Origin: Anaerolineae bacterium
GTDB lineage: Bacteria; Chloroflexota; Anaerolineae; B4-G1; SLSP01
Length of the DNA: 64,000 bases
Reading direction: 5' to 3'
Assembly (NCBI GenBank): GCA_016931185.1
Contig: JAFGFI010000143.1
Span: 5,987-69,986, forward strand
The notes below the pieces were generated by a model. That model saw only the letters and a program-made list of their open reading frames with translations. It was not told where the DNA came from and ran no database searches. Position numbers and translations under genes: made by a program. Every line of letters begins with the position of its first letter. Positions within the stretch are counted from its first letter, which is position 1. Shown piece by piece: positions 1-64,000 of this stretch.

Positions 1-321
1 GCACGTCCTGTTCATTTGGGTTTGATTGATGGTATCAAAACGGTAGAAGGTGGAGAAGGCCCCTGGTTGGAGACGTTGAGAGCGTTAGAGCCGGGCGTGA
101 TGTTTGCAGGTAAGAATGTTGTCGCGCTGGATGCGGTCGCGACCGCCGCGATGGGGTTTGATCCCACGGCGGCAGCGATGACCGCGCCATTTGTGCGTAG
201 TGACAATCACCTGGCTCTTGCGGCGCAGGCCGGATTGGGAACCCATCATCTGGAAGAGATTGAGGTGATTGGTCCGGCGATAGAGGATGTGTTGTGCAAA
301 TTTAAACCTTGTGTGGGGTAA
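1..321 (+). CDS. DUF362-like protein, C-terminal fragment (5' end lies outside the window)
   Basis: The frame is open from base 1 (ARPVHLGLIDG...) to TAA at 319-321. The segment GKNVVALDAVATAAMGFDP resembles the DUF362 C-terminal region. Recognised from memory only. Confidence 0.45.
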   Translation, partial: ARPVHLGLIDGIKTVEGGEGPWLETLRALEPGVMFAGKNVVALDAVATAAMGFDPTAAAMTAPFVRSDNHLALAAQAGLGTHHLEEIEVIGPAIEDVLCKFKPCVG

Positions 322-335
322 AAGGGGAAACTGAT

Positions 336-1832
336 ATGAATAATACGCAACTTACAAATATCATACTACATACTGATTTTCAAATTGGCGAGGTAGATCC
401 TCGTATATTTGGTGGCTTTTTGGAACACATGGGGCGCGCAGTGTATCAGGGGGTTTTCGACCCCGAATGTGCCCATGCCGATGCGCAGGGATTTCGCACC
501 GACGTGCTTGTGGCCTTGAAACGGTTGCGGATGACGGCGATGCGGTATCCTGGGGGAAATTTCGCCTCTGGTTATCATTGGCGGGATGGGATTGGCCCGC
601 GCGCGCAACGACCCAAAGTGCGTGAACTAGCGTGGCAGAGCCTTGAACCCAATCAGGTTGGCACGGATGAATATATTCAACTTTGTCACAAGATGGCGTG
701 GACGCCCATGCTCACGGTTAATCTCGGTACAGGGACGCCGGAGGAGGCGCGCGATTGGGTGGAATATTGCAACGCTCCGTCGGGGACCCGGTATGCTGAT
801 ATGCGCGCAGCCAACGGCAGTGCGCGACCTCACGCAGTGAAGCTGTGGTGCTTGGGGAATGAGATGGACGGCCCGTGGCAACTGGGACACGTTCCCGCCG
901 ATCAATATGCTATCCGCGCACAGCAGGCTGCGAAGATGATGAAGGATCTGGATCGTTCCCTGGAATTGGTCGCCTGTGGGTCGTGTGGTGTGGGGATGGC
1001 GACTTACATGGAATGGGATCGTCAGGTGCTTGATTACCTGGGAGAGTTGGCGGATTATGTAAGTCTGCATCGCTATGTGGGCAATCACGATGAGGATACG
1101 GCGGATTACCTGGCGGTTACGAATTCAATTGACCGGCAGATCGAAGAGATGGACGCGGTATGTCGTTTTGTGCAGGCGAAACGCCGCAGTAAAAAACGTG
1201 CTTATCTTTGCTTTGATGAGTGGAATGTGTGGTATAAAAATCACCAGATGGATGGTGAGGGGAAGTTTGCGCCGCATCTGATTGAAGAGGTATACAATCT
1301 GGAAGATGCGCTGGTCGTGGCGGGGTTTCTTCATAGTTTTATTCGCCACGCAGATGTAGTGAAGATCGCCAACATTGCCCAGATTGTTAATGTGATCGCG
1401 CCAGTGTTGACGCGCGGCGATGACCTACTCTTGCAGTCGATTTTTTATCCGTTTGAGATGTTCTCGCGCCGCCGTGAGGGAATTGCCTTACAACCTGTGG
1501 TCAACGGACCTACCTATATAAGCAAGACGTATGGAGAGGTATCTATCATTGATGCCAGTGCGATTTTGGGCGATGGTCGCCTACATGTCTTCCTGACCAA
1601 TCGTAGCCAAAACGAGATTGCAACTGTACAGATTCAGCTTGCAGACCGGCAGTTGACGGCTTTCGAGTGCGCCGAATGTTTGACCGGTCCGGACGCGAGA
1701 GCCGCAAATACTTTTGAGATGCCGAATGTCGTCGTCGCTCGTCCATTTACCGATATCACTCTTGAGGGTGCTATGGCAATACTTGCTTTGTCTCCTTTAT
1801 CTGTGGTGGCGTTGACACTGCAATTAAAGTGA
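336..1832 (+). CDS. abfA: alpha-L-arabinofuranosidase, glycoside hydrolase family 51
   Basis: Typical GH51 N-terminus and catalytic region: IDPRIFGGFLEHMGRAVYQG, MRYPGGNFASGYHWRDGIGP, WCLGNEMDGPWQLGH. I chose the ATG at 336 behind aaaaGGGGaa over the TTG at 309. Confidence 0.9.
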   Translation: MNNTQLTNIILHTDFQIGEVDPRIFGGFLEHMGRAVYQGVFDPECAHADAQGFRTDVLVALKRLRMTAMRYPGGNFASGYHWRDGIGPRAQRPKVRELAWQSLEPNQVGTDEYIQLCHKMAWTPMLTVNLGTGTPEEARDWVEYCNAPSGTRYADMRAANGSARPHAVKLWCLGNEMDGPWQLGHVPADQYAIRAQQAAKMMKDLDRSLELVACGSCGVGMATYMEWDRQVLDYLGELADYVSLHRYVGNHDEDTADYLAVTNSIDRQIEEMDAVCRFVQAKRRSKKRAYLCFDEWNVWYKNHQMDGEGKFAPHLIEEVYNLEDALVVAGFLHSFIRHADVVKIANIAQIVNVIAPVLTRGDDLLLQSIFYPFEMFSRRREGIALQPVVNGPTYISKTYGEVSIIDASAILGDGRLHVFLTNRSQNEIATVQIQLADRQLTAFECAECLTGPDARAANTFEMPNVVVARPFTDITLEGAMAILALSPLSVVALTLQLK

Positions 1833-1924
1833 GCGGATTCTTTTTTTATATTTTTGCATATTGAGTCAAATGGTTTGTCGTTTTTAGGTCGCAAGTTGTA
1901 GTATGAGAATACCTATCAATTCTA

Positions 1925-1941
1925 ATTTCTAATCTTTAATT
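1925..1941 (+). repeat. 17-nt leader motif ATTTCTAATCTTTAATT (copy 1)
   Basis: Identical to 13589-13605. Ends 22 nt before ATG 1964. Confidence 0.7.
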
Positions 1942-1963
1942 TCTATATGGGGGTTCACTTTTT

Positions 1964-4546
1964 ATGATATCTTACCTTGAGTATGAGTTACATCAGGGCT
2001 TTATTCACAACTGGCTGGTCGCTGGGCCACAGGAGGTTCCTGTTGTTGGTGTAGAGGGTGTAATCGGGCGGGCCGGCGAGTGTGCGCGTAAGTTACAGGT
2101 TACGCGTGAGCTTTACGAAATTGCGTCGGGCATTGTGCAAACTCCTGTAGACCGTGCGTCTTTTACGCTTGGGGATACAGAATTAACCTGGCATTATGTA
2201 CGATGTCTGGACGATCACTTTGTGGATCAATCGACCTTTTATCATACCTGGACCTATCTGCGTTCATGGGCTTATGCGCAGGTCAGTGTATGGGATGGGC
2301 AGGAAGTAACCTTCATTCTGACGACCAATGGCCCCGCGGATGTGTGGGTCAACGGTGAGCATGTTCACCGGCACGAACACTTCGAGCATCAAGATCCCGC
2401 GCGTGTAAGTTTCACTGCAACATTGCGCGAAAATGATGAAAGCGGGAAGGGAAATGAGATTTTGGTGCGTTTCGAGGAGGTCGCGGCGCGTGAATGTCCC
2501 TATGTGATGGCACTGCAACTGGTCGGTGTGGATGATGAGGACGTTGAGGTGCGGATTCCTACATCTGTGGAACGTGTTGCCCGGCGGATGATGTATGAGC
2601 GTGTCTTTTCCCAATCTTATCTGGAGGAAGAAGTTAATTGCCGGGGTGCAAAGTTTAACCTGCGTTGGGCAGATGATCTGTCTCCACGTGGAAATTACCA
2701 ATACCAGGTACAAGATGACCTCGGACGAACTCACATTAGCGGCGAATTGGAGGCTAAGCCTGGTGAGGTAGTGGATGTAGGGCACGGCTTCCGATTGTGG
2801 GAACGGCAATATTACGTTGTCTTGCGTCCGATCCCGCAGGAGTACTACGGAAATGATATCCGTTATGAGTGGAAAATGCCGATTTTTGTATTAGATTCCA
2901 GGTACTCCGATACATACTACGGGACTTGTGATGAACGGCGCGCGGAGGCCTTGAAGTATGCTGCTGAGCGTAAGGAGAATGTATTCGCTGAAATTGCGAA
3001 AATGGCCCTGGAGCGGTGGGATGAACTGGATACTGAATTAGTGTTGAGAACAATAGCCGGGATTAACCAGCGCGGGGATTGCAGTGATTTTTATCTGACC
3101 GGGTTGTTGGGTGTCATGTATCGTTATATGGATGCCCCTGCATTTCCAGAAAGCCTAAAGCAGCCGCTCAAGGAGTGTGTGCTTAATTTTAAGTATTGGC
3201 ACGATGAACCGGGGCGCGACGCGATGTGTTATACGACAGAAAATCACAGTATTCTCTTTCACACATGTGAGATTTTGGCCGGGCAATTGTATCCTGATGC
3301 AGTGTTCTCCAATGTAGCACAAAATGGAGCATGGCATCGAGAAAAGGGTGAGGCACTGGCCTTGACATGGCTTAAGCGGCGCGCGATGTACGGGTTTAGC
3401 GAGTGGGATTCCAATTGCTATTTTGAAGAAGATCTGTTGGCATTATCTCACCTGGTTGACCTTGCGGAGCATCAAGAGGTGGTGGAGTTAGCGGCCGTGG
3501 TGATGGACAAAATGTTGTTCACGATGGCCGTAAATTCTTATAAGGGTGTTTTTGGCTCCACGCACGGGCGCACTTATACCCGCCTGATCAAGGGGGCGCA
3601 GCTTGAGGCAACATCGGGTATCGGCCGTTTGCTATGGGGGCTGGGGGTTTTCAATCCGAGCATTCGGGGAGTAGTAGGTCTGGCTTGTTCTGCATATAAA
3701 CTTCCCACGCACATTACCTTAATCGCCAACGAATTGCCCGAAGAAATGTGGCATCGTGAACGACATATCATCAGCGAAGATGGGAACGAAGTGAACAAGG
3801 TGACTTACAAGACACCGGATGCGATGTTGTGCTCGGCGCAAGACTATCATCCGGGAGAGTATGGCTATCAGCAGCATATCTGGCAAGCGACGCTGGATCA
3901 CAATGCCGTAGTTTTTGTGACGCATCCTCCCTGTATGAGTGAAGAAGGGGCGCACCGTCCCAATTTCTGGCACGGCAACTATATTCTCCCACGGGTGGCG
4001 CAATGGAAAGATGCCCTCATTGCGTTGCACAAACTCCCGGCGGATGACTGGATGGGCTTTACGCATGCCTATTTCCCGGCCTATGCCTTCGATGAATATG
4101 CACTTCAGGAACGCCCGGATGGGAGTGCTTGGGCTTTCGCACGCAAAGGAGAGGGGTATCTGGCCCTTTTTGCCGCGCAAGGACTGGATCTTGTGAAATT
4201 GGGACCTAGTGCGTATCGGGAGTTGCGTTCGTATGGGCAGGAAAATGTATGGCTGTGTTATACGGGACGCGCAGCATTGGATGGTAGTTTTGAGGATTTT
4301 CGAGAAAAGACTTTAGCGTTGACAGTGGATATTCAGGGATTGCGTGTGCAGTGTGAGACCTTGCGCGGTGAGACCCTGGCTTTCAATTGGGATGGGGATC
4401 TGCTGCGGAATGGTGTCGTAGAACCCATTACCGGATTTGATCATTATGATGGCCCTTACTGTAAAGCTGAGTTACCTGCAACAGCGATGGATATTCAAGT
4501 GCAAGATTACCTCTTGCGGCTTAGGTTTGCGGAAACTGATGGATAG
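1964..4546 (+). CDS. uncharacterised 860-aa protein. Possible N-terminal jelly-roll, alpha/alpha-toroid and C-terminal beta-sandwich (glycoside hydrolase or polysaccharide-lyase-like).
   Basis: Long uninterrupted ORF between GH51 and lacI-type genes. VWVNGEHV-type sugar-binding-like strand motif. Segment CYTTENHSILFHTCEILAGQLYPD...SEWDSNCYFEEDLLALSHL looks like an (alpha/alpha)6 CAZyme core. No family could be assigned by eye. Confidence 0.7.
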   Translation: MISYLEYELHQGFIHNWLVAGPQEVPVVGVEGVIGRAGECARKLQVTRELYEIASGIVQTPVDRASFTLGDTELTWHYVRCLDDHFVDQSTFYHTWTYLRSWAYAQVSVWDGQEVTFILTTNGPADVWVNGEHVHRHEHFEHQDPARVSFTATLRENDESGKGNEILVRFEEVAARECPYVMALQLVGVDDEDVEVRIPTSVERVARRMMYERVFSQSYLEEEVNCRGAKFNLRWADDLSPRGNYQYQVQDDLGRTHISGELEAKPGEVVDVGHGFRLWERQYYVVLRPIPQEYYGNDIRYEWKMPIFVLDSRYSDTYYGTCDERRAEALKYAAERKENVFAEIAKMALERWDELDTELVLRTIAGINQRGDCSDFYLTGLLGVMYRYMDAPAFPESLKQPLKECVLNFKYWHDEPGRDAMCYTTENHSILFHTCEILAGQLYPDAVFSNVAQNGAWHREKGEALALTWLKRRAMYGFSEWDSNCYFEEDLLALSHLVDLAEHQEVVELAAVVMDKMLFTMAVNSYKGVFGSTHGRTYTRLIKGAQLEATSGIGRLLWGLGVFNPSIRGVVGLACSAYKLPTHITLIANELPEEMWHRERHIISEDGNEVNKVTYKTPDAMLCSAQDYHPGEYGYQQHIWQATLDHNAVVFVTHPPCMSEEGAHRPNFWHGNYILPRVAQWKDALIALHKLPADDWMGFTHAYFPAYAFDEYALQERPDGSAWAFARKGEGYLALFAAQGLDLVKLGPSAYRELRSYGQENVWLCYTGRAALDGSFEDFREKTLALTVDIQGLRVQCETLRGETLAFNWDGDLLRNGVVEPITGFDHYDGPYCKAELPATAMDIQVQDYLLRLRFAETDG

Positions 4547-4594
4547 GTCAGATTCAGTGTCTGTGGCTTCAAATGTGCCAGCTCTAAGGAGGTA

Positions 4595-4622
4595 TTGTCT
4601 AAACACAGAAATTGTATATAAT
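4595..4622 (+). promoter_or_regulatory. candidate sigma70-type promoter of the LacI-family gene
   Basis: TTGTCT (4595-4600), 16 nt spacer, TATAAT (4617-4622). Confidence 0.4.
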
Positions 4623-4635
4623 AGTTAAAGCCTTA

Positions 4636-4651
4636 TTGTGACAGGTCACAA
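4636..4651. promoter_or_regulatory. perfect 7-2-7 palindrome, candidate LacI-family operator
   Basis: TTGTGAC-AG-GTCACAA lies between the putative -10 and ATG 4665. Confidence 0.45.
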
Positions 4652-4664
4652 AGATAATAACATT

Positions 4665-5684
4665 ATGCCTGATGTTCAAACTAAACGCCCCACATTACGT
4701 GATGTTGCTAATCTGGCTGGTGTCTCCTACCAGACGGTGTCGCGTGTGGTGAATGAGCATCCTCATGTCGCCAATCCCACCCGTGAAAAGGTGTTGAGCG
4801 CGATCCGTGAATTGGATTATCACCCAAATCGAGCCGCGCAGGTCTTAATGACGGGACGTTCGTACACATTACAACTTATCTTATTTGACAATCTTTGGGA
4901 TCCCATTATGTCGATGTTGCACTGGTCGAGGGTGTGGGGTTACACAATGGCTGTCGCAGAGGCCCGCGATTCATTATCTGTAAGCAGTGTGCGCAAGGTG
5001 GTGGAAGAATTTGTGTCGTATATGGTGGATGGGTTGGTGTTGGTGGTGCCCTATCCGCATTTGAGTTATGAGGTTTTGTGTGAGATCTGTCAAGATACAC
5101 CCTTTGTCTTGCTCGGTACTGAATTTGGATCTAAAATGCCTTCTGTTGTGTTTGACCAACGATATGGTACGGAATTAGCAATTACACATTTACTGGGTTT
5201 AGGACACCGTTGTATTGCCGAGATCCGTGGCCCTTTATTAAACTTTGATGCGTGCGCGCGCCATCGTACTTTAAATAGTATGTTGAAATCGAGGAATATT
5301 GCCCCCGGCCCCGTGGTAGAAAGTGACTTTACGGTTGCCGGTGGCTATCGCGCGGCCCAACAGCTCATTAATAGCGGTGAAAGGTTTACGGCAATTTTTG
5401 CCGGTAATGACAAAATGGCTTTAGGTGCAATGCGCGCGTTGTGTGAACATAACTTGCGCGTGCCGATGGATGTTTCTATTGTCGGTTTTGACGATATGGA
5501 TGAGGCTGCTTACCTGGATCCGCCCTTGACTACGGTGCGGCAGGATTTTGATGCTCTGGGAAAACAATGTATTGAGTATTTGGTGTCTTTGATTGAAGAC
5601 ACGGATACGCCTGTGCAACAACGTGTTTTGTATCCAGAGTTGATTGTGCGCCATAGCACGCGGCGGATACAGGAGGTGGGATAG
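4665..5684 (+). CDS. LacI-family transcriptional regulator
   Basis: N-terminal HTH TLRDVANLAGVSYQTVSRVVN...VANPTREKVLSAIRELDYHPNRAAQ plus a periplasmic-binding-fold C-terminus. Start is ATG 4665. An alternative GTG at 4638 lies inside a palindrome. Confidence 0.9.
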   Translation: MPDVQTKRPTLRDVANLAGVSYQTVSRVVNEHPHVANPTREKVLSAIRELDYHPNRAAQVLMTGRSYTLQLILFDNLWDPIMSMLHWSRVWGYTMAVAEARDSLSVSSVRKVVEEFVSYMVDGLVLVVPYPHLSYEVLCEICQDTPFVLLGTEFGSKMPSVVFDQRYGTELAITHLLGLGHRCIAEIRGPLLNFDACARHRTLNSMLKSRNIAPGPVVESDFTVAGGYRAAQQLINSGERFTAIFAGNDKMALGAMRALCEHNLRVPMDVSIVGFDDMDEAAYLDPPLTTVRQDFDALGKQCIEYLVSLIEDTDTPVQQRVLYPELIVRHSTRRIQEVG

Positions 5685-5806
5685 TAGAACTGTATTCTGG
5701 AGGAGGTGAGTCGTATACACAATATGAATATAAAATTAACAACATTTTCTGATAGATTTATGATAATTTCACTCGTTTCTTTAAATAATCTCAAGGAGGA
5801 AGACAG

Positions 5807-7660
5807 ATGAAAGACATTTCACGTCGAGAATTCCTGCGCATTTCCACGTTGGCAACCGCAGGAGCAATTGTGGTCGCGTGTGGTGGCGGCGCTGAACCTG
5901 ACGAACCGGTAGTGACGGAAGAAGCACAACCCGCTCCCCCGACAGCGACCCCCAAGTCAGAGCCGGCAGAACCGGTGCCTGTAGAGGAACAAGTGTGGCC
6001 TCGCGAGGTGACACGTGAGACTACATTAGTGTATGCGTTCTCCGATGTAGAGGACGCCGCTGCCGGTATCGGCAACTTCTATGCTAACAACTGGCACCAG
6101 CGCGCTGGTTCGGCAATGATCGAGTTCCCGTTCTACTATTGCGCGCTCAATGACAAGACCTATCCCTGGATTGCCGAGAGCTACGAATACAATGATGATG
6201 CTACCGAGTGTACGCTGTATCTGCGTAAGGGCGTCAAATGGGCAGATGGTGAAGATCTCAACGCTGCTGACATTGTCTTCACGTACAGTAGCCTCAAGGC
6301 GAAGTCTCCTGACCTCGAAAACTCCAGTTTTGTGGCCCAATATATGGATTCGGTCGAAGCTCTCGATGACTATACCGTCAAGTTCAAGCTTGTGGAACCT
6401 AATCCCCGCTGGCACTTCACCGGCTGCACCGGTCGCTTTGATCGTGGCATCATCCTCGTGCCGGAGCACATCTTCTCAACGGTTGAGGGTGACTGGCGCG
6501 AGTTCCTATATTTCGATCTGGACAAGAAGTGGCCTGTCTATTCTGGGCCGTATACGGTCACCCGTATGGAGAGCCAGGTAAAGCACCTTGACCTCCGCTA
6601 CGAGTGGTGGGCCGTCGACGTTGGCCTGGTGGACCAGATGCCGCGTGTTGAGCGCATCGTGCAGTTCGGCTGGCCCGGTGAGGAAGTCGGTACGCAGATG
6701 TTGATCAACAATGAAGTGGACGTGACACTGGACCTGCGCCCAGCCTCCATCGAGGCGATCTTCGGGCAAGGGGCCGATCACATTACGACCCACACCTTTG
6801 GGGAGAAGCCCTACGGTTATATGGACTGGTGGCCCACCTCGCTGTTCTTCAACACCCTCGAAGAGCCGTACAATAGTCCGGATGTCCGCTGGGCGTTTGC
6901 TTACGCCATTGACCACGATCAGGTGATGGAGGTCGGGTATGGCGGCGCGGGCGTCAAGACCAACCTGCCGTTCCCGGGTTACCCCGGCCTGACTAAGTAC
7001 CGGGATAACTCTACGGCAGAAGTGCGGGCGATGGCTGATGCCATCTATACGCGCGATGTGGCTAAGGTCGAGGAGCGGATGGCGGCGGCTGGCTTTACCA
7101 AGAACGCTGATGGCTTCTTTGCCAAGGATGGTGAGGTCTTTAAGCCTGAAATCCTAACCGTGGACATTTACGGCGACATTGGCCCGGTGGTGGTAGAGCA
7201 GTTGCGGCAAGCTGGCTTTGATGCCACAATGATCAACCCGCCTGATGCCTGGACGATCATGGGAGATGGGAACGCGAAGGCGTTCTTCCGTGGCCACGGT
7301 GGCAGCGTGAAGGATCCCTTCATTACGATGGATATGTATACTAAGAAGAATTCCGTGCCTACCGGGGAGAACGTGGTTAACGAGAGCCATACACGTTGGT
7401 GGAACGAGGATTATGAACCTCTCGTTGCGGAGATGAGCCGCACGTCCCCCGATGACTACGAGAAGATGCAGGAACTCTTCGACAAGGCGATGCAGATCTG
7501 GTATACGGAACTGCCGGAAGTTCCGATTTCCGAGTGGTTCCACCGGTTGGCGATGAACACGACTTATTGGACCGGCTGGCCCAACAAGGACGACGCCTAT
7601 AACACGGCGCCGTGGCACTATTGCTTCGTGATTACCCTGACCCGTCTAAACCCGGCGTAG
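5807..7660 (+). CDS. ABC transporter substrate-binding lipoprotein, family 5 (Opp/Dpp type)
   Basis: Twin-arginine-like signal with lipobox: [21 protein letters not shown]. Followed by a Pro/Glu-rich tether and a family-5 SBP body. First gene of a B-C-D-F transporter set. Confidence 0.9.
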
Positions 7661-7677
7661 TCGTATTGCGTAAGCGA

Positions 7678-7710
7678 GCGAGGGGGGCAGTACTGCCCCC
7701 TCGCATTTTC
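7678..7710 (+). terminator. GC-rich stem-loop after the SBP gene (attenuator or partial terminator)
   Basis: gcgaggggggcag-ta-ctgccccctcgc with one bulged G, followed by ATTTTCC. Confidence 0.5.
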
Positions 7711-7896
7711 CCGCAGCGCTGCGAAGGCCTCTAACGAGGTCAGTGGCTACTATGTGGTGGGCTGGTCGGCGGGTGGGAGCTGGCGCAGGGTCGCTGCCCT
7801 CTCCAGATTTTCGAGGTTGGCTGACCCCGGTGAACGTGTCTCAGGATCTGGCCTGAGAGCGAGATGTGATTTTATTATTATATTTATTGGAGGTAT

Positions 7897-8916
7897 TTGA
7901 TGCGCATACCACTCAGTTACGTGCTCAGGAGAATAGGCTTTCTTGTGGCGGTACTCTTTACCGCAGCTACGATTAATTTCCTGATCCCGAAGTTGGCGCC
8001 ACGTGACCCCGTGCAAGAGTTGATCAACCAGAAAATTGCCAGCGGGGGGCTTACATCCGAAGGAGCTGCGGAGTTTCGGGATTCCCTCAGGAAGCTCTAT
8101 GGTCTCGACAAACCGCTGTGGCAGCAGTATCTCACCTACATCTGGAACACTATGCGATTCGACTTGGGCTATTCCATTGTTAACTATCCTCAGAAGGTTA
8201 GTACGATTATTAGCCAGACGATCTTCTGGACCTTGGGCTTTGTGTTCACGTCGACAGTTCTCGCGTTTGTGATCGGCACAGTTGTAGGGGCGTTGGTGGG
8301 ATGGTCCAGGACGTCGAAGTGGTTTTCATGGCTCATGCCGCCGCTGGCGGCGTTCTCGGCTATCCCGGCTTTTATCCTGGCGCTGGTACTTATTTATTAT
8401 CTGGCTTTCAAAGCGCAGTTGTTTCCACTGCGTGGTGGCTATTCCACAACTATGGACAAGGAGTGGTCAAACCCCGCGTTCTTGCTTGATGTAGCTCATC
8501 ACGCGCTTCTGCCAGGCCTATCCATGTTGCTGGTTTCTGTCGGCGGCTGGTCGTTGGGAATGCGTTCCATGATGGTTACTGTGGAGGGCGCGGACTATAT
8601 TACGTTTGCCGAGGCCAAAGGGTTGAAAGGCACTCGTATTTTCTTTCGCTACGCGCTGCGCAACACATTGCTACCCCAGGTCACGTCGCTGGCAATGCAA
8701 CTGGGGCTTATTGTGTCTGGTGCTACGTTGGTGGAGTCCATGTTCAGCTATCCCGGCATTGGAAATCGTCTAGGCGGCGCCATCAGGGCCCTTGACTATC
8801 CTTTGATCTACGGCATCGTGTTTTTTATGGTGGTGGGGATCGCCGTGGCTACGCTTATCGTCGATCTGATCTATCCATTCCTCGATCCGCGCATCTCGTA
8901 CTCGTCAGGAGGTTAA
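7897..8916 (+). CDS. ABC transporter permease (OppB/DppB-like)
   Basis: N-terminus RRIGFLVAVLFTAATINFLIPKLAPRDP, EAA-loop region YITFAEAKGLKGTRIFFRYALRN, C-terminal DPRI. Confidence 0.9.
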   Translation: MMRIPLSYVLRRIGFLVAVLFTAATINFLIPKLAPRDPVQELINQKIASGGLTSEGAAEFRDSLRKLYGLDKPLWQQYLTYIWNTMRFDLGYSIVNYPQKVSTIISQTIFWTLGFVFTSTVLAFVIGTVVGALVGWSRTSKWFSWLMPPLAAFSAIPAFILALVLIYYLAFKAQLFPLRGGYSTTMDKEWSNPAFLLDVAHHALLPGLSMLLVSVGGWSLGMRSMMVTVEGADYITFAEAKGLKGTRIFFRYALRNTLLPQVTSLAMQLGLIVSGATLVESMFSYPGIGNRLGGAIRALDYPLIYGIVFFMVVGIAVATLIVDLIYPFLDPRISYSSGG

Positions 8917-8919
8917 ACA

Positions 8920-9792
8920 ATGCAGAGAGGCCAAGGTTTTAGGGGTTTTGTCAACTATATTCGCCGTAACCCGGCTTTTGGCGGTGGGTTGTTGCTTCTT
9001 TTGTTACTCCTGCTTTTTTCGACGGTGGCCGGTTTTTTTATCCCCAAAGATGGGGCCTATCCGTTGGCCACGATGCCCAAGCAAGCGCCGTCCGAGGAGT
9101 ATCCTTTTGGCACCGATTCTGTGGGGCGCGATCTGCTCCCTACACTCATTTATGGCACGCAGATGACGCTCTCGATCGGTATGATTGCCGGCTGTATCGG
9201 TCTGGGTGTCGGGACTGTGCTTGGTTTTATGACAGGGTATTTTGGTGGGATTTTTGATACGATCGTCAAATTTATGGTGGATGTGTTGATGACGATCCCG
9301 CAGTTCCTGCTGCTGATCATCATTGCCTCGTCGATGCCTAATCCTGAGGAGATGTCGGTCGTGCAAATGGGACTAATCCTTTCGATCGTCGCCTGGGTGC
9401 AACCGACGCGAGCGATCCGAGCGCAGGTGATGAGCATGCGCGAACGCGCTTTTGTGATGATGGCTAAGTTGTCAGGGATGAATGGTATGGAGATCATCAT
9501 CAAAGAATTGATGCCCAACCTTATGCCGTATCTCGCCATCAGCCTGGCGGGTGCAGTGAATGGTGGCGTTCTTGGCTCTTTAGGATTGCAAACGTTGGGT
9601 ATTGGCAACTTGCGGGAGCCTTCGTTAGGAATGACAATCTACTGGTTACGGTACTACAATGCCTTCTTACAAGGCTATTGGTGGTGGATCATAGAACCGG
9701 TGATCGTCATTGCTGCAATCTTTATCGCCTTCTTGCTTCTCTCCATCGGGCTGGATGAGTTTGCAAATCCTAGAACTCGGAGGACGGTATGA
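8920..9792 (+). CDS. ABC transporter permease (OppC/DppC-like)
   Basis: Motifs PFGTDSVGRDLL and ERAFVMMAKLSGMNGMEIIIKELMPN. Six predicted hydrophobic spans. Starts 3 nt after the upstream gene. Confidence 0.9.
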   Translation: MQRGQGFRGFVNYIRRNPAFGGGLLLLLLLLLFSTVAGFFIPKDGAYPLATMPKQAPSEEYPFGTDSVGRDLLPTLIYGTQMTLSIGMIAGCIGLGVGTVLGFMTGYFGGIFDTIVKFMVDVLMTIPQFLLLIIIASSMPNPEEMSVVQMGLILSIVAWVQPTRAIRAQVMSMRERAFVMMAKLSGMNGMEIIIKELMPNLMPYLAISLAGAVNGGVLGSLGLQTLGIGNLREPSLGMTIYWLRYYNAFLQGYWWWIIEPVIVIAAIFIAFLLLSIGLDEFANPRTRRTV

Positions 9793-10751
9793 GCGCGCCA
9801 TTATTGCAGGTTAGGAACTTAAAAGTTTATTATCACGTTGAGGCTGGTGCTGTCAAGGCGGTAGATGATGTTAGCTTTGACATGGACTTTGGCGTGAAGA
9901 TGGGGTTAGTGGGTGAGTCCGGTTCGGGTAAGTCTACGATGGCTTTGGCGATGATGCGTATGATAAAACCTCCTGGCAAGATCGAGGGGGGGCAAATGAT
10001 CCTCAATGGAACGGATTTGGTCACCCTTACCGAAGAGCAGATGCGTCAGACTAAGTTGCGTAATCTTGCCATGATCCCGCAGGGAGCAATGAACTCACTC
10101 AACCCGGTGATGCGTATTGACAAGCAAATGGTTGATGGAATGATCGATCATAATTCGGTGCTTTCTCGGGATGAGTTAAAAGCTCGCGTACAAGAGTTAT
10201 TGGCATCAGTAGATCTTGATCCTAAGGTCGCCAATATGTTCCCCCACCAGTTGAGTGGGGGGATGAAGCAACGTGTGTGTGTGGCGATGTCCATTGCTAT
10301 GGAACCTGATTTGATTATCGCGGATGAACCGACCAGCGCCCTGGATGTTGTGATCCAGCGTCAGGTGATGGAGACGATCAACCGGCTGCAAGTGAAGTTG
10401 GGGTTATCCATGATCTTGATTGGACATGATATGGGGTTGATGGCACAATGTGTAGACCGGGTTGCCGTCATGTATGCTGGCCGGATGATGGAGATTGGAG
10501 AAACGCGCGGGATATTCCGCGAGCCGCTTCACCCCTATACGCAGCTTCTTATCGAGAGTTTGCCTGTATTGGAGAACAAAGGGGTGTTTAGTGGCATCCC
10601 TGGGATTACGCCTTCGCTGCTGAATCCACCAGAGGGGTGTGTTTTCCATACCCGCTGTCCCAAAGCTTGGGATCTTTGTAAGGAGAGGATTCCGCAATTC
10701 GTTGAGGTGCAGTCAGGGCGTTGGGTAGCCTGTCACCTTCATACAGCATAG
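9789..10751 (+). CDS. ABC transporter ATP-binding protein (OppD/DppD-like)
   Basis: Walker A GESGSGKST, signature LSGGMKQR, Walker B IIADEPTSALD, C-terminal Cys-containing oligopeptide-type extension. Overlaps the upstream gene by 4 nt. Confidence 0.92.
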   Translation: MSAPLLQVRNLKVYYHVEAGAVKAVDDVSFDMDFGVKMGLVGESGSGKSTMALAMMRMIKPPGKIEGGQMILNGTDLVTLTEEQMRQTKLRNLAMIPQGAMNSLNPVMRIDKQMVDGMIDHNSVLSRDELKARVQELLASVDLDPKVANMFPHQLSGGMKQRVCVAMSIAMEPDLIIADEPTSALDVVIQRQVMETINRLQVKLGLSMILIGHDMGLMAQCVDRVAVMYAGRMMEIGETRGIFREPLHPYTQLLIESLPVLENKGVFSGIPGITPSLLNPPEGCVFHTRCPKAWDLCKERIPQFVEVQSGRWVACHLHTA

Positions 10752-10758
10752 AGTCGAG

Positions 10759-11781
10759 ATGAAAATTATGAACACACCATTACTTGAATTGAAGAATGTA
10801 ACTAAGGTATTCGGCGGAAAGACGGATTACACTGTGGCGTTAGATGATATGACCTTCGCTATACCTGAGAACTTTCCAAAGATTATCACCATCGCTGGTG
10901 AAAGTGGCAGCGGCAAGACGACGATGGGAATGTTGATGTTGGGTTTCTACGCTCCAACGCTGGGTAATGTCTTGTATCGTGGGCAGCCGTTGAACGAGTT
11001 AGACAGGACGATGCGTTTTCAGTTCCGGCGGGAGATACAGGCCGTTTTTCAGGATCCCTTCGCTGTTTACAACCCGTTCTATAAGGTCGATAATCTGCTG
11101 AGCATTCCTATCAAGAACTTCAAATTAGCTACTTCTAAGGCGATGGGGCGTGAGTTGATGTCAGAGGCGCTCGAACGGGTTGGTCTTCGTCCAGAGGAGA
11201 CGTTGGGCCGCTATCCGCACCAACTGAGTGGCGGCCAGCGCCAGCGTATTGCTGTGGCGCGCGCGTTGTTGTTGAAGCCGAAATTGTTGATTACCGATGA
11301 GCCGGTTTCTATGGTCGATGCCTCGCTGCGTTCGACGATCCTCAAGTCGCTGCGTGGGTTGAACCATGATTTAGGTATTCCTATCTTTTACATTACGCAT
11401 GACCTGACGACGGCCTATCACATCAGCGACTACATTATTATCCTGTATCGCGGATCGGTGATGGAGGTGGGCAATGTTGACACGATCATCCGGCGCCCGA
11501 AGCACCCGTATACACGCCTATTAGTCTCGTCAATACCCTGGCCTGATCCTGATCTTGTGTGGGGAGGAGGCGAGGAGATGATTCAGAAGAGCCAGGTGGC
11601 CTTTAAGTCGATTACTGGGTGTAAATTTGCGCCACGGTGTCCGCATAAGATGGACATCTGCGACTCTATGCCACCGGATCTCTTTTTGTTGGAGCATGAT
11701 CTGGCGGTTTCATGTTATTTGTATCGCGATAATGAGGTTCTCTCTCGTGAGGAACTGAGTCGCGTTTTTGCTGAGACGTAG
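10759..11781 (+). CDS. ABC transporter ATP-binding protein (OppF/DppF-like)
   Basis: Walker A GESGSGKTT, signature LSGGQRQR, Walker B LITDEPVSMVD. Confidence 0.92.
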   Translation: MKIMNTPLLELKNVTKVFGGKTDYTVALDDMTFAIPENFPKIITIAGESGSGKTTMGMLMLGFYAPTLGNVLYRGQPLNELDRTMRFQFRREIQAVFQDPFAVYNPFYKVDNLLSIPIKNFKLATSKAMGRELMSEALERVGLRPEETLGRYPHQLSGGQRQRIAVARALLLKPKLLITDEPVSMVDASLRSTILKSLRGLNHDLGIPIFYITHDLTTAYHISDYIIILYRGSVMEVGNVDTIIRRPKHPYTRLLVSSIPWPDPDLVWGGGEEMIQKSQVAFKSITGCKFAPRCPHKMDICDSMPPDLFLLEHDLAVSCYLYRDNEVLSREELSRVFAET

Positions 11782-11841
11782 TTTAAAGGTTGGAGGTGGT
11801 AGTTCGGTTGTTGCCGGCAGAGACGTTGGTGATATCGAGGA

Positions 11842-11877
11842 CACTGCAGGGCGCTTTGTGCCTTGCAGTGTTTTGTC
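11842..11877 (+). terminator. intrinsic terminator after the first ABC operon
   Basis: 10-bp stem cactgcaggg/ccttgcagtg (one G-U pair), 9-nt loop, then TTTTGTCT. It lies inside the N-terminal extension of ORF 11768, which argues for the GTG 11903 start. Confidence 0.6.
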
Positions 11878-11902
11878 TATAAGGATTGGAGGGGCTGCTC
11901 CG

Positions 11903-13516
11903 GTGATCGTTAGAAATGTTGGGCGCAACGATCCGTGTCCTTGTGGGAGTGGAAAGAAATACAAATACTGTTGTGGACGGCCCAAGCCGTCCACCGAGGT
12001 ATTGTATATTCATCCAACTAAGCAAGACATCGACTTCTACGCGCAAACACAGTCCACGCGAGAAGCGCAGCTAGGACGTCCCTATGGGCTTATCCCGTTA
12101 GGGGTACCCGCGTTGGTCAATGGCCTTCGTGCGGCCGGTATTGAGGTGCGGGGTGTTAATTATCCGTTGGAGTGTGAACTCAACCGGAATTTTGATCTGC
12201 GTCACTGGTTGCGGACGGAGGTCCAGGCGCGTGTGATTCTGATCGACCTCCATTGGTATGAGCACAGTTATGGCGCCATCAGTGTGGCCAATGTCTGTAA
12301 GGAGATACTTCCAGATGCATGGGTAGTCTTGGGAGGTTTGACGGCTTCTGGGTTTGCGCGCGAAATTCTTGAGCGTTTCCCATCAGTTGATTTTGTGATC
12401 CGGGGGGACGCCGAGCGACCCCTTCTTATGTTAGTGCAGCGATGCCTGGATACACGTGATACTCTTCTGCCAAACCTTTGCGATATTCCAAACTTGGTCT
12501 ATCGGCGCGATGCTGAAGTGCTTGAGAATGTTATTAGCTATTGCGCTAATACGGAAGACCTTGACCGGCTGGACTATGTAGATCTGGGCTTTCTTGACCA
12601 TCATACTGAGTATTTCGTGCATGAATATCTCGTTACGGATTTACCCAAAGCTCGTGCCGCACTGGAGACAAATCCATTTCTAGGGCGCTGGGTGGCGACG
12701 GCCCGGGGGTGTAAGTATGAGTGTTCTTACTGTGGCGGTTGTAAGAGTGCGCACAAAGTCCTGGCTACACGAGATGGGATTGTGCCGCGTTCGCCCCAAG
12801 TCGTGGTTGATGAACTGGAACGTCTGGTGGCTGATGGCGTGATCCAGGCTTCGCTTTCCTATGATATTGCTGAACTGGGAGATGATTACTGGCGCACCTT
12901 CTTCTCTTTGATGCGGCAGCGGAAGATCAAGATCGGGTTGTACAACGAATGTTTTCAACTCCCATCTCTGAGCTTTGTCAAGCGTTTTGCCCAGGTTGTG
13001 GCCCTTGAACATTCGTGCCTGGCCTTCAGTCCACTCTCCGGATCCGAACGTGTGCGCCGGCTTAATGGCAAGATTTTTACCAATAGCGAGTTGATCAATG
13101 TACTGGATGCCCTCAACCTTTATAACGTCTTTGCCCTTGTCTACTTTTCCCTGAATTTGCCTGGTGAGACCGGAGAGACGCTCAAGGACTCCATCGCGTT
13201 AGCACAGGAAATCTGTAAACTTTACCCTTCTTCGCAGACGCGTATCCTCAGCTCCTGCCATACTCTGGACCCGCTATCTCCGATGGCCGTTCACCCTGAG
13301 AAATATGCAATCAGGGTCACGATGTGCAGTTTTAATGACTGGTATATGTATTGCCGTGATACCCAATTAGGCGGACCCGCAGCACGGACCGAGGCTCACC
13401 GGGGCTTTATGTTACACGATCCGGCGGCCCGCGACCTGGAAGCTATGGCAGATGCTTGGGATGCGGCACGCCAGGGCTATGAGGACTCTTGGTGGCCCAT
13501 TCCCCCAAGTTGGTGA
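11903..13516 (+). CDS. radical SAM enzyme with N-terminal SEC-C zinc motif and B12-binding-like domain (paralog 1)
   Basis: GTG 11903 follows AGGATTGGAGGGG. SEC-C motif DPCPCGSGKKYKYCCG at 11930-11977. CX3CX2C cluster CKYECSYC at 12710-12733. About 55-60% identical by eye to the next gene. C-terminal WWPIPPSW. Confidence 0.85.
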   Translation: MIVRNVGRNDPCPCGSGKKYKYCCGRPKPSTEVLYIHPTKQDIDFYAQTQSTREAQLGRPYGLIPLGVPALVNGLRAAGIEVRGVNYPLECELNRNFDLRHWLRTEVQARVILIDLHWYEHSYGAISVANVCKEILPDAWVVLGGLTASGFAREILERFPSVDFVIRGDAERPLLMLVQRCLDTRDTLLPNLCDIPNLVYRRDAEVLENVISYCANTEDLDRLDYVDLGFLDHHTEYFVHEYLVTDLPKARAALETNPFLGRWVATARGCKYECSYCGGCKSAHKVLATRDGIVPRSPQVVVDELERLVADGVIQASLSYDIAELGDDYWRTFFSLMRQRKIKIGLYNECFQLPSLSFVKRFAQVVALEHSCLAFSPLSGSERVRRLNGKIFTNSELINVLDALNLYNVFALVYFSLNLPGETGETLKDSIALAQEICKLYPSSQTRILSSCHTLDPLSPMAVHPEKYAIRVTMCSFNDWYMYCRDTQLGGPAARTEAHRGFMLHDPAARDLEAMADAWDAARQGYEDSWWPIPPSW

Positions 13517-13588
13517 AGAATGACAAATCATGAATAGTGACCGTTTCCCATAAGGATCGCTGTGGCATACTGCTGAAGTTTTATTCTC

Positions 13589-13605
13589 ATTTCTAATCTT
13601 TAATT
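13589..13605 (+). repeat. 17-nt leader motif ATTTCTAATCTTTAATT (copy 2)
   Basis: Identical to 1925-1941. Ends 17 nt before TTG 13623. Confidence 0.7.
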
Positions 13606-13622
13606 CTTGAAGGAGGATTTTT

Positions 13623-15158
13623 TTGAACGAAGCCCCTGTTGCGCTGTATATTCATCCGGCTAAACAAGCCGTAGATCTCTATGATACGCCCGTCCGTCAG
13701 AATTTTGGACGACCTTATGGCTTGATTCCGATGGGCGTGCCGGCGTTGGTCAACTTGCTCTGTGATAATGATATTCCCGTCAAGGGTATCAACTTTCCGT
13801 TAGAGAAAAAATTGAATAGCAATTTCAACCTCCGAAAATGGTTGGCTGATCATCGGGAAGCTAGAATGGTACTCATTGATTTGCATTGGTACGAACATAG
13901 TTATGGGGCTATCAATGTGGCCCAGGTCGTAAAGCAAGTTCTTCCAGATGCCTGGGTTATTCTCGGCGGGTTGACGTCCTCTGCTTTCGCTGGCGAGATT
14001 ATTAAAAATATTTCTGTGGTCGATTTTATTGTGCGTGGAGATGCCGAGCGACCGTTGTTGGCGTTAGCGCAGGCGTTGATGCGCGAAGAACGAGGCGTGA
14101 TGCCCGATCTTTCCGATGTTCCCAATTTAACGTATCGTCTTCATGGACAAGTGGTAGAGAATCCGCGGACATACTGCGCAACGCCTGATGATTTTGCGGA
14201 TTTCAACTTTGTGGACCTGGGATGGTTGGAACACGAGGATGAATACTTTGTTCACGAATATTTGGTTATTGATATGGAACTTGCTCACCAGGCCCGGGAG
14301 GGCATGGATATCAGCAAGTACCGGGGGCGATGGATCACGACGGCGCGTGGATGTGATTTCGAGTGTTCGTATTGTGGCGGTGCGCGGAGTGCACACAAGG
14401 CTATTGCCGGACGTGATGGCGTGGTGCCCGTCCCGGTGGAAACGATTGTGAATCAGATTAAGCACCTGATAGAACACGACGTGATTCAGGTCTGCTTTTC
14501 CTATGATTTGGCCGCTCTGGGAGAACGGTATTGGAAGACGCTTTTCCGTACGCTACGCAAAGAGGGTATCAAAATCGGCCTTTACAATGAATTCTTTCAG
14601 CTTCCACCATCGGGCTTTACGAAGGATTTCGTCCGCACGGCTGATATGAAACATTCAAGCCTCGCGCTTAACCCTTATTCAGGATCGGAGCGGGTGCGAC
14701 GTTTGAACGGTAAACGCTACAGTGAGGCTGAACTCTTTAACACACTCGATGAGGTCAATCTCTACGACATTCCGATTATCGTTTACTTTTCCCTTAACTT
14801 GCCCGGTGAGGATGAGGAGGCTGTACAGCAGTCTATTAACCTAGCGCAGCGTATTTATGATATGTATCCACATTCCAGGTTGAAGATCCTCAATACCTGC
14901 CATACGATGGAACCTTTATCCCCGATGGAGCAGCGACCGGGGCGCTATGGCGTTGATGTGCAGTGGCATACCTTTAGAGATTGGTATGAGTATTGCCGGA
15001 ATACGCAGGTGCAGTTGCCCGGCGCGCGCACGGGCGAGTGGCGCGGGTTCGATCTGCTGCCGCCTGCGAAACGCTCTGTTGAGGCGATGGCTGATGCGTG
15101 GGATGCGGCAGCTAAGGGACGTGAGTCTGTCTGGTGGCCGATTCCCCCAAGTTGGTAG
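13623..15158 (+). CDS. radical SAM enzyme with B12-binding-like domain (paralog 2, no SEC-C motif)
   Basis: TTG start behind GAAGGAGGA. CX3CX2C cluster CDFECSYC at 14352-14375. Collinear with paralog 1 along its whole length. Identical C-terminal WWPIPPSW. Confidence 0.85.
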   Translation: MNEAPVALYIHPAKQAVDLYDTPVRQNFGRPYGLIPMGVPALVNLLCDNDIPVKGINFPLEKKLNSNFNLRKWLADHREARMVLIDLHWYEHSYGAINVAQVVKQVLPDAWVILGGLTSSAFAGEIIKNISVVDFIVRGDAERPLLALAQALMREERGVMPDLSDVPNLTYRLHGQVVENPRTYCATPDDFADFNFVDLGWLEHEDEYFVHEYLVIDMELAHQAREGMDISKYRGRWITTARGCDFECSYCGGARSAHKAIAGRDGVVPVPVETIVNQIKHLIEHDVIQVCFSYDLAALGERYWKTLFRTLRKEGIKIGLYNEFFQLPPSGFTKDFVRTADMKHSSLALNPYSGSERVRRLNGKRYSEAELFNTLDEVNLYDIPIIVYFSLNLPGEDEEAVQQSINLAQRIYDMYPHSRLKILNTCHTMEPLSPMEQRPGRYGVDVQWHTFRDWYEYCRNTQVQLPGARTGEWRGFDLLPPAKRSVEAMADAWDAAAKGRESVWWPIPPSW

Positions 15159-15324
15159 ATAAACGTAAAATGTAAACGTAAATAACTTAACCCTATACGG
15201 GTGTGTTTTCCCTCAAGTTGTAGCTACTCCTCACTTGTGTTTTCTACCTCTTTGTGCTGTAATATAGGTAAAGGATGGATCTCGCATCTGTGCTGTTTAT
15301 TTCAGTACGAGAGGAGTTGCGCAA

Positions 15325-18300
15325 ATGGATAATCCACTCCTAGAACAAGCTGTCGAATCCGCCCGGCTTGGTTTCCGCGAGCAGGCGCGTTCTCTCCTGC
15401 TCAAGGCTGTCCGCCAGGATCAAGCAAATCCGCTATGTTGGCTGTGGTTGGCTTACGTTTTAGATGATAAGAAGCAGCAATATGACTGCTTGCGCCGGGC
15501 ATTGCGGATTGAACCAGATAATCCAGATGCTCTGTTAGCGATGGAGGCTCTCAAGTCCGGACAGCCCTTGCCGGAACCCGGTGCGTATGAGGAACCTGAG
15601 GAGGAGCTTTGGGGCCCGGATGTGCTTTCGCGTTTGTATTCCGATGTGGAAGAGGCCGGTGAGGTTTCTTCTGCGCAATCTGAATCTCCTTATGTTGAGA
15701 TTGCTTATGATCAAGAGGCCCTGTATACGGATGTTTCCGCTGAGGAATCTCCCGATGTGGACCGTCTTGATATTGCGCCGCCTGTTTCCTATACTGTATC
15801 AGATGTGCCAGAATCAGAGAGCGTTGCCCCCTCTTGGGATACAGGCCTTTATGTTGAAGAGCCTGAAATCCCTATAGCTGAATCCTCCACAGCGTTTGAG
15901 TTTGCTCCATCTCCTACTGAGACCTCTCCTCGTCGCAATTTGTTTATTGATCGAGCGCGAACAGCGCGCTCACAGCCGATTACTGTGTCTTCGTTGCCGG
16001 TGACCCGTGATGAAATGCCGGTATCTGCCGATGTTACGTGGGCAGAGCCGGGGGAGATTATGGCTCAGCCCGTCAAGAAGGCATCTTTCGTTGCTTCCGG
16101 GTTGGGATTGATCGGGAGATTGCTGCCGGGAAAGAAAATAAGGCCGGATGTGTCTGAGAAGGAAGCTGCTATTTCTATCCCTACATCTGGGCAGTCTTTG
16201 TCGAGAAAACGCAAGTTCAAGTTTCTTGATTGGCGTGTCCTCTTTGGTTTGCTCGGGATTGTGGATGTGCCCATTATCGCGGTTTTGCTTATTCTGTTGT
16301 TCTTGCGTGCGAAACCTGATCCCCGGTCGGCGGCAGTTTTCCAATCACAACCTGAGTACCAGGGATGCCAGCAGGTGGATCTCGCGTTGTTTACCGTGGT
16401 AACAGATACTGCGACTATTATGGCGAATGAGGAAATAACGGATGTTCTTGTTCGTTTCGATACTGTACTTAGTGGTACGCTTTTTTCATTTGCACATTCC
16501 CTGGTTGTGCCAGAAGGGCGGCGCTTGTTGATATTACCCGGTACAACGCTGTCTTTTGTCGAGGGTACGGCCTTAGAGGTTTATGGCACGCTCTATGCAT
16601 GTGGCACAGATGAGATTCCGATCACGTTTGTGGCGAAGACACGCGCGCCGGGGGGATGGGAAGGAGTGCGTTTCCATCATGCGGTGACGCCTTCAATGCT
16701 TAGCAATGTGTTGATCCAGTATGCAGGTGAGCGCGCGCTGTACCTGGAGGATACGCTCCCTGCCCTGTCAAATGTACGTATTGCTGATGGCAGTGGTTTT
16801 GCCATCAGTGCGGATGCGGCTGCGCTCCCCCATTTAACTCCAGATATGGATCTTACCGATAATCCACTTCAGGGTATTGAAATTCGACCCAGTACGCTGC
16901 CTACAGGAACTGTGGTCTGGTATGACCAGCAAGTGGTTTATGTCGTGACTGGCTTGATACGGGTGGGGGAGGATACGACATTGGAAATCCAACCGGGGGT
17001 GATCATTAAGTTCTGGCACCGGCCCCGCGGACAGGTCCCCGGGGTATGGGTGCGGGGATTGATCAAGGCGGAACAGGTGAAGTTGACCTCGATATACGAC
17101 AGCCGGGAAGAAGTTGGCGGGGTGACGTACCTGGAAGCGCGTGACCCCCAGGCTGGAGATTGGGGTAGTATTACATTCCACAATAGTAGCGCGAAGTCCT
17201 ATCTGCGCGATGTGATGCTTTCCTACGCCGGACAGAATAAGGCCGCCATCTGGATGCAGGCAAGTTCTCCTGAATTAACAAATGTGGCTATCACGAATGC
17301 GGCCTGGTATCCTTTGAGTGTGGGTACGGAAGCGGACCCTGTATTAGAGTCCCTGACATTGATGGATAATGTGCCTGGTGATGTATTGGAGATTCGTAGA
17401 GGTTCAGAGATCGGGGGCAGGAATGTGTATACGTGGACGCAATTGGGGACGGCGGAAGCTCCGATAGTGCGCTTGGTACGTGGCCCGTTGACGATCGGTC
17501 CAGAGGCTAAACTTACCATTATGCCTGGTGTCATTGTTAAGTTTGAACCTGAGGGGAAATTTATTGTACACGGTACACTCCACGCAGTTGGGGGAGGCAG
17601 TAAATCGCAATACATTGTCTTTACCTCATTTCACGATGATGAGTATGGGGGCGACTCAGACCAGGGAGACAGCCCGCAGGATGTCCGCGCGTGGGGGGGG
17701 ATTGTGTTAGATGGGGTAGATGTAACGACGGACATGCAAAATTGCACGGTGCGCTATGCTCCCCTTTCATTGCTGGCTGCGTCACCCAAATTGATCAATA
17801 ACCGGTTTTTCGATAGTCCCGAAGCCGGATTGATTATGACACCTGATTCTTTGCCGGAGATGCGGGGAACGCAACTTGAGGGAAATGGTGTGGGGGGCAT
17901 CGCTTTGTTGTCAGGGGAAATTACGACCGATCAACAGTGGCGCCGCCTGGGTATTGGGGATGATCAGATTGTGCGCGTGTTGCAAGGCCCGGTGACGGTC
18001 ACAATAAGTGCGACGTTGAATATTGAGTCTGGCACGATTATCAAGGCCATGCCGGAGGGTCAATTGGTAGTGTTAGGGGGATTGCGGTCTGTGGGTACTA
18101 TTGATCAGGTCATCGTCTTCACATCGTTGCACGATGATAGTGCCGGTGGAGATACCAATGCGCGGCTGACGATGCCTGCTGCCGGGGATTGGCCTGGCAT
18201 TGAGATTGGGCCGGAGGCTAACGCACGTTTGGAAAATACGGCCATTTATTATGCCCAGAATGGCCTGATCGTGCGCGCGGGAAATATGCCTGTTTCTGAA

Positions 18301-18423
18301 GTAGGACGGCTGTACATTGCCGATGGGGTACGAGCTGTGTGGTGTGATGTTCGAATGCAGATTCCTGAGACGTTTTTAATTGAGCGAAACGAGATTGATA
18401 CAGCGCGTTGCCCGTCGCAATAA
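15325..18423 (+). CDS. membrane-anchored protein: N-terminal TPR, acidic disordered linker, one TM helix, four parallel-beta-helix-like repeats
   Basis: TPR-like residues 1-80. D/E/S/P-rich residues about 85-200. TM WRVLFGLLGIVDVPIIAVLLILLFL (about nt 16231-16302). Four ~100-130-aa modules of pattern PG(V/T)I(I/V)KF...G.L.A.G......I.FTS..DD..GGD....P..GDW.GI between nt 16522 and 18309. Confidence 0.8.
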   Translation: MDNPLLEQAVESARLGFREQARSLLLKAVRQDQANPLCWLWLAYVLDDKKQQYDCLRRALRIEPDNPDALLAMEALKSGQPLPEPGAYEEPEEELWGPDVLSRLYSDVEEAGEVSSAQSESPYVEIAYDQEALYTDVSAEESPDVDRLDIAPPVSYTVSDVPESESVAPSWDTGLYVEEPEIPIAESSTAFEFAPSPTETSPRRNLFIDRARTARSQPITVSSLPVTRDEMPVSADVTWAEPGEIMAQPVKKASFVASGLGLIGRLLPGKKIRPDVSEKEAAISIPTSGQSLSRKRKFKFLDWRVLFGLLGIVDVPIIAVLLILLFLRAKPDPRSAAVFQSQPEYQGCQQVDLALFTVVTDTATIMANEEITDVLVRFDTVLSGTLFSFAHSLVVPEGRRLLILPGTTLSFVEGTALEVYGTLYACGTDEIPITFVAKTRAPGGWEGVRFHHAVTPSMLSNVLIQYAGERALYLEDTLPALSNVRIADGSGFAISADAAALPHLTPDMDLTDNPLQGIEIRPSTLPTGTVVWYDQQVVYVVTGLIRVGEDTTLEIQPGVIIKFWHRPRGQVPGVWVRGLIKAEQVKLTSIYDSREEVGGVTYLEARDPQAGDWGSITFHNSSAKSYLRDVMLSYAGQNKAAIWMQASSPELTNVAITNAAWYPLSVGTEADPVLESLTLMDNVPGDVLEIRRGSEIGGRNVYTWTQLGTAEAPIVRLVRGPLTIGPEAKLTIMPGVIVKFEPEGKFIVHGTLHAVGGGSKSQYIVFTSFHDDEYGGDSDQGDSPQDVRAWGGIVLDGVDVTTDMQNCTVRYAPLSLLAASPKLINNRFFDSPEAGLIMTPDSLPEMRGTQLEGNGVGGIALLSGEITTDQQWRRLGIGDDQIVRVLQGPVTVTISATLNIESGTIIKAMPEGQLVVLGGLRSVGTIDQVIVFTSLHDDSAGGDTNARLTMPAAGDWPGIEIGPEANARLENTAIYYAQNGLIVRAGNMPVSEVGRLYIADGVRAVWCDVRMQIPETFLIERNEIDTARCPSQ

Positions 18424-18539
18424 TGAAAAAGAGTGTGTCTGAGGATTGGTGCGGTCAAAGATTGTCCATGGCGGGGGCTTCCGTGCTGGGGCCGATTTCT
18501 GACTGTGCCCTTTCCAACTTAAGTGAAAGGAAATGATCT

Positions 18540-19799
18540 ATGGCAAAGCTCAGTGTTTATGAAAACGTAATAGCGCAATTTAACAATGCGGCAGATTTGA
18601 TGAATCTCGATCCGGAAATTCGCAGGATATTGGCCTGCACTACAAATGAAATCATTGTACATTTTCCGGTCAAGATGGATGATGGGCACATTCAGATATT
18701 TACCGGTTATCGTGTGCAACACAATAATGTACTAGGCCCGTACAAGGGAGGGTTGCGTTTCCATCCTTCGGTAGATATTGACGAGGTGCGTGCTCTGGCG
18801 ACGTGGATGACCTGGAAGTCGGCCATTGCTGGTATTCCTTACGGGGGAGCGAAGGGCGGTATCCAGATTGACCCCCGGCAATATTCGAGATCAGAGTTGG
18901 AACGTATTACACGCCGTTTTACGTTTGCCCTGGGGAGTAATATTGGCCCGGAGTATGATATCCCCGCGCCGGACGTGAATACAAATTCTCAAATTATGGC
19001 CTGGATTTTGGATACATATCTTTCGATGATGCCACCCCTAGAACGCAACCGGTGTGTCCACGTAGTAACAGGAAAGCCCATTGAATCTGGTGGCAGCTTG
19101 GGGCGGGATAAAGCGACTGGACAGGGTGTCGTTTTTGTCCTTGAATTATGGGCGAAAGACCATAATTTTGATTTGTCACATGCTACTTATATGGTGCAGG
19201 GTTTTGGAAACGTTGGTTCATGGACGGCGCGGCTGCTCAAGCCCTATGGGGCGACGTTGTTGGCTGTAGAGGATCACACTGGTGCTATTGTTAATCCGGC
19301 TGGCATTGATGCTGATGCACTTACCGAATATGTACAAGCACATGGTGGTCTGTCCGGGTATCCTGGCGGGACACCTGTGGATCATCGGACCTTTATGAGC
19401 GTCGAAGCGGATATTTTTGTTCCGGCGGCTTTGGAAAATCAGATTACGGCAGAAACTGCATCGTGGCTCAATGTCAAGCTGGTGGTGGAGGGTGCCAATG
19501 GCCCCACTAACATCGAGGGAGACAAAGTTTTGCAGGAACGTGGCATTGGTCTGTTGCCAGATGTATTGTGTAATGCTGGTGGTGTGATTGTCAGTTACTT
19601 TGAGTGGCTGCAGAACAAGCGAAGTGAGTTTTGGGATTTAGAAGAGGTAGATGCCAAGTTGCATAAGTTGATGATCAGTGCGTACCGGCATGTATATGAA
19701 GCAGTACATAAGTTTAATACAGACTGGCGCACTGCGGCCTACGTCGTTGCACTGAACCGTCTGGAGAAAGTGTACAGGGAACGGGGCATTTTCCCGTAA
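18540..19799 (+). CDS. gdhA: NAD(P)-dependent glutamate dehydrogenase
   Basis: Glu/Leu/Phe/Val dehydrogenase signatures GPYKGGLRFHP and PYGGAKGG, plus the Rossmann motif GFGNVG. Confidence 0.93.
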   Translation: MAKLSVYENVIAQFNNAADLMNLDPEIRRILACTTNEIIVHFPVKMDDGHIQIFTGYRVQHNNVLGPYKGGLRFHPSVDIDEVRALATWMTWKSAIAGIPYGGAKGGIQIDPRQYSRSELERITRRFTFALGSNIGPEYDIPAPDVNTNSQIMAWILDTYLSMMPPLERNRCVHVVTGKPIESGGSLGRDKATGQGVVFVLELWAKDHNFDLSHATYMVQGFGNVGSWTARLLKPYGATLLAVEDHTGAIVNPAGIDADALTEYVQAHGGLSGYPGGTPVDHRTFMSVEADIFVPAALENQITAETASWLNVKLVVEGANGPTNIEGDKVLQERGIGLLPDVLCNAGGVIVSYFEWLQNKRSEFWDLEEVDAKLHKLMISAYRHVYEAVHKFNTDWRTAAYVVALNRLEKVYRERGIFP

Positions 19800-19898
19800 A
19801 GGTTAATGTAGGATAGACATTCCTGTCTAGCTAATAGGTTGAAAAATTGTATTCAAGTTTTCCTTGCTGCCGGGGCGTGTTCGCGCTCCTGGTTTTTG

Positions 19899-22601
19899 CT
19901 ATGCTGTGAACCATCGTCGAATGAGTTCTACTTGAAAGCGATACCCATCTTCAACCTGTTCGATTAATTCACGTTGGATAAGTGCGTTAAGTGCTGCGGT
20001 TATATTTTTAGTATTGAGGGAACTGAGTGTTGTCAGGTTGGCGGCTATACCCTCTCCCTGGGATGCCACTATGCGCAGGATGGACAATCCTGCTTTATCT
20101 ACCTGGTTGCGTTCGATGTCTGCAAAGAAGAAACTGCCCCGGCTTAGTGCTTCCGGGATAGCCGCTTCTACATCTTCCATGCGCGCCAGCCGGCGCAGCG
20201 CGGGAGGCTGGTCATTTTTGAGGGTGACGATTTCTGAACAGAGCAATTGTATCAGGGCCGGATGTCCGTGGGTGAGAGCTACGATTCGTGAGACCGCGTC
20301 CGGTTCATAGCGTAAGGGAAAACCCTTGATAGGATGTTCGATAAGTTGGCGGGTTTCGTCTTCTTTTAAGTAGCCGATGTGAATGACCTGGATATTGATC
20401 AGGTATGAGGCCCAACGCTGGAAAGCCTCCAGAGTGTGTGACCCGGCTAACAACACTTTGAAGTGTGGTCGATGTTGGATCAGATGGCGCAACATGCCCA
20501 GGATAGCTTCTTCTTCAAAGTGTCCATTGGCCATAACATTCTCCAAGACTTCAAATTCATCCAACGCGAGTAACGCGGTTGCTTGTCCTAGTGTGGCTTC
20601 AATTTGGTCCAGCCATTCATCAAAGTATGTGAAGGGATCTCGTGCTAATGTCTCACGTGATAATGGGGGAAATGTAAGTCCTCGTTGTCGCTCGGCAGAG
20701 AGACTCATACCGCGCGCGAGATTATAGCAAAATCCGGCGTAGTCACTGGCTTGTGATGCTGGCCCTTGTAAATCTACGAAGAGCGGGACGATGGTGCTAG
20801 GAAGTAGGCGTCCCAGGTTATTCAGCAGCGAGGTTTTCCCCATCCGGCGTTGTCCATAAAGCAATAAAGGCGGGCGGCGGCGGTCTAGTAGAAGTTGCTC
20901 GACACGCGCGCTGATATCAGTGCGTCCGACGAAGATTTCTTGTTGCGCAGTCAAGGGCATCCCAATAATGTAGGGATTATCAATTTCCTGACGTTGTTCC
21001 ACCGTTTCTGTAAGTGCGTGAATGTGATGAGTGACCATTTGTCGCCATTGTACGACAATGGGGTGAAACCGTGTTGCGTAACGCTCATTACTTCGGGTGA
21101 GTTCGCGCTGTAGGCCATCCAATTTCTCCTCAATCGCATACAGGGCTAATCGTTGATTGTAGATGCTTTCCTGGTGGATGGCCGCTTCTATATCTTGGCT
21201 GAGACGGCTAAAACTGCGCAGGAGCGCGCTGACAGGGCCATTTAACGTTCCGGCAGCCAATCGCTGGTGGACATTGCTTAATGTTTCGAGTGTAGTACAC
21301 TGAGACAGCGTGCGGGCGTCAAGTTCGATTTGCGCAGCTTGGGCGGCCCAGCGTTGAGGGCTTTCGGTGAGGAATGTCATAGCGGCCTGTCCCTCGCCGG
21401 ATGCATGTTCTAGAACGTGGATGAGATAGTTCTCCAGGCCATATAGTGGTAGTCGCTGGTGTTCGTCCCAAAAGGCAGAGTGCCAGCGCAGGTGTGGCGT
21501 ATAGGAGGGGGACATTGGGTTTTCATCGGTTTTGTACAGCAGGAAATCCCAGGCGGCTGTGAATGGGTAGAGGAGAATAGGTCGCCACCAGTTGATGGTC
21601 AATCCCAAGATAACGCCCAGCGCGCCTAGTGGGAACAAAGGCCAGAGAGATGCTTCAGGGGAGACAGTTATCAGAACAGCCAACCACCCTCCACCACCTA
21701 GTGCGCCTGCTACTGTGCCAGCCCAGTCGGGTACGATGAGCCGGACGACGGCATAAGGTAAGGTACAGAGGATGCTGAAGATGGCGCCTTCGGCCCAACT
21801 GTAACTTACACTCTCGGATATGGTTTGTAGTAAGGTGAAGATAACCCCGCTGGTGAGACCATAGAGTAGTCCGTAGCCTATGCCACGCTGCCAACTGCGC
21901 GTTCGCAATCCACACGCGATGCTGATAGCGATGCTTTCCATAACACTAAAGGTTACACCGTAAACTACACTGGTGGCGATGAGGATGGCAAGTCCGAAGG
22001 CGAAACCACTGCTAATGACACCAATAACAACTCCGCCGACTTGCCGAGTGAGTGAGTAGGTGGGCGACCGCCGTTCGCCACTTTCTAACATACCAAAAGC
22101 TAGTCCCACGGCGATACTTAGTGCCATCCCTTCTATAACTGGGTCGAGTGCAAGCCCGACGGCGAGACCTGTTGTGAGACCAGCGAGCAAGCCAATCGCC
22201 AGGTTGGCAGCAAGCCCGGTGGCGGTGCCAATCGCAATGCCAAACGCGGCCCCCTCCGCGATACAAGAAAGAATATGTAGATCGCTGTTGCGCCCATTTT
22301 GCCCTGATAACCATAGCCCTAACCCAATGCTCGCGCAAATCCAGAGCGGCCAGATGCCATATCCGATAAGGAGCAGCCGTCGTAAGATCGGATGTTGCCA
22401 ATGGCCGCGGTGTAACTCGGCCAGGCAGAAGTCAGGAGAGAGTGTGTCGCCTTCAATGTTGATACGGGCGATGTGGTGTCGCCAGGCCGAGGGATGCAAA
22501 AAGAGCCAGACTAGCAACTGTAAACTGCCCGGTAGTAAGTGTCGGGATAACTCCGGGGCGTGCGTATAAGCGTTCTTTACGCTACTATTCTTAACTCGCA
22601 A
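19899..22601 (-). CDS. polytopic glycine-zipper membrane domain fused to a helical linker, a P-loop ATPase (AAA_16/ATPase_2-like) and a C-terminal winged-helix-like domain
   Basis: N-terminal ~350 aa has many hydrophobic spans rich in GxxxG/AxxxG (GAAFGIAIGTATGLAANLAIGLLAGLTTGLAVGLA). FVGRTD...LLLYGQRRMGKTSLL (Walker A), LLALDEFE (Walker B). C-terminus ALIQRELIEQVEDGYRFQVELIRRWF. TTG start 3 nt after the upstream stop. Confidence 0.8.
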   Translation of the reverse strand: MRVKNSSVKNAYTHAPELSRHLLPGSLQLLVWLFLHPSAWRHHIARINIEGDTLSPDFCLAELHRGHWQHPILRRLLLIGYGIWPLWICASIGLGLWLSGQNGRNSDLHILSCIAEGAAFGIAIGTATGLAANLAIGLLAGLTTGLAVGLALDPVIEGMALSIAVGLAFGMLESGERRSPTYSLTRQVGGVVIGVISSGFAFGLAILIATSVVYGVTFSVMESIAISIACGLRTRSWQRGIGYGLLYGLTSGVIFTLLQTISESVSYSWAEGAIFSILCTLPYAVVRLIVPDWAGTVAGALGGGGWLAVLITVSPEASLWPLFPLGALGVILGLTINWWRPILLYPFTAAWDFLLYKTDENPMSPSYTPHLRWHSAFWDEHQRLPLYGLENYLIHVLEHASGEGQAAMTFLTESPQRWAAQAAQIELDARTLSQCTTLETLSNVHQRLAAGTLNGPVSALLRSFSRLSQDIEAAIHQESIYNQRLALYAIEEKLDGLQRELTRSNERYATRFHPIVVQWRQMVTHHIHALTETVEQRQEIDNPYIIGMPLTAQQEIFVGRTDISARVEQLLLDRRRPPLLLYGQRRMGKTSLLNNLGRLLPSTIVPLFVDLQGPASQASDYAGFCYNLARGMSLSAERQRGLTFPPLSRETLARDPFTYFDEWLDQIEATLGQATALLALDEFEVLENVMANGHFEEEAILGMLRHLIQHRPHFKVLLAGSHTLEAFQRWASYLINIQVIHIGYLKEDETRQLIEHPIKGFPLRYEPDAVSRIVALTHGHPALIQLLCSEIVTLKNDQPPALRRLARMEDVEAAIPEALSRGSFFFADIERNQVDKAGLSILRIVASQGEGIAANLTTLSSLNTKNITAALNALIQRELIEQVEDGYRFQVELIRRWFTA

Positions 22602-22604
22602 CTC

Positions 22605-23759
22605 CTAACTCCTAAAAGCCTCGATCTGCCATAATCCTTCTTCCTTCCATGCATTGCTGGTGTTACCTTCTTCCAATGCAGTGAGGCGCACTTGACAAAG
22701 AATTTGGAGGAGGCAGGGCCAACACTCGCTTGTTTTTATGATCCACGTGACATCATCAGAGGAAAATGGCCGGGGAGAACTGGCGATCAGTTCGCGAGCG
22801 CTGGCTTCGGGAAATGGCCCTAAGGATAGAGTGTGGAAGATATTGAAGAAGGGCGAGGGCTTGCCATAATGATCGGCCAGGGACATGGGGTGTTCATGCG
22901 CGGTAATGAGGAAGGCCAGATTGCCGGTGGCATAAGTGCTGACCAGGGAACGCAGACTCCACCAGAACGGCTCATCCAGTTCGGGAGAAGCTAGGCCGGC
23001 TCCGATCTCGTCCATCAAGATTACAGTTGGATTTTGTAAATGACGACTGACGATGTCCATAAAGGCATCCAGGGTACATGGAGTGGGGATAGGATAATTG
23101 AGTTGGCTTAGAAGATAATGTAGCAATCGTTCGCGCTCTTGCATTCGTGCGTCCTGGAAATCGACCAATACCCACCGGTACTGTTCTGGATGTGGAAGCC
23201 AATCATGACACTGATTGGGACGTAGTTCTGTTGCAGGCGTTCGTGTAATGGCATAAACTTGGTGTAGGAGGGAAGTCTTACCACTACGCTTGGGACCGAT
23301 GACGGCTACATGTTGCATTGGGAATCGTCGCCACAGGTCGAAGATGCGACGTAACTCGCGTTCGCGGTTAAAGAACTGATGCGGCAATGTAATAGGGGGA
23401 CCGGCAACGAAGGGACTGAATTCATGCCACTGTGTCTTAAGCCTGGCTGCTTCGCGCCCAATTGCGCGGGGTAATTGCGAAAGCACGGATTTAGGATGAG
23501 GATGATTGCCGTGTTGTAAAAACTGCTCGCACTCTATCAGATTCAACCCGCCGCGTTGTGCAAGGGTTTGGGTGAGTGTTGTCAAATCTACTATTTCCGC
23601 CGGGATGTGGCCTTTACGCCAATATTCAATGCAGGATCCCCCCTCTCGTCCCAGCATATAGCCCAGTTCGTCCTGCACCCCGGCGATAGTTTTATGCTCG
23701 CGGGCAGCGATAGTGCGCACAGCAGTAGTAAGCAGGTCTGCGAAACGTGATTTACTCAT
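22605..23759 (-). CDS. XRE-like HTH domain fused to a P-loop ATPase (paralogous to the ATPase of the downstream gene)
   Basis: N-terminus KTIAGVQDELGYMLGREGGSCIEYWRKGHIP resembles an XRE HTH. FFNRERELRRI...VAVIGPKRSGKTSLL (Walker A), VILMDEIG (Walker B). Confidence 0.8.
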   Translation of the reverse strand: MSKSRFADLLTTAVRTIAAREHKTIAGVQDELGYMLGREGGSCIEYWRKGHIPAEIVDLTTLTQTLAQRGGLNLIECEQFLQHGNHPHPKSVLSQLPRAIGREAARLKTQWHEFSPFVAGPPITLPHQFFNRERELRRIFDLWRRFPMQHVAVIGPKRSGKTSLLHQVYAITRTPATELRPNQCHDWLPHPEQYRWVLVDFQDARMQERERLLHYLLSQLNYPIPTPCTLDAFMDIVSRHLQNPTVILMDEIGAGLASPELDEPFWWSLRSLVSTYATGNLAFLITAHEHPMSLADHYGKPSPFFNIFHTLSLGPFPEASARELIASSPRPFSSDDVTWIIKTSECWPCLLQILCQVRLTALEEGNTSNAWKEEGLWQIEAFRS

Positions 23760-23883
23760 ATATCTCCGGAAAGTTAGGCTGCCTGGAAAGTCTGTCCTAC
23801 TTCGAAAAGCCGGACTGCACCTCGGAGTGAAACTTCTGACTCCGAAGTGTTACGTTGTTCTACAATAAGGTTGACTTGAGATG

Positions 23884-23912
23884 ATTATATGAGGGTTTGT
23901 GGATTTTCGCAA
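23884..23912 (-). promoter_or_regulatory. candidate sigma70-type promoter for the HTH-ATPase operon
   Basis: On the minus strand: TTGCGA (23912-23907), 17 nt spacer, TATAAT (23889-23884). This leaves a ~117-nt leader containing a 7-bp hairpin (tcggagt/actccga, about 23822-23846). Confidence 0.35.
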
Positions 23913-23937
23913 CAGAGTGCGGGTAAGGAGGTGCGTG

Positions 23938-24150
23938 ATGGTGAAATGGATTCGTGAATGGTTTACCCTATCGGTATTGGTACTCTTGAGTTTCTGCCTG
24001 GTTATACTGTTTTGGGCGACCTGGCCGCTGTTATCCAGTCGTCTGCTGGCCCTTCCCGGTCTGGTTCTGAACCAGGAAGCTATCACTGCGATTGCGATGT
24101 TGTTTTTCATTGTAATTGGATACATAAAGTTGTTATGTGGTAAGAATTGA
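23938..24150 (+). CDS. small (70 aa) two-TM membrane protein
   Basis: ATG 23938 lies 6 nt after a perfect AAGGAGG. Two hydrophobic helices. Followed by the terminator at 24181. No recognisable family. Confidence 0.45.
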   Translation: MVKWIREWFTLSVLVLLSFCLVILFWATWPLLSSRLLALPGLVLNQEAITAIAMLFFIVIGYIKLLCGKN

Positions 24151-24180
24151 TGATCTGAGTGGCATATCAGTTATTCATCT

Positions 24181-24218
24181 AATGAGCAAGGTTCAAAAGC
24201 CTTGCTCATTTGTGTTTC
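24181..24218 (+). terminator. intrinsic terminator
   Basis: Stem aatgagcaagg/ccttgctcatt with an 8-nt loop, followed by TGTGTTT. Confidence 0.55.
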
Positions 24219-24365
24219 TACAAAAACTGGGATATATTGGAGATGAATTCGAAAAGTATATACATTTGGTAAGTGGATGATAATCCGGCGAAAGAACGTT
24301 AAGACGAAAATACACCAAAAACTTTCAACCTTTGACTTTCAACTATTTTTTGGGGGAGGGTAGCT

Positions 24366-26726
24366 ATGGATACAAAGGGCGAACAGTTTCACGATTTTCC
24401 TGTTTCTCGTAAATGGCGCGCGATGTGGATTTGGATGCCCGGTGAACCTGATGTACCGAATTCGTTTTACCTGTTTCGTAAGGAACTAAATCTGGCGCAG
24501 ACGGCGGGATTGCGTCTGCATATTGCTGCTGGTACATGTTATCGGCTTTACATTAACGGGCAGTTTGTGGGGCGGGGTGTGCCTCAATCGCAATCATTCT
24601 TCCAGTACTATGGTACCTGGGGAGTGGAAGACTATCTGGCAGAAGGCATGAACTGTATCGGCATCATTGTCAATTATGTGGGTAATCTGGCGGATACACG
24701 TGGTGGCCTCTTATTGGAGGTGGAGGATGCAGCAGGAGGATTTGTATTAGCCTCGGGACCAGAGTGGCGTGTAACCCCTGCCACGGCATGGACATCGAAG
24801 CCTTTTCACTTTTGTAGGAATCAGTCTCCCCCTTATCAGGAGATCTTTGATGCTCGTAAGATGCCCCAGGGATGGAATGAAGTCGGGTTTGCAGATGATG
24901 ATTGGCGCTGGGCCGAAGTGCTTCACGGGTGCATTGCAGACTATCCTCCGATGGTTGCTCCGTGGTCGTGTCTGCTCCCCTGTGATATTCCCCCGATGAC
25001 AACAGACTCTATGTTGCCGGTTGCTGTCACTTACACGGAAGAGTGTCTTGATATTGTGCCGCTTGTGCGTGGTGAAGATCTCTCCATCAGCCTTTCCGCA
25101 TCGGGGAAGCCGCTTGTGTGTGCGCGGATCGAAGGGGAGGAGAATCTATGTACTGCCGATGGCGTGACGGTGCTGCAATGTAGTGCTGAATATTTGGATA
25201 GGAGCTTTGACGGTGGCTATAATCCGTGTATTGTCCTTGACTTTGGCCGGGTGATTACGGCCTATCTGCGTGTCAAATTGGAAGGTGTCGCGGGAGGAGT
25301 ATTGGATATTGGCTATGCGGAGCGATTGCTGGATGGACATTTTAACAATGCTATTGAGGGGCAATTGGCCGACCGTTACGTGATGCGCGATGGCCTGCAA
25401 GTTTTCCAGCCCTTTACCTGGAAGACTTTTCGCTATCTAAAACTGCGGTTACGTTCTTGTACGGAACCGGTGACGATCAAATCATTCAAGGCGATGGTTA
25501 CCACTTATCCGTATACAGAGCGAGGTGGGTTTGTTTCTGCTGATGAGACGCTGAATCGGATTTTTGATAGCAGCCGTTATATGCTGCGTTTGCACTCTAA
25601 TAAATTTATTATGGATACATCCTGGTGTGAGCAATTTCAATGCCTTGGAGATGTGACCTCTGTGACACTGGGCGGCATCTATGCTTGTTTTGGAGATACT
25701 GTGCTGCCGGGTAAGTTTCTGCGCCATGCTGCCGCAAATCAGGGACCTATAGGGATGATTTCCAATGTTTCTAACCGTGTTAACTACCCCAAGCAGATCA
25801 CGATCCCTGATTATGCGTTATGGTGGGTAATGGGGTTATGGAATCATTATATGTACACCGGTGAGACGCGCTGGATTCACACTTATTATCCTCACGCGCT
25901 GCGTATTTTCCAAGCACATTTACTTTATGTCAATGCCTATGGATTGATTGAGGATATGCCTTATTGGCCCTTTATTGATGAGGCTGATGTGGATAAGCGT
26001 GGTGAATGTGCGGCTTATAATGCCATTTTCTACGGTGCGTTGGACGTATTGATCCAGATGGCGGCGATGAAGCACGATGTGGCAATGTTTGCCAGGATTG
26101 AGCAGGTACAGGAGTCGCTGCACCAGTATTTCCAACCTCATTTATATGACCCGGAGCGAGGCTGCTTTGCCGATGCGCGAGTGGATGATGTGCTTTCTCC
26201 TAAGGTAAGCGAACACGCGAATATGGCCGCTATTTATTGGGGCTTATGTGATATGGGATTGGCACAGGATATTGTTCACCGTTTTTATGAGGAAAAGAGT
26301 ATCGCTTACATTGAAGCACAATCCTTTTTTAACACGGTGGTGTTGCAAGCTTTGGATCGTATTGGGCGTTTTGATTTGGCGTTGGATGTAATCCGCGCGC
26401 GTTGGAACGTACAGATGACTATGTGCGGTGCAACTTTCGTCTCTGAAGCATGGGGGATGAATAGATGCTGGCGTTCCGGCGAGTATAACGATTTTTTCTG
26501 TACTCATGGCTACACTTGCTCGGCATATCCGGCAGAGTTTCTCATTCGTAACCTGATCGGACTGAAAATTTTGGAGCCGGGTTGTAGGCGGGTGCAACTT
26601 GCTCCACATATCATTGGTTTGGATTATATGGTCACTTTCCCCACTTATTGGGGTGACATCCAGGTGCAGATGAAGGAAGGATCGGTGAGGGTGATAGCTC
26701 CAAAGAATGTTGAGATTGTAATGTGA
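24366..26726 (+). CDS. GH78-like alpha-L-rhamnosidase family protein
   Basis: The N-terminal pattern WRAMWIWMPGEP...FYLFRKELNL...LHIAAGTCYRLYINGQFVGRG is typical of the bacterial rhamnosidase N-domain. Followed by a large six-hairpin-like region. Confidence 0.65.
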   Translation: MDTKGEQFHDFPVSRKWRAMWIWMPGEPDVPNSFYLFRKELNLAQTAGLRLHIAAGTCYRLYINGQFVGRGVPQSQSFFQYYGTWGVEDYLAEGMNCIGIIVNYVGNLADTRGGLLLEVEDAAGGFVLASGPEWRVTPATAWTSKPFHFCRNQSPPYQEIFDARKMPQGWNEVGFADDDWRWAEVLHGCIADYPPMVAPWSCLLPCDIPPMTTDSMLPVAVTYTEECLDIVPLVRGEDLSISLSASGKPLVCARIEGEENLCTADGVTVLQCSAEYLDRSFDGGYNPCIVLDFGRVITAYLRVKLEGVAGGVLDIGYAERLLDGHFNNAIEGQLADRYVMRDGLQVFQPFTWKTFRYLKLRLRSCTEPVTIKSFKAMVTTYPYTERGGFVSADETLNRIFDSSRYMLRLHSNKFIMDTSWCEQFQCLGDVTSVTLGGIYACFGDTVLPGKFLRHAAANQGPIGMISNVSNRVNYPKQITIPDYALWWVMGLWNHYMYTGETRWIHTYYPHALRIFQAHLLYVNAYGLIEDMPYWPFIDEADVDKRGECAAYNAIFYGALDVLIQMAAMKHDVAMFARIEQVQESLHQYFQPHLYDPERGCFADARVDDVLSPKVSEHANMAAIYWGLCDMGLAQDIVHRFYEEKSIAYIEAQSFFNTVVLQALDRIGRFDLALDVIRARWNVQMTMCGATFVSEAWGMNRCWRSGEYNDFFCTHGYTCSAYPAEFLIRNLIGLKILEPGCRRVQLAPHIIGLDYMVTFPTYWGDIQVQMKEGSVRVIAPKNVEIVM

Positions 26727-26751
26727 ACAGAGTCATATAAGGCGGACAAAA

Positions 26752-27351
26752 ATGTCAGAGCATATTCCGAATATTTTAGTTGCAGACGATGATCCGGATC
26801 TTAGAAGAATAATGATAGATTACCTGATGGATTGTGGCTATAGAGTATGGTCAGCTAGTGATGGAGAACAAGTGTTAGCCTTAGCAAGAGAGAATTCGAT
26901 AGATTTTGCCCTCTTAGATGTGGTTATGCCTAAAATATCAGGAGTGGAATTGATTGTTCCTTTGCGTTTGATTCATCCAGGTGTCATTATCATTCTTTTG
27001 ACTGCCTATGGTACGATTCCACAAGCTGTAGAGGCGTTACGGTTGGGAGCTTTTGATTATTTAGAGAAGCCATTGCAACTGGAACGTATGCAAGAAATTA
27101 TCGAAAGAGCATGGGGAGCGAGGGGGGGATACGTGCAAATGCTGAAAAACTTAACTCCTCGCGAGCAGGAAATTATTGAGTTATTAACTGAAGGAAAAAC
27201 AAATGGCGAGATCTCTGATATATTATGTATTAGTATGTATACAGTAACTACCCATGTCCATAATATTTTAACCAAGCTTAATGTTGAGAATCGTATACAG
27301 GCGGCGTTATTGTGGCGGCGTTATGGGGGATCGCAAGAAATTAGTACTTAA
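26752..27351 (+). CDS. response regulator, NarL/LuxR family
   Basis: Receiver domain (DD, LLDVVMP, LTAYG, KP) plus LuxR HTH LTPREQEIIELLTEGKTNGEISDILCISMYTVTTHVHNILTKLNV. Confidence 0.9.
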   Translation: MSEHIPNILVADDDPDLRRIMIDYLMDCGYRVWSASDGEQVLALARENSIDFALLDVVMPKISGVELIVPLRLIHPGVIIILLTAYGTIPQAVEALRLGAFDYLEKPLQLERMQEIIERAWGARGGYVQMLKNLTPREQEIIELLTEGKTNGEISDILCISMYTVTTHVHNILTKLNVENRIQAALLWRRYGGSQEIST

Positions 27352-27522
27352 ATTTATAACCTATTCTATACCTGGAAAAATTTGTTACCTCGCATAGTCA
27401 TAAGAAAATACTTAAGTTTGTGTATAGACAAATCATTGAGGATAAGATAAACTAAGAGGGTTGTTTGCTCGACGTATGTGGGGCGCGAGTATAATTCATA
27501 TTTCTTTAGGAGAGACATCGAA

Positions 27523-27921
27523 GTGCTCAATGAATCCCTTACTCCTACAGCTAATTCACACCGTTGTGTGTTGATTGTAGATGATGACGATGATATGCGT
27601 CTCATTTCTTCCGAGGTCCTAACATACTATGGATATGATCCTCTGGTTGCTGCTGACGGGATGAGTGCGCTAACTCAGGCGACACTCTCCCCGCCCGATG
27701 TCGCATTGGTTGATCTCCTACTCCCTGATATGTCTGGGTTGGAAGTGATGCTCCAACTGAAACAGATGTATCCTCAACTTCCGATCATTATTATGACAGT
27801 ATTGGATACCGATGAACCTCAACTATTCGCCCAACAACATGGAGTTTTTGCCTATATGCTGAAACCAATCTATACTTCAGAAATTGTGAAGGTAGTGCAA
27901 CGCGCATTGTGCGAAATTTGA
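27523..27921 (+). CDS. single-domain (CheY-like) response regulator
   Basis: GTG 27523 follows TAGGAGAG. Motifs VLIVDDDDDM, ALVDLLLPDMSG, IIMT, LKP. Confidence 0.8.
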   Translation: MLNESLTPTANSHRCVLIVDDDDDMRLISSEVLTYYGYDPLVAADGMSALTQATLSPPDVALVDLLLPDMSGLEVMLQLKQMYPQLPIIIMTVLDTDEPQLFAQQHGVFAYMLKPIYTSEIVKVVQRALCEI

Positions 27922-27957
27922 AAATTCAATTTAGATCCCCTTTTGCCCCCTATGTTG

Positions 27958-28157
27958 GTGATGTGGTAACCGTTTAGTTTTGTGAGCGATTACCATTTTT
28001 TGTTACCTGCTCCAGATAGAAACGAGGGTTTAGGGGTGTTTTTTCGTTGGCGGGTGTAGCCCGCCAACGAAAAAACATCTCTTTCCTGCGGCCTTTAGCC
28101 GCTTTGCTGCTGTCAATGGCGTCGTTTGCTCACAAAACTAAACGCATACATGATGTG
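27958..28157. mobile_element. MITE-like element C (core 27966-28149)
   Basis: 22-bp terminal inverted repeat GTAACCGTTTAGTTTTGTGAGC / GCTCACAAAACTAAACGCATAC (20/22). Flanking 8-mers GTGATGTG and ATGATGTG (7/8). Internal perfect 16-bp hairpin at 28039-28075. Confidence 0.55.
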
Positions 28158-28360
28158 TTGCCTCCCACTTTTGGCGACAAATGCGTTAGATGATTGAGCT
28201 AACACGTAAAACGTAATGCGTAAGACGTAAAAACGCTCATGTTTTACATTTTACGACGGTATCCTCTCCAACTGAGATGAAACGTATCCATAAAGTTTCA
28301 CATTTGTATCTTTTCCAAGTGAGGTAAAATATACATAGATTATGATTAAGAAAGGAGATT

Positions 28361-29359
28361 ATGATGACCGTCAAGATTATAGGGAATGTACTCTCTAATA
28401 TTCCATGGGAGGCTAAACCGGCGGGTTGTCGGAATGTAATATGGCGTTATTCTGGGAATCCTGTGATTCCGCGTGATCTGATTCCTAATTCTAATAGCAT
28501 TTTTAACAGTGCGGTGGTGCCGTACCAGGGCAAGTTTGCAGGGGTCTTCCGTGTGGATGATACCGGACGCCAGATGCAATTGCATGCCGGCCATAGTGAG
28601 GATGGGATTACCTGGAATTTGACTCCAAAGCGCATTGAGTTCGCGTGTGATGCAACGTTGTGTAATTGTGCGGAGGTGAACCATTTCGTTTATGGATATG
28701 ATCCTCGCGTGGTCTGGATTGAAGATCGGTATTATGTAACCTGGTGTAACTGGTTCCACGGCCCAACTATCGGGGTGGGCTATACGTATGACTTCGAAAC
28801 GTTTTATCAGTTGGAGAATGCTTTCCTCCCCTTCAACCGTAACGGCGTGTTGTTCCCTCGCAAGATTAACGGGAACTTTGCGATGGTAAGTCGTCCCAGT
28901 GATAATGGGCACACACCCTTTGGGGATATTTTCTACAGCGAAAGTCCCGATATGCGTTATTGGGGGAATCATCGTTATGTATTTGGTACCTCAGGGGGAT
29001 GGCAAAGCACTAAAGTGGGTGCTGGTCCGATTCCTATTGAGACGGATGAGGGATGGCTGTTAATTTATCATGGTGTGTTGACTTCGTGCAATGGTTTTGT
29101 TTATAGTATGGGCGCTGCGTTGCTTGACCTGGATGAACCATGGAAGGTAATCGTGCGTGGTCGGTGTTATTTACTATCCCCGCAAACTGTATATGAATGT
29201 GTGGGGGATGTGCCAAATGTTGCTTTCCCTTGTGCCGCATTGTGCGATGCAGATACAGGCCGCCTGGCAATCTACTACGGCGGCGCAGATACGGTGGTAG
29301 CGTTGGCCTTCACGTATGTACAGGATGTACTCGACTTCATTCGTGAGGATGCATTATGA
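28361..29359 (+). CDS. GH130 family glycoside phosphorylase/hydrolase (beta-mannoside type)
   Basis: The pattern [12 protein letters not shown]...[23 protein letters not shown]...[20 protein letters not shown] is typical of GH130 five-bladed propeller enzymes. RBS AAAGGAG. Confidence 0.85.
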
Positions 29360-31071
29360 GTAATCTATTCCCCAAGGAAATCAAAGACCTTACATCAGAG
29401 ACAGAGGCCCCCAAGGATTTTATTCGTCAGGCCGTGGAGGAAGATTTGCGTACAGGTCGGTTTGATGGACGAGTCCATACCCGTTTTCCTCCAGAGCCAA
29501 ATGGTTACCTACACATTGGCCATGCCAAAGCGATCTGCATTGATTATGGCATTGCGGAGGACTATGGTGGCAAGTACAACTTGCGTTTCGATGATACCAA
29601 CCCGGCTAAAGAAGAAGTAGAATATGCCCAGTCAATGATCAAAGATATCCACTGGCTAGGGTTTGATGTAGGGGAACACAACATATTTTACGCCTCGGAT
29701 TACTTTGAGCAGATGTCTGTATGGGCTGAGGAACTGATCGAGAAAGGGTTAGCTTATGTGGATGACCTCAGTCCTGACGAAATTCGCGAGTACCGGGGCA
29801 CATTAACCGAACCGGGCAAAGATAGTCCTTATCGTAATCGTTCAGTGGAGGAGAATTTAGACCTTTTCCGGCGGATGCGGGTGGGTGAATTCCCGGAAGA
29901 GTCGCGCGTATTGCGGGCGAAGATTGATATGGCTTCTCCGAACATTAATTTGCGTGACCCGGTGATGTATCGCATCTTGCACCGCGCGCATTACCGCACT
30001 GGGGGAGCGTGGTGTATTTACCCGATGTATGATTGGGCGCATGGATTAGAGGATTCTATTGAGGGCGTTACTCACTCGTTATGTGATCTGGCTTATGAAG
30101 ATCACCGTCCGCTTTATGATTGGTTCCTGGACCAATTGGGCATTTATCACCCGCAGCAGCTCGAATTTGCACGTCTGAACATGACCTATACAGTGTTGAG
30201 CAAGCGGTTCTTGCTACAACTGGTGCAGGAGGGGCATGTACAAGGGTGGGATGATCCCAGGATGCCTACGTTGGCCGGATTGCGGCGGCGTGGGTATACT
30301 CCGGAGTCGATCCGCGAATTCTGCCAATTAATCGGGGTGGCGAAGGCAAATAGTACCGTCGATTATGCAATGTTGGAGTACACAATCAGGGAGGACTTGA
30401 ATGAACGCGCACCGCGCGCGATGGTTGTGTTAGATCCGGTCAAAGTAGTGATTGACAATTACCCTGAGGGGCAGGTGGAATGGTTTGATGCAGACAATCA
30501 TCCACAAAGGCCGGAGATGGGCACTCATAAGATGCCTTTCTCCCGCGAAATTTACATCGAACGCGAGGATTTCATGGAACATCCGCCGCGCAAGTATTAT
30601 CGTCTGGCGCCGGGGCAAGAAGTACGCCTTAAGCATGCTTATCTGGTTACATATCGGGATGTGCTGAGGGATGTCGCGGGGAATGTTGTAGAAATTCATT
30701 GTACTTATGACCCGGCTTCAAAAGGGGGTGAAGCCCCAGATGGTCGCCGGGTGCGAGGAACGTTACATTGGGTCTCTGTACCGCACGCGCTGGAGTCTGA
30801 AGTACGGGTATATGCGAATCTCTTTAGCAAAGAAGATCCTTATGATTTACCTGAGGGTGGATCGTTCATGGATAACTTGACCCCGGATTCGCTGATCTTA
30901 CTAAAAGGATGTAAAGCTGAACCTGCATTGGCCGAGACCCAGGTATTTGACCATTATCAATTCATGCGTAAAGGATACTATTGCACCGATCCTGACACGA
31001 CAGCAGAAAAACTGGTTTTTAATCAAACCGTGGAACTGCGCAGTTCGTGGGATAAGATGAGCAGGGGGTAA
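29356..31071 (+). CDS. glnS: glutamine--tRNA ligase
   Basis: [10 protein letters not shown]...[44 protein letters not shown] is near-collinear with E. coli GlnRS. HIGH motif and VLSKR motif present. ATGA overlap with the GH130 gene. Confidence 0.95.
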
Positions 31072-31074
31072 ATA

Positions 31075-32169
31075 ATGTCCGTGAGCATATCTGATATGTT
31101 TGAAAGATCAGGGCGGCGTCCGCTACGGGTGATTAACAGTGTCGCGCCTATTCGTATCTGTGATAATGGGGGATGGACGGATACCTGGTTTGCGGAGTAT
31201 GGCAAAGTTTTTAATATCGGAGTTTATCCTTACGTAGAAGTACAGATCGAAGTTTACCCTTATGAGCGCGGCGAGGAACGTATTATTTTGTATGCGGAGA
31301 ACTATGGGGAACGATACGCGGTTCACCCTGAACAACCGGGATGGGATCGGCATCCGTTGTTGGAAGCAGCAATAGAACGGATGGGGGTACCAAAGGGATA
31401 TGCTATCCAGGCGACAATTTTTTCAGAGGCGCCTAGTGGATGCTCAACCGGGACCTCGGCAGCGGTCGCGGTGGCTCTGATCGGTGCCCTCGATCGCCTC
31501 ACTCCAGGGCAGTTGAGTTTGCATCAGGTGGCCTATACTGCACATGCCGTCGAAGTGGAAATGCTAAAACAGCAATCTGGAATTCAAGATCAGCTTTGTT
31601 CAGCTTATGGGGGTATTAACTATATTGATATTTTTAAATATCCTTATGCGTCGGTCTCTCAAATCTATGTATCTAATGCGATTTGGTGGGAATTGGAACG
31701 GCGGTTGGCATTAATCTACCTGGGCAAATCGCACGTCTCATCCCATGTTCACGAGAAGGTGATTGCAGAGTTGAAATCAGAGGGACCGGATACTTCACGC
31801 TTACAGGATTTGCGTAAAACGGCGGAACAAGCCCGCGATGCAGTCTATGCTGGAGATTTTGTAGCATTGGGACAATCTATGATTGAAAATACTGCTGCAC
31901 AAGGACGGTTGCATCCTGATCTGGTTAGTCAGGATGCATTAAAAATTATTGAGAGTGCTAAGCGCTATGGTGCAGTGGGCTGGAAGGTCAATGGCGCTGG
32001 TGGTGAAGGTGGGTCGGTCACTATTTTAGGTCCTGCGCTTTCTTATACCAAGCGAGAAATGCTGCGGGAGATTGAAACTGCCAACCCGTTATTTAAAAAC
32101 ATTCCTGTGTATCTGAGCCGGTATGGTTTACGGATCTGGGAGCAGGAATGGAAGCATAAAGGGGGTTGA
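31075..32169 (+). CDS. GHMP-family sugar kinase
   Basis: GHMP motif EAPSGCSTGTSAAVAVALIGAL and C-terminal GAGGEGGSV. Starts 3 nt after the glnS stop. Confidence 0.8.
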   Translation: MSVSISDMFERSGRRPLRVINSVAPIRICDNGGWTDTWFAEYGKVFNIGVYPYVEVQIEVYPYERGEERIILYAENYGERYAVHPEQPGWDRHPLLEAAIERMGVPKGYAIQATIFSEAPSGCSTGTSAAVAVALIGALDRLTPGQLSLHQVAYTAHAVEVEMLKQQSGIQDQLCSAYGGINYIDIFKYPYASVSQIYVSNAIWWELERRLALIYLGKSHVSSHVHEKVIAELKSEGPDTSRLQDLRKTAEQARDAVYAGDFVALGQSMIENTAAQGRLHPDLVSQDALKIIESAKRYGAVGWKVNGAGGEGGSVTILGPALSYTKREMLREIETANPLFKNIPVYLSRYGLRIWEQEWKHKGG

Positions 32170-32179
32170 TACAATCAGG

Positions 32180-32230
32180 GGTATTTTCTGTCCCCGGATG
32201 AGTCCGGGGACAGAAAATACCTCCTTTTCT
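32180..32230. terminator. perfect 19-bp hairpin between convergent genes
   Basis: Stem ggtattttctgtccccgga (32180-32198), loop tgag, stem tccggggacagaaaatacc (32203-32221), then TCCTTTTCTTT on the plus strand. Confidence 0.65.
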
Positions 32231-32263
32231 TTGCAGCTTTCAGAGCATGAGTCGAGTGCTGCG

Positions 32264-33238
32264 TTATTCGACGATAAACGCCAGTTCAAAAGTTCCGTTT
32301 GTTACCTCGTTGAATGTCTCCTGGATAACAGCTGCTTGTTGCCCGGTTTCTAGCCACTCCTTTGTTCGCTTGTTGGGCGCTGCGACTGTTAGTTTGGAGG
32401 CGGTGAGATCAAGACCACGGGTGGGTTTTAAAAATTTGAATTGGCTGCTGCGCATCTTGGGTTCCAGTGCTGTGAGTACTGTCTCCCATAATTTCTCTGC
32501 TGATTGTGGTGTTGTGGCAGTAGGGGGGCTTGTAGGAGCCAGATCGGCTGGTGATATAACGGTTGCTTGATATGTTGTTGTTTCAACTGGTGGGACATCG
32601 GCTATTTCAGGTGCCAGCATACTCAAGGGGAGTGGAGGAACGCCAGCGAGGAGCCGTTCTAGGACGGTCGTAAAACGGGCTGATTTGGGAAGGTGGGTCA
32701 TCTCTCGCCCCAATTCGATCCAGGCCTGGATTGCGCTTATTTTGTTCTGCCTCGTGGCAGTTTCTAATTGTTCTGGGTCGGGATTTGTATCCATCTCACG
32801 GGCGAAGTCTTTTAAAATTTGGAGCGCTTGGGTGAGTGTAGGAGATACACTGTGTGAGGCGGGAGGCGGCGCTGGTGCTGAGACGGGTTTAGGTGGAGCC
32901 GGGGGAAGTTCGGTATCAATATGAGAGGTGTCCAGGACAAATTCCATATTGAGTGTGTAGAGAGTTTGTTGTCCTATCCGCCGCCGGAGGAGATAACCCA
33001 TCGCTAAACATTCCTCCACGGCGCGTTCCAGGGTGGTTGGATCCTCAATCCCCGTTTTTTCTAAAAATTGGGCCTGATCCAGACGATTGACGTTTCTGCC
33101 CCAACCCCAGGTATGACGCAGTGCGACACAGAGTACTTTCCATGCATCTGAAGATAATGTGGGCATAATGTGGTCAAACAGGGCATTATGAACCAGGGTA
33201 GTATTACGATAGGGATTATCAAAGATAGAATAATTCAT
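32264..33238 (-). CDS. chimeric protein: N-terminal replication-organiser-like winged helix, Pro-rich linker, C-terminal DnaA-domain-I-like module
   Basis: ATG 33238 follows TAAGGAGAAAA. The N-terminus FDHIMPTLSSDAWKVLCVALRHTWGWG...QAQFLEKTGI...AVEECLAMGYL resembles phage Rep-O/DnaD-type wHTH. The C-terminus LWETVLTALEPKMRSSQFKFLKPTRGLDLTASKLTVAAPNKRTKEWL resembles the DnaA N-terminal domain. Confidence 0.6.
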   Translation of the reverse strand: MNYSIFDNPYRNTTLVHNALFDHIMPTLSSDAWKVLCVALRHTWGWGRNVNRLDQAQFLEKTGIEDPTTLERAVEECLAMGYLLRRRIGQQTLYTLNMEFVLDTSHIDTELPPAPPKPVSAPAPPPASHSVSPTLTQALQILKDFAREMDTNPDPEQLETATRQNKISAIQAWIELGREMTHLPKSARFTTVLERLLAGVPPLPLSMLAPEIADVPPVETTTYQATVISPADLAPTSPPTATTPQSAEKLWETVLTALEPKMRSSQFKFLKPTRGLDLTASKLTVAAPNKRTKEWLETGQQAAVIQETFNEVTNGTFELAFIVE

Positions 33239-33248
33239 ATTTTTCTCC

Positions 33249-34406
33249 TTACCAGTTCGTATAGGAGCTATCGCGGCGGCGCAGGTGGGGAGCTTCCCAG
33301 AATTTAAAAGCTTGTGCTTTAAGGTATTCTTCATTACATTCGATGCCTAATCCGGGAGTGTTGGGTACCGGGAAACGTGTGCCCTGTAGCTTATGTTGTA
33401 TGGGAAAAATTTCCTCATCGGGATAAGATTGGGCCTCGGTGGGAGAGACTCGCACTTCTTGCCAGGCGAAGTTAGGCACTGCAGCCGCCAGGTGGATGGT
33501 CGCCGCAGTACAGATAGGACCGAGGGGATTGTGGGGCATTAAGTCAATGTAATGGGTTTCGGCCCACCCAGCGACCTTTTTGGCTTCAGTAAAGCCGCCG
33601 ACGTTACAGACATCAACGCGGGCAAAATTGGTCAACCCTCGCTCAATGTAGGGCAGGAATTGCCACTTGCTCGCAAATTCTTCCCCAATAGCAAAGGGAA
33701 TGTCTACCATTGTGCGCAAGGTGGCGTATGCTTCAGGGGATTCGTCACGGATAGGCTCTTCGATGAAGTCGAGTGTGCCCGACGGCATTCGTTGACAGAA
33801 GGAAGTGGCTTCTGCTACGCTCAGGCGATGATGGTAGTCGATGCCTAGCACCGGGCCTAGTCCCACTGCCTCACGGATTTTGATGAACCATTCGGCGGTG
33901 AGGCCGATGGACTCACGGGGTTCAAAAATCCGGGGATCTCCCCAATCAATATGGGCTGATCCCATTCGGATGACGTTCCATCCTTTTTCTAATAGCAACT
34001 TTACGTTTTCCAGCAATTGTTCGTAGGTTGGAGATCCTGTAGTAGCGAAGCAGGGGATATAATCCCTATGTTTGCCGCCTAACAATTGATAGACCGGAAC
34101 ACCGAGTACTTTACCAACGATGTCGTGCAATGCAATGTCAATAGCAGAAATAGCGGCAGTGAGTACACGTCCTCCTTCGAAGTATTGGCTGCGATACATG
34201 CGTTGCCAGAGTGCATCGATGTTCATAGGACTTTCGCCCAGAAGAAATTCGCGGTAGTGGTTGACTGCGCCGGCAACCGCCAATTCACGACCTGATAATC
34301 CGGCCTCACCCCAACCAGATACGCCTTCGTCAGTTTCAACTTTGATGATACACTGATTGCGGTGACCTATCCAGACGGGGTAGGTTTTGATATTAATGAT
34401 TTTCAT
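33249..34406 (-). CDS. enolase-superfamily sugar-acid dehydratase (D-galactonate/D-mannonate dehydratase family)
   Basis: MKIINIKTYPV...IKVETDEGVSGWGEAGLSGRELAVAGAV...AISAIDIALHDIVGKVLGVPVYQLLGG. ATG 34406 follows GGAGG. The upstream 81 codons of the ORF were rejected. Confidence 0.9.
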   Translation of the reverse strand: MKIINIKTYPVWIGHRNQCIIKVETDEGVSGWGEAGLSGRELAVAGAVNHYREFLLGESPMNIDALWQRMYRSQYFEGGRVLTAAISAIDIALHDIVGKVLGVPVYQLLGGKHRDYIPCFATTGSPTYEQLLENVKLLLEKGWNVIRMGSAHIDWGDPRIFEPRESIGLTAEWFIKIREAVGLGPVLGIDYHHRLSVAEATSFCQRMPSGTLDFIEEPIRDESPEAYATLRTMVDIPFAIGEEFASKWQFLPYIERGLTNFARVDVCNVGGFTEAKKVAGWAETHYIDLMPHNPLGPICTAATIHLAAAVPNFAWQEVRVSPTEAQSYPDEEIFPIQHKLQGTRFPVPNTPGLGIECNEEYLKAQAFKFWEAPHLRRRDSSYTNW

Positions 34407-34682
34407 AGCATTATGCCTCCAGTAGATTTGAAAGTGTGTAAGTACTTGTATAGTAGCAGAATCTTGGCAAACTGTCCAGATGTGAAAAATGGGAGTAAAA
34501 TAAGTAGAGGAAAACGAATCAGGAGGTTCGTAACCGATTGCAAACAGCAAATATAAAGACGCAAGTTGTGATTTTGCAGAATGGAGAAACGTATGAAGTG
34601 ACTTCGAGAGGAAAATAGTTATTGTGAGTGTGTGGGGTGAAGATCTCACGCAAAGATTTCAAAAATTCTAAGGAGTCTATAT

Positions 34683-36032
34683 ATGCAGAAGAAGATTGTT
34701 TTAATTGGAGCAGGGAGTGCTCAGTTTGGATTTGGGACAATGGGCGATATATTTCAGAGCCAGGTGCTGGAGGGCAGCCACATCGTCTTACACGATATTA
34801 ACCCCACTACGCTGCACCGGGTGGAGGAAGTTGGGAAGCAATTTATTGCTGAACATAACTTGCCCTTCGTCTTATCGGCCACGACCTCGCGGGCCGAGGC
34901 CCTGGAAGGGGCTGATTTTTGTGTTATCTCTATTGAGGTGGGAGATAGGTTTGTCTTGTGGGAACAAGATTGGCGCATCCCACAGCAATATGGAGTGCGC
35001 CAGGTGTATGGGGAAAATGGTGGGCCTGGGGGATTATTTCATTCGCTGCGTATTATTCCTCCTATATTGGAGATTTGCGGGGACATTCAAAAACTTTGTC
35101 CAGAGGCATACGTGTTTAACTTTAGCAATCCGATGAGTCGGATTTGTACCACGGTGCATCGTAAGTATCCTGAGTTGAAGCTGATTGGCCTGTGTCACGA
35201 GATTATGTCCCTGCCACGTTATCTGCCGAAAATATTGGAGATTCCGTATGAAAAACTCAAGACACGCGCGGGAGGATTAAATCATTTCAGTATACTACTT
35301 GAAGCTACTTATATAGATAATGGTGAGGACGCTTATCCTGATATTCGCGCAAAGGCCCCGGCATATTTTGAGCGATTGCCCGGCCTCGGTGATGTGATGG
35401 ATTATGTGATGAAAACTGGAAAACGGCCGGAGTCGGAAGAGGAGCTATTAGATATTCCATGTACTGAATTCTGGTCGGAACGTGGTTTATTCAAAATTAT
35501 TTTAGAGGAGCTCGGCTATCTACCTATTACAACCGATAGTCATTTCGGTGAATATGTTCATTGGGCTTACGAAGTGGTGGATCACAAAGGGATCTTGGAT
35601 TTCTACAATGCATACAAGGGTTGGTTGGCAATGGCCGAACCGAAAATTGAGTTGAAGCTATCTGAACGGGTGGTGCCAATTATCGAAGGCATATTGACGG
35701 ATGCAGGGTATGAGGAAGCAGCCGTCAATATCCCAAACACTGGCCTTATCGCCAATTTGCCCTCGTGGTTAGTGGTGGAGGTTCCAGCAATTGTGGATAA
35801 AGAGGGTATTCATGGTGTCATATTGGGGGAATTGCCAAAGGGGTTTGCGGGATTGCTCTACAACCAGATTGCCGTACACGATATGACTGCCGAAGCTGTA
35901 TTGACCGGCTCTAAAGCGGCCGTGAGACAAGCCTTGTGGGTTGATCCGATTGTAGACAAATATGCAGCTATTGAGGATTTAGTGGACACGATGTTGAAAT
36001 TACAGTCGGATTATTTGGGGTACATTAAGTAG
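34683..36032 (+). CDS. glycoside hydrolase family 4 (NAD/Mn-dependent alpha-glycosidase)
   Basis: N-terminal Rossmann motif KIVLIGAGSAQFG, and conserved NFSNPM and IGLCHE motifs. Confidence 0.88.
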   Translation: MQKKIVLIGAGSAQFGFGTMGDIFQSQVLEGSHIVLHDINPTTLHRVEEVGKQFIAEHNLPFVLSATTSRAEALEGADFCVISIEVGDRFVLWEQDWRIPQQYGVRQVYGENGGPGGLFHSLRIIPPILEICGDIQKLCPEAYVFNFSNPMSRICTTVHRKYPELKLIGLCHEIMSLPRYLPKILEIPYEKLKTRAGGLNHFSILLEATYIDNGEDAYPDIRAKAPAYFERLPGLGDVMDYVMKTGKRPESEEELLDIPCTEFWSERGLFKIILEELGYLPITTDSHFGEYVHWAYEVVDHKGILDFYNAYKGWLAMAEPKIELKLSERVVPIIEGILTDAGYEEAAVNIPNTGLIANLPSWLVVEVPAIVDKEGIHGVILGELPKGFAGLLYNQIAVHDMTAEAVLTGSKAAVRQALWVDPIVDKYAAIEDLVDTMLKLQSDYLGYIK

Positions 36033-36058
36033 CTTAGAAGTGTGTGTTAGAGCAGTTA

Positions 36059-36122
36059 GACAATGAATTGGCGTAAGACGTAAAAATCACTTGCACTTTA
36101 CGTCTTACGCGACTATGAATTG
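36059..36122. mobile_element. 40-bp palindromic insertion flanked by a 12-bp direct repeat
   Basis: Perfect 14-bp stem gcgtaagacgtaaa/tttacgtcttacgc (36071-36110). Flanked by GACAATGAATTG (36059-36070) and GACTATGAATTG (36111-36122), 11/12 identical. Confidence 0.5.
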
Positions 36123-36318
36123 CTAAGAAACATCCCCGGTTTCTTGCTGAAAGTAGCCGTCTGTTATGTAAGGCGACCGGGGGTGCTCAGATGAAATACG
36201 CCCAATCAGATGGTGTCATTTTTGACTTTAACTCTATTTATGATATTCTACAGATACTTGGTGACATTTCAGTAAATTTTTTATTTATTGCCACGATATT
36301 GTTGGACTAGAGGTAAGT

Positions 36319-37035
36319 GTGAGACAGAAAGTTAGTGTTTTGGTTATTGATGATGATCAAGAAGTTTTAAATTTATTGAAGATTACGTTGGGTGTGTATG
36401 GATTTGAAGTAATTACTGCTAAAGATGCGATTATGGGAATGCACGCTGCATATCAGTATCATCCGGATGCTATTCTTCTTGATGTGATGATGCCCAAAAT
36501 CGATGGTTTTGAAGCCTGCCGTCAGTTGCGTAGTATGACGTCTGTCCCTATTATTTTTGTAACCGCGAAAAGCCTGATAGGAGATGTCATTAAAGGTTTT
36601 CGAGCTGGGGCTGACGATTATGTAACCAAGCCTTTCAATCATGAGGAGCTGTTAGCGCGGTTGAAAGTTTGTTTACATTATGCTGTAAAAGATCAGAATG
36701 ATTATCAAGGCTTCTTTGAGACTGGGTTTGAGGATTGGCAAGTTGAAGATGACCGCCATGAAATTATTATTAAGAACCAGCTCATTTATTTACCACCGAA
36801 AGAATTTGAGATACTCCGGTATCTTATACGACATTTAGGAAGGGTTTTATCAGCGGATGCGATTCTAAGTAATATTTGGGGACCTGAGTATGTAGGAGAT
36901 CGCAATATGGTTAAGCAGCACATATATCGTTTGCGGCAACTTATTGAACCCGATCCAAAGAAGCCTATCTATATACGTACTGCTCCTGGAGAAGGATATT
37001 ACCTGGATGTTGACTATGATTGTAAATCTGAATAA
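36319..37035 (+). CDS. OmpR/PhoB-family response regulator (tandem copy 1)
   Basis: Intact receiver (VIDDD, LLDVMMP, FVTAK, VTKPF) plus winged-helix output (IYRLRQLIEPDP...IRTAPGEGYYL). GTG start. Confidence 0.9.
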   Translation: MRQKVSVLVIDDDQEVLNLLKITLGVYGFEVITAKDAIMGMHAAYQYHPDAILLDVMMPKIDGFEACRQLRSMTSVPIIFVTAKSLIGDVIKGFRAGADDYVTKPFNHEELLARLKVCLHYAVKDQNDYQGFFETGFEDWQVEDDRHEIIIKNQLIYLPPKEFEILRYLIRHLGRVLSADAILSNIWGPEYVGDRNMVKQHIYRLRQLIEPDPKKPIYIRTAPGEGYYLDVDYDCKSE

Positions 37036-37047
37036 CAGGAATATACC

Positions 37048-37761
37048 ATGAATCAAAAATTTCTTATTTTAGTGGTGGACGATCAAGAAGAAGCGTTAGA
37101 TATGTTGTCCATTATGTTAGAGGGACAGGGTTTTGAGGTTGTAACATCGAAAGATGCCATCTCTGGCTTGCGAGCTGCTTTTCGCTATCATCCCGATGCG
37201 ATTCTTTTGGACGTGATGATGCCCGAAGTGGATGGTTTTGAAGCATGTCGTCGTTTGCGTGAAATGACCGCGACTCCGATTATCTTTGTAACCGCTAAGG
37301 GAACGATAGAGGATGTGATGGAAGGATTCTCGGCTGGCGCCGACGATTACATTATTAAACCTTATAACAAAAATGAATTATTGGTGCGGTTATGGGCTTG
37401 TTTGCGGCGTGCTAAGCGCAATGAGGATCGGAGTGATGGTATTATTATCCCACAGGGGATTCGAGGTATGTTGGATCGTGACCGGCATGAACTTATTATT
37501 AATGGTCGTAGCGTTTATCTAACGCCCAAAGAGTTCGAGGTGATGCATTATCTAATTTCACATATAGGGAAAGTATTGCAACCTGATGCGATTCTCAATT
37601 ATGTGTGGGGAGGAGAACGGATTGGCGATCCAGATTTAATTAAACAATATATTTATCGTTTGCGTCAAAAGATTGAAACCGATCCTGATAACCCCAGATA
37701 TTTGCATACAGTGTGGGGAGAGGGGTATTATTTTGATGCTATTGATGTTGAAGAGGTCTAG
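37048..37761 (+). CDS. OmpR/PhoB-family response regulator (tandem copy 2)
   Basis: About 55-60% identical by eye to copy 1. All phospho-acceptor residues present. Confidence 0.9.
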   Translation: MNQKFLILVVDDQEEALDMLSIMLEGQGFEVVTSKDAISGLRAAFRYHPDAILLDVMMPEVDGFEACRRLREMTATPIIFVTAKGTIEDVMEGFSAGADDYIIKPYNKNELLVRLWACLRRAKRNEDRSDGIIIPQGIRGMLDRDRHELIINGRSVYLTPKEFEVMHYLISHIGKVLQPDAILNYVWGGERIGDPDLIKQYIYRLRQKIETDPDNPRYLHTVWGEGYYFDAIDVEEV

Positions 37762-37813
37762 CTGCTCAGGGAAGAATTCCTTTCATTAGTATGTGTAATA
37801 GGATGTATGTTGG

Positions 37814-38527
37814 ATGAAGAAAAAAATTTTGGTTATAGATGATGATCTTGCGTTGTTAACCATGATGAAGATTGTTTTGCAGAAAGATGGATTCGAGGTG
37901 GGCATTGCATCCAATGGTAAAGACGGAATCCGGGCCGCTTATGAAACTCGTCCCGATGTGATTGTGTTGGATGTGATGATGCCTGAGTTAGATGGCTGGC
38001 AGACATGTCAGCGAATTCGTAATATATGCGATACCCCTATTTTAATGGTTTCTGCTAAAGCCGTTACGCACGATGATACTATCAAGGGTATTATGTTGGG
38101 TGCTGATGATTATCTTGTTAAGCCTGTGAGTATGGATGAATTGAAAGCGCGAATCCATGCAATTTTGCGACGTCTTTCATCAGAACAACGGGCATGGAAA
38201 ACAATATATAATGATGGAACGCTTGAAGTGGATCTTTCCCAGCAGATAGTTAAGAAACGTGGCGATGTTGTTGAGTTAACGCCTACTGAACAGCGTTTAT
38301 TTATGTATTTGGTGAGCAATAAGGGGCGGGTCATTCCACACCAGGAGCTTTTAGTTAGCATTTGGGGAATAGAATATACTAAGGAGGTTGGATATTTAAG
38401 CGTGTATATTCGCTTTTTGCGTGAGAAGCTTGAAGACAATCCCGCTAGGCCGGTTTATATTCGGACGCGTTGGGGGATGGGGTATTATTTTGCAGGCGAT
38501 GCTACTGTTGAAGATATAAAAGTTTGA
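37814..38527 (+). CDS. OmpR/PhoB-family response regulator (tandem copy 3, more divergent)
   Basis: Motifs LVIDDD, VLDVMMP, MVSAK, LVKPV, and winged helix YIRTRWGMGYYF. Confidence 0.9.
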   Translation: MKKKILVIDDDLALLTMMKIVLQKDGFEVGIASNGKDGIRAAYETRPDVIVLDVMMPELDGWQTCQRIRNICDTPILMVSAKAVTHDDTIKGIMLGADDYLVKPVSMDELKARIHAILRRLSSEQRAWKTIYNDGTLEVDLSQQIVKKRGDVVELTPTEQRLFMYLVSNKGRVIPHQELLVSIWGIEYTKEVGYLSVYIRFLREKLEDNPARPVYIRTRWGMGYYFAGDATVEDIKV

Positions 38528-38546
38528 TTTAGGTATTATTTTCAGT

Positions 38547-38574
38547 GCCTCCCTAATTTAGGGAGGCTTTTTTT
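38547..38574 (+). terminator. canonical intrinsic terminator after regulator 3
   Basis: Stem gcctcccta/tagggaggc, 3-nt loop, then a run of 7 T. Confidence 0.8.
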
Positions 38575-38605
38575 GTCTTTAACGTGTTGACATTTATGTT
38601 TTTCC

Positions 38606-38719
38606 TACATGTAACCTAAGTTGCTACCTATTACGTGAATTTTTTTTCGCCCCATAGGGGCGAAAAAAAACACCCTTTTCCCTTCCGCTACCACAGGGTA
38701 GCAACTCGCGTTACATGTA
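38606..38719. mobile_element. MITE-like element A1 (core 38614-38711) with an 8-bp flanking duplication
   Basis: Core starts ACCTAAGTTGCTACC and ends GGTAGCAACTCGCGT. Perfect direct repeat TACATGTA at 38606-38613 and 38712-38719. Internal hairpin T8-cgcccc-ata-ggggcg-A8. Confidence 0.7.
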
Positions 38720-38968
38720 AACGTGTGTTGCGTTTACCGTTGATTTTTCACTGAGTGTTACGATAGTTTAAAGAATTTTGTTACTATAATCAGACTATTT
38801 TGGCATAGAATTAAAAAAAGATGCTTACCGGAAACTGTTTCGCATTTCTGTTGTGTTGTTATTGTGATGATAAGCGATATGCATCAATAAAGCATGATCT
38901 GGCTATTTGATACTTTCTGATGATATTTAGGATTGTTTCGGATGGCAATTGTGAGGAGGTAGGACATT

Positions 38969-40033
38969 ATGTTGGTCGCAAGAGCGCCAGTGCGGATTAC
39001 TTTAGGGGGAGAGGGTACAGATATACCTGCATATTACGAAAAACATGGTGGAGTTGTGGTGAACGCTACTATTAATTATTATGTTTACACCATTCTTACT
39101 CCAAATGACTCTTCTGAAGTGCGTATTATTTCTACAGATCAGCGTCCGTCGTTGGGAAAGTCTTTGCAGGAAGATCTGATATGGAACAGTGATTCTAGTC
39201 TCCCGCGATCAATAACAGATTACTTTAAGGTTTGTGGCGGGATAACTGTTTTTCTGGCGCCTCAAATTCCTTCCGGTACGGGAGTTGGAATTTCTGGTAG
39301 TGTGGCAGTGTCAATGATCAAGGCGTTAGCTTTTTGGGTTGGCCTGGATTTAAATCCAACGGAAGTGGCTGAATTGTCCTGTCACATTGAAATAGAGCGA
39401 CTTGGGATGCCCGTGGGAAAACAAGATCAGTACGCTGCGGCTTTAGGTGGGTTGAATGTGATGACGTTTTCTAAACATGCTGTAGCTGTTACCCCTCTAA
39501 AAATTAGCCAACACGCACAAGCTATGCTCAATGAACGGTTGATGTTGTTTTTTACTGGGTTTTCTAAGGATGGTCCAAACATCTTATCTGAGCAGATCGC
39601 TGCTTGTGAAGCGTCGGATGCAGAGGTCATCAATCGTTTAGGTATGATGAAGTCGCTGGCTCTGGATATACGTTCTGCATTAGAGCGGGGAGATTTACCG
39701 GCTTTTGGAGAATTATTGCATGCTTCCTGGTTGCAAAAGCGGGAATTGACACCCAGAATCACTCACGACTTCTTAGATACTTGTTATGAAACTGCTCGTT
39801 TCCATGGAGCTGTTGGAGGGTCTATTATCGGAGCCGGTGGTGGTGGATTTTTACTGTTATATTGTCCACTTGCCCAGCAAGGAGCCGTCACGGATGCACT
39901 GGCATTATTGGGGGTGCATCGCTATCCTTTTGAACTGGAAGAGAATGGCGTTCAAATACATCAAACTTATTCATGGTCATCAGGTCAAGTGACGCGCGCG
40001 CAGGTCTTGACGCCTATGGCGTTTAGAGCTTAA
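38969..40033 (+). CDS. GHMP-family sugar kinase (HddA/fucokinase-like)
   Basis: RAPVRITLGGEGTDIPAYYEKHGGVVVNATI, GHMP motif PSGTGVGISGSVAVSMIKAL, GAGGGGFLLL. Confidence 0.85.
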   Translation: MLVARAPVRITLGGEGTDIPAYYEKHGGVVVNATINYYVYTILTPNDSSEVRIISTDQRPSLGKSLQEDLIWNSDSSLPRSITDYFKVCGGITVFLAPQIPSGTGVGISGSVAVSMIKALAFWVGLDLNPTEVAELSCHIEIERLGMPVGKQDQYAAALGGLNVMTFSKHAVAVTPLKISQHAQAMLNERLMLFFTGFSKDGPNILSEQIAACEASDAEVINRLGMMKSLALDIRSALERGDLPAFGELLHASWLQKRELTPRITHDFLDTCYETARFHGAVGGSIIGAGGGGFLLLYCPLAQQGAVTDALALLGVHRYPFELEENGVQIHQTYSWSSGQVTRAQVLTPMAFRA

Positions 40034-40055
40034 GCTTGACGGTTATAGGTTGATT

Positions 40056-40090
40056 AGCCCCCCCGATCATGATCGGGGGGCTTTATTTTG
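40056..40090 (+). terminator. intrinsic terminator
   Basis: Stem agcccccccgatc/gatcggggggct, followed by TTATTTT. Confidence 0.7.
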
Positions 40091-40101
40091 TGATCCGTGC
40101 A

Positions 40102-40110
40102 TGTTATAAT
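40102..40110 (+). promoter_or_regulatory. extended -10 element (TGtTATAAT)
   Basis: TG at 40102-40103 and TATAAT at 40105-40110, directly after the terminator and 148 nt upstream of the 40258 start. No good -35. Confidence 0.35.
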
Positions 40111-40257
40111 CTGCTGTTTTTAAATAATTTTGAACCAATTTAGTCAATGGTTAGTAATTATTAGGGATTTGTTATAGGGCAGGGCAATGGGACATTTAAT
40201 CGTAATGTATGTTTTTAATCTGCCGTTTTACGGCCTATTTTCAGGGAGGGGGATGAT

Positions 40258-41511
40258 ATGAATTTTGTTCCGCGATCTCAAACTACAGAACGTCAACAAG
40301 AGAAAGTTATGCGCCGGGTATTGTTATCTGCCGGCACGGGGTATGGGGTATTGTTCGGCCTGGTTTTCTCAGGGACAATATGGGGATATGAAGTATGGGT
40401 ATTATCCAGGACAGTGGATTTTATTTGGCCTCAATTAGCACTAGGAACACTGTTAGCGGTGCTTATCGGGACAGTTGCAGGAATTTTGGGGGCCTTATCC
40501 CCTTGCAATATTATTTTGCCGCCCGCTTTTTCGCTGCCTTTATTACGGCGTCTGCTGAATCAGGTTTTATCCTGGACGAGCTTAACGGTTATTGTCTGGA
40601 CGATTGCAACGGGGGTGTTGAGTTGGATTGCCGCGCACATTCCTTATGAAATTTACGACTTTATGGTAGGATGGGCAGATCCTCGTTTTTCGAATGTAGT
40701 GATTTTGCCCTATACGCACACTAATCATGTGCGCACCTGGTTGATTACGATAGCTAATTTGTTTGTTGGGATGGCGATAGGGTTTGTGGAACTGCGGGTT
40801 GTGGATTGGGCCTGGGATTCTATTACTCCCAAACGGCGACTAGGTGTAGCCTCATGGGTTATGGTAGGGATAGGGGCGATGGTTGCTGTCGTGCCGGCTT
40901 CTGTGATCAATCTGATGATAATGCGTCCTATACGTATTCCTCAACAGATAGTTGCTGAACAAGTAGCGGTTACATTATCTGGTGGTGTGGAGGCGGCTGT
41001 GGCGCAGGGCTTGAATAAGACGGTGGCGGATCGTTATGGGACGAACTTTACAGAACCTTATCAAATCCACTTTGTGGATTTCCATACAGATACGGAAACA
41101 TTGTATACTTCCTCGGTTGACGTGGTTTTTGAGACGGATGCCGCTATGCCGTTTGCGATGCGTTGCGTGGTTCTAGGTACTCATCTGTCTTTCTGCGATG
41201 ATTTTTCTAAACGACTAGCGGATTGGATGGACGTTATTGTTCAATCCGCATTAACCGGTACTCCTCAATGGTCTATGGATGGTATGAGAGCGTTAAATGT
41301 ATCGGAGGCTGTGTTAGTGTGGTTAGATACGCATCAACGAGAGTTTAGTGATAACTATGTCCTGAGCTACGTAGCACAGCGCGGGCAATGGATATTATTG
41401 TCGGCGCAGTTTGACTCAGGATTTGAGATGGTGTGCCGTTTTCATGGCCTGACACCGATGTATGTGGATGTCTGTGAGGTTCCTGCTTATTGGGAGCAAA
41501 GTCAAGACTGA
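40258..41511 (+). CDS. uncharacterised polytopic membrane protein with a soluble C-terminal domain
   Basis: RBS GGGAGGGGG. About 6 hydrophobic spans in the first ~230 aa, then a ~190-aa non-hydrophobic domain. No family recognised. Confidence 0.65.
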   Translation: MNFVPRSQTTERQQEKVMRRVLLSAGTGYGVLFGLVFSGTIWGYEVWVLSRTVDFIWPQLALGTLLAVLIGTVAGILGALSPCNIILPPAFSLPLLRRLLNQVLSWTSLTVIVWTIATGVLSWIAAHIPYEIYDFMVGWADPRFSNVVILPYTHTNHVRTWLITIANLFVGMAIGFVELRVVDWAWDSITPKRRLGVASWVMVGIGAMVAVVPASVINLMIMRPIRIPQQIVAEQVAVTLSGGVEAAVAQGLNKTVADRYGTNFTEPYQIHFVDFHTDTETLYTSSVDVVFETDAAMPFAMRCVVLGTHLSFCDDFSKRLADWMDVIVQSALTGTPQWSMDGMRALNVSEAVLVWLDTHQREFSDNYVLSYVAQRGQWILLSAQFDSGFEMVCRFHGLTPMYVDVCEVPAYWEQSQD

Positions 41512-41652
41512 CCATCTGACCAGGGTTAAGTCTGTCCATATATCCTTTCCCTCTTGATCATATTTAGGCTACACTTATTATGAGTACTTAGCTAGCATGC
41601 TTCACCGGTTATTTTTAAGTATATTTTGCGATTTCAAATGGCCTGAATTATA

Positions 41653-41820
41653 TAGAATTAACCTAAGTTGCTACCTATCACGTGAATTTCTCTTTTTCGC
41701 CCCTATGGGGCGAAAAAGAGAGGGGAAAAGATGTTTTGTTCGCACGCGGCTCTTGCCGCGTGCGAACAAAACACCCTTTTCTCTTCCGCTACCACAAGGT
41801 AGCAACTCGCGTTAGAATTA
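41653..41820. mobile_element. MITE-like element A2 (core 41661-41812) with an 8-bp flanking duplication
   Basis: Same termini as A1 (ACCTAAGTTGCTACC ... GGTAGCAACTCGCGT). Perfect direct repeat TAGAATTA at 41653-41660 and 41813-41820. Two internal hairpins. Confidence 0.7.
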
Positions 41821-41822
41821 CT

Positions 41823-41929
41823 CATTAACCGTCGATTCACCAGCATTCGGATGAAAATTTAAGACGAAACCAAGTTTTCAAGGGAATTCATCATTAACAG
41901 CTGGCGTTCACCAGCAGTAGGATGAAAAT
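41823..41929 (+). repeat. two copies of the B repeat (CATTAAC-N-TTCACCAGCAgTnGGATGAAAAT)
   Basis: Copies at 41823-41858 and 41892-41929, joined by TAAGACGAAACCAAGTTTTCAAGG. That 24-mer recurs identically at 53966-53989. Confidence 0.7.
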
Positions 41930-41987
41930 TGAATCCGCAATTCGTTATTCGTAATTCGCTATTCGCTATTTTCAGAGGAGAATTTTT

Positions 41988-43052
41988 ATGCTGCCTTTGT
42001 TCAAGTTCCTTATTCGTCGTCTGTTAGCGATTCCTATCACTTTATTTGTTATTACCGCAGTGTTATACGGTATTATTATGTTGGCCCCGGCAGAAGTCAG
42101 GGCCGAGTTGTATATGCCCAGAGGAAGTTCTAATAACCCTAATTTACGTCCGGAAGTATTATTAAATCAAATTGTTGTGGAACATGGCTTGGATGATCCG
42201 TACCTCATACAATATTTTCGCTGGGTGGGCGGCTTGCTGCTGGGAGATTGGGGGTGGAGTCCTGGTTTTCGCACTGATGTGCTAGAGGCATTGTTAGTGC
42301 GTACTCCTGCTACAGCCGAATTAACGTTGTATTCTGTATTGTTATTGATCCCGTTGGGCATTTTGGGAGGAGGATTGGCGGGTTCAAGACAAAATCGTTG
42401 GGTGGATCATGGGTTTCGCCTCGTGGCTTTTCTGGCGACGTCTATCCCGTCCTTTGTTCTTGCCCTGGTCTTATTGGCAATTTTTTACGCAGGCTTGAAT
42501 TGGTTCCCCCCCGGTCGAATCAGTATCGCCGAACAGTTTGTTGTGGATGTGGCGACATTCAAAACTTTCACCGGTTTGTTGACAATTGATGGACTACTTA
42601 ATGGTCGTCCAGATATCAGCTTGAGTGCGTTGCGCCATCTGGTGTTGCCCTCGGTCACATTGAGTATGCTGCATTGGGCCACATTGGGGCGGGTGACGCG
42701 CGCGGCGATGATTGAGGAATTTGACAAGGATTACATTATGGCTGCCAGGGGGCGCGGGCTACGCCGTCCGGCGATCACCTGGCGGCACGCATTGCGCAAC
42801 GCGACGGTGCCTGCACTAAACAGTATTGCGCTTTCTACGGCTTCCCTGATTATGGGAGTTTTTGTGGTTGAAGTGATCTTTGGGTTTCCAGGAGTGTCGG
42901 AACTGATTGTTGCTTCTATGCGTGGGGTACCTGATACTGCGGTGGCGATGGGATTTGCTGTTTACAGTGTGTTGCTGGTTTTGCCGGTGATGTTAATTTT
43001 GGATATATTACAAGCGCTTGTCGATCCACGTATCCGTGAAGGAGCAGTATGA
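41988..43052 (+). CDS. ABC transporter permease (OppB/DppB-like), orphan pair
   Basis: FLIRRLLAIPITLFVITAVLYGIIMLAP, NWFPPGRIS, YIMAARGRGLRRPAITWRHALRNA, DPRI. Confidence 0.88.
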   Translation: MLPLFKFLIRRLLAIPITLFVITAVLYGIIMLAPAEVRAELYMPRGSSNNPNLRPEVLLNQIVVEHGLDDPYLIQYFRWVGGLLLGDWGWSPGFRTDVLEALLVRTPATAELTLYSVLLLIPLGILGGGLAGSRQNRWVDHGFRLVAFLATSIPSFVLALVLLAIFYAGLNWFPPGRISIAEQFVVDVATFKTFTGLLTIDGLLNGRPDISLSALRHLVLPSVTLSMLHWATLGRVTRAAMIEEFDKDYIMAARGRGLRRPAITWRHALRNATVPALNSIALSTASLIMGVFVVEVIFGFPGVSELIVASMRGVPDTAVAMGFAVYSVLLVLPVMLILDILQALVDPRIREGAV

Positions 43053-43053
43053 T

Positions 43054-44010
43054 ATGAGTCTAAACCGTCATTTTCTGTCAAACTGGCAAAACATTATCGC
43101 TTTATTGCTTATCGGCGTCTATGCCGTAGTGGCGATAGCAGCTCCCTGGTTAGCCCCTCAAGACGATCCTGAATCACCTACACCCTTCCGCCGGTTGTCT
43201 GGGTTTCGCGTGACCTCGTTACGCCAACCCCGCCCTCCAAGTTCTGCCGCTATGTTGGGAACTGCACCGGGAGGATGGGATATTTTTTATTCTTTGGTGT
43301 GGGGGGTTCGTCCGGCATTGCGCTTTGGACTGATTACGGCGTTTGGCTCAGCTACCTTCGGTGTATTATTGGGTGCCGTGAGTGGTTATTGGGAAGGGGC
43401 ATTGAATCGCGTGATCATGCGTATCACTGACGCTTTTCTCACATTTCCGGCTATCGCGGGTATTTATCTCTTCCGGCAAGTTTTACCCACAGCTTCTTCT
43501 GATACTGCTTCCCTTACGATTATACAAACGATCCTCTATGCAGTTATTCAGGATCCTGTTATGGTATCCTTGATAGTTTTCTCTTGGATGCCTTATGCCC
43601 GTTTAATCAATGCTAATATTATCAGATTAAAACAAACTGAATACGCAATGGCTGCTATAACTGTGGGCGCGCGTCCCCAGCGCATTATCTTGCGCCATTT
43701 ACTCCCCAATGCGCTTGCGCCTGCAATTGTGTTGTTAGCACGTGATGTGGGGGGGATGGTTATCTTAGAAGCTGCTTTTACGTTTATTGGCATTGGATCG
43801 GGATTGCCATGGGGAATGTTGCTGGTGGCCGGTCGCGATTGGATTTTAGGACCAGGTGGCAATCCTTTGGTCTATTGGTGGGTTTTTGTTCCTACTACAC
43901 TGGCCTTGGTCTTTTTTAGTATCGGCTGGAACCTGTTGGGAGATGGGTTAAATACTGTGTTAAATCCACAGCAAGCAAAGAAAGTGGGATTCGTAAAACA
44001 TAAAACGTAA
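43054..44010 (+). CDS. ABC transporter permease (OppC/DppC-like), orphan pair
   Basis: ATG 43054 follows GAAGGAG, one nt after the upstream stop. Motifs LGTAPGGWDIFYSLVWG and EYAMAAITVGARPQRIILRHLLPN. Confidence 0.85.
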   Translation: MSLNRHFLSNWQNIIALLLIGVYAVVAIAAPWLAPQDDPESPTPFRRLSGFRVTSLRQPRPPSSAAMLGTAPGGWDIFYSLVWGVRPALRFGLITAFGSATFGVLLGAVSGYWEGALNRVIMRITDAFLTFPAIAGIYLFRQVLPTASSDTASLTIIQTILYAVIQDPVMVSLIVFSWMPYARLINANIIRLKQTEYAMAAITVGARPQRIILRHLLPNALAPAIVLLARDVGGMVILEAAFTFIGIGSGLPWGMLLVAGRDWILGPGGNPLVYWWVFVPTTLALVFFSIGWNLLGDGLNTVLNPQQAKKVGFVKHKT

Positions 44011-44044
44011 AATGTGAGGAATATTTTACGTTTTATGTTTTACG
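43992..44044. terminator. perfect 22-bp hairpin between convergent permease genes
   Basis: cgtaaaacataaaacgtaaaat (43992-44013) pairs with attttacgttttatgttttacg (44023-44044). The left arm encodes the last codons and the stop of the 43054 gene. Confidence 0.5.
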
Positions 44045-44059
44045 CTGTACCGCCAATGT

Positions 44060-45082
44060 TTAGCGTGACCCCTGAAGCCTCGGATCGAGTACATCGCGCA
44101 GCGCGTCCCCCACTAGGTTCCAAGAGAGGACGAACAACACCAATGCCACGCCGGGGAACATAACAATGTACCAATATTCACCTAGCTGCGTCATCCAGTT
44201 GCGGGCGAAAGAAAGCAGTTGTCCCCAGTCGGGATAGCCAACTTCGGCGCCGATACCCAGGAAACTCAATCCCGCAAACGTGATTGCGTAGCTCCCGATG
44301 CGCATTGAGGCCAATACTAGCGTGGGGAAAATAGCGTTAGGCAAAATGTGACGGAACATGATGCGCGTGTCTTTTACACCGACAACGCGTGCCGCCAAGA
44401 CGTATTCGCGCTCACGTAAGGACAGGATATCACTGCGCAGGAGACGAGCGAACCCCATCCAACTGAACATAATTAAAGCAATGCCAGGGGCAAATAACCC
44501 CTTCCCCAATCTGGGTGTCAGTACTGCTGATAATGTCATTGCTGTTAGCAGGAAAGGGAAGGCCTGGAACAGGTCCGTGATGCGCATCAGGATCATATCC
44601 ACCCACCCCCCATAGAAAGCCGAGACCGCGCCAATCAGACCACCCAGGAGCAAACCACAGGTCGTGATCAATAGCCCTGCTAACAGGGCAGTTCGCGTCC
44701 CCCAAACTACACCATAATAGATGTCCCACTGTCCACTGGCAGTGCCCATTAAGTGTACCCATTCATCTTTACCGGTGACGGCTTTCCACCAGAACGGCAG
44801 TGGCGGCTGGAGTGTCCTCCACTCGGCACCCGGCGGTTTGGGAACGGCTCCATATCCATCGCGCGGAATCCGTGAACTACTTGATCCCGGTGCGTAAGGT
44901 GCTAGAATCGGTGCAGCGATAGCGACAAAGATGAAGAAAGCTAATAATACTAGCCCAATCACCGAAATAGGGTTTGTCACTAATCCTTTTAACGTGCGAT
45001 AAGTGTCGTGCCCTACCCAGCGTTCAAACCAACCCGGCGTGCGATGTTGTATCTGTGGCAATGTCAAATCCTGTGTTGTCAT
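44060..45082 (-). CDS. ABC transporter permease (OppC/DppC-like)
   Basis: ATG 45082 follows TAAGGAAGGAAAAT. Motifs MGTASGQWDIYYGVVWG and EYVLAARVVGVKDTRIMFRHILPN. Confidence 0.88.
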   Translation of the reverse strand: MTTQDLTLPQIQHRTPGWFERWVGHDTYRTLKGLVTNPISVIGLVLLAFFIFVAIAAPILAPYAPGSSSSRIPRDGYGAVPKPPGAEWRTLQPPLPFWWKAVTGKDEWVHLMGTASGQWDIYYGVVWGTRTALLAGLLITTCGLLLGGLIGAVSAFYGGWVDMILMRITDLFQAFPFLLTAMTLSAVLTPRLGKGLFAPGIALIMFSWMGFARLLRSDILSLREREYVLAARVVGVKDTRIMFRHILPNAIFPTLVLASMRIGSYAITFAGLSFLGIGAEVGYPDWGQLLSFARNWMTQLGEYWYIVMFPGVALVLFVLSWNLVGDALRDVLDPRLQGSR

Positions 45083-45099
45083 ATTTTCCTTCCTTAAGC

Positions 45100-46164
45100 T
45101 CAATCTAACCGCACCCGCGGGTCAATGTAGGCATATAGAATATCCACGATAACGTTTGCCACCACCAGAATAGCTCCATTAAATAACACAAAAGCTAACA
45201 CAGTGACGACGTCCAGATTGCTGGCGGCATCAGCCGCCGCCATACCAATGCCGGGGTAATTAAACACTGTCTCAATGATCGTGACACCGCCTAGCAGCCC
45301 GACTACTGTACCACCGGCCAACGTTACTACCGGTAACAGTGCATTGGGCAATGCATGTTGATTGGTAACCACGCGTTCACTTAACCCCTTGGCTCGGGCC
45401 GTAGTAATGTAGTCCTGGCGTAACGTCTCTAACATCGAAGAACGCGTTACCCGCAGGGTTAACGCCCACCAGAGATAGGCTAACGAAATCACCGGCAAGA
45501 TCAGGTGTCGCACTGCATCCCAGAAAATATCCAGCCGCAAGTTCAGTAGGGAATCAATGGTCACCATGCTGGTATACGAGTGGAATTCCGGCGACATCAC
45601 TACACGGTTAGCCCAGTCTGAGAGGCGTCCAGGCGGGAACCAACCTGTTCCGACGTAGAAAGCCATCAGCAGCAGCAGCCCAAACACAAAGTCGGGGAAG
45701 GACCAGCCCACAATCCCGAAAATTCGCACAGCGTGATCCAGGAACTTATTGTGATTAACGGCTCCGACCACGCCCAAGAAAATACCGCCGGCAACCACCG
45801 GAATTACTGCTAAGAGTGCCATCTCCAAAGTCGCGGGGAAACGTCGCGCTAACATATCGGAGACCGGTTGTGAAGCTGTGCGGGAATATCCCAGATCGCC
45901 GCGCAAAATTCCTCCCACACGTTCCCCCGTGCGCGGATCAGTGGTGCCGGTCAACCATTTCCAATATTGTATGTAAAGAGGTTGATCCAATCCATAACGT
46001 TTGATAATTCCTTCCAACACGGCGTCGTTCTTGGGAATCTCACGCACGTACAGGGCTGAACGTTCTACCGGTGATAGAAACTGCAGCATCAAAAAAATTA
46101 ATACAGTGACGCCAAAAAGTAAAAAGGGTACCATAATTAAGCGTCGAATAATATAATTGACCAT
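45100..46164 (-). CDS. ABC transporter permease (OppB/DppB-like)
   Basis: NYIIRRLIMVPFLLFGVTVLIFLM, GWFPPGRLS, YITTARAKGLSERVVTNQHALPNA, DPRV. Confidence 0.9.
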   Translation of the reverse strand: MVNYIIRRLIMVPFLLFGVTVLIFLMLQFLSPVERSALYVREIPKNDAVLEGIIKRYGLDQPLYIQYWKWLTGTTDPRTGERVGGILRGDLGYSRTASQPVSDMLARRFPATLEMALLAVIPVVAGGIFLGVVGAVNHNKFLDHAVRIFGIVGWSFPDFVFGLLLLMAFYVGTGWFPPGRLSDWANRVVMSPEFHSYTSMVTIDSLLNLRLDIFWDAVRHLILPVISLAYLWWALTLRVTRSSMLETLRQDYITTARAKGLSERVVTNQHALPNALLPVVTLAGGTVVGLLGGVTIIETVFNYPGIGMAAADAASNLDVVTVLAFVLFNGAILVVANVIVDILYAYIDPRVRLD

Positions 46165-46260
46165 CGCTTTAACCTCCGTGATGTGTGATACGGAATAAGT
46201 AACCTATTGCCAATAATAGCTTACCCATTACGTAGCACGCATAACAATCTGTCCGCAAGA

Positions 46261-46330
46261 CTGTGGCCAATTTGATCGGCCACAGTACTGCGCGAGAAGG
46301 AAACAGAAGAGAGCATGCGCTCTCTTCTGT
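46261..46330 (-). terminator. two stem-loops downstream of the SBP gene (attenuator or stabiliser)
   Basis: Perfect 12-bp stem acagaagagagc/gctctcttctgt (46303-46330) and 8-bp stem ctgtggcc/ggccacag (46261-46285). Both lie between the SBP and permease genes. Confidence 0.45.
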
Positions 46331-46348
46331 CCTTGGCAACAAACTCGC

Positions 46349-48400
46349 TTACTCCTTGGTCCAGGTGTAGTAGCGTGCAGTCGCACTTTGAATGGGGTTG
46401 TAGTAATATCCCCCCAACCACCGCTGCTCGTAGCGACGGCCTGTGCCCACCGCTAGACGAATAGCAATAGCATTGTCGTAATCCATCTGGGTGAGTTGCT
46501 GATACAGTGCAGCGCGCTCTTCATCGCTGGTCGCAGCTACGGCTGCATCTACCAGGTTAGAGAACTCCGCGATCATCTCTTCTGGCAACGCCTGCCGTGA
46601 GGCATACGTGCCAATTAAGAAGGGTTGCGCCCAGTTGTGCGGATCGTGCAAATCCTCAGCCCAACCAGAGACCGCCATTGGCAACCGGCTGGCCCGGTAG
46701 GCAGCTAGGAAGCTCGGCCACGGCAGACCAATGATTTCAATCTGGAATTTCTCGTCGATGGAAGCCAGGTTATTTTGTAGAATCTGAGCAATAGTCTGGC
46801 GGGTGACGTTGCCGGTGTTGTATCCAATCTGCATACGGAAGCCCTTCTCCCAAACCTGACCATCCCAGGCTAACTGTAATTCTTCTGCACACTTATCAAG
46901 ATCAAAGTGATACATTGGGCCGTTCTGATCGTACCCCAACATCCCCGGGATTGAGAAACCGGAGACCTGCACGGCCTCGCCAGATAGCGCGTCCTGGATG
47001 TAGGCTTCCCAGTCGAAGCAGTAGTTGAATGCCTTGCGGACGTGAATATCGCTAAAGAAGTCTGCGGGAATTCCATTACCATCCAGTTCCCCACTGCCGA
47101 TGTAAGGGTTGCCCCCATCGGTATTAATGTTAAAGACAAACAATGCATCAGTACGTGACGTGCTCGGATAACCGCGATATAGGCGTAGCGGTCCATTGGG
47201 ATTATCAGTAGCCTCACAATCGAAGCTATCTGCGTCCGCATTGTATTCACACCACTCGCCGACCATCGGGTCAACCTGTGAGAAGTTCTCACCTGGCACG
47301 CCTGCATTGTCAGCATCACCAGCCTGGAGCATCGCAAAGCGTGTGCCCCATTCAGTGACACCCTTGAGCACAACATGCTCAATAGTCGGGCCCGTTGGAC
47401 CACCTTCGAAGGTTGGTTCCGCGCGCCACCAGTTGGGATTCTTTGCCAGAACCTTTTCCTCACCGGGAGTCCAGCTTTCCAGCATGTACGGGCCGGTGCC
47501 ATTGGTCTTGTCGCGGATGGGCGAGCTTTCAGATGTGATGCCGTAGTAATTTTGCCAGGTGGCACAGTCGCCATCCCAGGTACCGTTTTCGATGGCCCAA
47601 TCCTTATCCAAAATGGAGCCCCAGCTCTGAGCGAGGGTTGCCAGGAATGGCCCCCACGGCAGTGCGAGGTTGAAGGTCACGGTACCGGCAGCTTCATCAG
47701 CCTGAATGGCATTCATCACGGCTTCGCAGGCAGCCATCAACTTATCGGGATCGGCAGCTTGTAACCCAGCGGGATCATCATCCAGAGTACCAGTTTCATC
47801 TACCAACTCGGCAATATCGGCGACACCAATACCGAAGAAGGGTTCGGTGAAGAGCCACTGCGGGGACCAGGTCCCACCCTGTAGCAAACCACGCTGGAGA
47901 CTATAGGCTGCGTCCTCTGCCGTCAGATCAGCGCCATTGTGAAACTTGACACCCTCGCGAACCTTGAAGACATAGGTTTTCCCATCCTCAGATATTTCCC
48001 AACTCTCGGCCAGGGCCGGCGCAAATTCGGTTGCCTTTGTGCCTGCATAAGTGACCAACTGATCGTAGATGTTGAGAATAACATCATCGCCATCACTCTC
48101 ATAGTTCCAAGCCGGATCCAACGTATCAATACCCTCGCTGATGGCAGCCACAACCAGGGTATCAGGTTCGGAAGCCGCGAATTCTACTACTTTCTCTGGC
48201 TCAGGTGTCGCGGTGACAACGACTTCTTGTACCTCAACAACAGTTTCAACGACTTTCTCGCCCTCAACGATTTTTTCGACTTCCTTGGTTACGACGACGG
48301 TCTCGACGATAACTTCGGGAGTCGGGGTCGCGCAGGCGCCCAACACCATGCTGGCGATAACCAGCAAACCAACTAAACTCCATAGAGTTTTCTTGGACAT
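46349..48400 (-). CDS. ABC transporter substrate-binding lipoprotein, family 5
   Basis: Signal with lipobox LVIASMVLGAC, a V/E/T-rich tether, then a family-5 SBP body. Strong RBS TAAGGAGGAG. Confidence 0.9.
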   Translation of the reverse strand: MSKKTLWSLVGLLVIASMVLGACATPTPEVIVETVVVTKEVEKIVEGEKVVETVVEVQEVVVTATPEPEKVVEFAASEPDTLVVAAISEGIDTLDPAWNYESDGDDVILNIYDQLVTYAGTKATEFAPALAESWEISEDGKTYVFKVREGVKFHNGADLTAEDAAYSLQRGLLQGGTWSPQWLFTEPFFGIGVADIAELVDETGTLDDDPAGLQAADPDKLMAACEAVMNAIQADEAAGTVTFNLALPWGPFLATLAQSWGSILDKDWAIENGTWDGDCATWQNYYGITSESSPIRDKTNGTGPYMLESWTPGEEKVLAKNPNWWRAEPTFEGGPTGPTIEHVVLKGVTEWGTRFAMLQAGDADNAGVPGENFSQVDPMVGEWCEYNADADSFDCEATDNPNGPLRLYRGYPSTSRTDALFVFNINTDGGNPYIGSGELDGNGIPADFFSDIHVRKAFNYCFDWEAYIQDALSGEAVQVSGFSIPGMLGYDQNGPMYHFDLDKCAEELQLAWDGQVWEKGFRMQIGYNTGNVTRQTIAQILQNNLASIDEKFQIEIIGLPWPSFLAAYRASRLPMAVSGWAEDLHDPHNWAQPFLIGTYASRQALPEEMIAEFSNLVDAAVAATSDEERAALYQQLTQMDYDNAIAIRLAVGTGRRYEQRWLGGYYYNPIQSATARYYTWTKE

Positions 48401-48540
48401 TTTTCTCCTCCTTAAGGAATATAGGATTTTACTAACGGACTAACGACTACTGTGATATGTTACCTCTTTCATTTTGTTTTTCGATACGCATCACCTCCTT
48501 AATAAAAAACTACAAAAATCAGGTTTTTATACATTAACAT

Positions 48541-48568
48541 ACTATAATGTAGTACATTTAACTTGCAA
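48541..48568 (-). promoter_or_regulatory. candidate internal promoter for the SBP-permease genes
   Basis: On the minus strand: TTGCAA (48568-48563), 16 nt spacer, TATAGT (48546-48541). Confidence 0.35.
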
Positions 48569-48631
48569 AATCCTTTATTTAGTAAGTTCATGGTTAAAAA
48601 CCTGTTTTTTTCAGGTAGGGTTTATTTAAAA

Positions 48632-49639
48632 TTATCCTTTCGCCGGCACTAAATGACAGGCACAATAATGGCCTGCTCCTACTTCAACAAAAGGTGGCTC
48701 TACTTCATAACAGGTATCTATCACTTTTGGACAACGAGTGTTGAAGTTACAGCCCTTAGGTGGATGGGCGGGGCTGGGTAGATCGCCTTCTAGTAAAATT
48801 CGCTTGCGGGTTTCCTCGATCAAGGGATCTGGAACCGGTACTGCCGATAGCAGCGCTTGGGTGTAGGGGTGGAGTGGGTTAGCATACAATGTATCGCGGT
48901 CGGTCAATTCTACAATTTTACCCAAATACATCACGGCGATACGATTGCTGATGTGACGTACCATACTCAGATCATGGGCGATGAAAACATAGGTCAGTCC
49001 CAACTTTGTCTGGAGTTCCTCCAGGAGATTGACGACCTGGGCTTGGATAGAAACATCCAGAGCCGAGATGGGTTCGTCACAGATAATCAGCGCGGGATTG
49101 AGCGCGAGTGCGCGGGCCAGCCCAATTCGCTGCCGCTGTCCCCCGGAGAACTCATGGGGGTAACGGGACATAAAATCTGGATTTAGGCCCACCAATTCGA
49201 GTAACTCGGCCACTCGTTTCCGTCGCTCCTCTTTAGTGGCAACGTGAAAAACCTCGAGTGGTTCTCCCACGATACTTAATACACTCATCCGAGGATTGAG
49301 CGAGGCATAGGGGTCCTGGAAAATCATCTGGAGGCTGCGCCGCATCTCGCGCATTTCTGAACCCTTAAGGTTGGCCAGATCCTGCCCTTCAAATAACACA
49401 TGGCCTTCAGTCGGTTCATAGATACGAATAATTGTGCGTCCCGTAGTGGTCTTCCCACAACCGCTTTCTCCCACCAGTCCTAGGGTCTCCCCTTTATAGA
49501 CATCAAAACTCACACCATCTACAGCCTTGACATCTCCCACATGGCTTTGAAATAGACCACGTCGGATAGGAAAATACTTTTTTAGACCCTCAACTTTGAG
49601 AATAATTTCTTTCGTGGTTTGCGTTGTTGTTTCAGCCAT
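48632..49639 (-). CDS. ABC transporter ATP-binding protein (OppF-like)
   Basis: Walker [10 protein letters not shown], signature FSGGQRQR, Walker [11 protein letters not shown]. Confidence 0.92.
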
Positions 49640-49641
49640 AA

Positions 49642-50652
49642 TTATACCTTCCTCACCTTATCATTTTCCCAGCACGCTGCCCAATGATTGGGTCCAACCT
49701 CCTCAAGTTGCGGGGTTTCGTAATGACAGTGCTCAACTTTATAATTACATCGTGGGATAAAGGGACATCCTTGGGGCAACCCTATGAGGTCCGGTGGCTC
49801 ACCCGGAATAGAAAAGAGCCGTGCCCCCATAGGTGAGTTAGGTCTTGGCAACGAACCCAACAATCCTACTGTATAGGGATGGTGTGGATTACCGTAAATG
49901 CTCTTGACGGGACCGGTTTCAATAATACTGCCTGCATACATCACATTCACACGCTCTGCCATCCCCGCGATCACGCCCAGGTCATGGGTGATCCAGATGA
50001 CGGTCATACCTAGCTTGTGTTGTAAGCGTTTCACTAAGTCGACGATCTGCGCCTGGATCGTGACATCCAACGCGGTAGTGGGTTCATCAGCGATCAGGAT
50101 GCTGGGATTACAAGATAACCCCATCGCAATCATCGCGCGTTGGCGCATCCCCCCGGAGAATTGGTGTGGATAATCATCAACGCGCATCGCGGCCTCGGGG
50201 ATTCCCACCATATCCAATAACTCGACGGTTCGGTCTCGCGCCTGCTTTTTATCCATCCCCTGATGCAATTGGAGAGCCTCCATAATCTGGAATCCTACCG
50301 TCAAAACCGGATTAAGTGATGTCATCGGATCTTGGAAGATCATAGCAATCTCTGCACCACGGACGCGGCGCATTTCATCTTCATGGAGTTTAAGCAGGTC
50401 CTCTCCTTTAAAAATGACCTCTCCATCTTCAATTCTTCCGGGGGGGATAGGGATAAGGCGCATAATAGAAAGCGCGTGAACACTTTTGCCACATCCGCTT
50501 TCGCCTACAACACCCAGGGTTTCCCCTTCATCAAGGGTATACGAAATCCCATTGACTGCATGGACCGCACCATCTTCTGTATCGAACCGGGTGGTGAGGT
50601 TCTTGACCTCAAGCAAATGCTTAGAGGTGGCCTGTGCTATGTTTTCAGCCAT
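49642..50652 (-). CDS. ABC transporter ATP-binding protein (OppD-like)
   Basis: Walker [10 protein letters not shown], signature FSGGMRQR, Walker [11 protein letters not shown]. Confidence 0.92.
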
Positions 50653-50985
50653 GTATGTATAATTCCTCCTTGAGGATAGTCGGTATAGATGTGATGTTTG
50701 TCATATAATTCCTATGAAAAAGACATAAACCGGGCCATTATACCCACTGATCCCGTAAATTGCAAATCAGGCTATTGTAAAAAATCCATAGAGCCTAATC
50801 TTTTTTCTTGCATTAAACGAAAAAACATGCGCGGCAAACTCTCAAATATACTCGCCTGCCATAATATATACTGTTCACTCAAATATTAAGTTCACAATCT
50901 CAGGGGCTTTTTTTGGGAAAAGTTTTGAATATCTTCCCGGAAGTCAAGATAGCAACAAGTAATCTGTATAGAGATTGCAGAAATC

Positions 50986-51672
50986 TTATTTTTGAGCATA
51001 TTTTTCTGAATATAACTGAGCGTTATAAGGCGTGCGCCTGCCTGGGCATTTCTCCCTGGGGCAAAGTTGGCAATTCTCGTAGCGGGTCTCGGTAGTGAAC
51101 AAGATACCCGATACAGATTTATTGGGAATCATCAGATAACTTGTGGTGAGTTCGACACTGATCGCAGTTTGGGGATCACCAAGTAAAGTAAATAATGGAT
51201 GTTGTTGTGCTAACGGCCAATCTGCAAGCGAACCGGGATTCATAGTCGCGTGGGAGGCAAGTTGGTAGCTTGTTTTGAGCCGGTGAAATAAAAAAGTGGT
51301 TGCTGCGCGCAGGGCCATTTGTTTAATCGCATCGGCCCAATACTGTTGGAGCATATCGGTGAAACCGGCAGCCCAGGCATTCAACTCCGTCCCGCAAGTT
51401 GCTACATAGGGAAATACACGATGGGCCTGGTCCAGGTTTACCCGTAACACCCGGCTTGTAAACTGTATCCCTTCAATGTGGACATCGTTTTCCCCTTTGT
51501 TCTCAATGTACGCGATCTTATACATAGCTTTGGGATGAGCTATGACTTCAGCATCACGTGCAAGCGACTGCACCTCAGCGATGTGAGAACTACCGACCTT
51601 CAACCGCAACTGGTGAATTAACTGTTCTGTGTCTAACGTGAATGGAATATCGGTTAAAATAAATGTATTCAT
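50986..51672 (-). CDS. stand-alone methionine-synthase activation-domain-like protein with a Cys-rich C-terminus
   Basis: The pattern MNPGSLADWPLAQQHPLFTLLG...LTTSYLMIPNKSVSGILF and the tail CQLCPREKCPGRR resemble Met_synt_B12-type stand-alone proteins. Memory-based call. Confidence 0.55.
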   Translation of the reverse strand: MNTFILTDIPFTLDTEQLIHQLRLKVGSSHIAEVQSLARDAEVIAHPKAMYKIAYIENKGENDVHIEGIQFTSRVLRVNLDQAHRVFPYVATCGTELNAWAAGFTDMLQQYWADAIKQMALRAATTFLFHRLKTSYQLASHATMNPGSLADWPLAQQHPLFTLLGDPQTAISVELTTSYLMIPNKSVSGILFTTETRYENCQLCPREKCPGRRTPYNAQLYSEKYAQK

Positions 51673-51709
51673 TTTAGTGCCTATTATACTCTACTTTATG
51701 TGAAAGAGA

Positions 51710-51858
51710 TATTTATAACCCAAGTTGCCACCTTACCTAGATTGGGCCAGTCTGTTGCATATTTGAGTATGATTTAGGCTACGGTAGCTCAAATTATAGA
51801 CCCTGGGTTGGCATTGGAGACTGGCCCAATCTCTGGGTAGCAACTTGGGTTATTTATA
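51710..51858. mobile_element. MITE-like element A3 (core 51718-51850) with an 8-bp flanking duplication
   Basis: Core starts ACCCAAGTTGCCACC and ends GGTAGCAACTTGGGT. Perfect direct repeat TATTTATA at 51710-51717 and 51851-51858. The interior extends the stem (agattgggccagtct/agactggcccaatct). Confidence 0.65.
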
Positions 51859-52056
51859 TAAGTCGGTACATCAAACGTCAAAATGCACTTATATTTGACA
51901 TTTGATGCAAGTACATTCTCCAACTAGAAATATACTCCATTCATTTGGTGCATTACGTATCACGCACCAAATTCCCCGTACCTAGACGGAGATGAATGAC
52001 GATATATAATATGAGGGAGATGATATACACGGCGGATTTTAATCTTGTGGAGGTAT

Positions 52057-52632
52057 ATGCACCCTCAACCAGAAGATGAAAGGGAACGGATTCACCGCGC
52101 TGTACAGGGTGATCAAGCTGCACTTTCTGAATTATATACGCAACACGTGGATGCTATTTATAAATTTTTGTTTTATCGTGTTGGCGATCAGATGGTCGCT
52201 GAGGATTTGACTGCTGAGGTCTTTGCCGACATGATAAGTGCAATCCGGCGTTATAAAGAGCGTGGCGTGCCCTTCCGAGCATGGTTGTTTCGTATCGCGC
52301 GGGCGCGGCTGGCAGATTATTGGCGGCAAGTAAAACGACGCGAGCGCGGCGATGAGGCCTGGAAGGGCTTTGTCGGCGCCAATCAAATACAGACGTTACC
52401 TGAGAAATACTTTGAATATGAGTCATTGCAACAGGCTATGATCTATTTAACACAGGCGGAGCTTGAGGTCGTGTTGTTGCGTTTTGTGGGTGGTTTGGAT
52501 CACCAGGAGATTGCAAAGGTGATTCGTAGTAATGCTAATGCGGTGAAAAGCCGGATGCACCGCGCGTTAAAAAAATTGCGAGATGTTTTAGAAAGCCGGG
52601 CTATGGCCGGTGAGGGAGATGGGGAAACATGA
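52057..52632 (+). CDS. ECF-type RNA polymerase sigma factor
   Basis: ATG 52057 follows GGAGG. Region 2 is YKFLFYRVGDQMVAEDLTAEVF. Region 4 is LTQAELEVVLLRFVGGLDHQEIAKVIRSNANAVKSRMHRALKKL. Confidence 0.88.
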   Translation: MHPQPEDERERIHRAVQGDQAALSELYTQHVDAIYKFLFYRVGDQMVAEDLTAEVFADMISAIRRYKERGVPFRAWLFRIARARLADYWRQVKRRERGDEAWKGFVGANQIQTLPEKYFEYESLQQAMIYLTQAELEVVLLRFVGGLDHQEIAKVIRSNANAVKSRMHRALKKLRDVLESRAMAGEGDGET

Positions 52633-53276
52633 AATATAAACATTCATCTACATCATACTTTCCAGAGGTGGAATCTGTGCTAACCCAGGCCTTTGCCTCT
52701 GATGGTGCGCTGCTCCCCCAAGCGCGTCAGCGTATATGGCATACAGCACTGGAACGGGCCGGGCAATTGGCGCGTCCCGTACAGAGAAGTTGGCGTTGGG
52801 TTTTCTATCCTGGTGTGGCTGCGATGTTAGTGGTGGCCTTTCTCAGTGGTTATGTCGGCGTTGTATTTGCCGCCGGGGCGAGCATTCCCGGTGAACCGTT
52901 GTATGCTATCGAACGCGGCGCTGAGGTTGTGTGGCTGAGATTGACGCCTACAAGCCAACGTACTGAGGTACAGTTAGCCCTCTTACAGCGGCGAATATAT
53001 GAAGCCCGCGCGCTATTGGATGCGGGACGAGACGTACCCCCTGATCTTTTCCAGGAGATTGCGCTGTTGTTTGAAGCAGTCGCCGAGGAGTCGATGCAGG
53101 ACCTGGCGCAAACTGTGCCCTTGTTAAATGAAGAAGCCCTGGTAAGTTTAATCTTTTACCGGGATACTTTAACCGCGTTAACCGAGTATCATGCCGGAGT
53201 TAGAGGACTTGAGGAGACAGCGGCGATTGCAGATGAGATTGTGGCGGCGTTGGGTGGCGCGCCGTTAAAAGATTGA
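52629..53276 (+). CDS. putative anti-sigma factor (single TM, DUF5667-like extracytoplasmic domain)
   Basis: ATGA overlap with the sigma gene. TM FYPGVAAMLVVAFLSGYVGVVFA followed by PGEPLYAIERGAEVVWL. No zinc-binding HxxxCxxC motif. Confidence 0.6.
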   Translation: MKYKHSSTSYFPEVESVLTQAFASDGALLPQARQRIWHTALERAGQLARPVQRSWRWVFYPGVAAMLVVAFLSGYVGVVFAAGASIPGEPLYAIERGAEVVWLRLTPTSQRTEVQLALLQRRIYEARALLDAGRDVPPDLFQEIALLFEAVAEESMQDLAQTVPLLNEEALVSLIFYRDTLTALTEYHAGVRGLEETAAIADEIVAALGGAPLKD

Positions 53277-53370
53277 GGGTCAGGATATATTGTGTATGGG
53301 TTGGCAGATACGTAATATGGAATCGATTTCGTCATTTTAAGTGTAAAAGTGTGTCACTTGAACAATTACA

Positions 53371-53405
53371 ATCCGGCGCGAACAAAATACTCGCGCCGGA
53401 TTTTT
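53371..53405 (+). terminator. intrinsic terminator after the sigma/anti-sigma pair
   Basis: Stem atccggcgcga/tcgcgccggat, 9-nt loop, then TTTT. Confidence 0.7.
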
Positions 53406-53567
53406 ACATTTGTCCTATACTCTCTTCTCAAAAAATACCTACTTAAAAGCGATTTTAGTCGTGCGATCTAAATTAATTGCGGCTAAATATCCTGCTGTGA
53501 AAAAGTGTACGGTGGCTAACTTATTTTTTATCCAGTGCAGGTACTTGGTAAACCAGATACCTCGTGA

Positions 53568-53615
53568 GACTTTTGTAGTCTGGCTTATGCTCAAATCGAG
53601 AGCGATAGCTCTGCG
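53568..53615 (+). repeat. D repeat, copy 1
   Basis: gacttttgtagtctggcttatgctcaaatcgagagcgatagctct is about 88% identical by eye to 57273-57319, in the same orientation. Confidence 0.7.
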
Positions 53616-53644
53616 ATCTCAATGTGTGTATGTCGCCGGGATTG

Positions 53645-53653
53645 TGCTATAAT
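53645..53653 (+). promoter_or_regulatory. extended -10 element (TGcTATAAT) upstream of rnc
   Basis: TG at 53645-53646 and TATAAT at 53648-53653. It would give a ~385-nt leader through the B repeats. Confidence 0.35.
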
Positions 53654-53694
53654 TCTCCTGTGATATAAAGACTATGCATGTTTTGAGCGTTTCC

Positions 53695-53989
53695 GTTAAC
53701 AGGATTTACCGGCAGTTGGATGAAAATGTGGCACAGGCTTTCCAGCCTGCCCGGTTATCTGCCGTTATTTTTCGGAGAATTTCTCTTTAACCGTTCACCG
53801 GCAGTTCGATGAAAATTTATGGCCTAAAGGCCAAGATATAAAGTGGTATGGTTGCAGGCGGTACTCCGCCCGCAACCATACCCTCTTTTACCTACCGCTT
53901 TAGCGGTCTGTTTTCAAGGGAATTACCCATTAACGCGGTGTGTTCACCAGCAGTCGGATGAAATCTAAGACGAAACCAAGTTTTCAAGG
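53695..53989 (+). repeat. three copies of the B repeat with hairpin-containing spacers
   Basis: Copies at 53695-53727, 53787-53817 and 53928-53964, followed by the 24-mer TAAGACGAAACCAAGTTTTCAAGG (53966-53989). Spacers are 59 and 110 nt. Confidence 0.7.
53845..53882 (+). promoter_or_regulatory. long stem-loop in the rnc leader
   Basis: ggtatggttgcaggcgg-tact-ccgcccgcaaccatacc forms 16 bp with one A-C mismatch, followed by CTCTTTTA. Confidence 0.5.
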
Positions 53990-54044
53990 TTTTTCACAAT
54001 TTGCCAATTTGCGATTTATCAATTTGCGATTTTCAAGGGAGTGC

Positions 54045-54785
54045 ATGACAGAAAACAACGACCCTCTTGCTGTTGTGTGTTTGCGTCTTAACTATACATT
54101 TCAAAAACCAGGCTTATTGCGACTTGCGTTGACGCATCCTTCCTATGCCCATGAACATCCAGAAGAAGGTGGGGAGGAACATCATAACCAGCGTTTGGAG
54201 TTCTTGGGCGATGCAGTTTTGGATTTTCTGGTGGCGGCCTGGCTTTACCGGGAATATCCTGATTTCTCCGAGGGGCCGTTGACGCGCTTGCGATCAACGT
54301 TGGTGCGCACGCAGTCGTTGGCCCAATTGTCCCTGGATTTAGGATTGGATGCGGCACTGCGTCTCGGACGTGGTGAGGAGGACAGTGGGGGGCGGCAACG
54401 CCACGCCAATTTGTGCGATGCATTGGAAGCAACGGCTGGCGCGCTATATCTGGACGGTGGCTTGGAGACCGTTTGGGCGCGGTTTGCCCCGTGGTTTGCG
54501 CAAGAGGCAGCGGCTATTCTGGAAAAAGAGACATATCTGGATGCCAAATCTCGTTTCCAGGAGTGGGCACAGGCAGAATTTGGCATTACGCCGGCGTATC
54601 ACATTGTGGGCGAATCCGGACCAGATCATGAGAAGGTTTTTATGGCCCAAGTGATGCTGGATATTCATATCGCGGGTGAAGGTGAGGGCCCTAGCAAACG
54701 GGCTGCCGAGCAGGATGCAGCTCGTAACGCGCTCGCTCACGTGGCGAATGAACATACATGGAAACATGGGCAGTGGATTGAATAA
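54045..54785 (+). CDS. rnc: ribonuclease III
   Basis: ATG 54045 follows AAGGGAG. RNase III signature NQRLEFLGDAVLDF. C-terminal dsRBD (KSRFQEWAQ...GPDHEKVF...GEGEGPSKRAAEQDAA). Confidence 0.92.
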   Translation: MTENNDPLAVVCLRLNYTFQKPGLLRLALTHPSYAHEHPEEGGEEHHNQRLEFLGDAVLDFLVAAWLYREYPDFSEGPLTRLRSTLVRTQSLAQLSLDLGLDAALRLGRGEEDSGGRQRHANLCDALEATAGALYLDGGLETVWARFAPWFAQEAAAILEKETYLDAKSRFQEWAQAEFGITPAYHIVGESGPDHEKVFMAQVMLDIHIAGEGEGPSKRAAEQDAARNALAHVANEHTWKHGQWIE

Positions 54786-54797
54786 GAGGTACATACT

Positions 54798-57272
54798 ATG
54801 ATGCGGTTTGACCGGTTTACAGAACGCGCCCAAGAGGCAGCACAACGCGCGATTGAATTGATGACCCGTTATGGTCATAGTCAGGTAGATGTGGAACATT
54901 TGCTGTTAGCGTTGTTGCAACAAACAGAAGGGGGCGTAGGATCCATATTAACAGAGTTGGGCGTGGATACGGCACAGATGGAGACAGAACTCGATAAATT
55001 GCTGCGTGCCAGTTCCCGTCCCGGCATTTATGGCGCTTATGGGGGACAACAGGTTTTCATTACACCACGAGTGAAACGTGTGTTGGACATCAGTCAAGAA
55101 GAAGCCACGAAGCTGAAGGATGAATATATTTCGACAGAACACCTGTTGTTAGCAATGATGTATGAACGCAATACCCAGGTGGCACGCTTGCTGGCCGACA
55201 ATAATATTACCTACGACCGCGTGTTGGAAGTGGTGCAAAAGATGCGGGGGGGACAACGGGTAACCTCGCGCCAATCTGAAAATAAGTATCGTGTATTGCA
55301 ACGTTTCAGTCGTGATTTGACGCAGATGGCGCGTGAGCAAAAGCTGGACCCCGTCATCGGACGCGATGCTGAAATCAAGCGAGTCATTCAAATCCTGGTG
55401 CGGCGTACCAAAAATAATCCTGTATTGATAGGAGAGCCGGGGGTAGGCAAAACAGCTATCGTTGAAGGGCTGGCGCAGAAAGTCGCCGGCGATGATGTTC
55501 CCGAGATTCTTAAGGGCAAGCGATTGTTGCAATTGGATATGGGGGCTTTGGTCGCAGGAACCCGGTTTCGGGGAGAATTTGAAGAGCGACTTAAGATGAT
55601 TTTGGAGGAAACTCAGCGGGCTGAGGGTGAGGTGATGCTCTTCATTGATGAGTTACACACGGTGGTCGGGGCGGGCAATGCGGCAGGAGCTTTGGATGCT
55701 TCCAATATGATCAAGCCGGCTTTGGCACGTGGGGAACTACAATGTATTGGTGCGACGACATTGGACGAATATCGCCAGTATATTGAGAAGGATGGGGCCT
55801 TAGAACGCCGGTTTGCTCCGGTATTTGTCGAGGAACCCACTGTTGAGGATACTATTGAGATGCTGCGGGGACTCCGCGACCGGTATGAGGCCCATCATAA
55901 GGTCTCTATTTCGGATAATGCCCTGGTGTCTGCCGCGCGGTTATCTCATCGTTATGTGCCCGACCGCCATCTGCCGGATAAGGCCATTGACTTAATGGAC
56001 GAGGCCGCCGCCAAGCTCCGTGTGGCTCTTTACACATTGCCGCCCGAACTCAAACGGATGGAGACGGAGATCAATCGGGTGACAGCAGAGGAAGAGTCCG
56101 CGGGTACAATGCGAGATTATGAACGCGCGGCGGAACTGAAAACCCAGAAAATTCGGTTGGAACAGGTCTTTACAAAACGCCGTGAGGAGTGGCTCGGCCG
56201 TCATCAATTGGATGACATCGTAGAGGCTGAAGATATTGCGATTGTGGTCGCTTCCTGGACCGGTATTCCGGTCGCTCAAGTGTTGGAAACGGAGGCCGAG
56301 AAGTTATTGCGGATGGAGGAAGCGCTCCAAACCTCGATTGTGGGGCAGGATGAGGCGATTCACGCGATAGCCGATGCGATTCGCCGCGCGCGCGCAGGCC
56401 TGAAGGACCCCCGCCGGCCTATTGGTTCCTTTCTCTTTTTGGGAGCGTCAGGGGTGGGGAAGACGGAAACCGCGAAGGCCCTGGCGGCCTTTATTTTTGA
56501 TGATGAAGATGCCCTCTTGCGTATTGATATGAGTGAATACCGGGAATCCCACACCGTATCCCGCCTCTTTGGCGCGCCGCCGGGTTATGTCGGTTATGAT
56601 CAAGGGGGGCAGTTGACCGAGGCCGTGCGCCGTCGTCCCTATCAGGTAGTGCTATTTGATGAAATTGAGAAGGCCCATCAAGATGTCTGGAATGCGTTGT
56701 TGCAGATTTTGGATGAAGGTCGTTTAACGGATGGGCAAGGACACATTGTTGACTTTCGCAACACGGTTGTGATTATGACTTCTAATGTGGGCACAGAATA
56801 CGCGCGTCGTGGCGGAGCGTTGGGGTTCACACGAGGGGGAGATGCTCGTGAGGATGAGAATCGCCGGCGTGCTTTATCGGCCTTAAAGGAAACCTTCCGC
56901 CCGGAGTTTATCAATCGCGTGGATGAGATTATCATCTTTAAAAATTTGACACTGGAAGATGTTGAGCTAATCGTTGATTTGCAGATGCAGGAGGTTCAGG
57001 AACGCTTGGCGGAGTATGGTTTGGCAGTGGCCCTGACGCCGGAAGCCAAACGTTGGTTAGCTGAACAGGGGTATGATACGCAGTTTGGTGCTCGCCCGTT
57101 GCGTAGGGCCATTCAACGTTATGTAGAAAGTCCGTTGAGTATCCGTATCCTGCGGGGAGATGTACAGCCGGGTCATAAAATTTGGGTCAAGGTTGGCCCA
57201 GAGGAATTGGAGTTTTTTCAAGAGCCAGAAATTATCGTAGCAGAGGACAATATTCTTGCGGATGCCCTGTAA
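54798..57272 (+). CDS. clpC: ATP-dependent Clp protease ATP-binding subunit ClpC-type (class I Hsp100)
   Basis: Two Clp_N repeats, two Walker A motifs ([18 protein letters not shown]), a short UVR-like middle motif ([11 protein letters not shown]) and a ClpP-docking-like LGF loop. At 824 aa, the length fits ClpC rather than ClpB. Confidence 0.88.
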
Positions 57273-57319
57273 GACTTTTGTGGTCTGGCTTATATCAAAT
57301 CAAGCGCGATAGCTCTAAA
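57273..57319 (+). repeat. D repeat, copy 2
   Basis: gacttttgtggtctggcttatatcaaatcaagcgcgatagctct starts directly after the clpC stop. Confidence 0.7.
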
Positions 57320-57513
57320 GATTCTCTAACGATTGCACATTTAAAAATATGATGTATGATGAGTAGGGCGTTTCGTGTTGTAAGGTAACCTCAAATCTAA
57401 GATTAGGCCCGAGAGGAGGTGAACATTCTAACCATACTTTTTGGTCTCCCGTATGTGACAGGTATGTCCCTAAGTCCAATTAACTTTTTTCATATTTAGG
57501 AGGAGTATATCTT

Positions 57514-58548
57514 ATGCGTAAGCAGCTTTTCATTGTGTTGATGGTGATGGTAATGGCGTTGTCTGCATGTGGCGGCGGTGGTGCTAGTGGGTTTAAGGTC
57601 GGTATGGTGACCGACATGGGGGGTATTGATGACAAATCTTTCAATGCTACCTCATGGCAGGGTGTTGAGCGCGCTATTTCAGAATTGAAGATCGAAGGGT
57701 CTTACCTCGAATCTCAGCAACAAACCGATTATGCGACCAATATTACCCAGTTTATTAACCAAGACACGAATTTGATCATCACGGTCGGCTATTTGCTGGC
57801 TGATGATACGGCCAAGTTTGCACAGGAAAATCCTGATGTGGACTTTGCGATTGTTGACTCTTCTTATGATCCGCCGATTGAAAATGTGCGTGGATTGACG
57901 TTCTCCATTGATCAAGCCGGATTCCTGGCCGGTTACGCGGCAGCAGCCTCTACCAAGACAGGCAAAGTGGCGACCTTCGGTGGTATCAACATTCCTTCCG
58001 TCGCAGCTTTTATGGTCGGCTATGAGCATGGTGTCAAGTACTACAACGATAAAAATGGGACCAGTGTTGAGGTCCTGGGTTGGAGTACGGCCGATAACAA
58101 CGGCGTGTTTGTGGGCAACTTTGAATCTACCGATGATGGTCGTCGTGTAGGTGAGGAATTCCTGGCTGAGGGCGCGGATATTATTATGCCGGTGGCCGGG
58201 CCTGTGGGTCTGGGAACTGCACAAGCGATCAAAGAGCATGGGGATGCCTGGGTCATTGGTGTAGATACCGACTGGACCGTCAGCGCTCCGGAGTACAAAG
58301 ATATTGTACTTACAAGTGTGCTCAAGAACATGGATACTGCGATCTTCGATACTATCAAGATGGCTTCTGCTAAAGATTTTGGCGGCTTCGGTGGTGAACT
58401 CTACATTGGCACGTTGGAAAATGGCGGGGTTGGTATTGCCAAAGTGAACAGTGGTGCGATCTCTGACAGCGATCTAGATGCGGTCAAGCAAGCTATAATC
58501 AAAGGTGAGGTGGATACCGGTTGGAGTGCTTACCTCAGTGGCCTCTAA
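57514..58548 (+). CDS. BMP-family (PnrA/Med-like) ABC substrate-binding lipoprotein
   Basis: Lipobox MALSACGGG, then VGMVTDMGGIDDKSFNATSWQG, typical of basic-membrane-protein nucleoside binders. Confidence 0.9.
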   Translation: MRKQLFIVLMVMVMALSACGGGGASGFKVGMVTDMGGIDDKSFNATSWQGVERAISELKIEGSYLESQQQTDYATNITQFINQDTNLIITVGYLLADDTAKFAQENPDVDFAIVDSSYDPPIENVRGLTFSIDQAGFLAGYAAAASTKTGKVATFGGINIPSVAAFMVGYEHGVKYYNDKNGTSVEVLGWSTADNNGVFVGNFESTDDGRRVGEEFLAEGADIIMPVAGPVGLGTAQAIKEHGDAWVIGVDTDWTVSAPEYKDIVLTSVLKNMDTAIFDTIKMASAKDFGGFGGELYIGTLENGGVGIAKVNSGAISDSDLDAVKQAIIKGEVDTGWSAYLSGL

Positions 58549-58560
58549 CTAACCCAATTC

Positions 58561-58677
58561 AATGGCGGGAAGAATGAGAATCTTCTTATTTACCCGCCAT
58601 TTTCGTCATTTGGATTTCTTCATCTGTGATGTAGGTAGGGAGTAAGGGGTCTGCACCTTCTTACTCCCTATGTTTTT
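58561..58677 (+). terminator. two stem-loops downstream of the BMP SBP gene
   Basis: Stem aatggcggg/cccgccatt (58561-58601) followed by TTCG, and stem tagggagtaag/cttactcccta (58636-58670) followed by TGTTTTT. Confidence 0.5.
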
Positions 58678-58850
58678 ATATCGTGAAACGGGAAATGTAA
58701 AGCGGCAAGTTGCGAGTTAAGGGTTAGGGGTTAAGAAGACTTTCGTGATTGACGCAAATGTCGCCGAGTAACATTGTAGGGGACTGTTTGCGCTTTACGT
58801 ATCTGTCTTAATTTACAATTCATCATTCACAGTTCGTGTAAGGAGGACGT

Positions 58851-60383
58851 ATGCCCCCTGTTCTGGAATTGAAAGGTATTACCAAACGTTTTCCGGGCGT
58901 GTTAGCTAACGATCATATTGATTTACAACTAGAAGAAGGCACGGTCCTGACGCTGTTGGGAGAGAATGGGGCCGGAAAAAGTACGTTGATGAATGTCCTC
59001 TATGGTCTCTATACACCCGATGAGGGCGAGATCGTTATCCGAGGTCGCAAGGTTGACATTACAGGCCCTAATGACGCGATAGCTCTGGGAATAGGCATGG
59101 TACACCAGCACTTTATGTTGGTGCCGGTGTTGACCGTGACTGAGAATGTGATGTTGGGTATGGAGTCTATCAAAAATGGTCTGTTCCTGGACCGTGATAC
59201 GGCTGCCCGCCGTCTTCAGGAGATCTCAGACCGGTATGGTTTGTCCGTTCCTCCTCACGCTGTGGTTGAGGATTTGCCGGTCGGAATTCAACAGCGGGTG
59301 GAGATTATCAAGTTACTTTATCGCAACGCCGATATCCTCATTTTAGATGAACCGACGGCCGTGCTTACGCCACAGGAAGTAGAGGGGCTTTTTGAAGTCA
59401 TCCGTTCTTTGGTTTCACAGGGCAAGTCGATCATTTTCATCTCCCACAAGCTTAAAGAGGTTTTGGAGATCTCCGACGCTATTGTGGTGTTGCGAGGGGG
59501 GCGGGTAGTAGGAACAACGACGCCAAAAGAAAGCGGTGAGCGCGTACTGGCCTCTATGATGGTGGGGCGAGAGGTGATCCTTACCGTTCCAAAAGGCCCC
59601 GCGCAGCCGGCGGAGACTATTTTGGATGTGCAAGACCTCTATGTCATGGGCGATCAGGGGACAATGGCGGTGGAGGGTATTTCTTTCCAGGTCCACGCGG
59701 GTGAAATTGTGGGAGTGGCCGGTGTCCAGGGAAATGGACAGACCGAATTGGTCGAGGCTTTAACGGGACTGCGTCCCACGATTGAGGGAACAATTCGCAT
59801 TGCGGGGCAGGATGTGACACATGCTTCTCCGCGTGTTATTACTGAAGCGGGGACGGCACATATCCCCGAAGATCGTCAACGCGATGGGTTGGTGCTTGGA
59901 TATCCAATTGCCGATAATATGATTCTCAATACTTACTATCTGGAGCCAACCGCGCAACGTGGCATCATGCAGGAAGAGATGATTGTCAGCCATGCCGAGC
60001 ATTTGGTCGCGGAATATGATGTGCGTACTCCTAGCATTTTTACTTCTGCGGGGAGTCTTTCCGGGGGTAACCAGCAAAAAGTAATCGTGGCACGCGAATT
60101 AAGTCGCCCGGTTAAGTTAACCATCGCCTCGCAACCGACGCGCGGTTTAGATGTAGGATCGATTGAATATATTCACTCGCAATTGGTCAAGAAGCGGGAT
60201 GCGGGGGCCGCGGTTTTTATAGTATCTGCAGAGTTGGATGAGGTGATGTCCCTGGCCGACCGGATTATGGTGATGTTTGATGGGCGTATTATGGGCATTC
60301 TCCCGGCAGAACAGACAACAAAAGAGGAACTGGGTCTGATGATGGCGGGTGTGAGTGCTGCTGCAAGTGCGATGCCATCATAA
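58851..60383 (+). CDS. ABC transporter ATP-binding protein with duplicated NBD (sugar/nucleoside type)
   Basis: Walker A GENGAGKST in the first NBD. Second NBD carries LSGGNQQK. 510 aa. Confidence 0.92.
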   Translation: MPPVLELKGITKRFPGVLANDHIDLQLEEGTVLTLLGENGAGKSTLMNVLYGLYTPDEGEIVIRGRKVDITGPNDAIALGIGMVHQHFMLVPVLTVTENVMLGMESIKNGLFLDRDTAARRLQEISDRYGLSVPPHAVVEDLPVGIQQRVEIIKLLYRNADILILDEPTAVLTPQEVEGLFEVIRSLVSQGKSIIFISHKLKEVLEISDAIVVLRGGRVVGTTTPKESGERVLASMMVGREVILTVPKGPAQPAETILDVQDLYVMGDQGTMAVEGISFQVHAGEIVGVAGVQGNGQTELVEALTGLRPTIEGTIRIAGQDVTHASPRVITEAGTAHIPEDRQRDGLVLGYPIADNMILNTYYLEPTAQRGIMQEEMIVSHAEHLVAEYDVRTPSIFTSAGSLSGGNQQKVIVARELSRPVKLTIASQPTRGLDVGSIEYIHSQLVKKRDAGAAVFIVSAELDEVMSLADRIMVMFDGRIMGILPAEQTTKEELGLMMAGVSAAASAMPS

Positions 60384-60486
60384 GGCAATGAAGGCAGAGT
60401 TATGAGAGATGAACTTTAGGAACGTTATTTATAGAAGTTATTTGTTCCTTGTCTCAATACATTGTTGTGTTTATTAAGGAGGTCGT

Positions 60487-61743
60487 ATGACAGACTCAAA
60501 AGAAACATCTCATTCCGAGGAACATTCAAAAAGTGGACTTAAGATTCCTAAATGGTTCCAGGGAGCCGGTGTACCCCTGCTCGCAATTTTAACGGCTTTG
60601 ATCATCGGAGGATTGGTGATTGTCTTCACGGATGCCTCAGTCTATGCTGCATTTGATGAGGGGTTTGCGGCCGGTGTTGTACGTATGTTCGCCGTTATCG
60701 GACAGGCCTATGGCTCGTTTTTCGTTGGAGCGTTTGGCAACCCGGTGCAGATTGTGACTGCGCTTGCCAGCGGCAATATGACCAAGATTATCCGCGCTAT
60801 TTACCCCATTACCGAGACCTTGCGCGTCGCCACCCCTTACATTTTTGCTGGACTGGCAGTTGCGGTGGGGTTTCGGGGAGGGTTGTTTAACATCGGCGCG
60901 GAAGGGCAGTATTTTATCGCCGGATTGACTACGGTTTTTGTTGGGTACAGTTTGAGTGGGTTGCCGTGGATTATTCACTTACCCCTGGCGGTGATTGCCG
61001 GGATGGTGGGGGGCGCGCTTTGGGGGGCAATCCCAGGCTACCTTAAGGGAAAGACCGGGGCGCACGAGGTTATCAATACCATTATGATGAATTATATTGC
61101 TTTCCGTTTCGCGGAATTTATGCTCGATGCTGGCGGTCCGATGAGCCGGGGGGATGGTCGTCCCGTGAGTCCTGAAATTGCCCCGTCGGCGTTCTTGCCC
61201 CAATTTTTCCCCAACAATAGCACGATCCGTCTGAATGTTGGTTTCTTTCTCGCTCTGGGTGTGGCGTGGTTTGTGTGGTGGTTGCTCTTTAAAACTACAT
61301 TGGGCTACGAGATCCGTACTGTGGGGCAGAATCCCCGCGCAGCGCGTTACGCGGGGATGAATGTGCCGCGTACGATTGTGATCACGATGGCGATTAGCGG
61401 TGCGTTGGCCGGATTATCTGCTGCTACCGACATCTTGGGGGTGTTGCACTTTATGCCCAATGCCTTTTCTTCTGGCTATGGGTTTGATGCAATTGCATTG
61501 GCTTTGTTGGGCAACAGTCACCCTTTGGGCGTTGTCCTTTCTTCATTGCTTTTCGGCGCATTACGAGCCGGGGCGCAGAATATGCAGGGGATTGCTAAAG
61601 TGCCCATTGATATTACCTCTATCTTGCAGGGAGTGATTATTATCTTTATTGCCGCACCGGAGATCATTCGCACGCTCTACCGTTTGCGCGAATTGAAGAA
61701 GGGCGAGGAGTTGGTACTTACTCGTGGCTGGGGGCAGATGTAG
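60487..61743 (+). CDS. ABC transporter permease (BMP-type system)
   Basis: RBS TAAGGAGG. Multi-span membrane protein with FNIGAEGQ and NPRAARYAGMNV motifs. Confidence 0.9.
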   Translation: MTDSKETSHSEEHSKSGLKIPKWFQGAGVPLLAILTALIIGGLVIVFTDASVYAAFDEGFAAGVVRMFAVIGQAYGSFFVGAFGNPVQIVTALASGNMTKIIRAIYPITETLRVATPYIFAGLAVAVGFRGGLFNIGAEGQYFIAGLTTVFVGYSLSGLPWIIHLPLAVIAGMVGGALWGAIPGYLKGKTGAHEVINTIMMNYIAFRFAEFMLDAGGPMSRGDGRPVSPEIAPSAFLPQFFPNNSTIRLNVGFFLALGVAWFVWWLLFKTTLGYEIRTVGQNPRAARYAGMNVPRTIVITMAISGALAGLSAATDILGVLHFMPNAFSSGYGFDAIALALLGNSHPLGVVLSSLLFGALRAGAQNMQGIAKVPIDITSILQGVIIIFIAAPEIIRTLYRLRELKKGEELVLTRGWGQM

Positions 61744-61755
61744 GAGGGGGATGAG

Positions 61756-63084
61756 ATGGCGATGAGAGATGAGAGACGCGAGAATGGGGAAGTGAGAAGT
61801 GAGAGGATAACTGCAGGGGGTACAGAAGCGCGTAGGCTAACGGCGCAATCTGGGATTTCGGATCGGCGGGCCAGGGTATTGGGAATTATCTTTATCGTTT
61901 TTGCTGTAGCAATCTTGGCGTTTTTCCTGCCGGGGACGTCATCCTCACAGCGGACCACATTTGCTTTTGATGTAACCAAAGGAGAAGCCCTTTCCGTTGG
62001 GAATTGGACGTTTTCGACGAGTGTCGCGCTATATTCGCTGGCCGTGTTAGCTGCTTTTGCCGGGGCCTGGCAACTGACCAGGGGTTTCAAACAGGTCTAT
62101 GTTGTGCTTGGTATTGTCGCCGGTCTATTTGTGGTGGCGTTCCTGGCCTGGGCCGCGCGTGATAAGTCTATGAATATCACGGGGATGTTGCAGTCTACAT
62201 TGCTGCGTTCAATTCCTATCACGTTGGCTGCATTGAGCGGCGTGATGTGCGAGCGGAGTGGAGTGGTCAATATCGGTATTGAGGGCATGATGCTGGCCGG
62301 CTGTTTCCTCGCCGCGTTGATTGGAAGTATCACCAACAGTATGTGGATGGGGTTATTGGGAGCGATGATCGGTGGCGGACTAATGGCGGCGTTGTTAGCA
62401 GTATTGGCGATTCGTTATAAGGTAGATCAAATCATTGCGGGCACGGCTATTAATATCCTGGCGACGGGGTTGACCAGTTACTTCAGTTCCCGTTATCTGC
62501 AATCCAATTCCGCGTTGAATAGTCCGCCAACTTTCCATTCGTTGCCGCTCCCCTTGCTTTCTAAAATTCCCCTGTTGGGGCCTGCCCTGTTCAACCACAC
62601 ATTACCGGTATATTTAACGTTGGTGTTGGTGGTCGTGATGCAGGTGATGCTTTACTTTACCCGTTGGGGTTTGCGTACCCGCGCCGTGGGTGAGCATCCG
62701 CGCGCGGCAGATACATTAGGCGTAGATGTCTTCAAAATACGCTATATCAATGTCATCCTCGGTGGGATGGTGGCGGGCTTGGGGGGAGCATATCTGGTGC
62801 TGAGTTCCGTGGCACGTTTTGATGAGTTGATGACGGCAGGCAAGGGCTTTATTGGCTTGGCTGCGATGATCTTTGGGAAATGGAATCCGGTAGGTGCATT
62901 GGGTGCATCCCTTATCTTTGGCTTCGCCGATTCTCTTCAGACTAAGCTGGCGATTATGAGCGTGCCTATCCCCTCGCAATTCTTGCTGATGGCCCCTTAT
63001 CTGGTGACGATGGTCGTCCTTGCGGGCGTTGTCGGCCAATCCCGCGCACCGGCGGCGGATGGGGAACCGTATGAAAAGGAGTGA
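61756..63084 (+). CDS. ABC transporter permease (BMP-type system)
   Basis: VNIGIEGMML and EHPRAADTLGVDV motifs. RBS GGAGGGGG. Charged N-terminal extension. Confidence 0.88.
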   Translation: MAMRDERRENGEVRSERITAGGTEARRLTAQSGISDRRARVLGIIFIVFAVAILAFFLPGTSSSQRTTFAFDVTKGEALSVGNWTFSTSVALYSLAVLAAFAGAWQLTRGFKQVYVVLGIVAGLFVVAFLAWAARDKSMNITGMLQSTLLRSIPITLAALSGVMCERSGVVNIGIEGMMLAGCFLAALIGSITNSMWMGLLGAMIGGGLMAALLAVLAIRYKVDQIIAGTAINILATGLTSYFSSRYLQSNSALNSPPTFHSLPLPLLSKIPLLGPALFNHTLPVYLTLVLVVVMQVMLYFTRWGLRTRAVGEHPRAADTLGVDVFKIRYINVILGGMVAGLGGAYLVLSSVARFDELMTAGKGFIGLAAMIFGKWNPVGALGASLIFGFADSLQTKLAIMSVPIPSQFLLMAPYLVTMVVLAGVVGQSRAPAADGEPYEKE

Positions 63085-63093
63085 TTGATGGAT

Positions 63094-63957
63094 TCATTTT
63101 CTGCCTGGTGGAGACCTATATGCCCAGAGTAATGAGGCTAGGACGCCGAGATCGAGCACGCCGCGCAGCCAAAGTGGGGGAAATAAGAACGTAAGCACAA
63201 GTAGCGTAATGACGGATGATACTCCGGCCACCAAAGGTTTTTTCCAATCTTTGCGATTGATAAATAGCACACCGGCGATTAGTCCCATAACCAGCGCAGC
63301 GATCCAGACGATAATTTCGCACGGTGTGGTGAGGACTGACGCCGGGCGGCCCTCGACCCGGCGTTTGACTGTATCCAAAGCTTTCTGTTCCATCACGACA
63401 TCTGGTATTTCGATGGCGAAAGTGACGGCCCGCGGCATAGCATCCTTATCAAAACTTTCTCGCACGACCAGGCGCGTGCGGGTATCATCCATCGGGAAAA
63501 GTCCAAAGGTGAAATTCCATACCGGTTTGCCCGTTTCATCGCTTGCCTGCCAACCGAACCATTGATTAGGTTCGATCACACTTACAAAGCTGGTGCAGAC
63601 ATTAGCCGCCATACAAATCGGATCCCCGACCGCCGTGTTCTGGTATTCGGGCAGGATTCGGTCCGCGGTGTGAATATCAAATCCAAGCAAGTTTTCCAAC
63701 CAGTCGTAGCTATACCATCCGCCGCGTCCTTGGCCCCATTGGAGCAACCAGGGCCAGATTTGTTCGGGGGTAGCCTGTATAGTGATGGCGCGCGTCCAGC
63801 GTGTTCCATTCAGATCACCCGGCATCGGGCGGGATACCTCTTCGGCGGTCGCGCCCCAACGTAGGTGAAAGAGACGGATGACCGAGTATCCCAGGCTCAG
63901 AATGAGCAGGACGATCCCCAACCCGCCAAAAAATCGTTTAAGTTTTGCCCGACCCAT
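63094..63957 (-). CDS. membrane-anchored SRPBCC-like protein
   Basis: RBS AAGGAGGGTG. N-terminal TM, then IQATPEQIWPWLLQWGQGRGGWYSYDWLENL, typical of SRPBCC/polyketide-cyclase-like folds. Two C-terminal TM spans. Confidence 0.6.
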   Translation of the reverse strand: MGRAKLKRFFGGLGIVLLILSLGYSVIRLFHLRWGATAEEVSRPMPGDLNGTRWTRAITIQATPEQIWPWLLQWGQGRGGWYSYDWLENLLGFDIHTADRILPEYQNTAVGDPICMAANVCTSFVSVIEPNQWFGWQASDETGKPVWNFTFGLFPMDDTRTRLVVRESFDKDAMPRAVTFAIEIPDVVMEQKALDTVKRRVEGRPASVLTTPCEIIVWIAALVMGLIAGVLFINRKDWKKPLVAGVSSVITLLVLTFLFPPLWLRGVLDLGVLASLLWAYRSPPGRK

Positions 63958-64000
63958 TACACCCTCCTTTCTGAGAGACTTTGAATGATTTAGTGTGTCA

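Follow-up and report, generated by a model that had tools for sequence, protein, structure and literature searches.

Several bacterial transcriptional regulators, namely MalT, IniR, AfsR and other large SARP proteins, and GutR, couple a STAND P-loop NTPase of the SSO1545/2qen type to a DNA-binding domain. The IniR ATPase has been modelled with SSO1545 as template, and the protein also carries a MalT-like sensor domain (PMC5760070); a 2026 STAND survey places transcriptional regulators among the non-defence STANDs, citing the MalT, GutR and AfsR papers (PMC13581612). Other STAND-type NTPases belong to conflict systems; the nSTAND1 clade was defined in these (PMC8195603), and NTP-dependent conflict systems occur in multicellular bacteria, with cross-phylum transfer and several copies per genome (PMC7159879). 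Here we describe a pair of genes in a 64,000-nucleotide stretch of an Anaerolineae genome (the window), which we tentatively read, with a probability of about 0.42, as a membrane-anchored two-protein STAND-type switch with intramembrane sensing and, in the window, a transcriptional output.

Gene 1 resembles the STAND regulators in linking such an NTPase to a putative DNA-binding domain, and the AfsR-like order of SARP winged helix, BTAD and NTPase is seen among its orthologues. Unlike those regulators it has no sensor domain or winged helix, the sensor or scaffold would be a separate membrane-embedded paralogue (gene 2), and its output domain is interchangeable with TIR or kinase domains. With the nSTAND1/NTP-dependent conflict systems (Kaur, Burroughs, Iyer and Aravind 2020, 2021) the pair shares a gene 2 score above the Pfam nSTAND1 threshold, hosts among filamentous Chloroflexota, cyanobacteria and Beggiatoaceae, and varying N-termini on the partner, including TIR, kinase and TCAD9; it differs in lacking a hypervariable C-terminal sensor (FGE, TPR or WD40) and EAD adaptor domains, in having no enzymatic effector in most loci, and in its very high sequence conservation. 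A term search of the same papers finds no description of the ten-TM architecture or of a paralogous pair. The NTPase-lid-winged-helix core, the Foldseek matches to Avs3 and plant NLRs, and the N-terminal position of the non-NTPase domain recall Avs and other bacterial NLR-like antiviral STANDs, although these are single polypeptides rather than two-gene paralogous pairs, and have the C-terminal sensor, defence-island context and PADLOC models that this pair lacks. In logic only, co-evolving paralogous NTPases with split input and output would be analogous to sensor-helper NLR pairs (NAIP-NLRC4; plant sensor NLR-NRC), but the pair is prokaryotic, its putative sensor is an integral membrane protein and its outputs are mostly transcription-factor domains. 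Structurally, both NTPase modules are closest to archaeal ATPase_2 proteins (PABY2304/2qen and SSO1545/2fna), which share the NTPase, lid and winged-helix order of gene 2 but are soluble and stand-alone, without TM, linker or output domains; both genes also fall below the Pfam ATPase_2 threshold.

Table 1. Positions of the features in the window; where only residues are given, they refer to the gene 1 protein.
Feature	Position	Strand	Basis or detail
Gene 2	19899..22601	-	ORF, TTG start, 900 aa; membrane-embedded STAND-type ATPase
Gene 2 NTPase module (aa 546-900)	19899..20966	-	Pfam, alignment, hhalign, AlphaFold
Gene 2 juxtamembrane and helical linker domain (aa 344-545)	20967..21572	-	motifs LRWHSAFWDE, QRWAAQAAQIELDAR, ALLRSFSR.SQD
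Gene 2 ten-TM Gly/Ala-zipper bundle (aa 71-343)	21573..22391	-	AlphaFold, hydropathy
Gene 2 conserved cytoplasmic N-terminus (aa 1-70)	22392..22601	-	motif YT.AP...LGSLQLL.WLF.HPSAWR.H.ARI...L.PDFCLAEL
Gene 1	22605..23759	-	ORF, ATG start, 384 aa
Gene 1 putative N-terminal output domain (aa 1-95)	23475..23759	-	six helices, HTH-like core QDELGYMLGREGGSCIEYWRKG (AlphaFold)
Gene 1 HTH-like helical N-terminal domain	aa 3-95	-	AlphaFold
Gene 1 disordered linker	aa 99-115	-	AlphaFold
Gene 1 P-loop ATPase and helical lid	aa ~116-384	-	Walker A GPKRSGKTS, Walker B ILMDE
Inverted repeat, TCGGAG..N12..CTCCGA core	23818..23849	.	gene 1 leader
Sigma-70-like promoter, TTGCGA-17-TATAAT	23884..23912	-	upstream of gene 1
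Divergent gene for 70-aa two-TM protein	23938..24150	+	ORF, hydropathy
Terminator-like hairpin 3' of 70-aa gene	24181-24210		sequence

The two genes form a minus-strand operon and lie 3 nt apart (gap 22602-22604); the coordinates, spacing and strand agree with a preliminary description of this DNA, and all of the motifs quoted there (IEYWRKGHIP, FFNRERELRRI, GPKRSGKTSLL, VILMDEIG, FVGRTD, GQRRMGKTSLL, LLALDEFE and GYRFQVELIRRWF) are found in the translations. Two AGGAG Shine-Dalgarno-like motifs are located within the 3' end of gene 1, right ahead of the gene 2 TTG, and together with the 3-nt gap they indicate that gene 2 is translationally coupled to gene 1. Proteins matching at E <= 1e-3 number 1312 for gene 1 and at least 845 for gene 2, the best 120 of each being mostly full-length and 51-66% and ~50-70% identical respectively; given such large families, chance ORFs are excluded for both genes. 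The two ATPases align with each other by hhalign (probability 96.9%, E 1.4e-10, 230 columns) and are paralogous as judged by this comparison, bearing out the proposed two-gene operon of paralogous STAND/AAA_16-like ATPases.

The cytoplasmic N-terminus of gene 2 retains 37-49% identity across phyla, with W32, A39, L54 and F58 invariant in alignments A1 and A2. The membrane-embedded region predicted to follow it is confirmed, with about eight hydrophobic spans by hydropathy (aa 75-345), ten helices of high pLDDT in the AlphaFold model (pLDDT 88 and pTM 0.71 for the whole protein), and a density of [GAS]xxx[GAS]xxx[GAS] zippers of 0.118 compared with 0.055 in shuffles. The distribution of K+R (4.5 in inner loops, 2.1 in outer loops) fits an N-in/C-in topology, and no match to a transporter-like family was found for the TM domain. 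All of the loops are short in the model, with no extracytoplasmic domain, and since the ten-TM topology offers nothing but short loops any signal to gene 2 must be intramembrane. No other part of the protein varies as much as the bundle (25-32% identity, 239-335 aa in length), and we weighed this against the switch; such variability is unexpected for a sensor of a specific ligand and fits a sensor of a bulk membrane property.

The ~200 aa helical linker of gene 2 is highly conserved among relatives and has no Pfam or PDB matches; both it and the winged-helix C-terminus, as noticed earlier, are present in the AlphaFold model, the latter (aa 836-899) with three helices, a beta-hairpin at 880-889 and a final helix. 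The NTPase has a pre-Walker motif PYIIG.PLT..QEIFVGR, Walker A GQRRMGKTS, Walker B LALDE and, in the lid, a GxP-type motif (GHP, aa 779-781). It matches Pfam nSTAND1 (33.5 bits, threshold 27.1) and AAA_22 (33.5 bits, threshold 27) but not ATPase_2 (19.8 bits, threshold 33.2), and its best Foldseek matches are 2qen (E 6.5e-7, TMt 0.67) and 2fna (E 1.2e-5), followed by RuvB, ORC and plant NLRs. Neither an enzymatic effector nor a C-terminal sensor is evident in gene 2 by Pfam or AlphaFold. The NTPase is 65-73% identical across phyla, and the architecture is uniform, with lengths of ~900-960 aa in most of the 150 representatives listed out of 443 at E <= 0.001.

Gene 1 (AlphaFold pLDDT 88.3) has no winged helix, TM segment or sensor domain of the TPR or MalT domain III type. 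Its Walker residues are invariant across relatives, its ATPase_2 (29.8 bits, threshold 33.2) and AAA_16 (28.1 bits) matches are both sub-threshold, and its best Foldseek matches are 2qen (E 1.5e-6), archaeal Cdc6/ORC, NRC3 and Avs3. The N-terminus had been assigned as an XRE-like HTH, the one element of the preliminary description that is less than firm; the helical HTH-like fold stands, and its core aligns in register with XRE domains, but that hhalign match is not significant (probability 2%), and a scan of 87 family members with HTH Pfam models gives no match with the cut-off relaxed to E <= 10. In Thiotrichaceae orthologues the equivalent domain does match XRE (hhalign probability 84%, E 7e-6). 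The domain in the window is small and HTH-like and probably binds DNA; that it is not demonstrably an HTH was counted against the switch.

What is new here is an exchange of effector-like domains at the N-terminus of gene 1, which is swapped among orthologues whose ATPases are still 50-65% identical. Of 49 adjacent pairs, 26 have SARP winged helix and BTAD domains (BTAD E 2.5e-21); XRE-like N-termini are found in 14 orthologues, and TIR, TCAD9, LuxR and Ser/Thr kinase (alone or together with a LuxR HTH) are rarer, such that transcription-factor domains make up the majority of the fusions; a stand-alone SARP gene adjoins an XRE-type gene 1 in four loci. Because the swaps occur on gene 1 and the architecture of gene 2 is constant, we assign the output to gene 1 and a role as constant sensor or scaffold to gene 2, so the membrane domain is not, as first thought, the only obvious output. 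Two features weighed against the switch are the TIR and TCAD9 domains on some orthologues, typical of conflict systems, and a divergent paralogous pair (L037) in which the gene 1-like ATPase is without a DNA-binding domain.

Among 185,579 genomes, each from a different species, gene 2 relatives occur at 496 places, a sparseness that marks the pair as accessory rather than core. The best 80 of these loci belong to filamentous Chloroflexota, Nostoc/Microcoleus and Beggiatoaceae, in three phyla, consistent with the earlier view of an uncharacterised family concentrated in multicellular bacteria; this pattern, together with cross-phylum transfer and several copies per genome, is the one described for NTP-dependent conflict systems (PMC7159879) and was counted against the switch. 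The genes co-occur, being syntenic at about 60 of the 80 loci across three phyla, with up to three copies per MAG. Pairwise identities for one gene track those for the other (r = 0.86), the two genes have the same nearest neighbour in 22 of 44 loci, and two of three paralogous pairs within one MAG (L004, L020) have the same partner lineage for both genes; by these measures the two co-diversify. At about ten loci with adequate flanks, mostly in Thiotrichaceae, no gene 1 adjoins gene 2, and these too were set against the switch.

Neighbouring genes vary between lineages. A divergent TadE-like/CARDB surface-protein operon adjoins the pair in ~25 Ardenticatenales-type loci, a GluR0-like ligand-gated channel gene directly follows gene 2 at three loci of Thiotrichaceae that have no gene 1, MurJ is upstream in one locus (L044), and VapBC or PIN genes are close by at some. 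In the window the neighbours encode a glutamate dehydrogenase, a rhamnosidase-like protein, a response regulator, GH130 and an aminoacyl-tRNA synthetase, confirming that no enzymatic effector is encoded nearby. PADLOC reports nothing significant for gene 1 or gene 2 and scattered single matches, without enrichment of defence genes, among 139 non-redundant flanking genes, and a search for phage, plasmid or viral-contig copies of the pair found none. A location in a defence island is therefore not borne out, and we counted the absent defence context in favor of the switch. Of the conflict or signalling module originally proposed, the paired ATPase and membrane anatomy holds, but the defence context and the Avs-type layout do not, the latter for want of a C-terminal sensor in either protein.

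In the switch that we propose, gene 2 would be the constant sensor or scaffold, its wholly intramembrane ten-helix bundle coupled by the linker to the cytoplasmic NTPase, lid and winged helix, and gene 1 the soluble paralogous NTPase with the output domain at its N-terminus and no sensor or winged helix of its own. A cue at the bundle, such as membrane damage, lipid state or membrane potential, would alter the nucleotide state or conformation of the gene 2 NTPase; we take the cue to be intramembrane because there is no extracytoplasmic domain for a soluble ligand. The gene 2 NTPase would then co-assemble with that of gene 1, and clustering of the gene 1 N-terminal domains would switch transcription. 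The comparisons establish the anatomy, the paralogy, the topology, the synteny, the co-diversification and the exchange of output domains, and these, with the translational coupling and the nearness of the folds to 2qen and 2fna, speak for the switch; the hetero-oligomer, the kind of signal and the binding of DNA by the window's own N-terminal domain are inferred.

An alternative that we regard as unlikely is abortive infection or conflict with gene 2 as the effector, in which ATP-driven oligomerisation would assemble a glycine-zipper pore that depolarises and kills the infected filament cell, gene 1 being a regulator, co-sensor or second effector. The gene 2 NTPase is in nSTAND1 by Pfam and its TM domain occupies the N-terminal position of a STAND effector, but a variable sensor, C-terminal or elsewhere, is absent from both proteins. 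The antiphage reading is weakened by the identity of the NTPase across phyla, which is above expectation for antiviral STANDs, whose NTPase domains are far less alike in distant taxa. Zipper periodicity is twice that expected by chance, and extreme in the L037 paralogue, yet the TM domain is modelled confidently as a stable ten-helix monomer rather than a latent amphipathic pore-former, and pore formation by the zipper helices, while still conceivable, has no result specifically in its favor. A restriction to filamentous hosts of three phyla, transfer between phyla and as many as three copies in a MAG follow the conflict pattern (PMC7159879), and TIR or TCAD9 on some gene 1 orthologues and nearby VapBC/PIN genes point the same way; against these are set the predominance of transcription-factor fusions, the housekeeping neighbours, the PADLOC results and the lack of mobile copies, and an antiphage role is not proven.

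We consider it distinctly unlikely that gene 2 acts as an anti-activator, its resting form keeping gene 1 membrane-bound through NTPase-NTPase contacts, and its DNA-binding domain off the chromosome, until a membrane signal or nucleotide hydrolysis frees it, much as MalK sequesters MalT. The anatomical evidence (paralogy, topology, gene 1 fusions and co-diversification) is the same as for the switch. STAND proteins are normally held off by a winged helix, and with none in gene 1 an external inhibitor is plausible; TIR and kinase outputs, as found on gene 1 orthologues, are however usually activated by induced proximity and not by release, and loci with gene 2 only are hard to explain if holding gene 1 is its sole role. 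MalT of the E. coli maltose system is negatively regulated, as cited in PMC13581612. Very unlikely, in our estimation, is an ATP-driven membrane machine tied to a filamentous way of life, either a channel or a factor in envelope or pilus assembly; gene 2 would do mechanical work or transport at the membrane, with gene 1 as an adaptor or regulator particular to each lineage. The NTPase and linker are very highly conserved between phyla, as they would be in a housekeeping machine, but the family is found at so few places; the TadE-like/CARDB operon, GluR0-like channel gene and MurJ are suggestive neighbours, but neighbours are not constant between lineages, and the TM domain has no transporter-like match. 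The nearest folds (2qen, 2fna and ORC) are moreover in switch-type AAA+/STAND clades, not among translocating ATPases.

The proposed switch would probably act on the promoter of the operon itself and on the divergent gene for the small membrane protein, a gene that may be a regulated target or an accessory. The promoter hexamers and their spacing are kept in the two closest loci. The inverted repeat ahead of gene 1, which may be an operator or form a hairpin in the leader, occurs once in the window (0.07 expected by chance), and inverted repeats with related half-sites are present in L081 and L001. The conserved promoter, the unique repeat and the adjoining conserved small gene were counted in favor of the switch. 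The 70-aa two-TM gene, whose association with the operon had been left open, is kept only in the closest sub-lineage (the three closest loci), with homologues of 36-42% identity at the equivalent divergent position in L081 and L001.

The open reading frames of gene 1 (an HTH-like N-terminus followed by an ATPase) and gene 2 (a membrane STAND-type ATPase) lie where the preliminary description placed them, and all of the motifs it quoted are present in the translations. Its observation of a two-gene operon is confirmed, and its interpretation is supported in part. The genes are separated by 3 nt, and their translation is likely to be coupled because two AGGAG motifs occur inside the final codons of gene 1, directly ahead of the TTG start of gene 2. 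At E <= 1e-3 there are at least 845 relatives of gene 2 and 1312 of gene 1; the best 120 listed for each are ~50-70% identical, the majority across the full length, carry source names that are merely 'ATP-binding protein' or 'hypothetical protein', and come chiefly from Chloroflexota/Anaerolineae MAGs. On these sequence comparisons we regard both as genuine genes. Their NTPase modules match each other profile to profile (probability 96.9%, E 1.4e-10, 230 columns) across the pre-Walker motif, Walker A, Walker B and the lid motif, and are paralogues.

An AlphaFold model of gene 2, with 113 homologues as input (pLDDT 88, pTM 0.71), has the parts listed in the table, and hydropathy agrees with its ten-helix N-terminal region, bearing out the membrane domain proposed earlier. 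Across the family the predicted cytoplasmic loops average 4.5 K+R versus 2.1 in the outer loops, with acidic residues biased the opposite way; this charge bias is consistent with a ten-TM, N-in/C-in topology without an extracytoplasmic domain. The glycine-zipper periodicity of these helices, also claimed previously, exceeds that expected from composition, with a [GAS]xxx[GAS]xxx[GAS] density of 0.118 in the TM region of 113 gene 2 sequences versus 0.055 (sd 0.019) in shuffles, and aa 80-350 of the window protein contain 15 GxxxG and 52 [GAS]xxx[GAS] motifs. Channel-forming glycine-zipper segments reportedly have repeated GxxxGxxxG-type periodicity in their TM helices, an observation said to come from Kim et al. 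in 2005.

The C-terminal part of gene 2 matches the Pfam ATPase model nSTAND1 (PF20703) with 33.5 bits over aa 552-887, above the gathering threshold of 27.1, and AAA_22 is also above its Pfam threshold; ATPase_2, AAA_16 and NACHT fall below theirs, and aa 1-550 have no Pfam match. In the family alignment the Walker residues G583, G588, K589, T590, D681 and E682 are invariant, as is H780 of the GxP-type lid motif (GHP, 779-781), whose G and P are each present in at least 90% of sequences. In Foldseek the nearest matches to the C-terminal 350 aa are the archaeal ATPase_2 structures 2qen (E 6.5e-7, TMt 0.67) and 2fna (SSO1545), with RuvB, ORC and plant NLR resistosomes among later matches; the alignments with 2qen, 2fna and ORC are 376-416 columns long. 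All of the top 50 matches to the whole model are NTPases, with no match to the TM or linker fold among them, and neither family profile finds a relative of solved structure by sequence. A KAP NTPase, in which TM helices are inserted in the P-loop domain, is ruled out, as all of the TM helices precede the NTPase, none lies inside it, and there is no KAP Pfam match. Model confidence below 50 is confined to the near-invariant pre-Walker motif and P-loop, as would be consistent with elements that become ordered only when a nucleotide binds or subunits come into contact.

The gene 1 model (pLDDT 88.3) joins a small helical domain to a P-loop domain by a disordered segment (see table); an invariant motif at aa 116-130 is poorly modelled. 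G155, G160, K161, S163 and D250 are invariant, E251 is present in at least 90% of sequences, and the lid motif, RWP in the family consensus, is CWP in the window. Foldseek again returns 2qen first, followed by archaeal Cdc6/ORC, NRC3 and Avs3; nSTAND1 scores 13.3 bits, below the 27.1 threshold, and matches only sub-threshold in 76 of the 87 gene 1 family members. The XRE-like HTH assigned in the preliminary description is borne out only in part. The model has a helix-loop-helix at aa 25-48, and hhalign pairs the expected core in register (QDELGY.LGREGGS.IEYWRKG with QTELA.K.G..QQ.I...E.G), but the match of the window-type N-terminus to a small, custom-made XRE/Cro profile is not significant (probability 2%, E 0.022, 21 columns), and with a cut-off as loose as E <= 10 none of the 87 family members matches an HTH Pfam model. 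The Thiotrichaceae-type N-terminus, whose sequence is unlike that of the window, matches the same custom-made profile over the whole domain (84%, E 7e-6). In Foldseek searches against PDB and viral libraries ATPase matches dominate, and nothing is shown on the HTH; Pfam finds neither of the SARP/AfsR domains (OmpR-like winged helix, BTAD) in the window protein.

The key new observation, drawn from sequence comparison, is that the gene 1 N-terminus is a swappable output position. Among 49 cleanly called adjacent gene 1/gene 2 pairs, 26 have a SARP winged helix with BTAD (BTAD E 2.5e-21 to 1.9e-27) and 14 an XRE-like domain of three sequence subtypes (hhalign), and single pairs carry TIR_2 (L005, E 3.8e-25; L-numbers denote relatives' loci), a Ser/Thr kinase (L006, E 6e-57) or the kinase-like TCAD9 (L002, E 6.5e-34); the remaining 6 have no N-terminal domain detected or are truncated, contig ends cutting many. 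Outside this set, an opposite-strand orthologue in L009 joins a Ser/Thr kinase to a C-terminal LuxR HTH, and in four loci, three of them in divergent orientation, a stand-alone SARP gene (Trans_reg_C and BTAD) adjoins an XRE-type gene 1. The architecture of gene 2 is constant: a search with aa 1-545 matches 443 representative clusters (50% identity) at E <= 0.001, and most of the 150 listed are ~900-960 aa long. Gene 1 thus behaves as the output-carrying subunit and gene 2 as a constant partner without enzymatic effector or ligand-binding repeat, the distinctive parts of which are solely the membrane-embedded bundle and the conserved linker. Essentially the sole alternative architecture of the membrane module among those 150 is the gene 2-like protein P0351 (1540 aa), in which the N-terminal segment and TM bundle precede an unrelated, largely helical stretch of ~1185 aa without a P-loop and with weak TPR matches only; this single example may be a true variant or a product of misassembly.

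In a collection with a single genome for each species, 496 places encode a gene 2 relative. The best 80 belong to Chloroflexota (Anaerolineae, Ardenticatenaceae, Promineifilaceae, Caldilineaceae, Thermoflexales), cyanobacteria (six Nostoc/Microcoleus genomes) and Beggiatoaceae (seventeen Thioploca, Thiomargarita, Beggiatoa-like or Marithrix genomes), taxa that we take to be filamentous or chain-forming. By taxon group, identity to the window protein is 65-73% in the ATPase domain, 61-67% in the lid, 39-63% in the linker and 25-32% in the TM region, which varies from 239 to 335 aa in length. The restriction of the best 80 loci to filamentous bacteria of three phyla (Anaerolineae, Nostoc/Microcoleus, Beggiatoaceae), together with the cross-phylum ATPase identity, suggests that what the family does is linked to a filamentous or multicellular way of life. 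An Anaerolineae housekeeping role is ruled out, since the distribution is patchy, multi-copy in some genomes and spans three phyla.

The pairing of the two genes also stands: a gene 1 homologue lies directly upstream on the same strand in ~60 of the 80 loci, with a gap usually of -11 to +90 nt (49 clean pairs). About ten loci with adequate flanks, chiefly Thiotrichaceae, have no adjacent gene 1, and the 80 loci share no second universal neighbour. Pairwise identities of the gene 1 ATPase and gene 2 are correlated (r = 0.86 over 946 locus pairs), and the nearest neighbours of the two genes agree in 22 of 44 loci, where chance alone would give ~1. One MAG has three paralogous pairs: those of L004 and L020 share the nearest locus for both genes and that of L006 differs. 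In L037 the orthologous pair is followed, approximately 5 kb downstream, by a second, highly divergent two-gene layout. Its first gene encodes a 387-aa nSTAND2-like ATPase that has a C-terminal TM anchor but lacks a DNA-binding domain, and its second, truncated where the contig ends, a membrane-ATPase fusion whose (GVAF)n glycine zipper is extremely repetitive; this copy suggests that the two-gene design may predate the present orthologous group.

Features of the gene pair, its flanks and related loci (window nucleotides unless a protein or locus is named; aa, residues)
Feature	Position	Strand	Description
Gene 1	22605-23759	-	ATG start, 384 aa
N-terminal domain	gene 1 aa 3-95		six helices (AlphaFold model)
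Linker	gene 1 aa 99-115		disordered (AlphaFold model)
P-loop domain and lid	gene 1 after aa 115		winged helix absent (AlphaFold model)
Gene 2	19899-22601	-	TTG start, 900 aa
N-terminal segment	gene 2 aa 1-70		conserved (AlphaFold model)
TM region	gene 2 aa 71-343		ten long helices, very short loops between (AlphaFold model)
Juxtamembrane and linker domain	gene 2 aa 344-545		helical (AlphaFold model)
P-loop domain	gene 2 aa 546-830		with helical lid (AlphaFold model)
Winged helix	gene 2 aa 836-899		three helices, beta-hairpin 880-889, final helix (AlphaFold model)
Low-pLDDT elements	gene 2 aa 547-561 and 585-588 (window ~20838-20963)		pLDDT < 50
Inverted repeat	23818-23849		11-nt, TCGGAG/CTCCGA core; gene 1 leader, downstream of promoter
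Promoter	23884-23912		TTGCGA-17-TATAAT (TTGCSA-17-TATAAT across window, L081, L001); upstream of gene 1
Two-TM protein gene	23938-24150	+	70 aa; divergent from gene 1
Terminator-like hairpin	24181-24210		strong, 13 pairs and T run; after two-TM gene
Repeat-region protein gene	15325-18423	+	1032 aa
Membrane module of P0351	P0351 aa 5-355		gene 2-type N-terminal segment and TM bundle
Divergent two-gene layout	L037:10844-13863	+	second copy
TadE-like/CARDB operon	L023:711-6144	-	four genes, divergent from SARP-type gene 1
GluR0-like channel genes	L057:10049-11161, L061:8073-9182, L073:5191-6312	+	SBP_bac_3 and Lig_chan
DUF5995 genes	L008:6669-7796, L015:6905-7876, L048:6688-7746	-	between gene 1 and gene 2, opposite strand

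A defence-island context, which the preliminary description suggested looking for, was not found: the window neighbours are ordinary metabolic or housekeeping genes, and PADLOC, a weak test here as applied without a formal background rate, gives scattered single matches, of which many involve generic models (helicase, E1-like), and no recurrent system among 139 non-redundant flanking genes from the 80 loci. A known defence system is ruled out for the pair itself, which has no significant PADLOC match (best E 0.0011 for gene 1 and 0.0042 for gene 2, both over the P-loop only) and has no NCBIfam match. No copies of the proteins were found in phage records or viral contigs, and one weak partial plasmid match comes from Burkholderia (24% of query, 28% identity).

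STAND/NLR-type NTPases are central immunity and signalling switches in all domains of life. Their definition, reportedly that of Leipe et al. in 2004, includes Walker A (GxxxxGK[ST]), Walker B (hhhhD[DE]), a helical lid/ARC1-like region with GxP followed by a winged helix, and a C-terminal TPR/WD40/LRR-like sensor. Both genes have conserved Walker A and B motifs, and gene 2 has the lid with its GxP-type motif and the winged helix; gene 1 fits only in part because its lid is present and its winged helix absent. Neither has a C-terminal repeat or sensor domain, both ending at or just past the NTPase module. The pair is a variant of the STAND NTPase switch, and its family is large, unannotated and unusual in its phyletic distribution. 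Its nearest characterised relatives in logic are the STAND transcription factors MalT, IniR, AfsR and GutR, from which it differs in splitting a sensor-less, putatively DNA-binding NTPase from a membrane-embedded paralogue, in its ten-TM glycine-zipper domain and in its interchangeable output domain. SSO1545 served as the template for a model of the IniR ATPase, which is accompanied by a MalT-like sensor domain (PMC5760070), and a 2026 survey of 589 STAND clades classed only 198 as defence-associated and, citing MalT, GutR and AfsR papers, included transcriptional regulators among the non-defence clades (PMC13581612). The bacterial STANDs that we found described each consist of one soluble protein with its sensor at the C-terminus, and literature on nSTAND1, membrane or paired bacterial STANDs, SSO1545/MNS, and glycine zippers with STANDs yielded no description of the pair.

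The most economical reading is that the pair is a paired-STAND signalling switch, in which an intramembrane cue would act upon gene 2, its NTPase would co-assemble with the paralogous NTPase of gene 1, and co-assembly would cluster or release the gene 1 N-terminal output domain; in the window the output is probably transcription. One induced-proximity logic would cover the SARP, XRE, LuxR, kinase and TIR variants. The preliminary description instead proposed that ATP-driven clustering of the gene 2 zipper helices could permeabilise the membrane by forming a pore. Its paralogous ATPase operon and zipper membrane domain stand, and the nSTAND1 affinity of gene 2, the rare TIR and TCAD9 fusions on gene 1 and a phyletic pattern typical of conflict systems of multicellular bacteria (PMC7159879, PMC8195603) favour a pore; however, the defence context and the Avs-type sensor layout are missing, there being no sensor whatever in the pair, the NTPase is very highly conserved, and the TM domain is confidently predicted as a stable bundle, and we consider pore formation unlikely.

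A more specific form of the signalling switch, to which we give a probability of little more than one in five, is that the two proteins form a prokaryotic equivalent of the sensor-helper pairs known among NLRs. The ten-helix zipper bundle of gene 2 would detect membrane damage or a change of state and nucleate the sensor-less gene 1, whose exchangeable N-terminus would respond (through transcription in the HTH and SARP versions, through TIR or kinase in other lineages), and this membrane-integrity module would have spread horizontally among filamentous multicellular bacteria of three phyla. The family departs from the usual build of a STAND switch: its candidate sensor is membrane-embedded, ligand-binding repeats are absent, and the output is on a co-evolving paralogue. 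The domain swaps offer clear experimental handles: SARP and XRE versions should have regulons, and TIR and kinase versions should respond to the same membrane partner. Under the switch model, membrane state would be linked to transcription via a new class of receptor; under the pore model, gene 2 would be a new abortive-infection effector.

The promoter of gene 1, in the intergenic region at 23760-23937, is conserved in L081 and L001, and in the window and both of these loci it is followed by inverted repeats of CTCCGA/TCGGAG half-sites. The repeat of the window is unique in 64 kb (0.07 expected by chance) and may serve as an operator for autoregulation or form a hairpin in the leader. The divergent two-TM gene has counterparts of 36-42% identity in the same position in L081 and L001, and as it is kept only in these three closest loci it is ruled out as a universal component. 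In ~25 Ardenticatenales/Promineifilaceae-type loci an operon equivalent to that of L023 is kept, encoding TadE+CARDB (693 aa), BNR-like SxDxGxxW (439 aa), TM (239 aa) and second TadE-like (430 aa) proteins, and in these lineages this surface-protein operon may be the regulon of the pair. In three Thiotrichaceae loci that lack gene 1, the gene directly downstream of gene 2 encodes a ligand-gated channel of the GluR0-like type. A PAS-GAF histidine kinase gene lies between gene 1 and gene 2 in L062 and a DUF5995 gene in L008, L015 and L048, the latter two of which also have a stand-alone SARP (Trans_reg_C and BTAD) divergent from gene 1. Elsewhere in the window, the 1032-aa protein, which has no Pfam match at E <= 1e-5, begins with a TPR-like segment and also has a TM helix and an extended region that resembles right-handed beta-helix repeats.
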